Positions 1 to 64,000 of a stretch of DNA of 64,000 bases are shown one piece after another. The notes beneath the pieces were generated by a model. The model worked only from the letters and a program-made list of their open reading frames with translations. It had not been told where the DNA came from and searched no databases. Source of the stretch: Marsupella aquatica (taxonomy: Eukaryota > Plantae > Marchantiophyta); assembly GCA_973895155.1 (NCBI GenBank), contig OZ316897.1, positions 9,881,832 to 9,945,831 on the forward strand, read 5' to 3'. The translations under genes and the position numbers were made by a program. How positions within the stretch are numbered: the stretch's first letter is position 1; each line of letters opens with the position of its first letter.

Positions 1-781
1 CAAGGGAGGATGCCTTCACTATCCATTGGTGACCCCATATGTGGATACGAGTGTCAGTGGTTAGGCCAGGGGGTATTTTGAATCTCTCAGATGAGAAATC
101 CTTGAAGACTGTCAATGCCTTCCCAGTGACATATGAAAGCCCCAACCTCCCTTCCACTTCCACATAGTCCTCTCCTGGCGGTACTCTATGAGTATGGTGC
201 AGAACTTGGTCCTCGGTCTCATGCACACCCAAGGGTTCATAACGACGCCGTTGTCTTTGGGAATGTGCTCGGGTGCGACCAACCCTAGATGGAACTGGTA
301 TAGTCTCCGGATCAACACAAGGGAGGCTACATTGAGGGGGATCTGATGATGCTGCTAACAACTCTCTTGCATCAGCCAAAAGTGTGTTTACCCATAAGTC
401 ATTAGAGACCAATGGAGGAGGGGACCTACGAGGCACCTATTCAATCACAAAAAATACCAACAATTAATAAATGTATGGGTGCAATGTTACAACTTGTGCA
501 TATCAATGTCTCCAAGCACAATAAATGATGCATACCTGGCGAGCAGAATATCCAGGTAAATCACCCTCATGTCGGCCATAGTTCTCAATGTGCTCAATGG
601 CTTCCCAGGCTTGACGAACCACCATGCCTTTACATCTAACACACCAGCATGGAATAGGTCCTATAGGAGGAGGACATTGAGTCCGAGGAGGGGGAGGAGG
701 AACGTCCCCCTCAGAAGATGACGAGGTTGAGTCTGAGTCCGACTCAGAACTCCCAGAACTGGACATCTGCCCATCATCCAT
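1..781 (-). CDS. 5' exons of a CACTA TnpD/Tnp2-like transposase (runs off the window edge)
   Basis: Exon 781-536 encodes IPCWCVRCKG...IEHIENYG, resembling the C-x-C-xx-C...H transposase-associated domain. A phase-0 GT-AG intron spans 535-437, and exon 436-1 stays open to the window edge. Confidence 0.6.
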
Positions 782-1747
782 ACACAATGTCACTATATTT
801 TAGAATCTGCACCATTGTGACAATTATTTACATATATATGTCTTAAGGCAAAACAAAAAAATGTTTAAATCAATAATACCTTAATGAGACCCGCGCTCTG
901 CAGTGCCAACTAGGATCTTGGCCTTAGACTATATGCTAAGACAAGTCTGAAATTACTGCACAAGAACACTTCAACTTAATGAGTGTGTAACAAGATCAAT
1001 AATTAACCTCTGTATGACCATAATTATAGTTGGCTAGGGGGCCGACCTATGTCGGGCACCTCCCAACATTTTAGAGTGGTCCAACCATACCTTTCAGACG
1101 TGCGGGCTCTCACTGTGCATGATGCATTACAAAAATGGACCCCCCAAAAAGCTCAGCAAGCTAACCCTCCGCAAAAACCGAGTGACTTAACCCTCTGCAA
1201 AAAAGAACTGCAAAATTTGGCATGTCACTGTATGCATAAGGTTAGCTAGCTAGGTGAATCCATATTTTGCCCCCAAAATGTCACAATGTAAATACCAAAC
1301 AACTCTCAAATATAACTCGCAACATCTATACATACCAACCACCTCCAAACCACACAATGAGAAGGGACCGCGGCTCCAACGGTCCACCCTATCCCTAAAA
1401 CCCTACTTAAACACATAGAACCAACATACGGTCATCGAACATACAACCAAATTAATTGCCATAGTTATTATATCGGAAAAGACTTCGGACATGAGTAATA
1501 CAAGGAATTAACAAGAGGGGTCCGATGCTATAAGAATCGGACATCCACTATATTTCCGATAATTACAGCATCGCTTGTTCCGATGCAGTAAGAATCGGAT
1601 CCATAGTCGGACAGGTTTTAGGTTTCCCGACCAAAGTGCCACTCCTTAGTCGGGCTTTGCATCGAAAGAGCGTCGGGAGATGTTTTCTTTGGCAAAAGCC
1701 AGGGAAGTGCGTGGTCACGAACTGGAATTGAAGGCCGGGAGGAGCTT

Positions 1748-4700
1748 ATGGCTATGGAGGGGAACAATGGAGGGGCAGGAGGTGGAGCCGGGGGAGCCGG
1801 AGCAGCCGGGAGAGCCGGAGGATCTGCAGGAGATGGAGCCGGGCCATCTCAAAACTTTGGGGACATTATGACAGCCATTTTTCAAACGCCAATAGGGCTC
1901 TCAATAGAAGTTGCGCAGCAGGTTGCTGCATTGACACAGGGATTGATTGACTCTTCAAAGGGCACAATTATTTCAGAAGCTGAGAAAGCATTCGAGGAAA
2001 GGCAGCAGAGGGAGAAAGAAAAGAAGAGGAAGCAAAGGGATGAGAAGCGGAGCATCCCTGCGGAGGCCCTCTCACAAAGACAGAGAGAGAAAGCCTTGTG
2101 TAAAGAAGCACGGGCTGCAGAGAGGAAGAGAGCAGAGGAGGAGAAACAGCAAGCAGAGGAGCGAAGCAAGCGGCCAAAGCTATTTTTGAATAGTGGAGGA
2201 GCTCCCAGGGCCAGGAGCTATAATCTCTTCAGGAGTCAGCTTGGGCAGGTACTTAGATCCCATTTTGGGGTGTTAGACTACTGGGGGAAGCAAAATGAAC
2301 AGGAGAAATTTAGAGTTCGTGAGCAGGTGAAGGAGAGGTTTTCCAATGGATCATTCCTTGATGACAGGTTCTTGAATCGAAAAATCAGCCTCTCACTTGC
2401 AGACAAAAGGAACCATGTCAGGGAGAAGCTAAGGAAATACCTTGGTGAATGCAAGGAAAATGAGGAGGTGATCAGGCAGAGGGGGTGCCCAGTTGATCTA
2501 CCACCAGATGTATGGGCAGCTTGGATCGAGACCGAGCTACAAGTTCAAGCTTGGCAGGCAAGACGGTACTGGCAGGCCAAATTAGAAGAGCTTGCCATCA
2601 AGGCCCAACCAGGGGAGACTGTTGACACCCGCCATGCTCAGAGCAACCTGCAGCATTGGGAAGCAAGATCAGTTCAGCTTGGAGACCCTCCCTCACAAAT
2701 CCTGAAAGCATTGCTTCGAGTTGACAATAGGCCAGTAATCACTCACCGGATGGGGCAGGGTGGGTCAAAGCGTCTCAAGGCAGAGTTTGTAAGTACTCCC
2801 CCTCCTCTCTCCAAGCTCCTCACCTCAATTTGCCTGATCACCTGAGGCTTGTGTATGCCTAAAGAGCCCCGACCCAAAGCTAGTCCCTTCTTATTGTCGA
2901 GGCGAGACCTGCAAGTCAGGCCCGCTCTCGACACTGTATTTTTTCTTTCCTGGGCCGTCTTTCCGATACTGGTCCGATTCTGTCGGTATCGGACCCATAA
3001 TCGGAAGTGTTATCACAACTTTTTTTGAAATTGGGGTCCGATTATGATCCGATAGTATCAGTATCGGATAACCATTCGGACAGTCTGTCCGATATTTTAG
3101 CACGAGGGGTCCGATACTTGGGTAATCGGATAATTTGAATTTTTATCGGTAATCCTTGGTAGATTTCTTAGTAGGATCCAAAGGCCATTGTACATGTATT
3201 TGGGGGTGTGAGGATGTGGGACTACTTGGGGTGTGATAGGGAGGGACTAATGGGGGACAAGTTGATGTTGGGGCCATTTTGTGTGGGGTGTAGGAGCGTG
3301 AGCATGGGCGGCCAATCTTACCAGACGAGAGGGAGTTGGCTAAGAAGCACGGACCGCGAGCTCTCAAAATTCACATGGAGGAGGAGTTGGGTTCGGTATG
3401 GACAATCCTCTGAATGCAATGTCTTAATTGGTTGATGAAAATTTTGTGGTAAGATGGAGCAGACACTAATTGGATTGCTATTTGGATATATGTAGGGCTC
3501 AGAGGAGGGGTCGGAGGGTGAGGACTCGGAGGAGGGCTCAGGGGCAGACGATTCAGATGTAGAGTCGTTGGGCCCAGAGGAGGCAATTGTGGCCGCACCC
3601 ACATCTCGCCGGTCTGGAGTAGTTAGGGACGGTGTTAGTGGTCCTCGCCACTCGACTCGACAGGGTGAGGATCATGGTGTTCCAGCATCACAAAGTAGGG
3701 CCAATAGAGGTGGTGCTAGTCGGGCCCCTAGCGCACACCAGTCGAGAGCCATAGGGGTTGGTTCTAGTGGCCGACGTCAATCAGGGGTTGGTGGTAGAGT
3801 TGACACTCAGGGCCCGCAACATGTTGCACGACATGCTGTTGGTGGGTCTCGCCGATTAGAGCCCCACGGGGAAGGGTGTTCTAGAGGCTCTCAGCAGTTA
3901 GGCGTAGTTGGGAGTGGCTCTGGAGGCTCTGGCCACTCTGGCGGCACTAGGGGTGGCCAGGTTGGAGGGAGTGCAGCCGGCGGTGGAGGGTCTCGGCACT
4001 CTGGTCGCACTGGGGGCGGCCAGTCTAGAGGGAGTGCAGGCGGTGGTGGTGGAGTCTCTCACCACGGAGGCAACACTGGGAGTGGTCGACATGCCCTTGG
4101 CCAGTCTGGAGGGAGTGCAGGCGGTGGTGGTGGTGTCTCTCACCACGGAGGCAGCACTGGGAGTGGTCGACATGCCCTTGGCCAGTCTGGAGGGAGTGCA
4201 GGCGGTGTTGGTGGTGTCTCACCATGGAGGCAGCACTAGGGGTGGTCGACATGCCCCTGGCCAGTCTGGAGGGAGTGCAGGTAGTGGTGGTGGTGTCTCT
4301 CAGCATGCAGGCAGCACTGGGGGTGGTCGACATGCCCCTGGCCAGTCTGGAGGGAGTGCAGGTAGTGGTGGCGGTGTCTCTCAGCATGCAGGCAGCATTG
4401 GGGGTGGTGGACGTGCCTCTGGCACGTCTGGAGGGAGTGGAGGCGGTGGTGGTGGGGTCTCTCACCACTCAGGTCCTCCAGCGGCTAGTCATGGTGCCCC
4501 TAGCCAGTCAGGAGAGAGTGGTGGTGGTGGTGGTGAGTCACGACGTTCTACTGCTGATGGGACCAGTGGGGGGGGTCCCGCAGCTTCCTTTCATACTTGC
4601 CGAGGTAGCGAAGAGGGTGTGCCCTCTCATGGCTCAGGGGCTTCCCATGGTGGTGGTGGGGTTGGTCCACTTCCTCATGTTGCCTCTACACTTGGGACAG

Positions 4701-4810
4701 ACGACCTGGACCAAGCCAATATGGACCAAACCACATTCACCGAGGCTTCTCCACCCCCACCTCCACGGACTCGTTCCAAAAAGAGGAAGGGACGACATGC
4801 TCCATTTTGA
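1748..4810 (+). pseudogene. CACTA TnpA/Ptta-like (Transposase_24-like) gene with a Gly/Ser-rich tail, frameshifted in the tail
   Basis: Phase-0 exons 1748-2788, 3294-3395 and 3496-4810. Motifs CP...W and THRMGQGG..LKAEF|EREHGRP resemble Ptta/En/Spm proteins. A 2-nt deletion in a repeat unit near 4220 shifts the frame (ORF 3568-4239 continues in the frame of ORF 3908-4810). Confidence 0.6.
3900..4480 (+). repeat. Coding minisatellite, 81-bp unit (27 aa, approx. QSGGSAGGGGGVSHHGGSTGSGRHALG), preceded by shorter related units
   Basis: The CCAGTCT(A/G)GAGGGAGTGCAGG anchor recurs at 4020, 4101, 4182, 4261 and 4342 (spacings 81, 81, 79, 81). Confidence 0.9.
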
Positions 4811-5154
4811 GCTGGTAGCAAGTCAGATAGTTGACCAGCATATGCAGAGTAGAGGCCTAGTGTGTTAGGGCACAAAGTGTAGACCATATGGGGCATGCTG
4901 CTATTTCTTATTTGATCCGAGTGGATCACACTTGTACATATTGGGGTCTATATGTATATATTCATTTTAGGGGCTTGAGTACCCTTTTTGGCCATGCATG
5001 GGTTCGAATTAGATCTATGTTGCATGGTTTTTTCAATAAGCTCCAAAATGCCTCCAAAACACCCCTACACCTAACCCTCACCCTCACCCTCACCCTCACC
5101 CTAACCCACTAAATATGCTAATAAGCATGGCATCCCCGCTTCCCAAAGCACTCT

Positions 5155-5603
5155 TTCCGATGCCATTCCGATACTTAAATCATCCCACTCCATCCAACCA
5201 AAACCATGACCTTCCGATGCACTTTGTATTGGACTTCCCCATTCCAGAACTTTCGGATCTTTCGAATCTAACCGCATTGGAACTTGCAAAACTACTAATA
5301 TCGGATATTTTGATGTCTTAACAAACGGACAATAATCGGACACGAATTAAACAGAACAGGCGACAAAGTAGTGGTCCGACACTTCCGGCATCGGATAGTA
5401 AAATATCCGATATTTAAAATTATGGATAGTCCGATGAAGGTAATATCGGTATTTCCGATACTTGTCCGATGGTCTATATCCGATGTGCAGAAAATGGCAT
5501 GTTCCGATGTTGTGGTAATCGGAAGTTTCAAAAATCTGGTTGCAAGTTGCCGAAGGGTTCCGATACTTTCATTGTCGGAAAAGGGCAATAAAATGTACTA
5601 GTG
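5155..5603. repeat. CACTA subterminal repeat field (TCCGA/TCGGA in both orientations) and terminal inverted repeat
   Basis: Repeated TCCGAT/ATCGGA motifs lie immediately inside the TAGTG terminus. Confidence 0.8.
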
Positions 5604-8600
5604 TTTCATGCTTAGGAGACTCAAATCTGTTTAGAAGAGGGTCACAAACTCCACATTGCAGTTTTGAATAGGTCTATGCACTCGTCTACACGGCTGGTAA
5701 TGCACCCATGGTCCAATCAGGGCTTCATCTACTTACAGTGGATTTGAAGTGGTATACACTTCTTGAACTAAATGAACCTTCTAGACAACCTAAGTTTATG
5801 GATGTTTAATATTGATCGGATGGTTCTAAAGATCTACCATAGACTTCTAGAGTTTGCAGAAGTTTTGGAGCCATGCATAGCAGGTTAGGACATGTTTGTT
5901 GAGGGGACACATCATGTTGAGTAGTGCAGCGACAACATACACGAGAGACAATCAACAAGCGCATACACCAACACACAAGATGTGTAATTCACCTTTGTCA
6001 AGACTACGTCCATAGAATGCTAGAGCTTTACTAAGCTTTAGTCACCATAGCCACACCAAGCCTCCAAGTACAAGCTCTCCAAGAATGCTCCACCTGACAC
6101 CTAGCTAGCTTACTCACCCAACAACGAGCATGAGTCTCCAAGAAGAGCACTTACTTGCTCCCCTATATGCCCCACTATATGCTAGGAACTAGAGTTGTGG
6201 CTAACCTCCATTAGGACCCTAACAAGGACCCTAATGGTGATTAACCTAAATATAGTTAACCAGAGCCTAGATCTAAGCCTAACTGTATAGACTCCCTTTT
6301 GGCTCTATTGTGTAAGTCACACATTATGACATTACTAAAGTGTCATTTAGTGTGATTAAACAAACCAAGTATCCCAAGTTTTTTTTACATTAGACTGCAA
6401 AAGCCTACTGACCCCAATTTTGACATTTCATCTGGGCTTCACAACTAACCCACCAGTCTATGTAAGCTTCTTTTTCCTCACTCTAGCAAGAATGATTTGG
6501 CCAAGTGGAGAGGAAATGGTGGGTTTTGGCTTCAACAATCTTCAATAGTGAGCATGATTTGGCCAACTTTAGAAGAAAATATATAATGACGTGGCATGGT
6601 TGCTTATAAACATCCACTCGCATTATAGTAGCTATAGTTTGGGTGCCTATACTGTAATGTGTTGGGGTGAGGGAAGATGGCAAAATTTTCATTTAAGACA
6701 AAAGAAAATAAATTAATAGAACACCAGTGAATTGAGCTCTTACAAGCTTGGTTAATTACAACCATCTTCTTGCACTTATCAAACATTGCAATTGATCAAT
6801 GAGTGCAACAAATGAACCACAAAGATCTGCAAACTCGGTAAGTGCAACCCAAGGAGGACTTTGCAATTATCAAAATCCTGATAAGTGCGATCCTTTACCA
6901 CTGAATTGCAACCTCAATAAGTGCAAGACATACAATGCGATTCAAATGGTTGCATTAACCCATAACTGCAATTTCTAAGCTATATATCAATGCATAAGCC
7001 ACAAGTTGAAAGAAAGTCTGAAAGCTAACAATTCCTTTCAGTTTTTAATTAGAGAAGCAATGCTTTACCCTTGCCCAGAGTAGTGCACTATTTAATCCAA
7101 GATGGTTGAGTGCAAATTATTACTCTAGGTAAACATGCCCATTCCAACTCTTATCAGTGAAAGCAAATACTCCATGATTGGCAGATATCAATAATTGCGT
7201 GCGTACACTGATAGACAGTTTGCGCTTGCACATTTGTCACCTGGTGAATGCAACTTGCATTTATGAAAACTGCAAGAAATGGTGCAAGGACACGGAAAAA
7301 TGACAGAAGATTTTCGGCAAACGGGTTTGGTTGCACTTAATGCCCTTCATGATTTTTCTCCTTGGAATGTTTGGTGCTTTATAGAGAAGAATGCACAGTA
7401 CACATTTGGATTAGGGCAATATGAAACTGGCTTGAAGTATATAAACTCTCTGATATGAGGGCATTGTGGGCAATAATAGTTACTACACAATCTACCATGG
7501 ATAAGTGCAGCATGTATAACTGCATTCCATGGGCTGCAGGGTGGTCGTGCAGTCCCCCAATAATACAATACATTCCTTGTAAATGCACCAAAAAAATGCA
7601 CCATCTGTAAGTACGTGCAGGTAACACGTCACTAAACAACAAATACATAAGCACAGTTCCACTCTATAAGAGTCACATGCATTAATCAATACTACAACAC
7701 ATGTGTTAGAAGCATTTATTGATAAGTGCAATGGACAACTATACATGGTAATTCAGTGCACTTATCCAGTTAAATCGTGCACTAAGAGGATTCTGGGTAT
7801 GAGGAGTCCCATGCATATGACCTGACAAGACATTTGCAGAAATGCATAAGCAATTTCACATGCACTATTTGGAGAGTGTAACAAGCATGTATAAGGAAGT
7901 GCATAAATGATGTCCATGCACTCATGATATAGTGCATAACGAGAATAAGTGCAGCTTTACGGTTGTCGTCCTGGGATCCTACACTTAGACACGGTAGACT
8001 TTTTATACCTGAACCTTTGATACCAGGGCATTTTGCAATTATCCACGGTGCATTTATGCACGGTGGACTGTGTAGCGGAGTTCAAACTCTAGCACACGTC
8101 TACTGCGACCTCAAACTCTTTGCGTACAGTAGCGAACTATAGTTACTACTGCAGTCGTCTGCCGAAATCGAAGGTTTCCCTCGCTCTCGCGGTGAAACTC
8201 TCATTCTGCATCTCTCTCGTGCTCGTCGAGTGTCATTCTCGAAGCTTTCTGTCGTCGGGCTGTCTACAGGAATTGTGGTTCCATGATTGTTTATTAGTTT
8301 CATCATTTGCGTGCGGGTCCTCATTCTCATTCTCATCCTGGAGCTCCGTTTTCTGTGTTCTGTTTCTATGTCTTTCTCGCTCGTTGTTGACATGTGCTGT
8401 GTCTCCTCTCGTCCCGTCTCGCCCCTCGCATGAAAATAAATCGGAGTGAATTCGCTCATTCGTCTCCGAGGAGCGGAGGTCTTTGATTTGTTCTGGCTTT
8501 GAGGCAGGCAGGGAGGGAGGCAGGCTCTGTCCGGCTTCTCTCTTTTTTGGGCTGAGAATGTCTGCTGACCTCCTCTGCAGGCTGTCTGCCAATTGCCTGC

Positions 8601-9305
8601 ATCCGGTGGCTTGGGTTTCCGGTCCATGATTATTTTCGAGTCGTAGGGCTGCTCTGTTGTGTGGCGTGCCGTTGCTGATTTTGGAGTTGGAGCTTCAGCC
8701 GCGTTGTTCCATGTTTGTGTTAGAAGGTTTAGCGCGACGCTCCTAGTTCTCCGCCTTTCCTGGGGTTTGGGTTTCTATCCTCGGGGATTTTGATTGCGAA
8801 GCTACTCGTCCGAGTGGAAGTTTCGACTTCTTCTTTCGTCTTCCTTGCTGTTGTCGATTGGCCGACAAGGTTCGCGAGGATTGGCTGGAAAATGAAGATC
8901 TGTTTGCTTCGCTCCTTTTTGTTACACTATGAGGAGGAGGAAGGGGGGAAGAGAAAGAATTTTCTCATCTGGCCTCGCTATTGCTGAATTATGTCTGTGG
9001 CAGATAAATTCTTTAAAGTAGGTCCGGTTTCTGTCGTGTCAGGGGCATGAGGCCACATGCTGTAAAGAGTTTGTTCGAGAGCTGTGATTACAAAAGTGGA
9101 GGATGAGGGGAATGCTCTGTGTGCGCAACAGCAACACAAATTGCAAGACAAATAACAGGAAGGGGGTGATCGTGCGGTGGACCTTCATATCGAGACGATG
9201 TCAGTTTATGGTAGAGCCGGTGCAATTATCCTGAACAGAGGACGCCGTTCTTCGTTTTCGTTTATATAGAAGCGGTGAGCGTTCTGGATACAGTGGAGGG
9301 GCAAA

Positions 9306-12300
9306 ATGGTGACGTTCAAGATTTCCAAGGTTGGCACTAGATACACACCGAAGCCATCTCCTCACAGGATACAAGCTCGAAATCCACTACCTTTCAGTAC
9401 CACAGAGACTGGCTCCTACAAGAGCAGTCCACTGAGCAATGGGTCCCAAAATGGAGATGGCTCTGCCACAGCTGGTGGAGGAGGGAGGAACGGGACTGAC
9501 TATAATTCCGTGGGGAAGGGCTCAGACCCTATCTCCTTACCGGCTAAACGTGCAGGCTCCTCTATTTGGGAAGGTGGTTCGAAGAAGAAGCGAGCAGAGG
9601 TAGGATCCCCGTCGTCTTCAACTTGCTTTCTATTCTTGTTACCCTTGGCCGGGCCAGCACTATCATATGATGTAAAGGATGTCAAAAGCTCTTCATCCTG
9701 TGATCAACATTTTCTTACCCTCTTACTCCTTGGGCTTTCGCTGTACATCAAAGGCTCCGGAGAACGCATCTTTCCTCCTACTTTTAGGCTTCCTAGGACT
9801 ATCCGTGCCTTTGTCTGACGGTCTAGTGATTTAGAGCCTAGTACACGTAATGAAATCAGCCAATTGGTCTCTCTATCAAATTGTTTTGTGGACCTCCTGA
9901 GGTGGCCGCTCAAAAAACACTTGTCTGGAGGAAGCTGTTATGCATTTGCATTCATCGGGCCCGATTAGAGTGTAGATAGATATGCGTCGCAGTCTGCATA
10001 GTAAGGATCGTGTTCTTTCATAAGCTTTTTGGTGTGGGCTTTTTTCTTGGTTGACAGCTCTACCTGCACAAAGAGCTATTCAATTGCGCTGATTTGTCAG
10101 CGACGTTGGAATTTTCTTAGGTCTTGTTGCGGGGATGCCCTCATGCATTGCCATAGGAGGCACGTTTACGCCATACAGTTTCCTCAAATGTGCGTCCATC
10201 GCTAGTTAACTTGATTATTGTGACTTGTGATGAGCAGAGGTGCGAGAAGAGATTCAACGGAGATTCTGTGGGGCACATCCGATCTGCCGCTAATCTACAA
10301 GGTAATGGGTTTCTATGTGCGCAACATCACCCCACCTTTTGGTCTCCTTGTCGAGACGCCAACGTACCTGTCAAATATGAAGGTGTCTTGTGTTTTGTCT
10401 TGTGGTTGCTTTGTGTGAAGAAGTTTTTTGTTGAAATATTCTCATTCGCTACTCGGTTCCCTTTATACTTTGCACAGATGGGGAAGCCTCCTTTGCGGTG
10501 AATTTGTTCTTGGATGGTTTTTCGATTGATAAGGCTACTGAGGTATATTTTTGGACCCACATGTCAGTAAATTGTGATCGTTTGGTACCGGATTTGAGCT
10601 TCCCTCGTTTCAAACTGCAGGAAAGAGATCGTTCTCAAAGATAGCCAGTATTATCTGTATCGGAGGGTCCTTTTGAGGATAAACAGGTGGTCTGGCACAC
10701 ATATTCATCGTGGTAGTTGATGTAGTTGTTTTGCTATGACTTGTCCATACAGAAAGGAAAATCAATCCCACGTGGATATGAGGTGATGGAGACGCTTTAT
10801 CCATATGATCGGACAAGTGAAAGATTTCTAAGGGTACGAGGAGTTCACTTTCCCTCCTATGATTGTGATCGATGGTTTTGGAGGTCCGGGATCCTTGTTG
10901 GGGTCAGATAATTTTGAAAGTAAATGCATCTAAAAGAATTTAGTACGGTGGTCTAGTTTACTTGTGGGCCATATGTCATGCCCTGTCCGCTCTACAGTGT
11001 TTGCTTTGTGAACCGTATCTCTGTCAATGACTAGCCTGAATGGAAAGTAGCGCTGACCAACGTCCTGATCAGTTTGTTTAGTCAAAACTTCTCTTCTTGC
11101 TCTCTTCTTACTAAGTCCTTATTACTGCGACAGGCCATTGATGGTGGTTGGTTGCCCGGTGATCTGCTGGAGGACATTCCATGCACGTATGTTGATGGGT
11201 GTGTTGTATGTGAGGTATGAACTACAGTTGAGTAATTTAATTTGGTTGCTCAAATACTCTTACTAATGGTGAGGTAGTCTCACCTCTATGGGTAGCTGTG
11301 TTCTGTTTAATACCTGCAAAAAACTTGCCAAATATTTGTGAGCTTGGACTAAACGACAGTTCTTTTTGATTTTATCCTTCAGCTCCGTGATTATCGTGAC
11401 AGCATTCCGTCGGACTCGTCGGATCCTGTTTCCTCCCCTCGGAAAGGAATGTGTACAGAGTGGATTCCCACTGTCCGGAAGGTCTTACTTCAGCCATCGA
11501 CCGAAACAATCGTTAAGGATGTGGCTTCTATGGCTGAAGAAACATGGACGTATAAAGATCGTCTGGTATGTCCCCGGAATATGCAGAGTGAGAGAATGAA
11601 TTCGTCCGACCAAAGCCATTGTCGTGGCATGTCGTCAAACCCTGTGGGCTTTTGAAGAAGCAAGCTTATTCTCTGTTTCTCGTTGGTTCAATGTGTCCCC
11701 ATTTGTGTAGATACCGTTTTTTTCTCGTACAAGGCCTTTCAAATGTATGCTTGTACATCCTGATAGTATTTCTATTTCAATCAAAGCTGTTCCGGTCAGT
11801 TTTTTGATTCGGTGTGTAGGAACGGTGGCTTTCTTTCGTTGTAACACCGGCTTTGCAACATTTCAGGAGGTTGAAGCGAAGATATTAATGGCGGTACAGC
11901 CACCTCTTTGTCTTGATCCAACACCTGAAGTTGCGAAAAAGGCTTACGTCGCCAATTACAACAAGGTTTGCCATTCTTGTGATTTGGATCTTCAGGATTT
12001 ATGAATTTGATGTCTTTGATGAACATTAACTCAATCTAGTATTGAAATGTCTCGTGAGGAATGTGCTATGTGTATAGCCTATTTCTTGGAATTGATTTAC
12101 ACCCTCTGGCTCTGTCTTTGTGGTGCTACAGTTCAAGTTCAACATTGGCAGTCGTTCGTTGCGCCGTTACAGAATGCCAAAGGAAGCGCTCTCTGACCGC
12201 CGCCAGCGTCTGGCGGCTGCTACAAAAGTCTTGCTGAAGAATGGAAAGCCTGTAAAATTACAAAAACTGAGCTCCCAGCGAAATTATCAAGAAGATGTAT

Positions 12301-15300
12301 TTAACTTAAAACCAGGAGCACCTGGTCAACCACAGCCAGGGTTGCAGGGGCAGTTGACTACATCTCAGGGATCCTCTGACCACATCAGCATGAATCGTGG
12401 GGGCATTTCTCTGGTACCTGGAGCCATATCAATTCCGCCAGTTCAAGCTCCTTCTTCACCGTCTTCCAGTGCTCCTGCAACTCCGGCAACACCGTCAACC
12501 GTAACATCTGCGAATGAAAGTGGGGGTTTTATTGCAGACACAAAGCCGGGATCTGCATCATCTCTTCTTGGTAAAAGGGATGGTAAGGAGTTTGGAGCTA
12601 GGGCAGATGCGAAGAGGCAGAAACTAGAGCAAGTCAAATTAGAAAAATATCACCAGCAGCATCAAAAGGTTCAGCTGAAGCATGACGCCAAGCAATTAAA
12701 GGATCTGCAGCGTAAGCAGCAGCAACATTTCATCCAGCAGCGGAGTTTTGATTCCATTCCTCAAAAGCAGATTGGATCTCAAGAGACTGCTACACGTTCA
12801 GATTTGAAGGCTTATCGTCAGGTTGATCTGGATCAGCTAGATTCCAAGACAGCAGAGCTTGAAGTGAGCAAGCCAGGCCAAGAGACAGAGTTGATAAAGG
12901 CAGAAGAGCCAGACCAACTTGGACAAGAGTGGGATAAGGTAGATGCGGGTGCGAAGGTTGAATCTGTGATCCAAGACCAACTCTCGCACTCTGAGTTACT
13001 AGATGAAAACCCTCTTATGATGCGAGCGTTTCAGACTCGGCAATTTGGGATGCCTCTTCCAGGAACCGGGCAACCTCTGCAGTGGCAGCACCTAGGACAA
13101 GGGATGGACGCGAAGTCTGGTTTGAAATTGGAGAAGGATATGAAACCGGGAATGCAGTTGCCAGGTTTATTGAGATATGAGTCGTTGCCGTCCACGGGTC
13201 CATCCCTAGCTGGAGTACTCCCTGGGATTGGTATTGGCTCCATGGGTACCAGCAATTCAGGTGCTACTCCACCAGTGCCCACAATGTCCTCACCGGGTCC
13301 ACCAAAATCTCCTATGCAAGTAGGGACTCCTAGCTTTTCTTCTCCTGGAGGTATGGGACAATTGGATCCAATGTTACAATCACCGCAGTTCTCAGCGCTG
13401 AATGCGCAGGCAGTGCGCCGGCGTTCGAACTCTCTTCCCAAGATACACGCAGCACCGTCACCTAACAGCTTGTCGAACTCGATGCCTTCACCCATGGTGA
13501 ACAGTCCTTCCACAGGGAGTGGTGGACCGCTGTCCAGTCCAAATGTGAAAGGTGAGCCAGGTTTGTCAATCCAAGGTAGCACAGCTTCACAGCCAGGAGT
13601 GGGAACTAGCATTGTTCCGCATGGCCAAAAGAAGCCCACTGGTGATAACGAGGTAGCCTTGCGGCAAGCAGCTATGGTTGAAATTGCCCACAGGTACCAC
13701 ACGCTTTCTCATTTTTGTCTGACAAAGGTTCTAAATCAGTCCATTCCTTTCTTGCCATTCGATTTTCTCTGTTAGACATACTTCGACAAGGTGAGTTATT
13801 AGCGTTGAAGGTAGCTCAGAAGTGATGTGCATGTCACAAAATGGTCATTGGATGGGATGCTGATGGACAGCGAGTTTTTCAAGGGGCATTTTGTGTTTGA
13901 CAATTCATATTCGTGTTTCTCCATGTGGGCATTTTCATGTCTACAGGTGGGGACTGTCAAAGGTTTATTCTGAACAGATAACTTTGAATGGTTTTACAGG
14001 ATGAAACCAAATTCCTCGAAGAAGAGTTTACTCGACAAGAACCTTCCTCCGCCAAATAAAAACCCGCCATCATTTCAACTGCTTGCTGTCGCATTATCAA
14101 ACAACACTTCCGATGATTACAGAGAAGCGAAAGGTCATCGGAGCATGGCTAACTCTCTTGTTGGTGGTAATATAAATGCGCGCAAGACTCGCTATCTACA
14201 ATTTCTGAAAGTCGATCAAATACCTCAAGGTTGGTTCGGGACCGGCGTGGTTTCTTCTTCGTCCCTTGCTTTCAACAGCTACCGTGAAGCTTTCGGAGAC
14301 CGTCTAGGCTTTGTTGGCAGGAACGGTGTTGACTTTGATGTATGTAGAAAGTTTGATTGGTAGATGGTAGGGCTCAGTCGTTAGAGCGAATCGCACGAGA
14401 AGGGCCATGAGAGCGTGGAAGGTGTTCTGCAGTATTAGAGTTGAACCTGCTGGTTGTGTGTCTCGTCGACAAGAAGGAATGGAGCAAACCGATGCTTTAA
14501 CTGGGTCCACATTTCCTACCATGTTTTCATTTGCAGGCCACGGTATGCCTCTTCAGCAACTTCGCTCCAGAACTCGTCTTGTCTTGTGTGGACGTGGAAA
14601 AGATACGATGGTAGAAGCAGTGGTTCAAATGGGTGATGAACACGATGACGACGGACTAGCACCTCCACATCATGTCCTCCCTACGATGGCCAATCCTGTA
14701 AGTTCAGTTGGCCTGTGCTTCCTCCAGGTTCGGGTTGGAAGTTTTCGTAATTCTCACCGCGTTTGGAATATCTGTGCCTCCAGACAAAATCTCGCTTACC
14801 TTACTTCGCGGTTGAAGATCTCTGAAGGCACTTGTGCCTATTGTGATTAAAGACTGGACATAGTCATGCTTTTCTGAAGCTCTGCTTAACATTTGAGATT
14901 GCTGTTCTATTTTTATTGCAGGAGAAGGCCGATCAGTTCGCCACACAGTATGCAAAGCTGGTGAGTTTTCGATTCTTCTCGTGATATAGCTGAGTTCCAG
15001 AGCTGTCAGTTAACGGATATCTTCTCTAACAGAATCTTGGTTCATGTCAAATACTGATGTTGGAAATTTGAAATGGTAATTGTGTTCAAATTGGTGGCAG
15101 ATGGAGAAAGAGGGTTGGGACCTAGTTGAAGATCAGGTTCAGGCAGCCATGCCACGCGGGGTTTCAGCTATGACTAATGCAGCATCCACTGCGCGCCCAA
15201 TGCCCGCCGGAGCAACTACTTTAGGGAACACTATTGCCCACCCAGGAACATCGCCAAGAATGCCCATAAACCAGCAGCATATGCCTGGCGTACCTGCTCC

Positions 15301-15655
15301 AGGAATTTCACCCTTAAACCCAATGCAGCCGCCTTCTCCAAATGCACTGGCAGCTGCCCGCATGCCACCACCTGCTAACTCTACCCGCCAATTGATAGGG
15401 AACCACTTAGGACAAAGTGTAGCTGGCAAGCCAATGCAAATGGATGTCGTTGTCTCACAATTAACTGTCGCTCAGCAGCAACAACAACAACAACAACAAC
15501 AACAACAGCAACAGCATCAACATCAACAGCAGCAGCAGCAACAACAACAACAACAGCAACAACAGCAACAACAGCAACAGCAACAACATCAACTACAGCA
15601 TCAGCAACATCAGCTTCAACTGCAACAGCAGCAACAACAGCAACAACAGCATCAG

Positions 15656-15691
<36 letters not shown>

Positions 15692-16675
15692 AGTCAGAGG
15701 CCACAACAGATTCACGGTTCACAGCTGGTTGCACAGCTCGCAGCTCACAGTAATAGCCAGCAAATGAGTCATGCAGCAAATCAGATGCAAATGCAGTTCT
15801 TACAACGGCATCAACAACAGCAGCAGCAGCAGCAACAATTGCAGCAAAATATCAGCCTGCGAAAAATGATGCTCCCGAGCAACACGAACAGCTTAGGCAT
15901 GGGCATGAACGGTGGGAATAATTTGAGCGGCATGAACGGGGTGGGCTTACCTGTTAGTGGTGGGTCAAATGGTATTGGTATTTCAAATATTCCAGGGTTG
16001 GGTCAAATGACAGGCATGACAAATTCCATGGGAGGTATGCCTGGCCTTGCCAACATGGGCCAGCTGTCTGGTATGTCTAATATGGGTCCAGCAGGTGGGG
16101 TTGGAAGTATGATGGGTCAACAGCTTCGCCCTGGAATGATGAACAATGCCCAGCAGACGGCTGCTGCCGCTGCTATTTCAAGAAAATTGGCTGTTACTAG
16201 AAATCGCACAGCTGGGACTGGCAACTCTCCTGTGCGCAGTGCAATGGATAGTCTACCAATGGCCGGGGCAAATCAAATGCATGGAACTTCAGGACTGCCC
16301 CTGATGGGACAAGCAATGGCAAGACCTGGGATGCAAGCTATGCAACGTACTCCCGTCCCTGGTATGGGACTACAGAAAGTGGGAACTCCTGTCATGCAAG
16401 CAGGAGCTAATGGCCAAGGCTATTATCTTAGTCAGCAGCAATTGAACGCACAACAGATGGCCACAGGGGGTCTAGCAAACCTTGTAGGTGGTCCGTCAAG
16501 TCCTCAAATTGGCACGCAAGGATTAGGGTCTGGTCCTGGGCTGACAAGTTCAGGTCTTCAAAATGTATCTCGAGCCGGTACATTGGCCGCTGTAACTGCA
16601 GCCGGACGGGGTCAAGTTCGGCCGATGCTTCCTCCACAAGCACAGACAGGACAACCAGGGCAATCTTCTCAGTAA
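9306..16675 (+). CDS. PHL: Spt20-domain protein, PHYTOCHROME-DEPENDENT LATE-FLOWERING-like (SAGA-associated), with a Q/M/G-rich C-terminus
   Basis: N-terminus MVTFKISKVG and spliced motifs SFAVNLFLDGFSI, LYPYDR..FLR|AIDGGWLPGDLLEDIPCTYVDGCVVCE|LRDYR and EVEAKIL..QPPLCLDPTP. Frame-consistent exons: 9306-9599, 10238-10301, 10478-10542, 10753-10833, 11134-11214, 11383-11565, 11867-11965, 12132-13693, 14000-14229, 14537-14697, 14922-14960 and 15101-16675. Confidence 0.88.
15473..15691 (+). repeat. CAA/CAG polyglutamine tract (73 codons, interrupted by His/Leu)
   Basis: Read directly from the sequence. A second, shorter Q run lies at about 15812-15846. Confidence 0.97.
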
Positions 16676-18399
16676 TGGTATCAGGACTTACTTGTAAATA
16701 CAGTAGGGGGCAATCAGGTTGCAAAGCTGAACATATTTTTTAGAAATATGGAAGTATTCAGCTTTCTGTTTGTACATTAGTTTTTGAGCCCTTTGAACTG
16801 TGGCGCTCGCGTGGAGATACTAAACCTGGATTTGTCAATCCGAACAGGTCCTTCCTTTGGGCACGTATCATGGACTAGAGCATTTTATTTGCTTGAAATG
16901 TTTTACCAAGGAGACTCTTCATTTCCAGTCACGGACAAGGACGTCTCTAACTGATTGCAGAGATGCACTCCAAGTTTGATCTGGGTTTTCTACATGTCTC
17001 GGTCTTCGGTTCTTGGACTCTGCTTGGAAACTTTACAAATAAGTCTCATCATTTCTCAACCCAGTCGCGGACAAGGACCTTGCCAGCTGACTTCAAGGAA
17101 GCACTCCAAGTTTGATCTGGGTTTTCTCCTCATTCGGTCTTTGGATCTGCTCAACAAATTTAATTTTGCTTCTGTTTCTTCGGGTGAGTTATTTCTTTAG
17201 TCAAGAATATCTGAACACGTGACCCCTGTTTCAAAGCGGTTCCAGAAAGCTATTGAGCGACCGATTTTGCAAATATTTTTGAACGAGGGCATGGCACGTA
17301 CTTCAACAGGGAAGGGGCAACCTTTGGCCCAACCATATTTTAACTCTATGGAGTCTGCAGAGACTAAATGGTATGATGAAAAATCTTCCCATGTTGCAGT
17401 CTATAATCAGTTGCAGGCAACATTCACTTGAAACGCCAACTGGAAGCAACAGGAAACTTAGTCCAAATATGACTTCGATGTACTTCTCCCGTATCCATTG
17501 GGAGCAGCCGGGCGTTAGGATTTGCATACGTACGTTACATACGCAACGCCCATGGATTACCTGTGCATGAGTAAACGATTGAACGCCTAAACACGACTGA
17601 AAGGAGCAGAAATGGCCAATAGATTCAAACCTTTAATGAACAGAAACCTTTTTGTTTGGTTTGGAAGCATGTTCAGGATAATGGCTGGCAAACTCTTGCC
17701 AATTACAGTTTGTTCTCTCGTTCAGCGCCTTCTCGCTGTGCATCAGCGAAGCTTTTAAGCTGGGAGCAAAAACGCCTGGCTCAAGGGAGCCCCCAGAGGG
17801 CGAAAATTCATGAAACGGCTGCTGATCTCTAGCTCGGGTCCTGCCCCTGCCGTGAATCTTAGTACTTGCAAATAGGATCTGAGGAAAAGCCGTTTGTAGC
17901 CTGCCTGGGCTTCTGGGTTTGTGGATTCTTTAAGCGGACGTTCAGAGCAGATTTTATCCTGAAAATCTTAGATGGGCTTTGCCGCCTGGCCACGGATTTC
18001 TTTAGATTTCCGTTTCTCAAGAGAACGTTTCCCAGATTCTAAACTGGGTGGTCCTGTTTCCGCGTATTGTAGACACCCACTCTATTTTATGTCTGAATGA
18101 AGGTTCTAATTATTTGGCAGTTGGGAGCTTGATTGCTCTTACTCGTCGTCGAAGTCGGTATAGTCTGCCTGAGCCTTTCGTCTCCTCGACCAGCAGCTCT
18201 GCCATCGGTGCAATCCACATCTCCTTTCTACTTACTTGCTGACCTGCAACCACAGGCAGCCTGTCATCAAGCTACCATTCTGTTAGCGAGCCATTTGGTG
18301 GCCAGTTGTTTCGGCAAAGGGGACCTAATTAATCAAGCTGAATTCACCAGACATTGGCAGTGCAGAATTGCTCACCCGATCGTGGAGAGAAGCGTAGCA

Positions 18400-19340
18400 A
18401 AGGCTTTCGAGGAGTTGTAGCTTGTATCTCAGATAGTCTTGTGTTCCTCTTCCTCCTGGGCCATTGTTTAGGAGGGCCCTGACTCTCGAAGTTGTTCTTT
18501 TCGATCAACCGGCAGGCCGAATGCCGTGAGCAAAACTAGGATGCAGCAGAAGAGACTGATGGCTCTTTGTCGAGGACAAAGCTGTGCCACGATGACCTTG
18601 TTCATGTCTGAGACCAAGCTAACTGCAAGACTTCTAAATTGTTGCACCGCTGCGTGATTGAGAGGAGCATGTCGCACCCTTCCTCTTTGTATGTACGAAA
18701 AGCTTCAGATTCACCAGTTAATTCTCCACGAAGGCGCCAAGGTCATTTTAGTGCACACTGACTGGACAATCTCTCCTAAAATTTAGGGCCGGGCAACTCT
18801 ACCATCTGTGACATTACCTGTACCCAATTACGGAAGCGAGAAAGGCGGAGTTAAGCTTCACATCTCAGTCCTACATAGTAATCCGCATGAAGGCCCGATT
18901 GAAAGAATTTTGGTCACCGATGAACTTGTGATTTTATCTATTGCCCAATTCGTGAGACGAATACGAAGGGTGTTCAAGAGTGACTATCTGCGCTGACAAT
19001 CAATTGACCATCAGTTTACCAAGTTTCTAGTGTGACTTATGCGTGACCTTCTTCTTCGACATGAACGAGAGAGTTCAGAGGTTTGGAGTACAGTAATTTA
19101 GACGCGATATCAACCTTTGTGGGTCTTGTTAGAAATTTGCACCAAGCATACAGCTCCGAGCCTTCTTGCATGAACGAAGACGGTGTCAAATGACGACGTT
19201 GGCAAGACTCACAAAAAGAGGGCATGAGGCAGGAATTCCTCGTTTGCTTTTGCGTTGCAAATGCTTCGGACAAAATAGTTCATTGAAGAGGTTCTCTAAA
19301 ATGCACCTTGGAAGATTTCTCAGCAGAAATTGAAAGCGAT
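18400..19340 (-). pseudogene. Possible decayed F-box/LRR gene remnant
   Basis: Minus-strand fragments LRNLPRCILENLFNEL (F-box-like) and LLSITQRCNNLEVLQL (FBXL-type LRR-like), broken by stops. Confidence 0.3.
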
Positions 19341-20493
19341 TTGTACTAGTCCGCAAGTGGCCATTCGTCATGTGGCCAGTTGCTGCTCGGGTGGTGACAC
19401 GCGGGAGCAAGAAAGGAGAGGATTTTCCGCGCCCTCTTCCTTCCTCCTGCAAAGACGGAAGCTGTTAGAGAACCCAGCTTGCACAATGAGCGGCCCTCCC
19501 GGGAACCCGTTGGTTGCATGCTTTCTGATCGGTTTCACAATTTTGGACACCATGTAAAAAGTAACCATTCACAGTGAACGCCATCGTCATTTACAGATTC
19601 GCCTCCATTTGCTAGATCATGCCTAACTCCCTTCCGAGTGGTAAGAATGAGAGAACGAATCTCTTTCACATGAGAACTTACAAAAGGGCAAAGAGAGAAA
19701 TTGGAGAAAGAGAAAGAGAAGTTGGACTAGAAAGTCAGTTGAAACCCTGCCGGAGGATGCCGTCTCCAGATTGTTAGGAAGCAAAGGAAAGACGGTTGAT
19801 TTCATTTCCACTTTTACACTGTCGTGACAAATTGCTGAGACGAGAGTGCTATCGGAGGAGCTGCCTGGGAAGTGTCGAGAGCGTCTCTGGCTCCTCGCCT
19901 ATGTCGGTCATTATGAGACTTCAAACTGAAGTAGTGAGAGGCTGGAGTAAAGCAAATCCTCTCCTTGGATCCATGGACACATGAATTTTCCTTTACCCCT
20001 ATGCATTTGTAAGCAGCTGACAGCCATCTCGAGGATTTTCCTCGAGTGATAGAGACTGCTTTAGCTGCTCTTTGCAACAGGCACAGAAGCGAACTGCTCA
20101 TTTATACAAGACATGGGAAGCAAACTAATAGCAGAGATGTTGAGTAATCGTCTCTTCTCGACTTTACCCCACTGATATACTCCGCAATTTCCTTTGCATT
20201 ATCTCAGTCAGCCCGGCCATTTTCAGTTCTGCGTCTTTGTCGTGGAGGTTCTCTTCAATCCGGGAAAATAGAGAGACTTGGAGTGGAATGAACAATCGCT
20301 CCTTCGATCTCCTGATAGTCAACAGGTTCATGTGTCATTTGTGAGCCGGTGAATCTTGTGGGCAAACTTTTATTGAATATCATTCATGTACCCTATTTCT
20401 GGGGTTGAATTGAGTTGATCAAGATAAGCGTGTCGAGTACAGGTGGACCACCAGTGCCATTACGAAGAAGCCCATCAACAGCAGGGAGGAGAA

Positions 20494-23400
20494 ATGCCAA
20501 AACTAAGGTTTGGTTGCTGTGAGCCGAGATTTCTTTTGAATCTAGTAACGTTTCTCGTAGGCATATATTTTGTGCCATTCACAATGGCAGTCAACCGAAG
20601 GCATATGTTCCCAGAGAGCGATTCTTATCAACAGCGTATTGCAGAGGCTACAGCAGCAGAGCCAGTAGCAGTGTCTGATTTGGGGGATTCTTTTATTCCA
20701 GCCCTGCAGGTGGAGAGCTTGGGAGAAGTGTCTTTTCCCAAGTACGTGATGTGTTCCCATGCATGTGTCCACCTGCCAGTGAATATCACAGGGGCTTGTG
20801 AAGCTTGTTTGAGTAAAGATCGCCGTGGAAGTTTTTATGTAATGGCAAAGTGGCAACTTAGTGCTGATGTTCTCATTGCACTGGCCTATTTTTCAATTCC
20901 TGTCGAGCTTCTATACTTCATATATAAGACAAGGGTATAGACTGAACTCTTGTTGTCACATTTTCTTTCCGGGTATAGCTTTGAATGATTCCAATTGGTA
21001 TTAAACTGGAAAGCTAAGAAGATAGAGAAGTATGTTCAGGGTGTATCATATATCTGGCTGGTCTTTTTGCTCCTCAAGCACCTCTAATATTTTTAGATTT
21101 ATTGGTGATCTGACGGTAGAAGACACAGGAATCTAACTTTCTGCTACCTGGTGATCGGTACAGCCTTGTAGTGCTTATTATTTCCTGCCAATTGTGTTAA
21201 GGACATTGTCTGTTGGCGTTCCAGGTATTCCCTTACAAGTGGGTCGTTGTTCAATTTAGTTCGTTCATAGTCCTCTGTGGTCTGACTCATCTCAACGGTA
21301 TATGGACGTTCACTGCTAACTCCAGAGCATCTCTAGCAACAATGACGTTTTTCAAGGTCATTACAGCAACAATTTCATGTGCAACCGCTGTCACGATGCT
21401 CTGGGTGCTTCCCGAACTTTTGTCTGTAAAGACAAGAGAGCTTGATCTCACAGAGAAGGTACGTTGGGCGACGTATATGCCTTCGTGAAACAAGAAGAGA
21501 GAAACCGGTTTCATAGCGATCTCATATTCACAACACAGATAAGAATAGCTGCGTGAGAGAGTTTAAGCAAGGATAGTCTGTCAAAATAACTTTAAATGGG
21601 CCGCTTTTTCAATAATGAATGAGTTAAATGAATTGAATTCAAAGTTCTGTCAAATGACCAGTTATGCGTCAAATGGCCATGGATGGAGTTGTGGCTCTTG
21701 ATTTTTACTGGCTTCAATCAAGAGAGCTCTTCTGGCCATCTTTCTACCATCCCGTTTGAAGTGAATAACTAGGAGGACTGACGATTCCTAGTAGAGGATT
21801 GAGATCAGAAATAACTAAGACCTAGAGCGAGACTGGCGAACTTGGGTCTTCATATGTGATTGGTAAGAATCTGTATTTTTGTGGTACTGTAGTGAAAATA
21901 AAAAAATCTCTTCGTGATGTTGCCTTTTCCTGTAGACGGCAGAGTTAGGGAAGGAAGTTGGAAAGATAAAGAAGCAGGAAGAGATTGGAAGACATATACA
22001 GATGTTGACTCAAGAAATTCGTAGCACACTTGATCGCCATACGATACTTCACACAACCCTGGTGGAGTTGGCTCGAACTCTTAACCTGCAAGACACAGGA
22101 ATTTGGATGCCCAATGTGAAACTTAGAACCATGGAGCTCACACACGCAGTCGATTCCCACGTCCTGCCAGCACCTTACGCTATTGTCTCCATGGATGACG
22201 AAACAATTCAAACAGTGTGTTCCAATCTTTACTTCACTTTTCCAGATAAATTGCAATTGACATGACATACTAAAACTACTAATCCCGTACAACTTGGCAA
22301 GTTTTTCTTTTATGGGTTGGTTTCTGTCACGTGAAAGAATTTTACTTGACGACCCGAACCGACAATCCACAGATTTGCTGGCTTGTGACAGGTCTTCAAC
22401 AGTACAGGCGCTATAGTCATCCCTATAGCCAGTGATCTTGCAAGGCTCACGTGCTCTAGATCATTCACAGAGATGTTTGAGGGTCATGTAGCTGCAGTGA
22501 GGCTTCCTTTGTTAACTACGACTGACTTCAATAGAGACAGCATCAGCTTAGACGGGGTCGTGAATTCTGAGGGATTTCAGGCCCTTCTAGTTCTTGCTCT
22601 TCCAAGCAACGATGACAGGCAATGGGGCGTGTACGAACTGGATCTTGTCAATTCTGTTGTTACTCAGGTAAGTCCTGCTTTGGGTAAAGAGGAAGATTAT
22701 TAATGACAAACGAAAAAATAGAAGCTGAACGTCGACGTGGGTTTTAGCTAATGCACATGTTTGAGTAGAATCCCAGAATAAAGAGACCAACAGATCTAAC
22801 GGAAATTCCTTGCCATCACTGCACTTCATTATGAAAATATGAAAAAGTAGCAGGCCTGGTTTCGCCCGCATAGTTGAAAATATGGCAAGATAGCAAACAG
22901 TTTCCATCTTTAAATTGAGAACAAAAGATGCTGCTTCTTTCAATTTAACTATGGAATCTACTTCCGACTCTCCACGTCAACCGGACTTCTCAAGTTGATC
23001 TGGTGCTTTGGGCAGTTCAGCGCACAAAAAAAACCAGCCAAACCTCTTGTTTTCTAGCTGGATGAACTATTGACACAAACATAGGTACTCTCAAACATTG
23101 TGTCACTATTTTAATAGTATATCAGGGCATGGGACACAGATTACAAATTAGAAGACTGCGGAAAAAGCAATCAAAGGCTAGACATAGAGAATAGGGGCGA
23201 CATGCAACCTGCTTCTGTCGCTTCTATCGGTCAGGGACTAATCAGTTCCTACTAAATCCGCTGAAATTCAGGTAGCTGTCGCTTTGTCTCATGCAACTGT
23301 CTTGGAGGAGTCCATGCGCACAAGCGACCAGCTCCTTTCTCAAAATGCGGAACTGCAACAAGCCAGGCTGGAGGTAGAGCAGGCCATGGCTACAAGAAAC

Positions 23401-26400
23401 GAGTTTCTTGCAGTCATGAATCATGAGATGCGGACACCAATGCATGCAATCATAGCCTTATCGTCACTACTGTTGGATTCTGGATTAACTGCAGACCAGA
23501 GGGCAATGGTGGAGACTCTAAATAGGAGCAGTGGCCTCCTACAAACATTAATTGATGATTTTTTGGATTTCTCAAAGCTTGAAATAGGCAAACTGGCTTT
23601 GGATCCGGACTATTTTGAGTTTTCACTTCTATGCAAAGAAGCTGAGAACATTTTAAGGCCCATGGCTCTCAGTAAAAAACTAGATTTTCGGTGGGTAATT
23701 ACGAATGTCCCAAGGAAGATTTTAGCGGACAGCAAGCGCATCCTCCAAATTCTTCTTAACGTGGTAAGACTGTCCGCTCCAGCTCGCTCTTCTCTAAGAA
23801 GCATAGGGCTACATGGTATTCAGAAGATTAGAAATCTTCAGTTTTGTGAAATTTTCAGAGTATCAAAATTTTCAGCATTATGCTTCACCAAAATTGAGTC
23901 ATTTTGGTTTGCTTGATGAGGAAATAAGGGAATACCACTGATAGCATGTGGAGCAAAAAAGTGCGGAGGAAACCTTTTCCAGGAATTTTGTCTGATCATT
24001 CAACAGTGTCTTGGAGCAGATTGGAAATGCAATAAAATTCACAACGACAGGCCATGTACACGTGTCAGCATATATGGGTGAAAACGAAGACGCTCAGTCA
24101 TCTGTTACCGAGGGTTCAGCTCCTGCAGCAAAAAGACGACCCTTGAAAGTCAAATACAAATTTCTTCACATTGACGTTGAAGATACAGGTGTTGGGATCA
24201 CCGCAAGCAACATCAGCCGCCTGTTTAACAAATTCGTTCAAGCTGATAGCAGTACTACCCGAATGTTCGGCGGAACGGGTCTTGGTTTGGCAATTTGTAA
24301 GAAGTTTGTGGAGGTCAGTGGTAGAAAATTTTGACTAGATATTTTACACCTATCTAGAGCTGAAATTGGGGTTCACAAGGGAACTCGTGGATAACGGCAA
24401 TACTTGAAAAGCTGTAAAAATGAACTTCTGCAGTAATCATATGATGAAATGTGAAGTTTTCTGTTATCCGGTGGAAGATTGAAGTTTGTATAAAGTTTGA
24501 TGCAAAATGCCAATGGTGCTCTCTTTTACGTGTCAGGCCAATATGTTAGAAGCTCACGTCTCTCTCAATTGGATCTGACAGCTTTGCACGCCCGGGTGCT
24601 GTGGGCATAAGCAAGAAAATAAAATAAACGTAACGCTAGTTCGCGATGCACCCATCTTGAAAGGCTTAAAATTAACATATTTCCATTGTACCAGTTGATG
24701 AGTGGCACGATCACTCTAGAAAGTGCAGGGGTTGGCCTAGGGAGCACATGCAGTATCCGAATGCGCGTTGGTGTTGTCGATGAAGTTGCTGGGGAATGCA
24801 CTCCACCAGATGGCACCAAGAAGCCCAAAGAACCACAGTTGCCGAAAGTTAACGTTCGTCTCTAAAACCTGACGCAACTTTCCTTTCTGACTATCCTGTA
24901 AGAAAGATTCAGCCAAGTACTTGTTCTAATTTGAAGAAGACAATGTGAAGCTAGTTGTGAATCCGGGTTTTGAGAAGCAGTAATTTTGTATTGAAATTGT
25001 AAAAGGGGATTCATTCAAAACTTTGATGAATCAAACGAGATTATAAGCCATATTTTCGTAACTGAAGGAAAAGTGATGCATTAGCAAAACAACAGGTGTG
25101 GCCCGCAAAGGGGGTCGACACCTAGGGGGACCAAAGGTTGCAGTGCCCAATTGAATGGCTTTTTGAATGAATTTCAATAGATTTTTTCGAGGAAAAAAAC
25201 CGTGATGCGTTAGATAAGAAGGACAAGAAGCCTGAGCTATAGCAATGCGATTCTCCCTTGATACGTAGATGATTTGCAGTGGTTTTCATTGTTCTCTACT
25301 GATGATCCTGATGACTGTACAATGACGCTCAAGACAGTTTTGCACATCAATTGTGGATGAATTTGTTGCCTTGTAGGTACTTGTTGTGGATGATAATGCA
25401 ATCAATAGGATGGTGACTGGTCGTTTGCTGCAATCACTAGGATGCAAGACTCTGGTCTTGGAATCAGGAAGGGAGTGCATTGAGCAATTAGCAAAGAAAG
25501 GGCCAGCGGCATTTGATATCCTTCTCCTTGACTTGTGTATGCCTGAGGTGGGCAATTCAATCTCTGTTCTCTACATATGCGCATGTTTATCACAAGGCTG
25601 AGTTTAAAAATGGAGCATGGAATGGTGAACACATTCCGTTGTCTTGAAATGTATGATGGTGATAATTCTTAAATTCCCCTCCAAGAACTGGAAGCTTGAT
25701 AATAAGCTTGACTACTAAATCTGGCGCTGCACGGAACACTCTGCACTCTCGTGCCCCTTGAACTTTGGGAAACACAGCACAATAGGAATAATCGCATAGA
25801 GCGTCACATCTTTTTAGACTATTTGCCTCGTGTACAAGGTAGTGAATTTGTATCCCAATTCTGGATAGCCATTGATGCAACTCAAAAATGGGAAGAGAGG
25901 ACAACGTGCCCTTCTTATCCTGACGTGAGAATTCGATTGAACCTAATGGTGGTCTCAAATCATCAGATTAAAATAACTAAGAGATGACCTGTTTCCTCTG
26001 TTAGTGTTCTCTTATAGTCGGCCAATCTTTCCCAATCCATAGTCTGACAAATGTTTTTTAGTGTAGTTCACCAGGTGAAAGATGAGGAGATGCATATTAG
26101 ACCGGCATGTATTATGATCATGATGCAGTTCTTTCATCAATCTTCTCCCAATAGAGTCTTCCTAATTATCAGTGCAATAATTGCTCATCTGTCCCTGTTT
26201 TCTTGGTGTTAATGACCGCCATCTTATTGAGGTGATTGTAAACGAAGCGGTGGGGTGTCTTAGATGGGACTCACTTGAGCCCTTGAGCTTATTAAACGGG
26301 GCTTACAGCAGCAAAAGCTTTCATGGCATTCTGACCAACTTTGATTTGACCTGTACATTCATCGTGGTTTGTTTTCTCAGCTTTACTGCAATGAACTTGA

Positions 26401-26664
26401 TTTTGTGGTGTTGTGGTACAGATGGATGGATTCACGGTGGCATCAGAGATCATTAAAACCTATGGGCAAACAGAACGCCCCTTGATCGCGGCACTAACGG
26501 CTACTGCAGATGTCAGGACACGAGAAAAAGTCTTTGAAGTGGGAATGGATACTATACTTTTGAAGCCAATCACAGCTGATAAACTACGGGAAGAACTTAC
26601 AAAATTGCTGCAACTTACAGGAGAGACAGTCACCGAGGAAGGGGAGTCGAGTGGAACTCTTTGA
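20494..26664 (+). CDS. ETR: Ethylene receptor, hybrid histidine kinase (ethylene-binding TM domain, GAF, HisKA, HATPase, receiver)
   Basis: Motifs DVLIALAYFSIP, FIVLCGLTHL, MLTQEIRSTLDRHTIL, MNHEMRTPMH, GNAIKFT, DTGVGI, GTGLGLAIC, VVDDNAINR, LDLCMPE|MDG and LLKPI. Exons: 20494-20934, 21225-21458, 21936-22214, 22392-22667, 23272-23763, 24020-24313, 24695-approx.24850, 25377-25547 and 26422-26664. Confidence 0.95.
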
Positions 26665-27084
26665 ATTGCTTTGGTCTGTTATGTAACTTACTCACAGTGG
26701 GGGCGATTGGTGTCCATTTTTGGCAAGAGTTATCGACCTAACAATTACAATGATTGAGCATAAGCTTCTGACCAGGGCAGGGCAGCAAATACCCTAGGGC
26801 TTCACAATAGAATAAGTGATGGCCGCCAAGAGTCCACAACTGCATTAGGTACATGGATCGACACCTCTTCTGACATATTCAGGCATGCCTGACGAGCTGA
26901 TGTTCGAGTGGCTACTTGGATGGTAGTATGTTTAATATCCTGAGCATGTAACTTCTAGTGTACAGTTTGAAGACTAGCCTAAACGATGGCCAATTAAAAA
27001 GGACCTAGAGCGGCCTGGTTACTCTACGGTATTCATTCCTCTTGAACATAGTTTTGTATTCCAGACTCTAGGTATGAATGACCT

Positions 27085-27441
27085 TAAATAAAATAAAATT
27101 AAATAGAAGTATTTTTTGTACAAAAAGGACTTCCTATCTATTGAGGATCCAAAGGATTAGTGATCACAATTAAAGATTCATGGATATTAATTGTAATGAA
27201 ATCATTACCATTTTAGCAAATCGAATTGATCAATGCGAGTGGATTTCCTATTACGATAAATAGCTAAAACAATGGCTAAACCGATGGTTGCTTCGGCTGC
27301 TGCAATAGATATTATAAAAATAGAGAAAATTTCTCCTTTTATTTGTGAATTATCCATAAAATTGGAAAAAGTAACTAGATTTATATTAACGGCGTTAAGA
27401 ACTAACTCTAAGCACATAAGTGCTCTAACCATATTTCAGCC
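27085..27441 (-). pseudogene. ndhE: Nuclear plastid DNA insertion (NUPT): 5'-truncated ndhE plus AT-rich downstream spacer
   Basis: 27432-27205 translates [10 protein letters not shown]...[32 protein letters not shown], which is NdhE/NuoK lacking about 25 N-terminal residues. The island is intronless and AT-rich. The left boundary is approximate. Confidence 0.92.
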
Positions 27442-28466
27442 GAGCTTTGAAACTTGTGTCCAAGCTAGAAGACTCAATCTTTGTATATGCTATCACTTTA
27501 CCTTGCTTTTCTCCAGATCTGGATAAGTTTCAAGTCTCGGCTCTTACGATGTGCTGTCACAGGAACATTTGCATTGTCAGTTCCCATGAAAGCGGAAATT
27601 GTCACCTTATTGACCAAGAGATTTGCTGTAACATGAATTTGTGCATTGTCATTGCCAATGGAATCGGAAAGTGTCGCCTTGCTTGTTGCGTTCAGCCAAT
27701 CATTCATTCAAGGATTCTGGGTCTTCATCACTTACAACGAGTATCCAGAGATAGATAGTATTACGTACAAGAATTAGTCAGCAACAGGGCTCGTTTAGGA
27801 AGGCTTTCTCCCTAATATTCCTGGATTCACATTTTGACAGGTTTCGCTCCTGCAAACTTCGTCTTACTCGCACACGTCATAGAATCTCATCGATTAGATA
27901 TATCAGATTTTAAGCAAAGAAGGCTATGGCATTTTGTTGTAATATTTCAACAGATCTTGAATTCCTATACAATCAAGCAGATGCTCTGTGGTTGTAGGAA
28001 AATCTGTATACATGACCCCCGAGTTCTAACAAAGAGCGTCATCTTGAGTAAGACATCTGGAAACACAGAACTACGGAGTCCCCGGCCCAGTATGTGTTGA
28101 TGCAAAATACGAGGTAGGCTGGCACACTGGACATGCATCACGTACAGCATAGAGTCACATTCACGCTGGTATTGAGAATAGACCAATCCAATAAAAATGC
28201 TTACAACCAAGCATCTTACTGTCATTAGCCTGGGAAATTGTGTCCTTGCAGATCACTCTAGCCTTGTAAAACAAGAGAGATCAATCAGCGACAAAGTAAG
28301 GGAGTCAATAAAAATCTGTTTGGGACATGTCAAGTTCTCTGCTCTCCACTGAGCCAAAAAGAGAGGAGGCTGCTCTATAACAAAATCTTCAAGCATCTCG
28401 AGAGCCACAAGCACTCCTCTACTCAGTCAAAGTAATCTGTTAGCACTCCCCTGCTCAACCACAATT

Positions 28467-29072
28467 TTATGCCTCCTTAGCCGCCTCCTCCACCGGCCAC
28501 TGATACAGCGCCTCCAAACGATGTCCCTCCGGATCATACACAAAGCATGTGTAGTAATTCTCATGAATCTCCAGCCTGAGTCCAGGCGCTCCATCACCTC
28601 GCCCAGCGTTTGCAAGAGCCGCAGCATAGAAAGCATCTACCGCCTCACGGCTTGGAGCATTGAAACAGAGATGAGTACGTGCCCCATGAGGAGCGGCCTG
28701 TGTTCGTTTCGCGAGCAATGTCAACAACCTCTTCGTCATGAAATTCAAACAGGGCCAAAAAACTGACAGTCAAATCCAACAAACTCCAAAGACATGATCA
28801 AAAACAATGGGCCGAGCTACTCAATGTGCAGTACAAACCTCAGGATCCTCAAATAACGTAAACGGCTCAGAATCCACTCCCTCATCGACCGGATAGCCCC
28901 AGCCACAGACCTCAGCATGTTTACCCACAGGCTGGTCACGGTAGACCTGGGTTATACCGAAGGTGGCGAAGACTGCATTGTAAAATTTCTCACAGACGGG
29001 CATGGACTTGACGCCGAAAGACAAGTGGCCGAGGAGACTGAGGCGACGTGGGTTGGTTGTGTAGGATGCCAT
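28467..29072 (-). CDS. VOC (glyoxalase/bleomycin-resistance/dioxygenase) family protein, 154 aa, microbial type
   Basis: Exons 29072-28839 and 28697-28467 join at a phase-0 GT-AG intron. Motifs: GHLSFGV..FY, HLCFNAPSREAVDAFYAAAL..G..DGAPGLR and YY.CFVYDPEGHRLEA. Confidence 0.88.
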
Positions 29073-31728
29073 AGTGGCGTCTCGATAGATGGATAGGCCG
29101 TGCGGTGAATATTGGGTGCTTTTTTACTTCAACTCCAGGAGAGGAGGAAAGGAGAACAGTGAGCTTCACAGACCAAGGAAATCATGTGCACGCATTTGTC
29201 ACTGCTTCGAATGATTGCCGTTAACCTCCATCTGAACTATACAAGGAAAATGTTATTAAAGGTTATCAGCTCCTTGAACTGTCCGTTGGTCGAGGGGCAA
29301 AATCTGTGCCACACCACTGCTCAGTTTGCAAGCCAAACACCTATCGAGAGGGCTTGTAGATCTGTTGATGAGCCTTGCAATTTCCGACAACAAGGGAGTC
29401 GTCGTTCACACGTGTGCTCATACATTGCAGCTACTTGACTGACAACAGAGAAGGAAACCCAATGTCTTGTTCTTCTTCAGGAGCCTGGAGAGCCTCACTT
29501 TCAAAACTAATGTCCAAACAAGCACGGAGAAGCAAGGAATTGCACCATCAAAGGCTGCACAATCTCACCAACAGCTTCCAGATGAGAACAGAGCAGCAAA
29601 TTCTTAGTTAGCTACTCCTGTACAGACCGGACCATGGGAGAGTCTCAGGATTGAATAGCAGTGAGCCCAGCTTCATACTTAGTATACATTCTGCACCTTC
29701 ATTGCAAAAGTATCCCATTATGAAATCATTACCTGTCTACTACTGTGTTGCTGAAGTTGCGAAACCTGTCAACGACACATTATTCAACGTTCCCATTTTT
29801 TTTTCCTTTTTTAAAAGGGGAAATCTGTGAAACCACACAGAAAAGGAACAATGTCACAACATTTGAATCCTAGACCAATGAGTCTCAAGTGAGCTACCAC
29901 ACACCCAACCATGCCTCTCTGGGCTTACTCAACCTTCCTTAATCCTCAATATGATGTTCCAAAACAGGTGGGCTGAGAAAATTTTCTGGCAGTTTTGGAC
30001 TTTCTGAAAATGGGAAGGAAATTAAATTCCAGACATGACAGTGTGAAAAACTTTATATGAAGTGAAATGTCCCCCAAAATGATGGTTTTTTGTTGAAATA
30101 GTCCCTGATCACATGTGTTGGCTAAGTGTGCGGGAAATACAGCAAACATTTTTGGCTCGGAAAACTTTAAATGGCCACCCGAGAAAGCGTCGACGCAAAT
30201 TAAAAAATAACTTTAGGCAAAGATCGAGACCCAAATTACCCCACTATGGAACATCTCCGGGTCACTCAGTGAAAACGAAGCCAGGATGGCACAAACTCCC
30301 CCATGGACTTCTTCAACGAAATGGACCTCAAGTTTCGTCAAATGTAACTCTAGTAATACTACGTACAATCCTCGATGAAATAATTATGTCATCAGCCTAA
30401 GGGTCAGGGTGTGGGCTAGAAGTCTTGGGCACTGAATTTGATTCTTGTCAAAACGATTCTCAAAGCTGTCGATGATTGATTCTGAACGCAGTATATGACA
30501 ATCTTAACAATCAGCCTTCAGAACCAATCATTATCCACAGCAATGAGAATCGTTTTGCTTCAGATTCTCATACAATTCTGAAGGCTGATTGTGAAGATTG
30601 TTGGAACAGATTCTTCAGATTGCTCGTCAGTGTTGACGAGGAGCTCTTGCTACACAATGTATTAGTTGGGAAAATTTGGACTGGGATTGTAAAAACGACT
30701 GTGAAGCTTGTAGCAAGACAGTGAACTAATCTGGCAGAGTATCTAAGGAGTATTTCCAAGTGAGGGCAAGTACGTTAACAGATACCACGAGGCAAGTGAT
30801 GTTATGAAAAATCTTAATCTGTTCGTGTCGCTTCGATGCAATGATTCCATTGATCAATAAGAACAAGGCCTAGTACCCTCAAAGGTGAGAGCCATAGTCA
30901 AAATCTCCTCATCGAATAGAGAGATCTGGTCTACGGAGACCTGTTGGCAATCTTAGCGAGTGCTCAGTTTTGCTGCTCAAACCTCAATATTTAACTAAGA
31001 AAGTGCAATCAAAAGCTATTCCCTGGACTTACTGTCTAGAGTGAAACCTCTAGAAATGTTCAAGCCCAAAAATATGATCATAAGTTAAGCCCCTACATTT
31101 TGCGTGCTGTGCTCTGACTTATGAATTAATCACTAGACCTTGTTGAAAATGGAAGTGGATAATTCAATGGACACAAACTTCGGACACTTTACTCAGATGG
31201 ACACAGGAACCTTTTAGTGTCATGATACTCGTGGAACCTTACAGTGTCATGTATGGAATTATAATAGGTTATATATATCACTGTAACCATGGGAACTGAT
31301 GGATTTAGAAGCCTGTACACATAGAGTAACCATGGTAACCAAGGGAACTCAACTCCTTCAGTTGAATGAGAATGGAGGCTGCTGCATGGGCAGAATACTG
31401 GAGCAATCCACCCAAAACCTTCCATTGCTGGTCAAATATATGTTTACCTGTCATCTTAGATCAATTAAAGTGTAAGATGTGCTAAGGGAGCAAATTTAAA
31501 TGTTTTGCTAGTTTCCATCAGGGTTTCACATGACCATCCTACGTCATGTCACAAGGTTTGTGTCCATCCAAACTTCCACCTCCTCTTTTTCCTCATAATT
31601 TCCTCTACATTTAATGCAAATCAATGAAAGTACATTATCTGATAAATTTAGGCCACTATTATAAGGAATATTCATTCCAAGGTAAAATAAGGAATATTCT
31701 AAGCTTATTTTCAATCTATTGGCCAATA

Positions 31729-32082
31729 CTGCATTTTACTAATCTACCTCCTTAACTTGACCATAATCTCTAACCTGCCCCCCAAACCATTTTTTAATTA
31801 GTCAGTGACCTTAACCCGGCCAAGCTAACCGGTGATGGCCACCCATTGGCCCACAATGTAACCGCATGGACTCACCTTAACCGCACCTCTCCCCCACACC
31901 TTGTACAAAAGCTAGGAAACGCAATTGGGGAGGAGGTTAGGATGGGCGCCCAAGTGGGCAGCATGGTGAGTGATGTGGGTTACATTCACTCACTCTCAGC
32001 CAACCCCTCGTTAGAAGATGGGTAATTGTGACCGGCTTAGAAACTACGGTCAGTTTTTGGGGCAGGTTAGTAAACCACTGAT
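31729..32082. mobile_element. hAT-like MITE (about 350 bp)
   Basis: Imperfect terminal inverted repeats (CTGCATTTTACTAATCTACCTC versus reverse complement CAGTGGTTTACTAACCTGCCCC). GGCCAATA is repeated on both flanks (31721-31728 and 32083-32090). Confidence 0.5.
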
Positions 32083-33212
32083 GGCCAATAATTCTTCCCG
32101 AGCTTTTTCAGTCTCGAGTTTTTGGCCAAAGAGCTCGATGAGAACGCCTTTGTTCAGTTTACGCAGAAACCCTCGATCGCTCTTCTGTTGCTCTCGTTTT
32201 CCGTTCTTTGAGCGCATGTTTTGAAGCACATTCCGGCTTCGTCGATCCTCTTGCCATGCTACTCGTCTCCTCGGTTTGTAAACGCTTGTTGGTTCCGAGG
32301 TCTGGTTTTCAAAACATAGTCAATTTTTTTGCCATCCTTTTCTTTCCTTCCACTCGATTATCAACTCTATCGACGAGTTTTGATTTCTCAGGTTCACATG
32401 TCTAACGCCAGGAACTCTGTCGATTTGCCCTCGTGTGTACTGTCGTGATTGCTGGCTTGTTGCGCCCGACCTCGATACGCACGCCCATACTTCAGAGGTG
32501 TTTTTCGATTCCCGGAGTAGTTCCCAGTTTAGACGCAGAAAGAAGTGCATGTTGAAAAAGTGCTAGGGTATTGTATTTCCCGAGCACAGAGCGTTGCAAG
32601 GTAAAGTCCCCGGCTCCCGCTTCGGCAACCGCCATCGAGAGGTACAAATTAGGTACTACTTTGCTTCAGGACACGTTACTACATGGCTCTTTTTTCCGTC
32701 GTCACAAACATAATTGAACACTATATACGTTCATGGACAATGCCTCGTCTTTACTTTTGGACTAGTGTTTGCATTTCATTGTGACAAGGGCTCCGGACGT
32801 ATGTGATGCTCGAGATGGTAATTCTGTTCGGACTTTCTTTCCAGGACTTTCTTGCCGGGACTACCTACCAAATCAAATGACGTCTATCCTGGTTTGATGT
32901 GACCCGACTGACCAAATTCGTTGCAATCTCTCGACGGAACATAGCCTGCAGATGACATCGAGCTGCGTAAAAGCACGCTTAGCGTGAGCTCTGTTAGTAT
33001 TTGGGAAAATTCCGCAGCGTATGTGTTACACTTATTGGGTGATGACAAGGGGAAACTTTAGGGTGTACAGTTAGGGTACAGGCACGAGAATCCTGTGATG
33101 TGTACGAGGTGGCTGCATATCGAGAACGGTCAAGGGACAGACGCACGAGATTGGAGTGCATCCGGCTACGGTAGCAGGAACAGAGAATCATCGAGTTGCA
33201 GCTGGAATCAGC

Positions 33213-35255
33213 ATGGAGGAGAGGAAGCTGACAACTTTGAATCATAAGCAGAAGCGGGAAATTTGTAATCACAAGCAGAAGAACCCAACGCTCACGAACA
33301 GAGAGTTGCAGGCATGGGTGTTAGAGACATTCGGTGCCAAGGTACATCAAGCGACCATCAGCCGAGTTCTGAAGAAAGCCTCCGCTTTGCTTTCCAACGT
33401 TACTTCCGATGACGTTAAGAGAAGTAGGAATCCTCGTTCCCCGGCCTTGGAGGGACCGAGGCCCGAGACTGGATTGATTATAGCCACTGTAGCAGCAGCA
33501 GAGAATCCTCGAGTTGCAGGTGGAATCATAGAGGAGAGGAAGCTGACCACCTTGAGCCATAAGCAAAAGCGGGATATTTGTAACCACAAGCAGAAGAACC
33601 CAGACCTCACGAACAGAGAGTTGCAGGCATGGGTGTTAGAGACATTCGGTGCCAAGGTACATCAAGCAACCATTAGCCGAGTTCTGAAGAAATCCTCCGC
33701 TTTGCTTTCCAACCTTACTTCCAATGACGTTAAGAGAAGTAGGAATCCTCATTGCCCGGCCTTGGAGGAAGCTCTTTATCGTTGGTACCTTACTGCCCAG
33801 GAAGCTCGATTGCCCATTTCAGAGGACATGCTCACAGAAAAAGCTAAGGCATTGTATGAAATTTTGAGTGCGAAAGATTCTAACATTAAGGGCTGCAAGT
33901 TTAGCTCTGGGTGGCTGCAAGGTTTCAAAAAGCGGCACAACATTCAGCTGCGTGTCTCGCATGGCGAAGGTGATTCGGTTCAGGTCAATCAGGATACTTG
34001 GAACCAGTTTGCAGCGTTGAAGGCTACGCTGTCAACATACGAACCCTGTGATATCTTTAACATGGATGAAACAGGGCTCTTCTTCAAGTTGCAGCCGAAC
34101 AAGTCATTGCGAGATAGAGTAGTCCAAGGGCAGAAAAGGGACAAGACTCGAATCACACTGGGATTGTGTTCGAATATGGATGGCAGCATGAAATTTCCCC
34201 CGCTGATAATCAACGAGTCTGCGAATCCCAAGGCATTCTCTCAACGCAAAATAAAGCGGCCCAACAACTTGGGAATCACGTGGTACAGTAACAAGAAGGC
34301 ATGGATGCGAAGTGACGTCTTTCAGGACTGGGTGATGCGATTTGAGAATCGCATGAAATCTCTGGGTCGAAAGAAGGTTGCATTATTGGTGGACAATGCA
34401 CCTGGGCATGTGTTAACGACCGTTGCAGACAAGCTAACGATCACAAAGGTTCTGTTTTTACCGGCCAACACCACCGCACGTTTCCAACCCATGGATGTAG
34501 GTATAATTCAGAGCTTCAAATGCCATTACAGGAAGTTGTTTGTGCGAAAACAACTGGCTGACTTGGAAAAGAATGAGCCATTGTCACTTGATATCTATCA
34601 AGCCGTAGTGATGGTTGTGAATGCATGGAACGATGGAGTAACCCAGCAGACAATACAAAATTGCTGGCGACATTGTTCGCTGACAATTCCCCGAGACGCG
34701 CTGACAATTTACCGAGACGAGGCGCCTGATCAAGTGCAACGAGATGTTGACCTTGAGGCCTCACTGCATGATGACGACCTTAATGCTCAATTGGAAGATC
34801 TCGGGGAGTATTTAGCACAATTGTCATTGCAATTCCCTGTCAACTTATCAGTGGACGAGTATATTGCTGCAGATTCAGTCAATAATGCTCCTACATTTTG
34901 CACAGATGCTGACATTTCGGACTATCTAGTGGATCGGCCTGAAGAAGAGGATGAACAGACTCCAATAGAGGAAGTTGTGCAAGAAGGTGAGAGGGAGGAC
35001 AACGACTTAGTTGAGCCAGATATTGAAGTGCCTTACATGCCATTTGGCGTAGGCATGGCTCACTTCGAGTCTCTCCAGACATTCCTCCAACAGCAAGACT
35101 GGGATACTTATCAGCTGACAGTTGAATTGAAGAAGATGGTGAAAGTCTGCACGAAGGAGCACATGAAGACTCTGGTTCAGACAAGCCTTGACAGTTTTTT
35201 TGAGCTGGAAAGTCACGTTGCAGATGGAATGATCGATTTAATGCAAGCTCCTTGA
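33213..35255 (+). CDS. pogo/Tigger-type transposase-derived protein (two CENP-B N-terminal HTH, HTH_Tnp_Tc5, DDE_1; DD33D)
   Basis: Uninterrupted ORF, first ATG at 33213. Motifs: LEEALYRW, FSSGWLQGFKKRHNI, IFNMDETGLFF, LLVDNAPGH, FLPANTTARFQPMDVGIIQSFK and TIQNCW, followed by an acidic tail and a terminal QTSLDSFF. Confidence 0.9.
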   Translation: MEERKLTTLNHKQKREICNHKQKNPTLTNRELQAWVLETFGAKVHQATISRVLKKASALLSNVTSDDVKRSRNPRSPALEGPRPETGLIIATVAAAENPRVAGGIIEERKLTTLSHKQKRDICNHKQKNPDLTNRELQAWVLETFGAKVHQATISRVLKKSSALLSNLTSNDVKRSRNPHCPALEEALYRWYLTAQEARLPISEDMLTEKAKALYEILSAKDSNIKGCKFSSGWLQGFKKRHNIQLRVSHGEGDSVQVNQDTWNQFAALKATLSTYEPCDIFNMDETGLFFKLQPNKSLRDRVVQGQKRDKTRITLGLCSNMDGSMKFPPLIINESANPKAFSQRKIKRPNNLGITWYSNKKAWMRSDVFQDWVMRFENRMKSLGRKKVALLVDNAPGHVLTTVADKLTITKVLFLPANTTARFQPMDVGIIQSFKCHYRKLFVRKQLADLEKNEPLSLDIYQAVVMVVNAWNDGVTQQTIQNCWRHCSLTIPRDALTIYRDEAPDQVQRDVDLEASLHDDDLNAQLEDLGEYLAQLSLQFPVNLSVDEYIAADSVNNAPTFCTDADISDYLVDRPEEEDEQTPIEEVVQEGEREDNDLVEPDIEVPYMPFGVGMAHFESLQTFLQQQDWDTYQLTVELKKMVKVCTKEHMKTLVQTSLDSFFELESHVADGMIDLMQAP

Positions 35256-36189
35256 GTCGAATTCTGGATGCTTTGCCTTGTTTCGCACTGCAATTGTGAT
35301 CCATCTTTCTGAAGTGCTCATTTTGTTAAGTGTGCACTAAACGAAGGGGTTTGGGTGGCGGGAAAGATTGCCTTCCTGTTATAGCCGTAAGACCTGACGT
35401 AGGGTACGCCTGCAGTGTGCATTTCTTGCATAGTGGGTCTCGTATCAGCTAGAGATCGTTTTTGAAGGTCCCAGGAGCAGCAGCGGCGCATGTGTGATGC
35501 CGATGGGGAAGAGGAAACGTGCTGCCCATGAGGCATTGGTCCCTCAGTTTTTTGCAGGATTCAATGCCTGCTTCCTGTTTGAGGGGGAGTGCCATGGGTA
35601 CCCTTCAAGGTTCTCCGTGGCAGATTCACGCATTTTGGAGGAGTTTTTGCTACAAAGATACTCGACGACCCATATTGTGGCCTCTTCGTGGTCAACTGTC
35701 ATTGGGAAGCTTAGTGTTTGCTGGAGGTGCCCGTATCGATTGTCCTCAAGCACCTTCTGCGTTTCCTTGGATTAGTTGACTGGATGCCTCCCGAGTTCAG
35801 GAAAGTTCCAGAGTTACACTCTAGGCTTGATCTCGATGGTGAACAGTCCAGTTGCAGAGGTGGCAGCGATTGCGTGGGCGATTGCTTCCCGATGGCATAA
35901 TGGGAATATATTGACGGGAAATGCAATTGTCAAATCGGGGGTGAGGTAATTGACCAGGTAGTCAGCTCCTCAATCCAGGTAGTGGACCAGGTAGCAAGCT
36001 CATCAATCCAGTAGATACTGGGCTCCATATTGAAATAAAGTGACAGGGAGATCCTATGCTCTTATAAACCTCATCAAATATATCATTCTCACCAATAAAG
36101 AGGTAAGTCGGCTAAATCTTTGTGCTGGAAGAAGGTTCCCATGGTCATTTTATTGTCGTTTAATGGTAGTGAGTTCAATGGGGTGTCAT

Positions 36190-36600
36190 AAACTCAAACC
36201 AAATCTGATCTTCCAAATGACAATTGCTTTTGATTGATTTACTTTTGCTGTTGGAAAATCAGGAAGAAGCCAAGGTGCAAAGAGCTCGTCCGCAAAATTT
36301 TCAACGTTTGCCAGACGAAATAGTTGCCAAGGATGGTCAAGTGCACAGAATTGTAGCCAGTTGGACAACGCGAGGAAACTAGGTTTAGCAGGGATGGGAG
36401 GACTAGGGATTCACGAAGGCAGTCTTCAAGGCTTTGTGTTTCAAGTTTGAGTATACTTGTGTTCTTCCAAACATGAAGCAAATCGCTGGGACAACAAGGC
36501 GATTCAAAGAGGGCGGTGTGGGAATATATGCATCACCATGGCAAGAAAGTTCAAGTAGTAGGATAAACTTGGTCTAGTCTCAAAGGCAGAGAACTATGGC
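36190..36600 (+). pseudogene. Remnant of a hydrolase-NLR copy (intron 2 end and start of the NB-ARC exon)
   Basis: Clear similarity to 41680-42090 (AAAATCAG|GAAGAA..CCAAGGT..CAAAATTTTCAACG..., TTTGAGTATACTTGT, CATCACCATGGCAAGAAAG), with deletions and frameshifts through the P-loop. Confidence 0.85.
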
Positions 36601-36619
36601 TTCTTTTGGAAGAGAGCTT

Positions 36620-39600
36620 GTCTTCTCAATGGAAGCCATTGTACATTGTTGGTCCCATGATTGGATTCGATGGGTCTGTATAGGCGATGACTGTTTCATT
36701 CGTGCATTTATTTTCTTCAACATACTTCTGAACAATGCAAGACCTAAGTGCCTCCATGACTGATCGCCTCGTCTATACCATATACAGCGAACCAGGCAGG
36801 TGATGCAACGATTCACCATCGCACATCTCAAATCTTGCAGCTATTTTATTCATGTATGGAACCAACTCTGCAATCCAGTAATTTGATCTGCCAAGAGCGA
36901 GATCCTCGTTATCTCCGATTGAATTCGTCCAAGTTAACCTGCATGATTGTTGTTTCCTCTCAGGCCTTACCAACAAACTAGCCTCCCGTTTCTATGATGC
37001 CCCTCTCCAAGCGAAGACATGAATCCCTAGCAGTTCTTGGGGTATTGGTTCTTGCTGCTTTGTCGACACCTTTCAATTCCTGGAGCCTTTCTACTCCTAG
37101 ATTTGGAGGTCAATGTTCTGTGTTCCGCTAAATACCCCATCTGAGTGCCATTTGGGCCGGAGTTTTCTTATATTTGTATGCAAGCTCCGGAACTCAACAC
37201 ATTGCTGCAACCCTTCAGGACAGCCATCTTCTCTCCCCACTGAAACTGGTCACTCTCTCTTTCCTGCAACAATCCGATTGTATCTGATCATGGGATGTTC
37301 GATTATGCGGAGCATTATTAGCTCGCGAGAGTTACCAGCTCACAATTTATTGAGTCCAAGGGAACCACTCTAGACTGCAATAGTTACAACTAATTACAAG
37401 GTGAGTTCGCCCCAAGTACGACTAACAGCAGCTACATCCTTTACAGTAGTCAAGAACTCGTGATCGACCACGGCGAAGTGTTAGGATGGCACAGAGTCTC
37501 AACAATTTACTCCTTGGGTAATAATAATGGACTGTCAATGAGCTGTTAGATTGGTGACCATCATTTCGTTCAATTTCACGTTCTTGGAATGGAGTCTTTC
37601 GAACTCATGTTTCATCGTCGCTGGTCAGGTTCGGAACTGCCGGATTAGATTACTGTTGAGAGTAGTTGTAAACGGCGAAAATATGGACTGCTGCTGTGCA
37701 TTGTCCACACTCAGTAAGGGCGGTAGTGTGACCCAACTAGTGATCCCCAGGAGGGCGCTCTCCGTTTTTTACTCGAAAGATTTCCCTCACACATCCTCTC
37801 GCATTTTCAGTGCAGATAGGAACAGCGAAATCAGCTGCCCAGATAAGGTCGGCTTTCCTGTAGCTTGGCTAAGTGTGGAATTACAGTCCTTACAACTTGC
37901 GCTGACCTTAGATTATACGAGTAAGCTCTCCCCAACACGTTTCCCGTAGCTTGGCTACATATGGGATGACTGTCCTCACAACTTGACTAGACCTTGGATT
38001 ATAAAAATAAGCTCTCCCAACTATGACTACGAAAGTTCCTGTAGCCGGCGGGTCCCCAGCTAGTAGTATCGAGAGTGAATGTCCCTCAATCAATTGGTCC
38101 CTCAATCAATCGACCAATCACATAAGTCCTCAAAGTCTATTGATGCCATCTAGACACTGCTCTGTGCCCCTATTCTGTGTGCCTGAAGTAATCGATGGTT
38201 TCCTGCTTTGATTGCAAGGGAATTGCCAAAGATCTCGTGAAGAATTACTCGGACAATGCTTTGGTTCAGTTCATCGAGACCCTCGATCGCTCTTCTCTTG
38301 CTCTCTTGGACCGCATGTTTTACAACAGACGTCTGGCTGCATCGACCGTTGGTTTGACTTCCCTCTCGTTTGAATCACTTTCGTGCGCGGACTGTTTTCG
38401 AATTGTCAAGGATTTGCCTTCGTCCTCCGTTGTATCCTTTCACTGGAAATGATCACCACTTTCGACGAGGCTTGATTGAGGAGTACTTGTTCAACACTGG
38501 GCATCTTTGTCCTTTTGGCCTCATAGCCACTACTTTGATTGCCGGCTTGCTGCGGTTCTCCTCGACAAGGCCACACTTCTCTCAGGTCTAATCAATTGAC
38601 CGAGGAAGCAGCCTCCAGTGATGCACCAGTCCGGCAAAGAGATTTTGGGGCAAACTGGCACGGATTTGTGTTCCCCGTACCCAGAACGAGGCGACGTCAC
38701 GGCGCCGGCTGCGGGTGGAAGCCTCACCGATCGCCATCCACTCTGGCCACATCGAGAGGTGAAAATTATGTAGAACCGTGCCTCCTGACACGTTAATTCA
38801 TAGTTCCTGTTTCCCTCCTAGGAATCCATACTTGAAGCCAGTTTTAATACGTCTATTGACCAATTAGAAGGATGGCTCTGCTCCACTTTCGGAATTACTA
38901 GTGTTTTCAATTCAGCGTACGGTGGTCACTCCCTGAATTACCAGATGTCTTCTTCACTTTACATCGGATGTGATTTAGACGATTAATGAGCTTCCATGCT
39001 GTCCGGCAGGGGTACCTACTGAGTTGCAATTCTATTGGAACAACCACCTGTTCGGAATAGAGTTTGAACAGCTTTTTCTTCCATGGAGACAGTTGGTCGG
39101 CCCCCCTCATCCAATAGTTCTGGGTCAACGAGGATCAACGTACCGTTACGGCAGGTACTCCAAAATTGAGACTTTTGATCTGAGCTCTGTGAACTTTTCT
39201 GTCCAATGCTCCTTCTTTTTGGTCTGCTCATTTGGCCGCGTTCACCACGTCTAAGTCCTTCAGCAGTGGAAGTCTTCGTCAAATCAAGGTTCCAAAAAGC
39301 AACTCCAGTGAGGGCGTAGTTGCCACTTCTAGTGACAGCTCGATTCGTCCAACTGATAGATATGAAGAGTAGCTGCAACTCATTCATTGAGGTCCACCAT
39401 CTCATCTTCTTTGAAGTCCACAGCGCGAGAATCTCTACAACACAAGTGTCTAGGTTTCCGGTGCCAGGGCTTCTAATTTCCAAAGGCATTAACGATTTCC
39501 CCGAGAGTTCCGACTCCATATGGATTCAAACCAATACTAGGATCAAATCACTCTTTCAAATTTGCAAATTCTTGCACGATCAGAGTACTCTCGAAAGCCT

Positions 39601-39860
39601 TCAAAGGTAGTTGGGCGGCTACTTCGATTTGACAATTTCTTTCCTGTTTGAAAGTTAGACCGGATTTATATCAAAAGAAAGTAGACGCACGTGGTCCCAG
39701 CCTAAGCCATGGATGTGACAGAGCTAGGCATCAATGAATGTTAGCGTGAGATCCTTCACCATAGTTTCTTTTTGACAAAATCAAACTGGTTCTTCAAGTC
39801 TGAACTTTCTATCCGACAAGAGTACTCTAGAAAGCCTTTAAAGCCAGTTGTCTCTCAGAT
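36620..39860 (-). pseudogene. Decayed F-box/F-box-associated gene sequence (at least two F-box starts)
   Basis: Minus-strand fragments IEVAAQLPLKAF, LSE*FFTRSLAIPLQS, SWVTLPPL, MMVTNLTA, GTFVVIVGRAYFYNP and YWIAEL, with many stops and frameshifts. Confidence 0.5.
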
Positions 39861-39862
39861 TT

Positions 39863-40100
39863 AGCTTGATGTGATCTGAAAGACGAAAATCCGTTGCTAT
39901 GAATATGCTGGGTTCTTCTTGACAATGGCAATGATCATATGTTTTCATTTTTTAATCTACCACACCGTGCAATTGACATCTACCTGAGTTTCTGAACCGG
40001 TGCTGCTAGTTTCTGCGGCATCGTTGAATCCACTGTACCACCAGTCTTTGTTAGCGAGTTCTCCGCCTTCACACAACTCCATCTTAGTGTAGACGACTTG
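39863..40100 (-). pseudogene. Intronless fragment of a CPK16/18/28-clade calcium-dependent protein kinase
   Basis: VVYTKMELCEGGELANKD..YS..DAA, then in another frame RCQLHGVVD*KMK...IATDFRLSDHIK. Confidence 0.75.
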
Positions 40101-40565
40101 ATAATATGTAGCTAAATGAAGCACAGAATTGGAACACAATTCTACGCCGCAGTAGTCTGTCCAAGCTAGAATTGATTATCGTCTGATATACGCATATCGT
40201 CAGGAGCATCTGCTTGTTTTCTAAAGCTTTCGAAGCCACTTTGGACCAAATAAGCAGATCATTGCCAGAATTCAGTTCAAACATTGTGACACCACAGCTA
40301 TTTTGTGCTTTCTTTGAAGTTATATTGACAACCAATTTGGTGCGGTTGGAGACAACAGTATTCGCTCAATATCTTCTTCTTTGTGTTCCTTTTGGGAGGC
40401 AGCTTGCTAGCTTTTGTGATCGAAAGTAGTCATACCCATGCAAACCCCAATGACTGAACAGAGTGTGGTTGATGTCAAGGGTGTTATTCTCTCTGTGGCA
40501 TCTTGCTTGATACAGTATAAGAGCATAGTCCATGACGTCTCTCTGTTTCTGACTTGTGCTCTTAG

Positions 40566-43500
40566 GTGAACAACTCCTTATATGAAATATACAGAGCAGA
40601 GGGTAAGCCGACCGTACAGATTCTGTTTTTTCATGGCGTACAATCAGTGGAGGACTCGGATGCTCATGTGTCGACGTGGAAGTCCGAAGATGGCTCTGTT
40701 ATTTGGCCACGGGAATGGTTAGGTGAGGCCTTTCCTGGCGCTCATATTTTCACCGTGTCTTACAATGAAAGCATTCGAAACTTGGACATGTTTTTAGTGG
40801 GAGAAAACTTGACTTCGGATTTGATGGATGACGGAATTGGGCAAGTGCCTGATTGCCCAGTTATCTTGGTAGGCTACTGTGTTGGGGGCTTGGTTCTTAA
40901 GCAGACATGCTTGCAAGCAAGGAAGAAGTTCCATTCTGGTAAAACTTCCGCAGTTGAAAGGAAGAAGCTTAAGATGTTTCTGGACAATGTGAGGGGAGTT
41001 TTTTATTACGGTACACCTCATCGTGGGAGCTCTGTAATTGCTAACGTAGCTGATGGCCCGTTGTTCGAATACTTTAAGGTGTTAAATGAAAAAGCAGCAC
41101 GGTTGAATTCAGAGTTTGACGACTTACTGGTATCATATCCAAAGTGGAAGGTCCATGGACTTGGGGAAGGTCTCCCTACAAAATCGGTAAACATTAATAC
41201 TGTGTTTTAATGCTTATCTAATAGCTCGAAAGATTTTCTGTCGCTGTACGGAGTGTCTAGCTTTGTGTATGACATTGTCAATTCATAGAATTGTTTCTGA
41301 AGTGAATATGGCGTTGGAGTGTACTCATTCTAGCATGATTTGAAATCATAGCAAGGAAAGTCTCCGTTAGTTGAAAGATGTGTATTGATATTTATCCTCA
41401 TGTCTTTAGTGCAATCTCGTGTATTATCCTGCCCCCTACTGCGCAGGGCATCTTCCGGGGCCACGTGGTAGTACCTGAAGCTGCTTCAAGAGAAGGGGTG
41501 GAGTTCAATATCGTTGATGCAGATCATAATACCATTTGTCAGCCACCCAGTAAAATGGACAGGAGATTCTATGCTCTGAGAAACCTCATCCATAGCGTTG
41601 TCACCAACATGGAGGTTAGTGGGCTAAATATCATGTATACACACCTGTAATTGTAGTGAGTTGTATTGTGTGTCGTTAACACAACCCAAATCTGATCTCC
41701 CAAATTGCAACTGATCTGGATGCCTATTGGCTTTTGCTGTTGTAAAATCAGGAAGAAACCAAGGTCCAAGAAGCTCGTCCACAAAATTTTCAACGTCCAC
41801 AAAATTTTCAACCTTTGCCAAAGGACATAGTTGGTATGGAAATCGTGCACAGCATTGTGGCCAAGTTATCCGACGCGAGGAAGCTAGGCTTAACAGGGAT
41901 GGGAGGATTAGGGAAGACCACTTTCTCGAAGGCGGTCTTCAATCATTTGTGCTCAAAGTTTGAGTATACTTGTTTTGTTTCAAATATGAAGGTTGTTGCT
42001 GGGACAGAGCAGGCTGCAAAGGATGCGGTGTGGGAACACATGCATCACCACGGCAAGAAAGTCGAAAGAGGGAAAAGTTGGGGTAGTCTCCGAGGCCGAG
42101 AATTATTGCTTGTTTTAGATGACATCTCTCTGAACGATGTAAAAGTTTTACTGGAATTAGCTGATGTTTCAGCTCCAGAAAGTAGATTCATTGCGACCTC
42201 TCGTAATGAAGACCATTTGGGCAGCTTGGATAGAGTTTTTGTTGTTCCTTTCTTGTACAGTACGAACGCAGAAGCATTATTCATCAAGTGTGCGTTTCCA
42301 AACCAAGCAGTACCACCCCTGGAGTTGCAAACTGTTATGAAAGATATTATCAGTAAGTGTGGTGGGTTGCCTCTTACATTGGAAGTTCTAGGAAAGTACT
42401 TGAAGAGGAAAAGAGACGTCGAGCACTGGGAGCAGACTCTGAGTGCACTCAAAAACGCAGAGGAAATAAGCAGCTTGAATGAGAGGTTATGGGAAAAACT
42501 ACGGCTGAGTTTTGATGATCTGACCGATATTGAGCAGCAGATGTTCTTGGATGCTGCGACGTATTTCTCCACGAGCAAAGGATATGGTTTGAGGGTATGG
42601 ACGTTAAGAGAAGCCAAGGTAGCATGGGGGGCAGCTTATGGTGGAAGCGAACAGCTACTTTGGCAAACATTGGTGGACAGATCTCTTGTATACTCGGTCG
42701 GCGAAAATGACGCTATCAAACTACATGAACAGCTGCAGAGCTTGGGACAAAAGATAGCACGTGAGGCAAGTAATATAGGCAAGTCCAGGGTTTGGGACGG
42801 GGAGGTGGGATTCAAAATGCTCCAAACTACCACCGAAGAGTTGGATGGACAGGTACGTCGCATAATGAAATGTTCGGGACAAATATGATGTGTTCTTGAA
42901 GGTTATGTGGCTTGCATTTGAGAAGTAGCTGCTGTTATGCAGAGTAGAAATTATGAGTTTGAGAAGTAGCTGCTGTTATGCAGAGTAGAAATTATGAGTT
43001 TGAGAAGTATTTGTTCAATCGTGGCAGATCTGGGATGTGCTGGTCAATTGGTTTCCATGTCCACATAACCATGACGAAGGTTGTCCTTTTAAAGGATATT
43101 TTTCTGAGCCGACTAGTGTTGTGGATCTGACATGCAGGGAATTCACGCCTTTCGGGTGCGTTCATGGCCTGGCACAGAGATCACCCTCGACTGCATCCAG
43201 CTGCCCAAAACCATTCTTTCTAGACTCAAGAAAGTGCAGTTCTTGGAGGCAACCCGTCGGGTCACAATTGATGGCTCCAGGGATGGTGCGTCAGTACCAA
43301 CCGAGGTTGTCTTGCTCAGATGTGTTGAACAAGACCTTTTCAACCCAGCTCTCCAGACTCGCTTGGCCGTTTTGGATCTGGAGTGGTGGGTGCGGCGAGA
43401 CCCACTTCCCCCTTCTATTGGGCAACTGGAGTGCTTAAAGGATCTCAAGATCACAGGCTATAAAGCGCGAACGGTTCCGAGTGCCTTCGGGCAACTCAGA

Positions 43501-44571
43501 TCCTTGCAACGGCTCACCTTTTCTACTTCGTTGTCCTTGGAAAGTTTGCCAGAATCCTTTGGACAATTGGCCTCCTTGAACTATCTTAAATTCGATGCGT
43601 GCTTCGCGTTGCACAGCTTGCCAGATTCCTTTGGACAATTGTCCTCCTTGAATTATCTTGATTTCTATTCCTGCATTAGTTTGCACAGCTTGCCGGAATC
43701 CTTCGGGCAGCTCAAGGCGTTGCAGCTGCTGCAATTACGGATGTGTCCACTATTGAGAAGCCTTCCTGAATCCTTTCGGCAACTTGTCACATTAACCGAC
43801 CTGGAATTACGATGCGAAAATTTGCGCTACCTCCCTGAATCCCTCGCCCATCTCACCAAACTGGAACGGCTGGCCATAGACGTCGACATGGAGACGTTGC
43901 CGGATTTCGTCGGAGACTTCAAGGCTCTGCATGATCTGGAAATTGGTTATTATTCTGCTACAAGCATTCCAGACTCGATCAAATTTTTGCCGTCATTGCA
44001 GACTTTTACGCTCGTCTTTCGACATGATCTGGTGGAGCCACTGCCACCATGGTTGAAGACATGGAAGGTGCCGAGTATACGTGTAGGGAACATAATGGGC
44101 TTTATTAGTATAGGAGTTGGATGCTTCTTTTGTGAAGACACCGGAATCAATTGGTATCTAGACTCATGCGAGCTCAGTCGTGAACTCCGTCCCGAAGAGT
44201 CCCGGAGAGGAGCCTTAGTGAGGCACGCACTAGTGTGTACCAGAGTATTGCTAGAGATATTAATGGAGGAGCTCGAGGAGTTCGAAAGCAATAAGTCAGG
44301 GTCCCTTTCTGACTTAGTGATAAGGCAGCGAAAGTTAGGATTACAATTAGTCGAGAGTTGTCAAAAACAGAAAGCTTTAGCCTTCCAATTAATCGAGAGT
44401 TGCAAAAATCAGGACCCAGTGCTTGATGAGTTAATAAGGAGAAGGCACGTAGAATTATGGGAGATAGTCGGCAGAATTATGCGAAGCAGAAGGCATTTAG
44501 AGGCAGTTTCTCATTTAGAGGCAGTTTCTCATTTAGAGGCTAAAAGTGGGAGACGGTGCTCACTCTTTTAA
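40566..44571 (+). CDS. Alpha/beta-hydrolase-NB-ARC-LRR immune receptor, copy A (start codon not resolved)
   Basis: Phase-0 exons 40566-41186, 41447-41614, 41752-42852 and 43138-44571. SERAC1-like hydrolase (FFHG, WPREWL, GTPHRGS, DH..IC.P); P-loop GMGGLGKTT, LLVLDD, SRFIATSR, GGLPL and LHE; about 9 LPESFGQL-type LRRs. Confidence 0.9.
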
Positions 44572-46534
44572 TGAGAAGGAGAGAAGGCAGTTAAGCAGAC
44601 AGAGAAAAGTTGGAGTCAGTTTCCAAACTGGACATATTTCACTTGTTATTAATTACCTTTTTATTAAACATTCTCCAATTACTTTGTATTCAAATTTTTA
44701 TGTGTCAGATGTCTTAAATTATTGCAAAATGAAGCTCTGATAGACCTCTAGGTGTGTCAAAATGCTCCCATGGATTTTTCAACTTAGATGGACCCTTTGT
44801 ACTCACAATGTGATAGCTAGGGAATATTCCCAAAGAATCAGTAGAGAATATTCCCAAAGAATTAGTCTATCCCAATTGTATGGTTTTTGTCGCCCATCGC
44901 CGTCTCTTCAAGATTTTTCCAACACCATATTATACGTGAATTTTCATTATGATTTGACGCAGCAATGTCTAATCAAAAATTCCTATCGGGAAAATTTTAT
45001 GTTTTGAATAAAATCAAAATGTAAATAAAACTGTTACTGTTTTATCTCAATCTTTTTGTTTTTTGATTTGCATGTCAATTTTTTTTACATTCTTTTTTAT
45101 TGCATGGCGTCCCCGCTTTTACAGCAAACTTGCCACAAACACGAATGTAGAAGTTAATTTTATCCAAAAACAAGTCTCGTCCTGTTTGCAGCGTGCCATG
45201 ATGATGTGGCATGCTGTGGAGCCAGGAATTTTGCAAAGGACCCCTAGTGGGGATAGGTAATGAATAGTAGTTACTTATTATTGCTTTTTGTATTTTCTAC
45301 CACCTATCCCCATTGTTGGATTTCTGTGCAATTCATGCAAAGAAAACCCTTGCTTACTTTGCTCCTGCTCATCCCCTCCAATTTGGCTGGCCCACTCTTG
45401 TGTTCCTAGGCCTATTCCCCCTGGTCAAGGGTGAACAAGGGTTGAGGTTAACTTGACAACAGTGACGGCCCTCCAATGATAAAAAACTCACAAGAATGAT
45501 GTTGACGGTTTGATCATTCCAGACTAACCGGAGTTAGTATTCTTAACCAACATTGAGAAAGGTGTGAATGTAGTGGGAGCCATTGAGAAAGGTGTGAATG
45601 TAGTGAATCAAATGAGTGGCAAATTGTGTAATTCAGCAAGCACAAGGAACAAATCTCAGAAAATTATTTTCTTTCCACAGTTTGAAAGCTGCACAAGAGC
45701 ACAAACCAAACACATCCCCCAACAACAAGGATCACGAGGCCAGGTTCTAATACAAATCCTTTGAATTTACAGGATCTACAGATGCACTCCCCACGTACCA
45801 ATGGGTTAATGGGTTACTCTTATGGTTAGAGGAAATTGGAAGACAAAAGAGATTTATTCAATTATAAAACTGATCATTCAATCCTTCCTCTACTAAACCC
45901 ACCAACTTAACCAAAAATTACATGACTAGCTTCATGACTAGCTTCATGACCATGCATTGCACAAAAGATGTTGAGAAGAGAGACAGGTGTTGAGGAGAGG
46001 CAAAGATATCATAGGGAAGGAAAAATGTTGAGGTGAGACAAAGATATCAAGGAGAAATACAAGTGAGACAAGAAAGTTGTTAAGGCATGTACGTTATGTG
46101 TTGTTGTAGCCATTTTGTCATCTTGGTCATGCAATTGTTGTGGCCATGGGGTCATTGTTGTGATCATTGTGACCATGGTGTCAGGCTAAGGCAAAGCAAT
46201 ACACGTGCATGCGGGTGAGGTAAGAAAGTAGTTGAGGTATCTTATGTGTCACTACAACCATGGAGTTGTTACAACCTTGGAACCATGTTGTCAATGCCAG
46301 GCATGGAACCTTGGAACCATGTGGTCATTGCTTGCATGTTACATGATTGTTGTTGCAGTTGGGTAAACTAATCCAATCGAGTTTCCCTCCCCCTCCCCAT
46401 TCTTGTTGTACAAAAATGTCGAGGAGAGGTAAAGAATTGCAAGTGAGACAAAGACATGAGACAATTGGGTCATTGGTCATCTATGCACTAAGAAATTCTG
46501 GTATAGTTTGCATATCACAATTTCAATGATGAAA

Positions 46535-46745
46535 TTGTCTCATATGCAACACCTTGTGATCTATTTAATCCCTTGTGAATCGTTAGTTCTATAGTCACCT
46601 GCCCCAAACCTTTCCCAGAGAATGAATCAATCTACAAAGCAATCAAGAATAGAGGACTGAAGAACATAAGCTGCAGCTGACCTCACCAAAGGCAAGTTCA
46701 GAATCTGGTGTTTAATGTTTCAAACTAGCTTTGTTACAAACTTTC
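46535..46745. repeat. Segment duplicated at about 57488-57715, marking the start of the approx. 11-kb tandem units
   Basis: Shared TTGTCTCAT.TGCAACACC, GCCCCAAACCTTTC.CAGAGAATGAATCAA and GCAAGTTCAGAATCTGGT. Confidence 0.8.
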
Positions 46746-46769
46746 ATGTTAAAAGTAGACGTCCACGAG

Positions 46770-48170
46770 GTACCTGCAGTTTATGAACTGATCATTAGTC
46801 AACTGAGGTATGTGTCCTGGGACTTTCAGGAGTTCTGCTTCTCACTTCAACTGCAATTTTCAGAACGCCCACCAGGAACCTGCAATTTATGGTCAAACTG
46901 ATCATTAGTCCACTGAGGTATGCGTCCTGGGACTTTTAGGAGTTCTACTTCTCACTTCAATTGCAATTTTCAGAACGCCCACCAGGAACCTGCAGTTTAT
47001 GAACTGATCATTAGCCAACTGAGGCACACATGCCATTGGCACGCCCGATACTATGCTTTCGATGATGGAATTCCAACCGCAATGCGTTACAAAGCCTCCG
47101 ACAACAGGGTGTTGCAAAATTTGGAGTTGCTGCATCCAGCCCCTGACCATCAATCCCTTTTCTCTCGTTCGTGCTTCAAAATTCAAGGGGAGTGCGTCTG
47201 CAATGGCTCGCGATGCCACCATCAGAAAACTTTGCTCAGTAGCCTCCCTCTACTTGATGGGGAGATATATCAACTACAACAGTCCCGAGGCAGATATAAA
47301 CCACTGGCAGAGGCGACTGTCCATCGAGCCATTGCAAAGAAGCAATTCCTCGTTTTTCATCTGGCACCTGAAGAGATCGATCCTTGAAGTTGGCAACATT
47401 TGAAATGGGCCCAACCAAAATAATTTCGGGATCTTGCCTGGACACACGTCTTTCCGAATCTGTTGTATTGCGTCAATCTGAGGGGCTTCCAATTCGTAGA
47501 AGGTGTTCACAATCACGCCATCAGCTTTGTTTATATTACTTGCTACCTCACGGTATCGGAGGGGGTTTGGATTGTCCTGGGAAGTCCTCGGCGGAGGTTT
47601 CAGCATTTCTTGATACACTAATGGTGGGAGACCAGGTACGGTCAAAAAGCCCTCAAATTCTTTGAGATATGGAGCTGTCCCTGGCTCGCACTTGATGACC
47701 AAAGACCCGTCACCAATCAGCGAAAACTGTGCTTGTAGTCCTCTCACATGGGTCGCTCCACAGCTGAAAAACTGACAAAAATGAATGTTGAACTCCTTTG
47801 GCTGCATCTATGACCCACGTCAAGAACCGATCTGCGATGACGCCGCAGGTAGGTCCAGGAATTTCTCCGTTCCCATCCGCCACCAACTAGTCAAGGACGG
47901 GCTGGAAGTGGCTTCTTGCTGCAGCCATTTCATTGCGCATGTCCAATATACTGTTTCCACTTTGGATGGAACCTTCAGTCCCAAAATACTGGTACGAAAT
48001 TACATTGAAGGCAAGTCCTTACAAGTCGTCGAAAGCCCAACGAGCGCGATCAACTTCCGGAACTCACCAAAGTGACAGTGATGTCTCTCCTCGCAATCTC
48101 CAATGTATATCCCAACGAAATGGGCCTGCATGAACACCGGTACAACCAATGCATGTTGTTTTCTACCCAT
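46770..48170 (-). pseudogene. Family-1 UDP-glycosyltransferase pseudogene
   Basis: Starts MGRKQHALVVPV..AH; contains VPGLPPL, ADGVIVNTFYELE, LQWLDGQ..VVYI.LG and the PSPG box W..QLQILQHPVVGGFVTHCGWNSIIES..GVP..DQ. It is split over three or more frames, and the 3' end is replaced by an approx. 108-bp tandem duplication. Confidence 0.9.
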
Positions 48171-49369
48171 GGTAATATCTGGACTGAATCCGCCTCTTTA
48201 GCCGTTAGCCAAGCTGCTTCAATTGTTCTCGCTCGATCGGCTGCCTCGTGAATACAGAGCAACACAATTGCACGTTTTCAACCAGAAAATTAAGCCTTGG
48301 ATCGATAAACAAATCAAGTATTGACCCTCCTAAACAATCCCACTGGTCCGTGTCATGTGGTTGCTGAGTGGATTCTTTTCTCCCGGTTGTTGTCACTGCT
48401 GCCCGCAAGCAGGTAAGAAGGTGCGCAAGGCGTTGCAAGTGCCGTGTATCCGTGTCGGGAGGGTGGATATATCGTGTAAGGTTTCGGCCAATCAACCATA
48501 GCGTGATATAAATGCTGCAATAGGAAGCTCGAAGTATGGCAGTGACCACATACCCTCGCCGAGGTTTGCGCTCTCTTGTCTCTTCTTTACAACAACCTAT
48601 TCAGTCCTCGCGAATATAAACTGGCATCGAACACTTTGAATAATTGCGATCAGCTGACGTTTCTTTTAAAAAAGCCACAAAAGGGGACCTCAAGCTTTTT
48701 CGACTTTATGTCAGAATGAAAGCTCTAATAAGAGGTGTGATCTTCCCTAGTGCTCGTCCCCACAAAATATGCGTTACGAAATAGCCAGCAACAACAGCAA
48801 TTCTCTATTAAGGAAAAGGCCTTTACTTTTCATTGGTTTGCGAAATTACTGGCAGCAACTTTCTACCCACTGGCTCTAAGAACAAATGCCTCCAGATAGC
48901 TCCATTGTTCACGACTTCGATGAATTCTTTAAAGTCTACTAGCCGCCAGACAGGTAGCACAGGGCACTCACTCTCAAACTAGTCGAGGAAGGGCGTTTAA
49001 ATTGCCAATCTTTTCTTCCCATGAATAGAATGTTTGAGGCAAAGTACACTGTTTGGGAGAGGGACAACATTAGCCAGAGAAAGTGCCTCATGCTTCGTGG
49101 CAGAGTGTTCCTTCATCTCTTCCACTAGGAAATCTCCGAATGGTCCACCTCCATCAACTTGACAGTTACAGTTTACAGAGGTTTAGTCAGGTAACATTCA
49201 TAAGTCTGGCTGACAATTATGACTAATATCTGCAACAGACTCGAAACTTCAGTCCTACTTGTGGTGACCTTGTATTTACTAAAGTAACCTCTCCTCAACT
49301 ACCACTATAAAACTTACTGTACCCAGCCGGTCCACAAGCTACAGAAGTACTGGTACCATTACTGTAGTG

Positions 49370-51190
49370 TGAGTGTCCCTGAATCAATTGACCAGTAACA
49401 AAAGTCCCCTAAGGCTCTTGATGCCTTCCAGACACTACCATGTTCCCCTATTTTGTTTGCCTTGAACGAAGTTTGATATAAATATGAATTAATCGATGGC
49501 TTTCCTGCTTTGATTGCAAGGGAATCGCCATGATTGCAAGGGAATCGCCAAACAGTTCGTGAGGAATTCCTTGGAAAATGATTTGATTCATAGAGACCTG
49601 GATCGCTCTTGTCTTGCTCTCCGCATGTTTTGGGCCTGAGTCTGGCTGTGTGGTACAGCCCACTCTCAGTTTTGTGCGATGACTGTCGTCGAACATTCAA
49701 GGATCTGCCTTCATCATCCGTTGTATCCGTCAACTGGTAATGATCACCAGTTATCGAGCCGTTCTTTCTTATCTATCTTAGTGCAGTGCCCGGACCGGCG
49801 GCTCGGACAGGAACGATGACTGGAGGTGCGTAAGCCGAAGCCGAGGGTCGAGGATTGATTTAGGTTTCCATGTTCAACACTCAACACTGGGCATCTTTGT
49901 CTTTTTGTCCTTTTGGCTTCATATACGTGTTTTGATTGCGGCCTTGCTGCACTTTACTTCGACAAGGCCACACTCTCGGGTCGAATCAATTCACCAAGGA
50001 GGCAGCAGATGGACCGGTCCGGCAAAGAGATCCGCGACAATCTGGCACGGATTTGTGTTTCCGTCACCCAGAACGAGGCGAACTCACGGCGCCGACTCCG
50101 GGTGGAAGCCTCCCCGATCGACATCCACTCTGGCCACATTGAGAGGTACAAACTATGTAGAGCCTTGTAACCGTAGACTTCAATTCATAGTTGCTGTTTC
50201 CCTCGTAGGAAACCTTACTTGAAGCCAGGTTCAATACATTTTTGACCAATTAGAAAGATCCTCTTCTTCACTTTCGCAATTACTGTTGCTTCAAGTCAGG
50301 TATGGTGGGCACTCCCGAAATTACCGGATCATCCTTGACTTTCCGTCGGCTGTGATTCCGACTATTAATGAGCTACCATGCTGTCATGCAGGCCTACCCA
50401 CTGAGTTGCAATTCAATCGGAAGAACCAGCTGTTCGGAACAAAGAGTTCGAATTCTTCCCTGGAGATGGGTCTTCTTACTTGGGTGCTAGTACCCCTGGC
50501 AATCGCTGCGATGCTGGCTGCCAGATACCACGAAGCCGGGCTCTCAGATGTACACCTGTGCGCCTTGTTCGCGATATGCTTTCTGACTCTCTTGCTGTAT
50601 CAGCGAAGCAAGTCATTTGGTTGGCATCTGGTTCGGCCCTCCTCACCCAATAGTGCTGTGTCAACGAGGATCAACGTACCGTTACGGAAGGTAATCCAAA
50701 GTTGAGACTTTTGACCTTAGCTTCTGTGAACGTTTCTGTCCAACGCTCCTTCTTGGTCAGCTCACTGGCCGCTTTCACCTTAATGAAGTCCTTCAGCAGT
50801 GGGAAGTCTTCGTCAAATCAAGTTTGCAAATGTGCAGCTGCAGTGAGGGCGTAGTTTACTTCTAGGGACAGATATATTCCTCCAACTAATAGATATGAAG
50901 AGTGGCTGCAACATATTCATTGAGGTCCACCAGTTCATCTTCTTTAAAGTCCACAGCCGTGAGAATCTCTTCAACAAAAAACTCTAGCTTTCCGGTGCCA
51001 GGGCTTATAATTTCCAAACGCAGTATTGATTTCCCCAAGAGTTCCGGCTCCATATGGCTTCAAACCAATACAAGGATCAAATCGTTCCTTCAAATTTTTC
51101 AATTTCTTGCGCGATCAGAGTACTCTCGAAAGCCTTTTAAGGTTTTGGGTAAAGGAGGCTACTTCGATTTGACAATTTCCTTCATATGGA
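49370..51190 (-). pseudogene. Second copy of the decayed F-box mosaic
   Basis: Collinear with about 38080-39640. Contains SMNQIIFQGIPHELFGDSLA..PLQS, an F-box-like motif. Confidence 0.5.
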
Positions 51191-51379
51191 GACGGAACTC
51201 TTGGGGAAATCAATACACATGCATCACCTCAAAGCCTTCTCCATGCATTTGATAGAGCCTCGCCTTTGCAGCAATGAATGTCAACGTAAGAACCGATCGT
51301 TGGCCGAGGCTGTTCTTGCAATTGAAAACAGCAGACTTGTAGTTCAGTATCTCGTTAGGCCAATTCGTCTTCCACATTA

Positions 51380-51620
51380 AGCTTGATGTGATGTTAGAGA
51401 CCAAAATCCTTTGCTATGAATATGTTCGGTTGCTCTTCACAGTGGAAATGATTAGTCTGTTTTCATTTCTCGATCTACCACACCGTGCAAATGGCATCTA
51501 CCTGCGTTTCTCAACCGGTGCCGCTAGTTTCTGCAGCTTCGTTCAACCCACTACACCGCCTATCCTTCTTAGCGAGCCCTGCTCCTTCACGCAACTCCAT
51601 CATGATGTAGACAACTTGAA
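51380..51620 (-). pseudogene. Second copy of the intronless CPK16/18/28-like fragment
   Basis: VVYIMMELREG..LAKKDRRCS, RCHLHGVVDREMK and AKDFGL*HHIK. Confidence 0.75.
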
Positions 51621-52071
51621 AATGTTTAAATGACACAATTCAACGCCGCAGTAGTCTGTCCAATCTAGAATTGATTCTCGTCTGATATCTTTGATTCACA
51701 TTGCCAGGAGCATCTGCTTCTTTTCTAAGGCTTTCAAAGCCACCTTGGACTTAGTAATCAAATCATTGCCAGAGTAAGGCTCAAACTTTGTGGCACCAGC
51801 AGCTCTTTTGTTGATTTCTTTGAAGTTATGTTGCCAACCAAATTTGGTGTGGTTGGAGACGACAGTGGTCACTCCTCAATATTGCCTTGTTTGTGCTCCT
51901 TGTGGGAGGCAGCTTGCTAGCTATTGTGATCGAAAGCAGTCATACCCATGGAATTCCAATGACTGAAGAGTGTGGTTGATCTCAAGGGTGTTTTTCTCTC
52001 TGTGGCATTTCCGTGATCCAGTATAAGAGCATAGTCCTTGACGTCTCTCTGTTTCTGACTTGTGGTCTTAG

Positions 52072-55000
52072 GTGAACAACTCCTTATATGAAATCTACAG
52101 AGCAGAGGGTAATCCGACCGTACAGGTTCTGTTTTTTCATGGCCTACAATCGGTGGAGGACTCAGATGCGCATGTGTCGACCTGGAAGTCCGAAGATGGC
52201 TCTCTTATTTGGCCACGGGAATGGTTAGCTCAGGCCTTTCCTGGCGCTCATATTTTCACCGTGTCTTATAATCAAGGTGTTCGAAACTTCGACATGGTTT
52301 TAGTGGGAGAAAACTTGACTTCAGATTTGATGGATGGAGGAATTGGGCAAGTGCCTTATTGCCCAGTTATGTTGGTAGGCTACTGTGTTGGGGGCTTGGT
52401 TCTTAAGCAGATATGCTTGCAAGCAAGGAAGAAGTTCTTTTCTGGTAAAACTTCCACAATTGACAAGGAGAAGCTTGGGAGGTTTCTGGACAATGTGAAG
52501 GGAATTTTCTATTACGGTACACCTCATCGTGGGAGCTCTGTGATTGATAACATAGCTGATGGCCCTTTGTTCAAATACTTCAAGGTCTTAAACAAGAAGG
52601 CAGCACGGTTGAATTCAGACTTTGACGACTTACGGGTTTCATATCCAAAGTGGAAGGTCTATGGACTTGGGGAAAGTGTGCCTACGATATCTGTAAGCAT
52701 GGATATCGTACCTTCTCTGATTGTTGTTATTATCGTCCCTCGTTGAGCTTAGGGAGTATCTTTGTGTATGACACAGTCAATCATTTGATGCACCAAATAC
52801 ACATTTACTTTTCGGTTTGGTGAGTAGGCAACTTGCTTGAATGCAAGTTTTGTGTCGAGTGAAGATGCCGTTGGTGTTCTTACGATGCTTCTAGCACGAT
52901 TTAACTCCATAACAACGAAAGTCTGCGCAAAATATTGACAACTTTGGTAAGCTCAGAGATGATTAAAGAAAAGGAAATCTATTCTCATATCTTTGGTGCA
53001 ATTTCTTGTGTGTTACATGTCCGCGTTACAAGGGCCTGTTCCAGAGCCTCGTAGTAGCTGTACCTGAAGGTACTTCAAGAGAAGGGGATGAGTTCCATGT
53101 AGTTGAGGCAGACCACAATTCAATATGCCAGCCACGAAATAAAGTGGATAGGAGATTCTACGCTCTCAAGAATCTGATCGATAGCATTCTCATTAACGTG
53201 GAGGTAAAGTTCGCTTTGTCAATATGCTAGAAGAAGGCGCCCTTAGTCATAATGGGTCAATTGTGTGTTCTCCTAATTTTAGTGATTTAAATTGTTTTTC
53301 CTTACCCGGAAAGCTCTATTTGATACAATGAATATTAATACACCTTTCGGTGTTGGGAAAAATCAGGACGAGAAAAAAGTGCGGGAAAAAAGTTCTTTGC
53401 AAGACGCTCATCCAGATAATTTCCAGCTTTTGCCTGAGGAAATAGTTGGCATGGACGCTCAAGTGCAAGTCATTGTGGGCAAGTTGGTTCGCGTGAGGAA
53501 ACTTGGCTTTGCAGGGATGGGAGGATTGGGGAAGACCACTCTCGCAAAGGCAGTCTTCAATCATTTGTGCTCTAGATTTGAGTATACTTGTTTTGTTCCC
53601 GATATGAAGCTAATCGCTGGGTCACCAAGCGATGCAATGCAAGCAATATGGGAACAAATGCATCACCATGGCAAGAAAGTGGGAAGAGAGTCTAGTTTTA
53701 GAGGCAAAGAATTATTGCTTGTTTTAGACGACATCTCTCTTCGAGATGAGAAAGTTTTACGGGAATTAGCTCATGCTTCAGCTCCAGAAAGCAGATTCGT
53801 TGCGACCTCTCGTAATGAAGACTATTTGAGCAACTTGGATGAAGTTTTTGATGTTCCTTTCTTGCAAAGTAAGAACGCAGAAGAATTATTCATCAGGTAT
53901 GCTTTTCCAAACCAAGCAGTCCCACCGCTGGAATTGCAAACTGTGATGAACGATATTATCGAGAAGTGTGATCGGTTGCCTCTTACATTGGAAGTTCTAG
54001 GAAAGTACCTGAAGAGGAAAAGAGACGTCGAGCATTGGGAGCAGACTTTGAGTGCACTCAAAAACGCAGAGGAAATAAGCAGCTTGAATGAGAGATTATG
54101 GGAAAAACTACGGCCCAGTTTTGATGATCTGAGCTATACTGAGAAGCAGATCTTCTTGGATGCTGCGACGTTTTTCTCCACGATCGAAGGATCCACTTTC
54201 GGAAGATGGACGTTAAGAGAAGCCAAGGCAGCATGGAGGGCAGCTTATGGTGGAAGCGAACAGCTACTTTGGCAAACATTGGTGGACAGATCTCTTGTGT
54301 ACTCTGTCGGCGAAAACGACACTATCAAACTTCATGAACAGCTGCAAAGCTTGGGACAAAAGATAGCACGTGAGCCAAGTAATATTAGCAAGTGCAGGGT
54401 CTTCGACGGAAAGGTGGGATTAAAAATGCTCCAAAATACCACCGAAGAGTTGGGTGGACAGGTACGTCGCATAATTAAATTTACAGGACAAATTATGATG
54501 TGCTCTTGAAGGTTGTGTGGCGTGCATTTGAGAAGTAGCTGCTGTGATGCAGAGTAGAGTTTCAAAGCATTTTTTCAATCATGGCAGATCTGCGATGTGC
54601 TGGTGAATTGGTTTCCATGTCCACATAACCATGACGACAGTCGTCGCTTGAATGACTCTTTTCTGAGCCGACTGGTGTTGTGGTTTTGACATCCAGGAGA
54701 TTCATGCCCTTCGGGTGGATTTGGGTTCACCTTTTTCACCGCCCACCCAGCTCCCAAAAGCCGCTCTTTCTAAACTCAAGAAAGTGCAGTTCTTCGAGGC
54801 AGATGGTCCTGTCACAATTGACGGCTCCAGGGATGGTGCGTCAGTCCTAACCGAGGTCGTTCTGCTCGGATGTGTTGGTCAACACCTTTTTAACCCAGAT
54901 CGCCAAATTCGACTGGCCGTTTTGGATCTCAACTGGCCGCTGGAAGACCCGCTGCCAAGTTCTATTGGGCAACTGGAGCGCTTAAAGCATCTGAAGATCA

Positions 55001-55902
55001 ACTACTATCTAGCGGGGACGGTTCCGAGTACCTTCGGGCAACTGAGGTCCCTGCAACGGCTCACCATTAATTTTGCCGTTTGCTTGGAAAGTTTGCCAGA
55101 GTCCTTTGGACAGTTGTCCTCTTTGAATTATCTTAAATTCGTTGGCTGCTTGGACTTGCACAGCTTGCCTGAGTCCTTCGGAGATCTCAAGGAGTTGCAC
55201 TCGCTGGAATTCACTCAACTTGAAAAATTGGAAAGCTTGCCTGCATCCTTCGGACGGCTTAGGCAGTTACAGTCGCTGAAATTCAATTCGTGTTCAAAAT
55301 TGACAAGCTTGCCTGAATCCTTCGGGCAGCTCAAGGCGTTACACCTGCTGCAATTACGTTTGTGTCCAGTATTGATAAGACTGCCTGAATCCTTTGGGCA
55401 ACTTATCACGTTAACCGACTTAGAATTACAATGCCAGAATTTGCGCTACCTCCCTGAATCTTTTGGGCATCTCACAAAACTGCAACGGTTGGCGACAGAC
55501 GTCAACATCGAGAGTCTGCCGGATTCAGTCGGAAACTTCAAGGCTCTGCGTGATCTGGTCATTGGTTATTATTCTGCTTCAAGCATTCCCGACTGGATCA
55601 AATTTTTGCCGTCATTGGAGACACTCACTCTCTTCTTTCATCGTGATATGGTGGAGCCACTGCCACCATGGTTGATGACACCGAATGTGCCAAGTAAACT
55701 TTCTTCAGGAGCAAGAATTCTCTTTAGAGTACTAGATGGGGGCTTCTTCTTATCTTTAAAGCGCGATGCAATTGACGTTACAAGGATGAAACAAGACTTG
55801 TCGAGTTTGCTAGAGTTGAATGCGAAGAACTCATTGAGTTCGGTAGACTTTAGTAGGAAGGCAAAAGATATTTTGGGAGTACATATTGAGAAACCTCAGT
55901 GA
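52072..55902 (+). CDS. Alpha/beta-hydrolase-NB-ARC-LRR immune receptor, copy B (start codon not resolved)
   Basis: Exons 52072-52692, 53033-53203, 53367-54461 and 54697-55902. Same motifs as copy A, except GLPL reads RLPL; about 10 LRRs. Confidence 0.88.
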
Positions 55903-57764
55903 GTTTGGTTGAGGTACAGTACTTTCTCACTGAGCTTATTGAGTTTTGTGTTAGATATCTAGAATATCAAGCCCGGATGGACCCAGGCCGGGGATTCTTC
56001 TGCCCATCCCCATGGACTATGCAAACTCATGGGTCAACTCACCGTTTGTTCTGCCCATCCCCATGGATTGTGCAAAGTCATCGGTCAATTTACACGGAAA
56101 AAATTGACTGACTACTTTTGGAAGGACAGTTCATTTTAGGTGAAGAGATCTCGAGTAGTTTTTCCGCCCAGGGCTGAATAGAACGTTTCGTGCATCTAAA
56201 CCATTACATTGTGATTTGAAAAATAGTCGAGAGCATCTCCCCATTAAGTCATGACGTGCACTGAATTTTTTTTTTAACTGACAGATATCGAACTACCTTC
56301 TCGTCTCAAATTACGAGACACAATTAGAGAGATCGACATGGAGAGATGTAAGACAAGACTATGAGAATATTAAGTGTTCTGTTATTCCTCAAGAATAAGC
56401 TGTGCTGTTCTTTGTCAAAGATACAGGTTTGAACAGTTGGCATTTGAAATCAGCGTTCGTCTCAACAATGCCCGTTAAATAGCCCCGCGAACAAATGTTA
56501 CTTCAATATACGAGGATCTAAACATTTTGATCTCAGTGGTCACGAAGACAAGATTGCGTGCAGAACGTGGACAGCTCCTTAGCAATAATGCAAAAGTACT
56601 TGGACAGAGTTGAATCCACACGTAAAATATGCATGAGTTACAGATACACGGAAGAACGTGAAGAGGAGCAGGGCACTGTGGCCAAGTGTAAGTTTCACCA
56701 AAGTGGTTCAGGTAATCCAGCTAATCGAAAGACAACCAACTGCAAGGCTTATCATCCGACTGCCCGTGACATCTTCAGATCAAAACACAAGTACATGCAT
56801 CGTAAGTGTCAAACTTCCCAGACATTCACCATCACCGGAACTCGGAACTCGGCCCCCATCGCTGCAAGACTTCAATACTGATCGCCGCGTTCTGGGTGTC
56901 TGACATTTTCCGGAAGCCATGGAGAAACCTGGACGGAGTTTGGGCCAGCCCTTCATATAGCAGGATACATACTTGTGTATGGAGCATGTACAGCTTTTAA
57001 AAAAGTGCCAATTCATAGTTGGCTGCAAATGCAACAAGTCTGGCACAGAGGGTGCAGCATCGGATACCTTCTTTGGAGGCACCACTTCGGTACAAATCAG
57101 GACAAAAGATACGCAGGTCACAAACTATCTAAAAGGACATTCTGGAGAATGTTTGGACTATTAAGCAACCTCTCACCAGAAATTAAAACCGAAGACTCAA
57201 ACTGGATATCATGAAGTGTATATAAGTTCAGAAAACTAGTCGGGAGTCACCTGTCGGAAGTTGAACATGTTGCAAGATCACGGCACAGGTCAGCAACGTC
57301 AGTACTTTGTGGTTACCTAGGTGTGGAGGAATAAACTTGAAAACCAGGTTGATAAGAAAATGGGCAATTTATTACTCTTCCAATTGATATTTCTGAGACT
57401 AACTGCCCAATGAATCCTCAACATAGGCTTCTCTATTAGGTGTCCATTAAATTCTCCACACTTGCATATCACACTTATCAATGATGACATTGTCTCATCT
57501 GCAACACCGTGCGGTCCTTTCAATCATTTATTAATCCTTAACTCTATATTCAGCTGCCCCAAACCTTTCGCAGAGAATGAATCAAAATACGAACATAACA
57601 AAGAATAGATGACTAAAGGACATATATAGGAGCTGACCTCACGGAAAGCAAGTTCAGAATCTGGTATTTACTGTTTCCAACTAAAACTAACTTTTTAAAA
57701 TAATTGTTACAAAATTTCACGGTATTACCCTTTAAACGTCATTTGTGTCCTTCCAGGACATATA

Positions 57765-58170
57765 TCTTACTATAAAAACGTCAATTGAGGTCTATTTTTA
57801 AGAACCTAGGTCTAGAATGAAGCCTCTAGACTGTAACTCTATGGTCATCATGTGCATGTAAAAAACTAGTGACATGACTATGATTTATATCAACTGGTAC
57901 ATGCAAATTTTTTGTGATAAATTTTAAGTATTTACATTCAAAAAAAATGGTACTATGGCCCCACCACAACATAGTGCATAGAAGATGGATGTGTATACAA
58001 AAAGATTGATGTGCACATAAGAGAGAATGATATATTATATATGATTATTAAAATGATGAGTATTTTATCATTTTATTAACTTCAAAGAATATGAATAAAT
58101 AATATATTTTGATAATATTTTTATTATCCTCTCCGCTATTGACACTCAAAGAACGGGTAGTCGGGGCTAG
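57765..58170 (+). mobile_element. Non-autonomous mini-Helitron (about 406 bp)
   Basis: Starts TCTTACTATAAAA after an A and ends CTAG before a T. An imperfect hairpin (CCGCTATTGA-CAC-TCAAAGAACGG) lies about 11 nt before the CTAG, and the interior is AT-rich. Confidence 0.55.
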
Positions 58171-58289
58171 TACTGATACAAGATACATATAACATGGCAT
58201 ATATGTATTCAGAGATCATTATTCATAGATCCAAGAGCAAAGTTATCTTAATAGATTTTGTGCATCATAATACTAGTACTACTATTACC

Positions 58290-59140
58290 GTGGAGATGAG
58301 TGTCCCTATGGTCCCCTAAAGCTATTGATGCCTTCTAGACACGGTGCGCTATTTTGTTTGCCTTATACGGAGTTCGACTTATTATGAATTCATCGATCGA
58401 TGGTTTTCCTGCTTTGATTGCAGGGGAATCGCAAAAGACTTAGTGAAGAATTCCTCGGAAAATGATTTGATTCTGTACATAGAGACCCCCGATCGCTCTT
58501 CTCTTGCTCGCCTTAGCGTTCGTGGACCGCATGTTTTGGGCCAGAGTCTGGCTGCGTCGATCCTCTGTGGGACAACCCTGTCGTTTCAATCAGGTCTGCG
58601 CGATGACTGGTTTCGAACATTCAAGGATCTGCCTTCCTCATCCGTTGTATCCTTCAACTGATAATGATCACCACTGTCGAGCCGAGCTATCCGGGCTTTC
58701 GTTCTTATCTATCTTATTGCAGTGGCCGGACCGGCGCGTCTACAGGAACGATAACTGGAGGTGCGTAATGCCGAAGCCGAGGGTCGTGGCTTGATTGAGG
58801 TTTACATCTTCAACACTCGGCATCTTTGTCCTTTTGTCCTTTTGGCGTCGTAGCCCTTGTTTTGATTGCGGCCTTGCTGTACTTTACCTCGACAAGGACA
58901 CACTTCTCGCAGGTCGAATCAATTTACCGAGGAGGCAGCCTCCAATTTAGATGGACCGGTCCGGCAAAGAGATTCGTGACAAACTGGCACGGATTTGTGT
59001 TTCCCTCACCTAGAACGAGGCGAAGTCACGGCGCCGGCTCCGGGTGGAAGCTCGCCATCCACTCTGGCCACATCGAGAGGTAGAAATTATGTAGAACCGT
59101 GCCTCCGTCGACGTTAATTTATAGTTGCTGTTTCCCTCGG
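58290..59140 (-). pseudogene. Third, truncated copy of the F-box mosaic
   Basis: Collinear with about 38120-38820 and 49400-50205, then joins directly to NLR intron-1 sequence. Confidence 0.5.
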
Positions 59141-59335
59141 TGAGTCAAGTGTCAACGTCAAGTGAAGATGCCGTTGGTGTTCTTACGATGCTTCTAGCAC
59201 GATGTAACTCCATAACAACGAAAGTCTGCGCAAAATATTGACAACTTTGGTAAGCTCAGAGATGTTTAAAGAAAAGGAAATTCATTCTCATATCTTTGGT
59301 GCAATTTCTTGCGTGTTACATGTCCGCGTTACGAG

Positions 59336-62187
59336 GGCCTGTTCCAGAGCCCCGTAGTAGCTGTACCTGAAGCTACTTCAAGAGAAGGGGATGAGTTCCA
59401 TGTAGTTGCTCAGGCAGACCACAATTCAATATGCCAGCCACGAGATAAAGTGGATAGGAGATTCTCCGCTCTCAAAAACCTCATCGATAGCATTCTCATT
59501 AACGTGGAGGTAAAGTTCGCTTTATAAATATGCTAGAAGAAGGCGCCCGCAGTCATAATGTGTCAAACTGTGTGTTCTCCTAATTTTGTGATTTAAATTG
59601 TTTTTCCTTACCCGGAAGGCGCTATTTGATACAATCTATATTAATACACTTTTCGTTGTTGGGAAAAATCAGGAAGAGAAAAAAGTGCGGGAAGAAAGTT
59701 CTTTGCAAGACGCTCATCCAGATAATTTCCAGCTTTTGCCTGAGGAAATAGTTGGCATGGACGCCCAAGTCCGAGCCATTGTGGGCAAGTTGGTTAGCGT
59801 GAGGAAACTTGGCTTTGCAGGGATGGGAGGATTGGGGAAGACCACTCTCGCAAAGGCAGTCTTCAATCATTTGTGCTATAGATTTGAGTATACTTGTTTT
59901 GTTCCCGATATGAAGCTAATCGCTGGGTCACCAAGGGATGCAATGCAAGCAATATGGGAACATATGCATCACCATGGCAAGAAAGTGGAACGAAAGTCTA
60001 GTTTAAGAGGCAAAGAGTTGTTACTTGTTTTAGACGACATCTCTCTTCGAGATGAGAAAGTTTTACGTGAATTAGCTCATGATTCAGCTCCAGAAAGCAG
60101 ATTCATTGCGACGCTCGTGATGAAGACCTTTTGAGGAGCTTAGATGAGGTTTTTGTTGTTCCTTTCTTACAAAGTAATAATGCAGAAGCATTATTCTTGA
60201 AGTGTGCCTTTCCGAACCAAGCAGTCCCAGCCCCGGAGTTGGAAATTGTTATAAACGAGATTATTATGCAATGTGCTGGGTTGCCTCTTACATTGGAAGT
60301 TCTCGGAAAGTTCTTGAAGAGGAAAACAAAGGTCGAGGCCTGGGAGCAGACTCTGGAAGCACTCAGAGAAGCAGAGGAAATAAGCAGTTTGAATGAGAGA
60401 TTATGGGAAAAACTACGGCCAAGTTTTGATGATCTGACCGATATTGAGCAGAAGATCTTCTTGGATGCTGCGACGTTTCTCCCCACGAGGCCCGCCACGA
60501 GCGGATGGACTTTCAGAAGATGGACGTTAACCGAAGCCAAGGCAGCATGGAAGGAAGCTTATGGTGAAAGCGAACAGCTACTTTGGGACACATTGGTGGA
60601 CAGATCTCTTGTGTACTCTGTCGACGACAACGACACGATCAAAGTACATGAACAGCTGCAAAGCTTGGGACAAAAGATAGCACGTGAGCCAAGTAATATT
60701 GGCAAGTGCAGGGTTTGGGATGGGGAGGTGGGGTGCAAAATGCTCCAAACGACCACCGAAGAGTTGGATGGCGAGGTACGTCGCGTAAGCAAATTTACAG
60801 GACAAATATGATGTGCTCTTGGAGGTTATGTGGCCTGCATTTGAGAAGAAGCTGCTGTGATGCAGAAATTGATGAGTTTGGAAAGCATGTGTTCAGTCAT
60901 GGCAAATCTGGGATGTGCTGGTCATTTGATTTCCATGTCCACATAACCATGACGACAGTCGTCCCTTGAATGATTTTTGTCTGAGCCGACGGGTGTCGTG
61001 GTTTTGACATGCAGGGAATTCATGCCTTGCGGATGAGTACACCCACTGATACAAAGTGCATCCAGCTCGCAAAAGCTGCTCTTTCTAAACTCAAGAAAGT
61101 GCAGTTCTTGGAGTCAGATGGCCCTGTCACAATTGATGGCTCTAGGGATGGTGCGTCAGTGCCAACCGAGGTTGTCTTGCTCAGATGCGTTGGTCAAGAC
61201 CTTTTTAACCCAACTCTCCAGACTCGGCTGGCCATTTTGGATCTTGAGTGGCCGCTGGAAGACCCGCTTCCCCCGTCTATTGAGCAACTGGAGCGCTTAA
61301 ATCATCTGAAGATCAGCAACTATCTAGCGCGGACGGTTCCGAATTCCTTCGGGGCACTGAGGTCCCTGCAACAGCTCACTATTCATTTTGCGGTTTCCTT
61401 GGAAGGCTTGCCAGAATCGTTTGGAGATTTGTCCTCGTTGAAGTATCTTAAATTCGTTGCCTGCTTGAACTTGCACAGCTTGCCTGAGTCCTTCGGACAC
61501 CTCAAGGAGTTATGCTTGCTGGAATTCCGTGTGTGTCCAAGATTGGAAAGCTTGCCTGAATGCTTCGGGGAGCTTTCCAAATTAACCGAGTTGGCCTTAG
61601 AATGCGAAAATTTGGGCTACCTCCCTGAATCCTTTAAGGATCTCACAAAACTGCAACGGTTGAAGATAGACGCCAACATTGAGACGTTGCCGGATTCAGT
61701 CGGACACTTCGAGGCTCTGCATGATCTGGAAATTGCTTATCATTCAACTACAAGCATTCCACACTGGATCAAAACTTTGCCGTCATTGCAGACACTGAGA
61801 CTCGTCTTTCGTCGTGATCTGGTGGAGCCCTTGCCACCGTGGTTGATGACACCGAATTTGCAGAGTAAAGTTTCTTCAGGAGCAAGAATTGTCTTTACAG
61901 TACGAGATGGGGAATTCTTATTTGCGAACCTCGAAGCACATTGGCAGGTGGACATGATCTCACGAAAAATTATGAGTTGTGTAGACACGATTTCACGAAG
62001 AGGACCTTTGTGTTTGATCGAAGAGATCTCACGAAACTTCGACCAGTGGAGAGTTGTCTCACGAATCTTATGGAGTTTGGTAGACTTCAGTAGGATCCCA
62101 GGAAAAGAAGCCCACAGTTTAGTAAAAGAGATGCTCGTAAGTACGACAAATATATATCAAAATTTGCTAAACACAAAGGGAACATAA
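59336..62187 (+). pseudogene. Hydrolase-NLR copy C: main hydrolase exon deleted, 1-nt frameshift in RNBS-B
   Basis: Exons approx. 59336-59509, 59672-60775 and 61015-62187. GCGACGCTCGTGATGAAGAC versus GCGACCTCTCGTAATGAAGAC in copies A and B splits the ORF (59598-60134 and 60131-60811); about 8 LRRs. Confidence 0.85.
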
Positions 62188-62438
62188 AGGGCTCCCATCT
62201 GGGAGATGTGATCCCTTCCGCAAAAGACCCAATCAAGGGGGTTTTAAAGGAAACGTGAGTTTGGTAGAATAGATGCCCAATCAAGGGTAGAGTCTCGAGT
62301 TTGGTAGAATAGATGTGACTGTACTGCAAAGTGCAGAGATTTATATTAAAAAAATTTGGAATTAACTTTTGAACATTATAAAGAACAAAATACATTAAAA
62401 TAAGTATAAATAATATAAGTTTTTAATTATCAAAATTT

Positions 62439-62745
62439 TTTCTTTTTTTTTGTCTTGAATGGAAATGGGGAGGAAATACAATTAGACTCCCCCCACCCCA
62501 CTGTGACAGTTTTCTTGTAGGGAACCCAGACCAGGGTGAGCCCCAAGGGATCCAACAGGGACCACACCAGGAAGGAGAGAAGATTACCTCAAGGCCACAA
62601 AGTGGGCAACCAGGGGCCGAGCTCCAATCCACTACCTACAAAACCCATCCCACCCATACACATATACCCTCCACACCCGAGTGTGTGGAGGGGGGATTGA
62701 ATCTGAGGACCTGTCAGTTCTAGGCAAATCCCCTAGCCAATTGGT
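62439..62745 (-). mobile_element. tRNA-derived SINE
   Basis: The minus strand begins ..CAATTGGCTAGGGG..CAGATTCAATCCCC (degenerate A and B boxes) and ends in an A-rich tail. A direct repeat TCAAAATTT flanks it at 62430-62438 and 62746-62754. Confidence 0.6.
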
Positions 62746-63291
62746 TCAAAATTTACTTTTTCTTGTCTCTCATTTTGGGGGTTTTTTGTATTTATGGATT
62801 CTCATGACACTTACATGAATACACACCTGAATGTACCTTACTCTTTTATTGAACTCTAAAAAAATGGTTGGAGTACTATTTGGAGGGAAAAGGATATTAA
62901 GAGAATAAAGCCCGCAAATAAAGCAAAGCTTGCAATGAAGACTGCTTGGCCACTGACATGGTACCTTTTGGGCAGAAGTGGTGATGAAATAAGAGACAAG
63001 ATACTTTTACTTTGGACAGAAGTGGTGATCTGAGAGGGTAGTTTTGGACAGAAGTGTAAAGAACAGCATCGAAGCATATCGTTGTGTATTACTCCGGTCC
63101 ATCCCAGTTTGGCTTGTCCATTGGGGCTTTGTGGACAACTTATCAATCCATGTGGGCTTTAAGTTCAAAAATATTAGAATATTGAAACATTGAAACTAAA
63201 GCCCATTGTTATGTTGCTTGTAACCATCCCTATGGACTCTGATCTGACAAGGAGACAAACCACTTTACACCTAATCATGAGATAATCTCCC

Positions 63292-63637
63292 TACAAATGG
63301 ATGGTAAATGACATCATAGATTATTTACTTACATTTTTGTCCCGATAAGGAGGCCATCATTCAAAGCTAAAAGTTAATTGAGAAAGTGGATGGAATGGAT
63401 TGAAGGTTCATTACAAATGGATGGTAAATGACGTCATAGACTATTTACCTACATTTTGTCCCCATAAGGAGGCCATCATGCAAAGCTAAAAATATATTGA
63501 GAAAGTGGATGGAATGGATTGAAGGTTCACATTTTGCATGCTACCTACATTTTTGTCCCGATTAGGAGGCCATCATGCAAAGCTAAAAGTTATTTGAGAA
63601 AGTGGATGGAATGGATTGAAGGTTCACGTTTTGCATG
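63292..63637. repeat. Tandem repeat of about 120 bp (two full units and one partial)
   Basis: TACATTTT(T)GTCCC.AT.AGGAGGCCATCAT.CAAAGCTAAAA...GAGAAAGTGGATGGAATGGATTGAAGGTTCA occurs three times. Confidence 0.9.
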
Positions 63638-63688
63638 TATACTTAAAATCATTGGTAGCTCCACTGGGGCAGAGTACTCAAAGTCTTC

Positions 63689-63985
63689 ATAACAAGAGCA
63701 ATGTTCTCTAAAAAATATGATTTCCAATTGATGAGTTTGAAAAGCATGTCTTCAATCATGCAGATCTGAGATGTGCTGGTGCATTGGTTTCCATGTCCGC
63801 ATAACCATGACGACAATCGTTCCTTGAATGATTGTATAACAAGAGCAATGTTCTCTAAAAAATATGATTTCCAATTGATGAGTTTGAAAAGCATGTGTTC
63901 AATCATGGCAGATCTGGGATGTGCTGGTGAATTGGTTTCCATGTCCACATAACCATGACGACAATCGTTCCTTGAATGATTGTCT
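63689..63985 (+). repeat. Two 147-bp tandem units derived from NLR intron 3
   Basis: GATGAGTTTGAAAAGCATGT..GCAGATCTG.GATGTGCTGGT...CATAACCATGACGACA matches the intron preceding the LRR exon (about 43000-43080, 54560-54660 and 60870-60975). Confidence 0.85.
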
Positions 63986-64000
63986 TCCGGACTGAATGCT

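Follow-up and report, generated by a model that had tools for sequence, protein, structure and literature searches.

Recurrent cysteine at the nucleophile elbow of bryophyte hydrolase-NLR genes, seen from a tandem cluster in the liverwort Marsupella aquatica

NLR proteins that join an alpha/beta-hydrolase to NB-ARC and LRR domains have been described as HNLs (Xue et al., 2012; PMC3352924) and as Hyd-NLRs (Chia et al., 2024; PMC11218826), and in HNL genes a phase-0 intron interrupts the hydrolase domain and another precedes the NB-ARC (PMC3352924). Reviews note that little is known of the biochemistry of the Hyd domain (PMC10952240), whose catalytic residues were not probed in the one functional screen (PMC11218826). 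The nucleophile residue is discussed in neither PMC3352924 nor PMC11218826, the screen in the latter having held two domains of Cys type without comment on the Cys, and we found no earlier mention in the literature of a Cys nucleophile in Hyd-NLRs. EDS1 and PAD4 likewise bring a lipase-like alpha/beta-hydrolase into plant immunity, a likeness at the level of the fold, but they are stand-alone proteins that carry an EP domain and lack a fused NB-ARC. The DUF676, PGAP1 and SERAC1-like putative serine esterases (PF05057, PF07819) have in common with the Hyd domains a GH-Nu-xGG elbow, an HG oxyanion motif, a TPHxGS loop and a lipase-like fold, and the NCBI label for the Marchantia homologues is "protein SERAC1". 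Dienelactone hydrolase (DLH), another enzyme of the alpha/beta-hydrolase fold, has the elbow GYCLGG and a Cys-His-Asp triad (PMC4108320).

The window considered here, the whole 64-kb stretch of Marsupella aquatica DNA that was analysed, contains, to judge from its reading frames and their homologies, liverwort hydrolase-NLR genes (Hyd-NLR or HNL) clustered in tandem, all on the + strand. Copies A and B have the N-terminal hydrolase, NB-ARC, LRR exon order of the Hyd-NLR architecture. Copy A comprises hydrolase exon 1 (40566-41186; 207 codons, with the strand-HG oxyanion motif, nucleophile elbow, TPHRGS loop and GLGE), hydrolase exon 2 (41447-41614; 56 codons, with VVPEAAS, its Glu at 41477-41479, and DADHNTICQP, its His at 41525-41527), an NB-ARC exon (41689-42885; Pfam NB-ARC, 6.6e-24, also located by tblastn with the Calypogeia fissa Hyd-NLR P0002) and an LRR exon that runs to the stop codon (43132-44571; Pfam LRR_14, 8.1e-25). 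The closest relatives are liverwort NLRs: the hydrolase exon matches Hyd-NLRs at values reaching 2e-79, and the best full-length match (62%) is that of C. fissa, exon 1 of copy A being 62% identical to P0002. Exon 1 ends at a codon boundary at 41186 (TCG/GTAAAC) and exon 2 is bounded by cag/GGC and GAG/GTGAGT, with phase-0 introns on either side, one inside the hydrolase domain and the other before the NB-ARC, as in HNL genes; a further intron follows the NB-ARC, between 42885 and 43132. Copy B has hydrolase exon 1 at 52072-52692 (83% amino acid identity to copy A), hydrolase exon 2 at 53033-53203 (His codon 53114-53116) and NB-ARC and LRR exons at 53358-55752. All four homologous exons are open in A and B, and it is for these exons that the description of two intact copies in a first-pass annotation of this DNA holds; copy C (59324-62010) is a broken remnant that retains hydrolase exon 2, an NB-ARC with a frameshift near 60113 and an LRR, its elbow exon being deleted.

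Hydrolase exon 1 has no ATG at its start in copies A and B. Putative first exons are a 24-aa frame from an ATG in copy A (39083-39154; donor CAG/GTACTC, phase 0) and a 75-aa frame with two hydrophobic stretches in copy B (50466-50690; donor AAG/GTAATC), the C-terminal half of the former being homologous to the latter; the C. fissa N-terminus, used as a homology query for the first exon, gave no match. An ATG open reading frame at 40438 was rejected as the first exon of copy A, since indels of 1 and 2 nt break the frame at that place in copy B. In the related contig L011 exon 1 opens with an ATG, and the possibility that A and B have lost this start codon was considered but set aside because the acceptor of copy A exon 1, tcttag/GTGAAC, is the junction used in the annotated C. 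fissa gene. Rfam gave no match over the whole 64-kb window.

The elbow of copy A is the hexapeptide G-Y-C-V-G-G (40872-40889; ggc tac tgt gtt ggg ggc), its Cys codon TGT lying at 40878-40880, and copy B encodes the identical hexapeptide at 52378-52395 (TGT, 52384-52386); VGYCVGGLVLKQ is common to the two. Upstream of the elbow, both copies have FFHG, the oxyanion-hole motif after strand beta3 (40626-40637 in copy A), and both keep the His of DH..IC.P, which lies in the next exon after the phase-0 intron and not in the elbow exon (DADH..IC.P at 41522-41545 in A, EADH..IC.P in B). On these motifs the first-pass annotation was right. The T-P-H-R-G-S loop after beta6, a hallmark of the lipase family (41013-41030 in copy A), aligns in a profile search to TPHNGS of staphylococcal lipase 2, and three conserved residues are candidates for the acid that would orient the His: the Glu of GxGE after beta7 (that of GLGE in copy A, 41166-41168, a candidate catalytic acid conserved in 91% overall), the Glu of VVxE and the Asp preceding the His. 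GYCVGG is no chance motif, because the elbow exon of about 207-208 aa matches 1018 proteins at E<=1e-3 (92 of them at E<=1e-30) and its Cys aligns to the nucleophile column in all.

The Cys thus placed by alignment is the predicted nucleophile-elbow residue of a lipase-like alpha/beta-hydrolase, in place of the usual Ser. The hexapeptide has the small-x-Nu-x-small-small pattern of such elbows, and copies A and B have both an oxyanion HG after beta3 and a His in the loop that follows the last strand, the placement between strand and helix and the topology being taken from models of database relatives, not of the window's own protein: in the AF2 predictions for P0023 and P0106, both of Cys type (pLDDT 84-85), the Cys sits between strand and helix and the His follows the last strand. 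When the model of a Cys-type relative was compared with known structures, the top match was the Legionella pneumophila phospholipase PlaB (6zth; Z 17.6, 230 residues aligned, rmsd 3.8). PlaB is a Ser enzyme from a bacterium and no part of an NLR; its identity is only 15%, and it ranks only about 1-2 Z above dozens of generic alpha/beta-hydrolases (Z 14-16).

Matches to NB-ARC and LRR dominated the results of a profile built on full-length relatives, and a second alignment was therefore made from short, hydrolase-only proteins; DUF676 matches were found in 9 of 26 such short relatives (best 4.6e-10). The window's own hydrolase exons gave no Pfam match above threshold (best Cutinase, E=0.032) and no hit to DUF676 or PGAP1, and a phmmer search of exon 1 against PDB sequences gave no match. 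Both copies depart from the G-H-S-x-G-G of the DUF676, PGAP1 and SERAC1-like proteins in having Cys for the nucleophile Ser and Tyr for the preceding His. With DLH the window shares a Cys at the nucleophile position, the fold and a near-identical elbow (GYCVGG versus GYCLGG), but no sequence kinship is detectable: neither the window's exons nor the short relatives match DLH in Pfam, and DLH is absent from the top 50 of the VIA-wide and Foldseek PDB structural searches; the likeness goes no further than the elbow and is convergent.

How widespread the Cys is was gauged from the best 150 of the 1018 matches, which yielded 166 domains, 159 of them with a residue aligned at the nucleophile position. 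These 159 related bryophyte domains have Ser in 76, Cys in 54, Gly in 17, Asp in 11 and Thr in one, and never Ala. Cys types occur in the liverworts Calypogeia fissa, Marchantia paleacea, M. polymorpha, Riccia fluitans and R. sorocarpa and in the moss Ceratodon purpureus. On a tree built without the nucleophile column, copies A and B form an all-Cys clade with P0001, P0002 and P0004 (SH-aLRT 96-98 for the inner four, 86 for the join of P0004), but over the whole tree the Cys state requires 26 changes, at least 12 Ser/Cys switches being forced by well-supported branches, and Ser and Cys replace one another between close sisters, with nothing else differing systematically. The Cys therefore does not define a subclade of NLRs, as had been proposed, nor is it limited to two paralogues under relaxed constraint; as read from these alignments, it is a family-wide, polyphyletic state, common across bryophyte Hyd domains and recurrently arising in both directions.

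The codons at this position indicate how such exchange could come about. Ser is encoded mostly by AGY (AGT six times, AGC twice) and in some cases by TCN (TCC, TCG), Cys by TGT or TGC, Gly by GGT and Asp by GAC. Cys (TGY) is a one-step bridge between the AGY and TCN sets, and the change from Ser to Cys here would have been a single first-position step, AGT to TGT. The site is a live example of the two-serine-codon problem, with the two sets of Ser codons found alongside the Cys codons that bridge them. Cys outnumbers Gly threefold, despite needing a transversion from AGY (to TGY) where Gly needs a transition (to GGY), and this excess, together with the lack of any Ala, suggests that the side chain matters.

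Constraint on the rest of the domain is much the same in Cys and Ser types. Among relatives in the best 150 of 1018 matches, HG is kept in 48/49 Cys types and 67/71 Ser types; the His is kept in 39/40 and 52/53, and the Glu of VVxE in 38/40 and 49/53, respectively. Cys types evolve no faster than Ser types, with terminal branch lengths of 0.315 against 0.353 and shares of conserved positions kept of 0.902 against 0.907. A difference lies in the beta7 Glu of GxGE, present in 61/61 Ser types and 33/39 Cys types, so that loss is seen only in the latter (6/39 versus 0/61), which would fit a Cys-His pair needing the acid less. Copies A and B each keep 36 of 37 family-conserved positions of exon 1, and dN/dS between them is 0.50 (p=0.02 versus neutrality); the claim that the Cys occupies the catalytic-nucleophile position of a domain whose other catalytic motifs are kept, and which is not decaying, is borne out to this extent.

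We favour, with a probability of roughly 0.55, the reading that the Cys is a tolerated and probably still nucleophilic (thiol) variant of a known esterase/lipase-type executioner domain, neither a dead enzyme nor a separate signaling chemistry, because Cys types keep the oxyanion HG, the His loop and the Glu residues and evolve at the rate of Ser types. The lipase-like alpha/beta-hydrolase, N-terminal and fused to NB-ARC and LRR, would act as the executioner, such domains would be brought together upon NLR oligomerisation, and the thiol would replace the Ser hydroxyl as nucleophile within the same esterase/lipase-type domain. We infer that the thiol may be used catalytically and that catalysis may be relevant to signaling. 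Conserved triad partners do not prove catalysis, however, because Gly types, which have no nucleophile, keep the His (14/15), the Glu (14/15) and a share of conserved positions equal to that of Ser types.

It is on this last observation that the next reading, possible but in our view doubtful, in part draws: the hydrolase head would be non-catalytic, a scaffold, a lipid or ligand binder or an oligomerisation surface as in EDS1/PAD4, whose elbow needs only a small residue and drifts among Ser, Cys, Gly and Asp. Gly or Asp occupies the elbow in 18% of the 159 domains, and EDS1, with a triad that is conserved yet dispensable for immunity, is a precedent for a triad unneeded in signaling. Most of the Marchantia Hyd domains assayed, Ser or Cys, gave no HR: the Cys-type M. 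polymorpha domains Mp1g10650 and Mp4g08270 were negative in Nicotiana benthamiana (Chia et al., 2024; PMC11218826), and both HR-positive domains, Mp3g20180 and Mp4g22030, which have the elbow GHSYGG where the window has GYCVGG, are of Ser type, but four Ser types were negative too (PMC11218826), so that the failure of two Cys types counts for little. Free drift among small residues sits poorly with the absence of Ala, the single Thr and the 3:1 ratio of Cys to Gly against mutational bias; Asp types, moreover, lack the His in 6/6 and diverge faster, and HG has decayed in 7/17 Gly types. Taken together, these patterns suggest that a working nucleophile holds the other catalytic residues in place. 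For the mechanism of Hyd-NLR signaling, the Ser, Cys, Gly and Asp variants are informative mutants already made many times by nature, sometimes between close sisters and also within the transformable model M. polymorpha, and the need for catalysis is thus directly testable by swaps in domains with an HR read-out.

Rather unlikely is that Ser/Cys toggling is adaptive, either through an altered chemistry, in which a thioester intermediate would favour acyl transfer or another substrate, or as an arms-race response that alters sensitivity to pathogen molecules able to trap Ser or Cys hydrolases covalently; if it were so, Cys-type and Ser-type Hyd-NLRs would be functionally distinct receptor outputs. 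We think it improbable that Cys types have a distinct chemistry (a DLH-like lactonase, thioester-based acyl transfer or a redox switch) constituting a new NLR output unlike that of Ser types. The closeness of GYCVGG to the DLH elbow and the selective loss of the beta7 Glu, which hints at dyad-type chemistry, speak for it, but DLH is missing from the Pfam and structural matches described above, Ser and Cys exchange between close sisters with nothing else changing systematically, and a Tyr at -1 accompanies Cys (5/54) no more often than Ser (8/76). The suggestion of Cys-His acyltransferase or redox chemistry, or of an undescribed output, found no support; the elbow may also be Gly or Asp, and with Gly types conserved to the same degree as Ser types, a retained His is no proof of catalysis.

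In a last and very improbable reading, A and B would be paralogues that are in decay or not expressed, and the Cys a neutral lesion. This would accord with the clearly broken copy C in the same cluster, with the retention of GYCVGG in contig L011 despite a frameshift and the change of HG to QG, and with the want of an initial ATG in exon 1 and the putative status of the first exons. Against it, the reading frame is open in each of the four homologous exons of A and of B, dN/dS is 0.28-0.52 with p<=0.02 for every one of them, the 35 differences between A and B in exon 1 all fall outside conserved positions, and the Cys recurs in intact genes of other species.

A cluster of tandem NLR genes lies on the + strand of the window (45% GC). 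Their two hydrolase exons (parts 1 and 2) are followed by NB-ARC and LRR exons, at 40566-41186, 41447-41614, ~41689-42885 and 43132-44571 in copy A, and at 52072-52692, 53033-53203, 53358-54494 and 54685-55752 in copy B. A third copy, on the same strand, is a remnant (59324-62010, and 58311-59139) without the first hydrolase exon: a deletion has removed ~2.6 kb of A/B sequence, equivalent to A 38817-41387 and containing both the first and the elbow exon, and the NB-ARC is frameshifted near 60113. Pfam matches the NB-ARC (6.6e-24) and LRR_14 (8.1e-25) parts and, for the hydrolase exon, gives no more than a sub-threshold Cutinase match. The intra-hydrolase and pre-NB-ARC introns are both in phase 0, two positions in common with the phase-0 introns of liverwort HNL genes (Xue et al., PMC3352924), and the elbow Cys belongs to this already known receptor class, the bryophyte Hyd-NLRs (HNLs), with an alpha/beta-hydrolase head joined to NB-ARC and LRR. 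As the first-pass annotation had correctly spotted, the nucleophile elbow of both copies reads GYCVGG (40872-40889 in A, 52378-52395 in B), with a TGT Cys codon in each; the FFHG oxyanion motif lies 80 codons upstream, and the His motif sits in the following exon, as DADHNTICQP in A and EADHNSICQ in B.

A phmmer search with copy A exon 1 against 1.84 billion representatives returned 1018 matches at E<=1e-3, the best 150 of which contain 166 domains. Named sources are the liverworts Calypogeia fissa, Marchantia polymorpha, M. paleacea, Riccia fluitans and R. sorocarpa and the moss Ceratodon purpureus; the Marchantia relatives are labelled “protein SERAC1” by NCBI, the best full-length relative among the matches listed is a C. 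fissa NLR (62% identity), and the window's own proteins are absent from the searched sequence database. Among the 159 domains from these best 150 of 1018 matches that have a residue in the column aligned to the Cys, 76 have Ser, 54 Cys, 17 Gly, 11 Asp, one Thr and none Ala; Cys is not limited to the two window paralogues and is far commoner across the family than had been thought. When the nucleophile column is left out of the alignment of 146 domains, the IQ-TREE quick tree requires 26 changes of the Cys label, no fewer than 12 of which are forced by branches with SH-aLRT of at least 95, and 9 changes for Gly and 3 for Asp; well-supported sisters differ in Ser/Cys. A and B group with three more Cys-type sequences, one of them from C. 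fissa and two from Logan assemblies, and the whole group is Cys; SH-aLRT is 96-98 for its inner four rows and 86 for the join of the database protein P0004. It is nested in a larger clade of 37 rows, most of them Ser, so Cys has been conserved between species within the lineage of the window yet is no clade-defining novelty; the proposal that it marks an NLR subclade is not supported by the census and the forced switches.

The novelty here lies in the Ser/Cys/Gly/Asp polymorphism that the family as a whole shows at the catalytic position, together with its codon logic. At the DNA level, in ten loci, the codon for the nucleophile Ser is AGT (6), AGC (2), TCC (1) or TCG (1), and the other residues use TGT or TGC (Cys), GGT (Gly) and GAC (Asp); both disjoint Ser codon sets, AGY and TCN, are present at the site, and the “two serines” idea is reportedly Brenner's. 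A switch of Ser codon set needs two changes (PMC6872785), and Cys (TGY) is the one-step intermediate between AGY and TCY, a path that the Hyd-NLR hydrolase family appears to use. Neighbouring Hyd-NLR paralogues of C. fissa (locus L001, 10613 and 16414) share the elbow VLVGHSFGGL but differ in its Ser codon (TCC and AGC). The M. paleacea protein P0003 (locus L009, 10001-16449) has three successive hydrolase domains with elbow codons TGC, TGC and TCG, and a Peptidase_C14 (caspase-like) domain in place of NB-ARC.

We favour, at a probability of roughly 0.55, the reading that the Cys types are still-nucleophilic thiol variants of the same hydrolase executioner domain, in which the thiol would serve as nucleophile. 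Several alignment patterns would speak for a used nucleophile, among them that Cys is far commoner than Gly against mutational bias and that Ala is absent. The His, the Glu of VVxE and the oxyanion HG are kept in 39/40, 38/40 and 48/49 Cys types and in 52/53, 49/53 and 67/71 Ser types, and constraint is equal, with no difference in terminal branch length (Cys 0.315 vs Ser 0.353) or in the retained fraction of 40 conserved positions (0.902 vs 0.907). The candidate acid is relaxed in Cys types only: a second conserved Glu (GxGE, end of strand beta7; window 41166-41168) is present in 61/61 Ser types and 33/39 Cys types, with about four independent losses and a naive Fisher p = 0.003 that ignores phylogeny. 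Asp at the elbow likewise goes with His loss (His 0/6, Glu 5/6, HG 11/11; retained fraction 0.867, more diverged, p=0.02). The Asp-elbow proteins (P0067, P0084, P0131, P0122, P0133, P0008, P0093, P0144 and P0149, in two or three clades) form the most diverged class, the catalytic His being gone in all six scorable domains, and look like true pseudo-enzymes. In Gly types HG decays (10/17 keep it), again in favour of a used nucleophile; they nevertheless retain the His (14/15), the Glu (14/15) and overall conservation (0.907, equal to Ser), so the domain has some selected function that does not depend on a nucleophile, and a non-catalytic role of the hydrolase head is a possible, if less probable, alternative.

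Two Cys-type database relatives stood in for the window's proteins in modelling, P0023 (C. fissa, 503 aa; pLDDT 84) and P0106 (R. sorocarpa, 300 aa; pLDDT 85, pTM 0.88), and both are predicted to be canonical alpha/beta-hydrolases, in which the HG loop comes after a strand, the Cys is flanked by a strand and a long helix, and the loop behind the final strand carries the His. The top structural match to a Cys-type model is the Legionella phospholipase PlaB (Z 17.6), followed by a wide range of lipases, esterases and thioesterases; dienelactone hydrolases, whose Cys elbow the first-pass annotation had invoked, are absent from both top-50 lists, and a distinct chemistry of the Cys types seems unlikely. 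The elbow and TPHxGS loop of staphylococcal lipase 2 align to a profile of short Hyd relatives, and Pfam DUF676 is matched by 9 of 26 relatives (best 4.6e-10).

Two M. polymorpha Hyd domains, Mp3g20180 and Mp4g22030, both GHSYGG in the construct table, cause HR-like death in N. benthamiana, their catalytic residues having been left unmutated in that study (Chia et al., 2024; PMC11218826). By N-terminus matching, Mp1g10650 is P0075 (GHCYGG) and Mp4g08270 is P0145 (CHCFGG); both were scored “No” for HR, with raised but variable ion leakage for the latter (p=0.036) (PMC11218826). Since four Ser-type constructs were likewise HR-negative (PMC11218826), HR in 0/2 Cys vs 2/6 Ser types decides nothing. 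The literature searched contains no mention of Cys at the Hyd-NLR nucleophile.

Between A and B, dN/dS (Nei-Gojobori) is 0.50 in exon 1, 0.28 in exon 2 and 0.52 in both NB-ARC and LRR, with a synonymous excess in every exon (p = 0.023 to 0.0002); relaxation is not seen, and the hydrolase head is under as much constraint as the remainder of the gene. Decay of the two copies is very improbable against these values and the 36/37 family-conserved exon-1 positions kept in each, the sole loss being His to Tyr immediately before the Cys, with 35/35 A/B differences in exon 1 outside conserved positions. At synonymous sites the two copies have diverged to differing degrees (dS 0.165 for hydrolase exon 1, 0.645 for exon 2 and 0.41 for LRR), and intron 1 can hardly be aligned whereas the upstream 1.4 kb is 78% identical, which suggests patchy gene conversion between A and B.

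We infer the gene starts from candidate first exons at 39083-39154 in A (24 aa) and 50466-50690 in B (75 aa), both on the + strand, whose last ~15 residues are in common; the acceptor tcttag/GTGAAC is the same junction as in an annotated C. fissa gene. The B exon includes ~166 nt (50466-50632) missing in A (vs 39090-39096) that encode two hydrophobic segments, possibly membrane-spanning. The closest relative of A/B among the matches listed, L011 2618-3240 (Logan SRR18067352), is colinear at 73% DNA identity; its exon 1 begins with ATG at a position that is GTG in the window, a frameshift adjoins its oxyanion motif (FFQG), GYCVGG is retained, and a pseudogene or an assembly error is the probable explanation. 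A lone NB-ARC fragment (P-loop region) at 36260-36590, upstream of copy A, resembles the end of the same contig. The NB-ARC/LRR introns of A (42990-43077) and B (54557-54663) share a ~90-nt element, with no match in Rfam, that recurs twice in tandem close to the end of the window, at 63726-63813 and 63873-63961 (87-93% identity); it is more conserved than the adjoining exons and may represent a small mobile element, or else a conserved element of intronic or mini-exon type.
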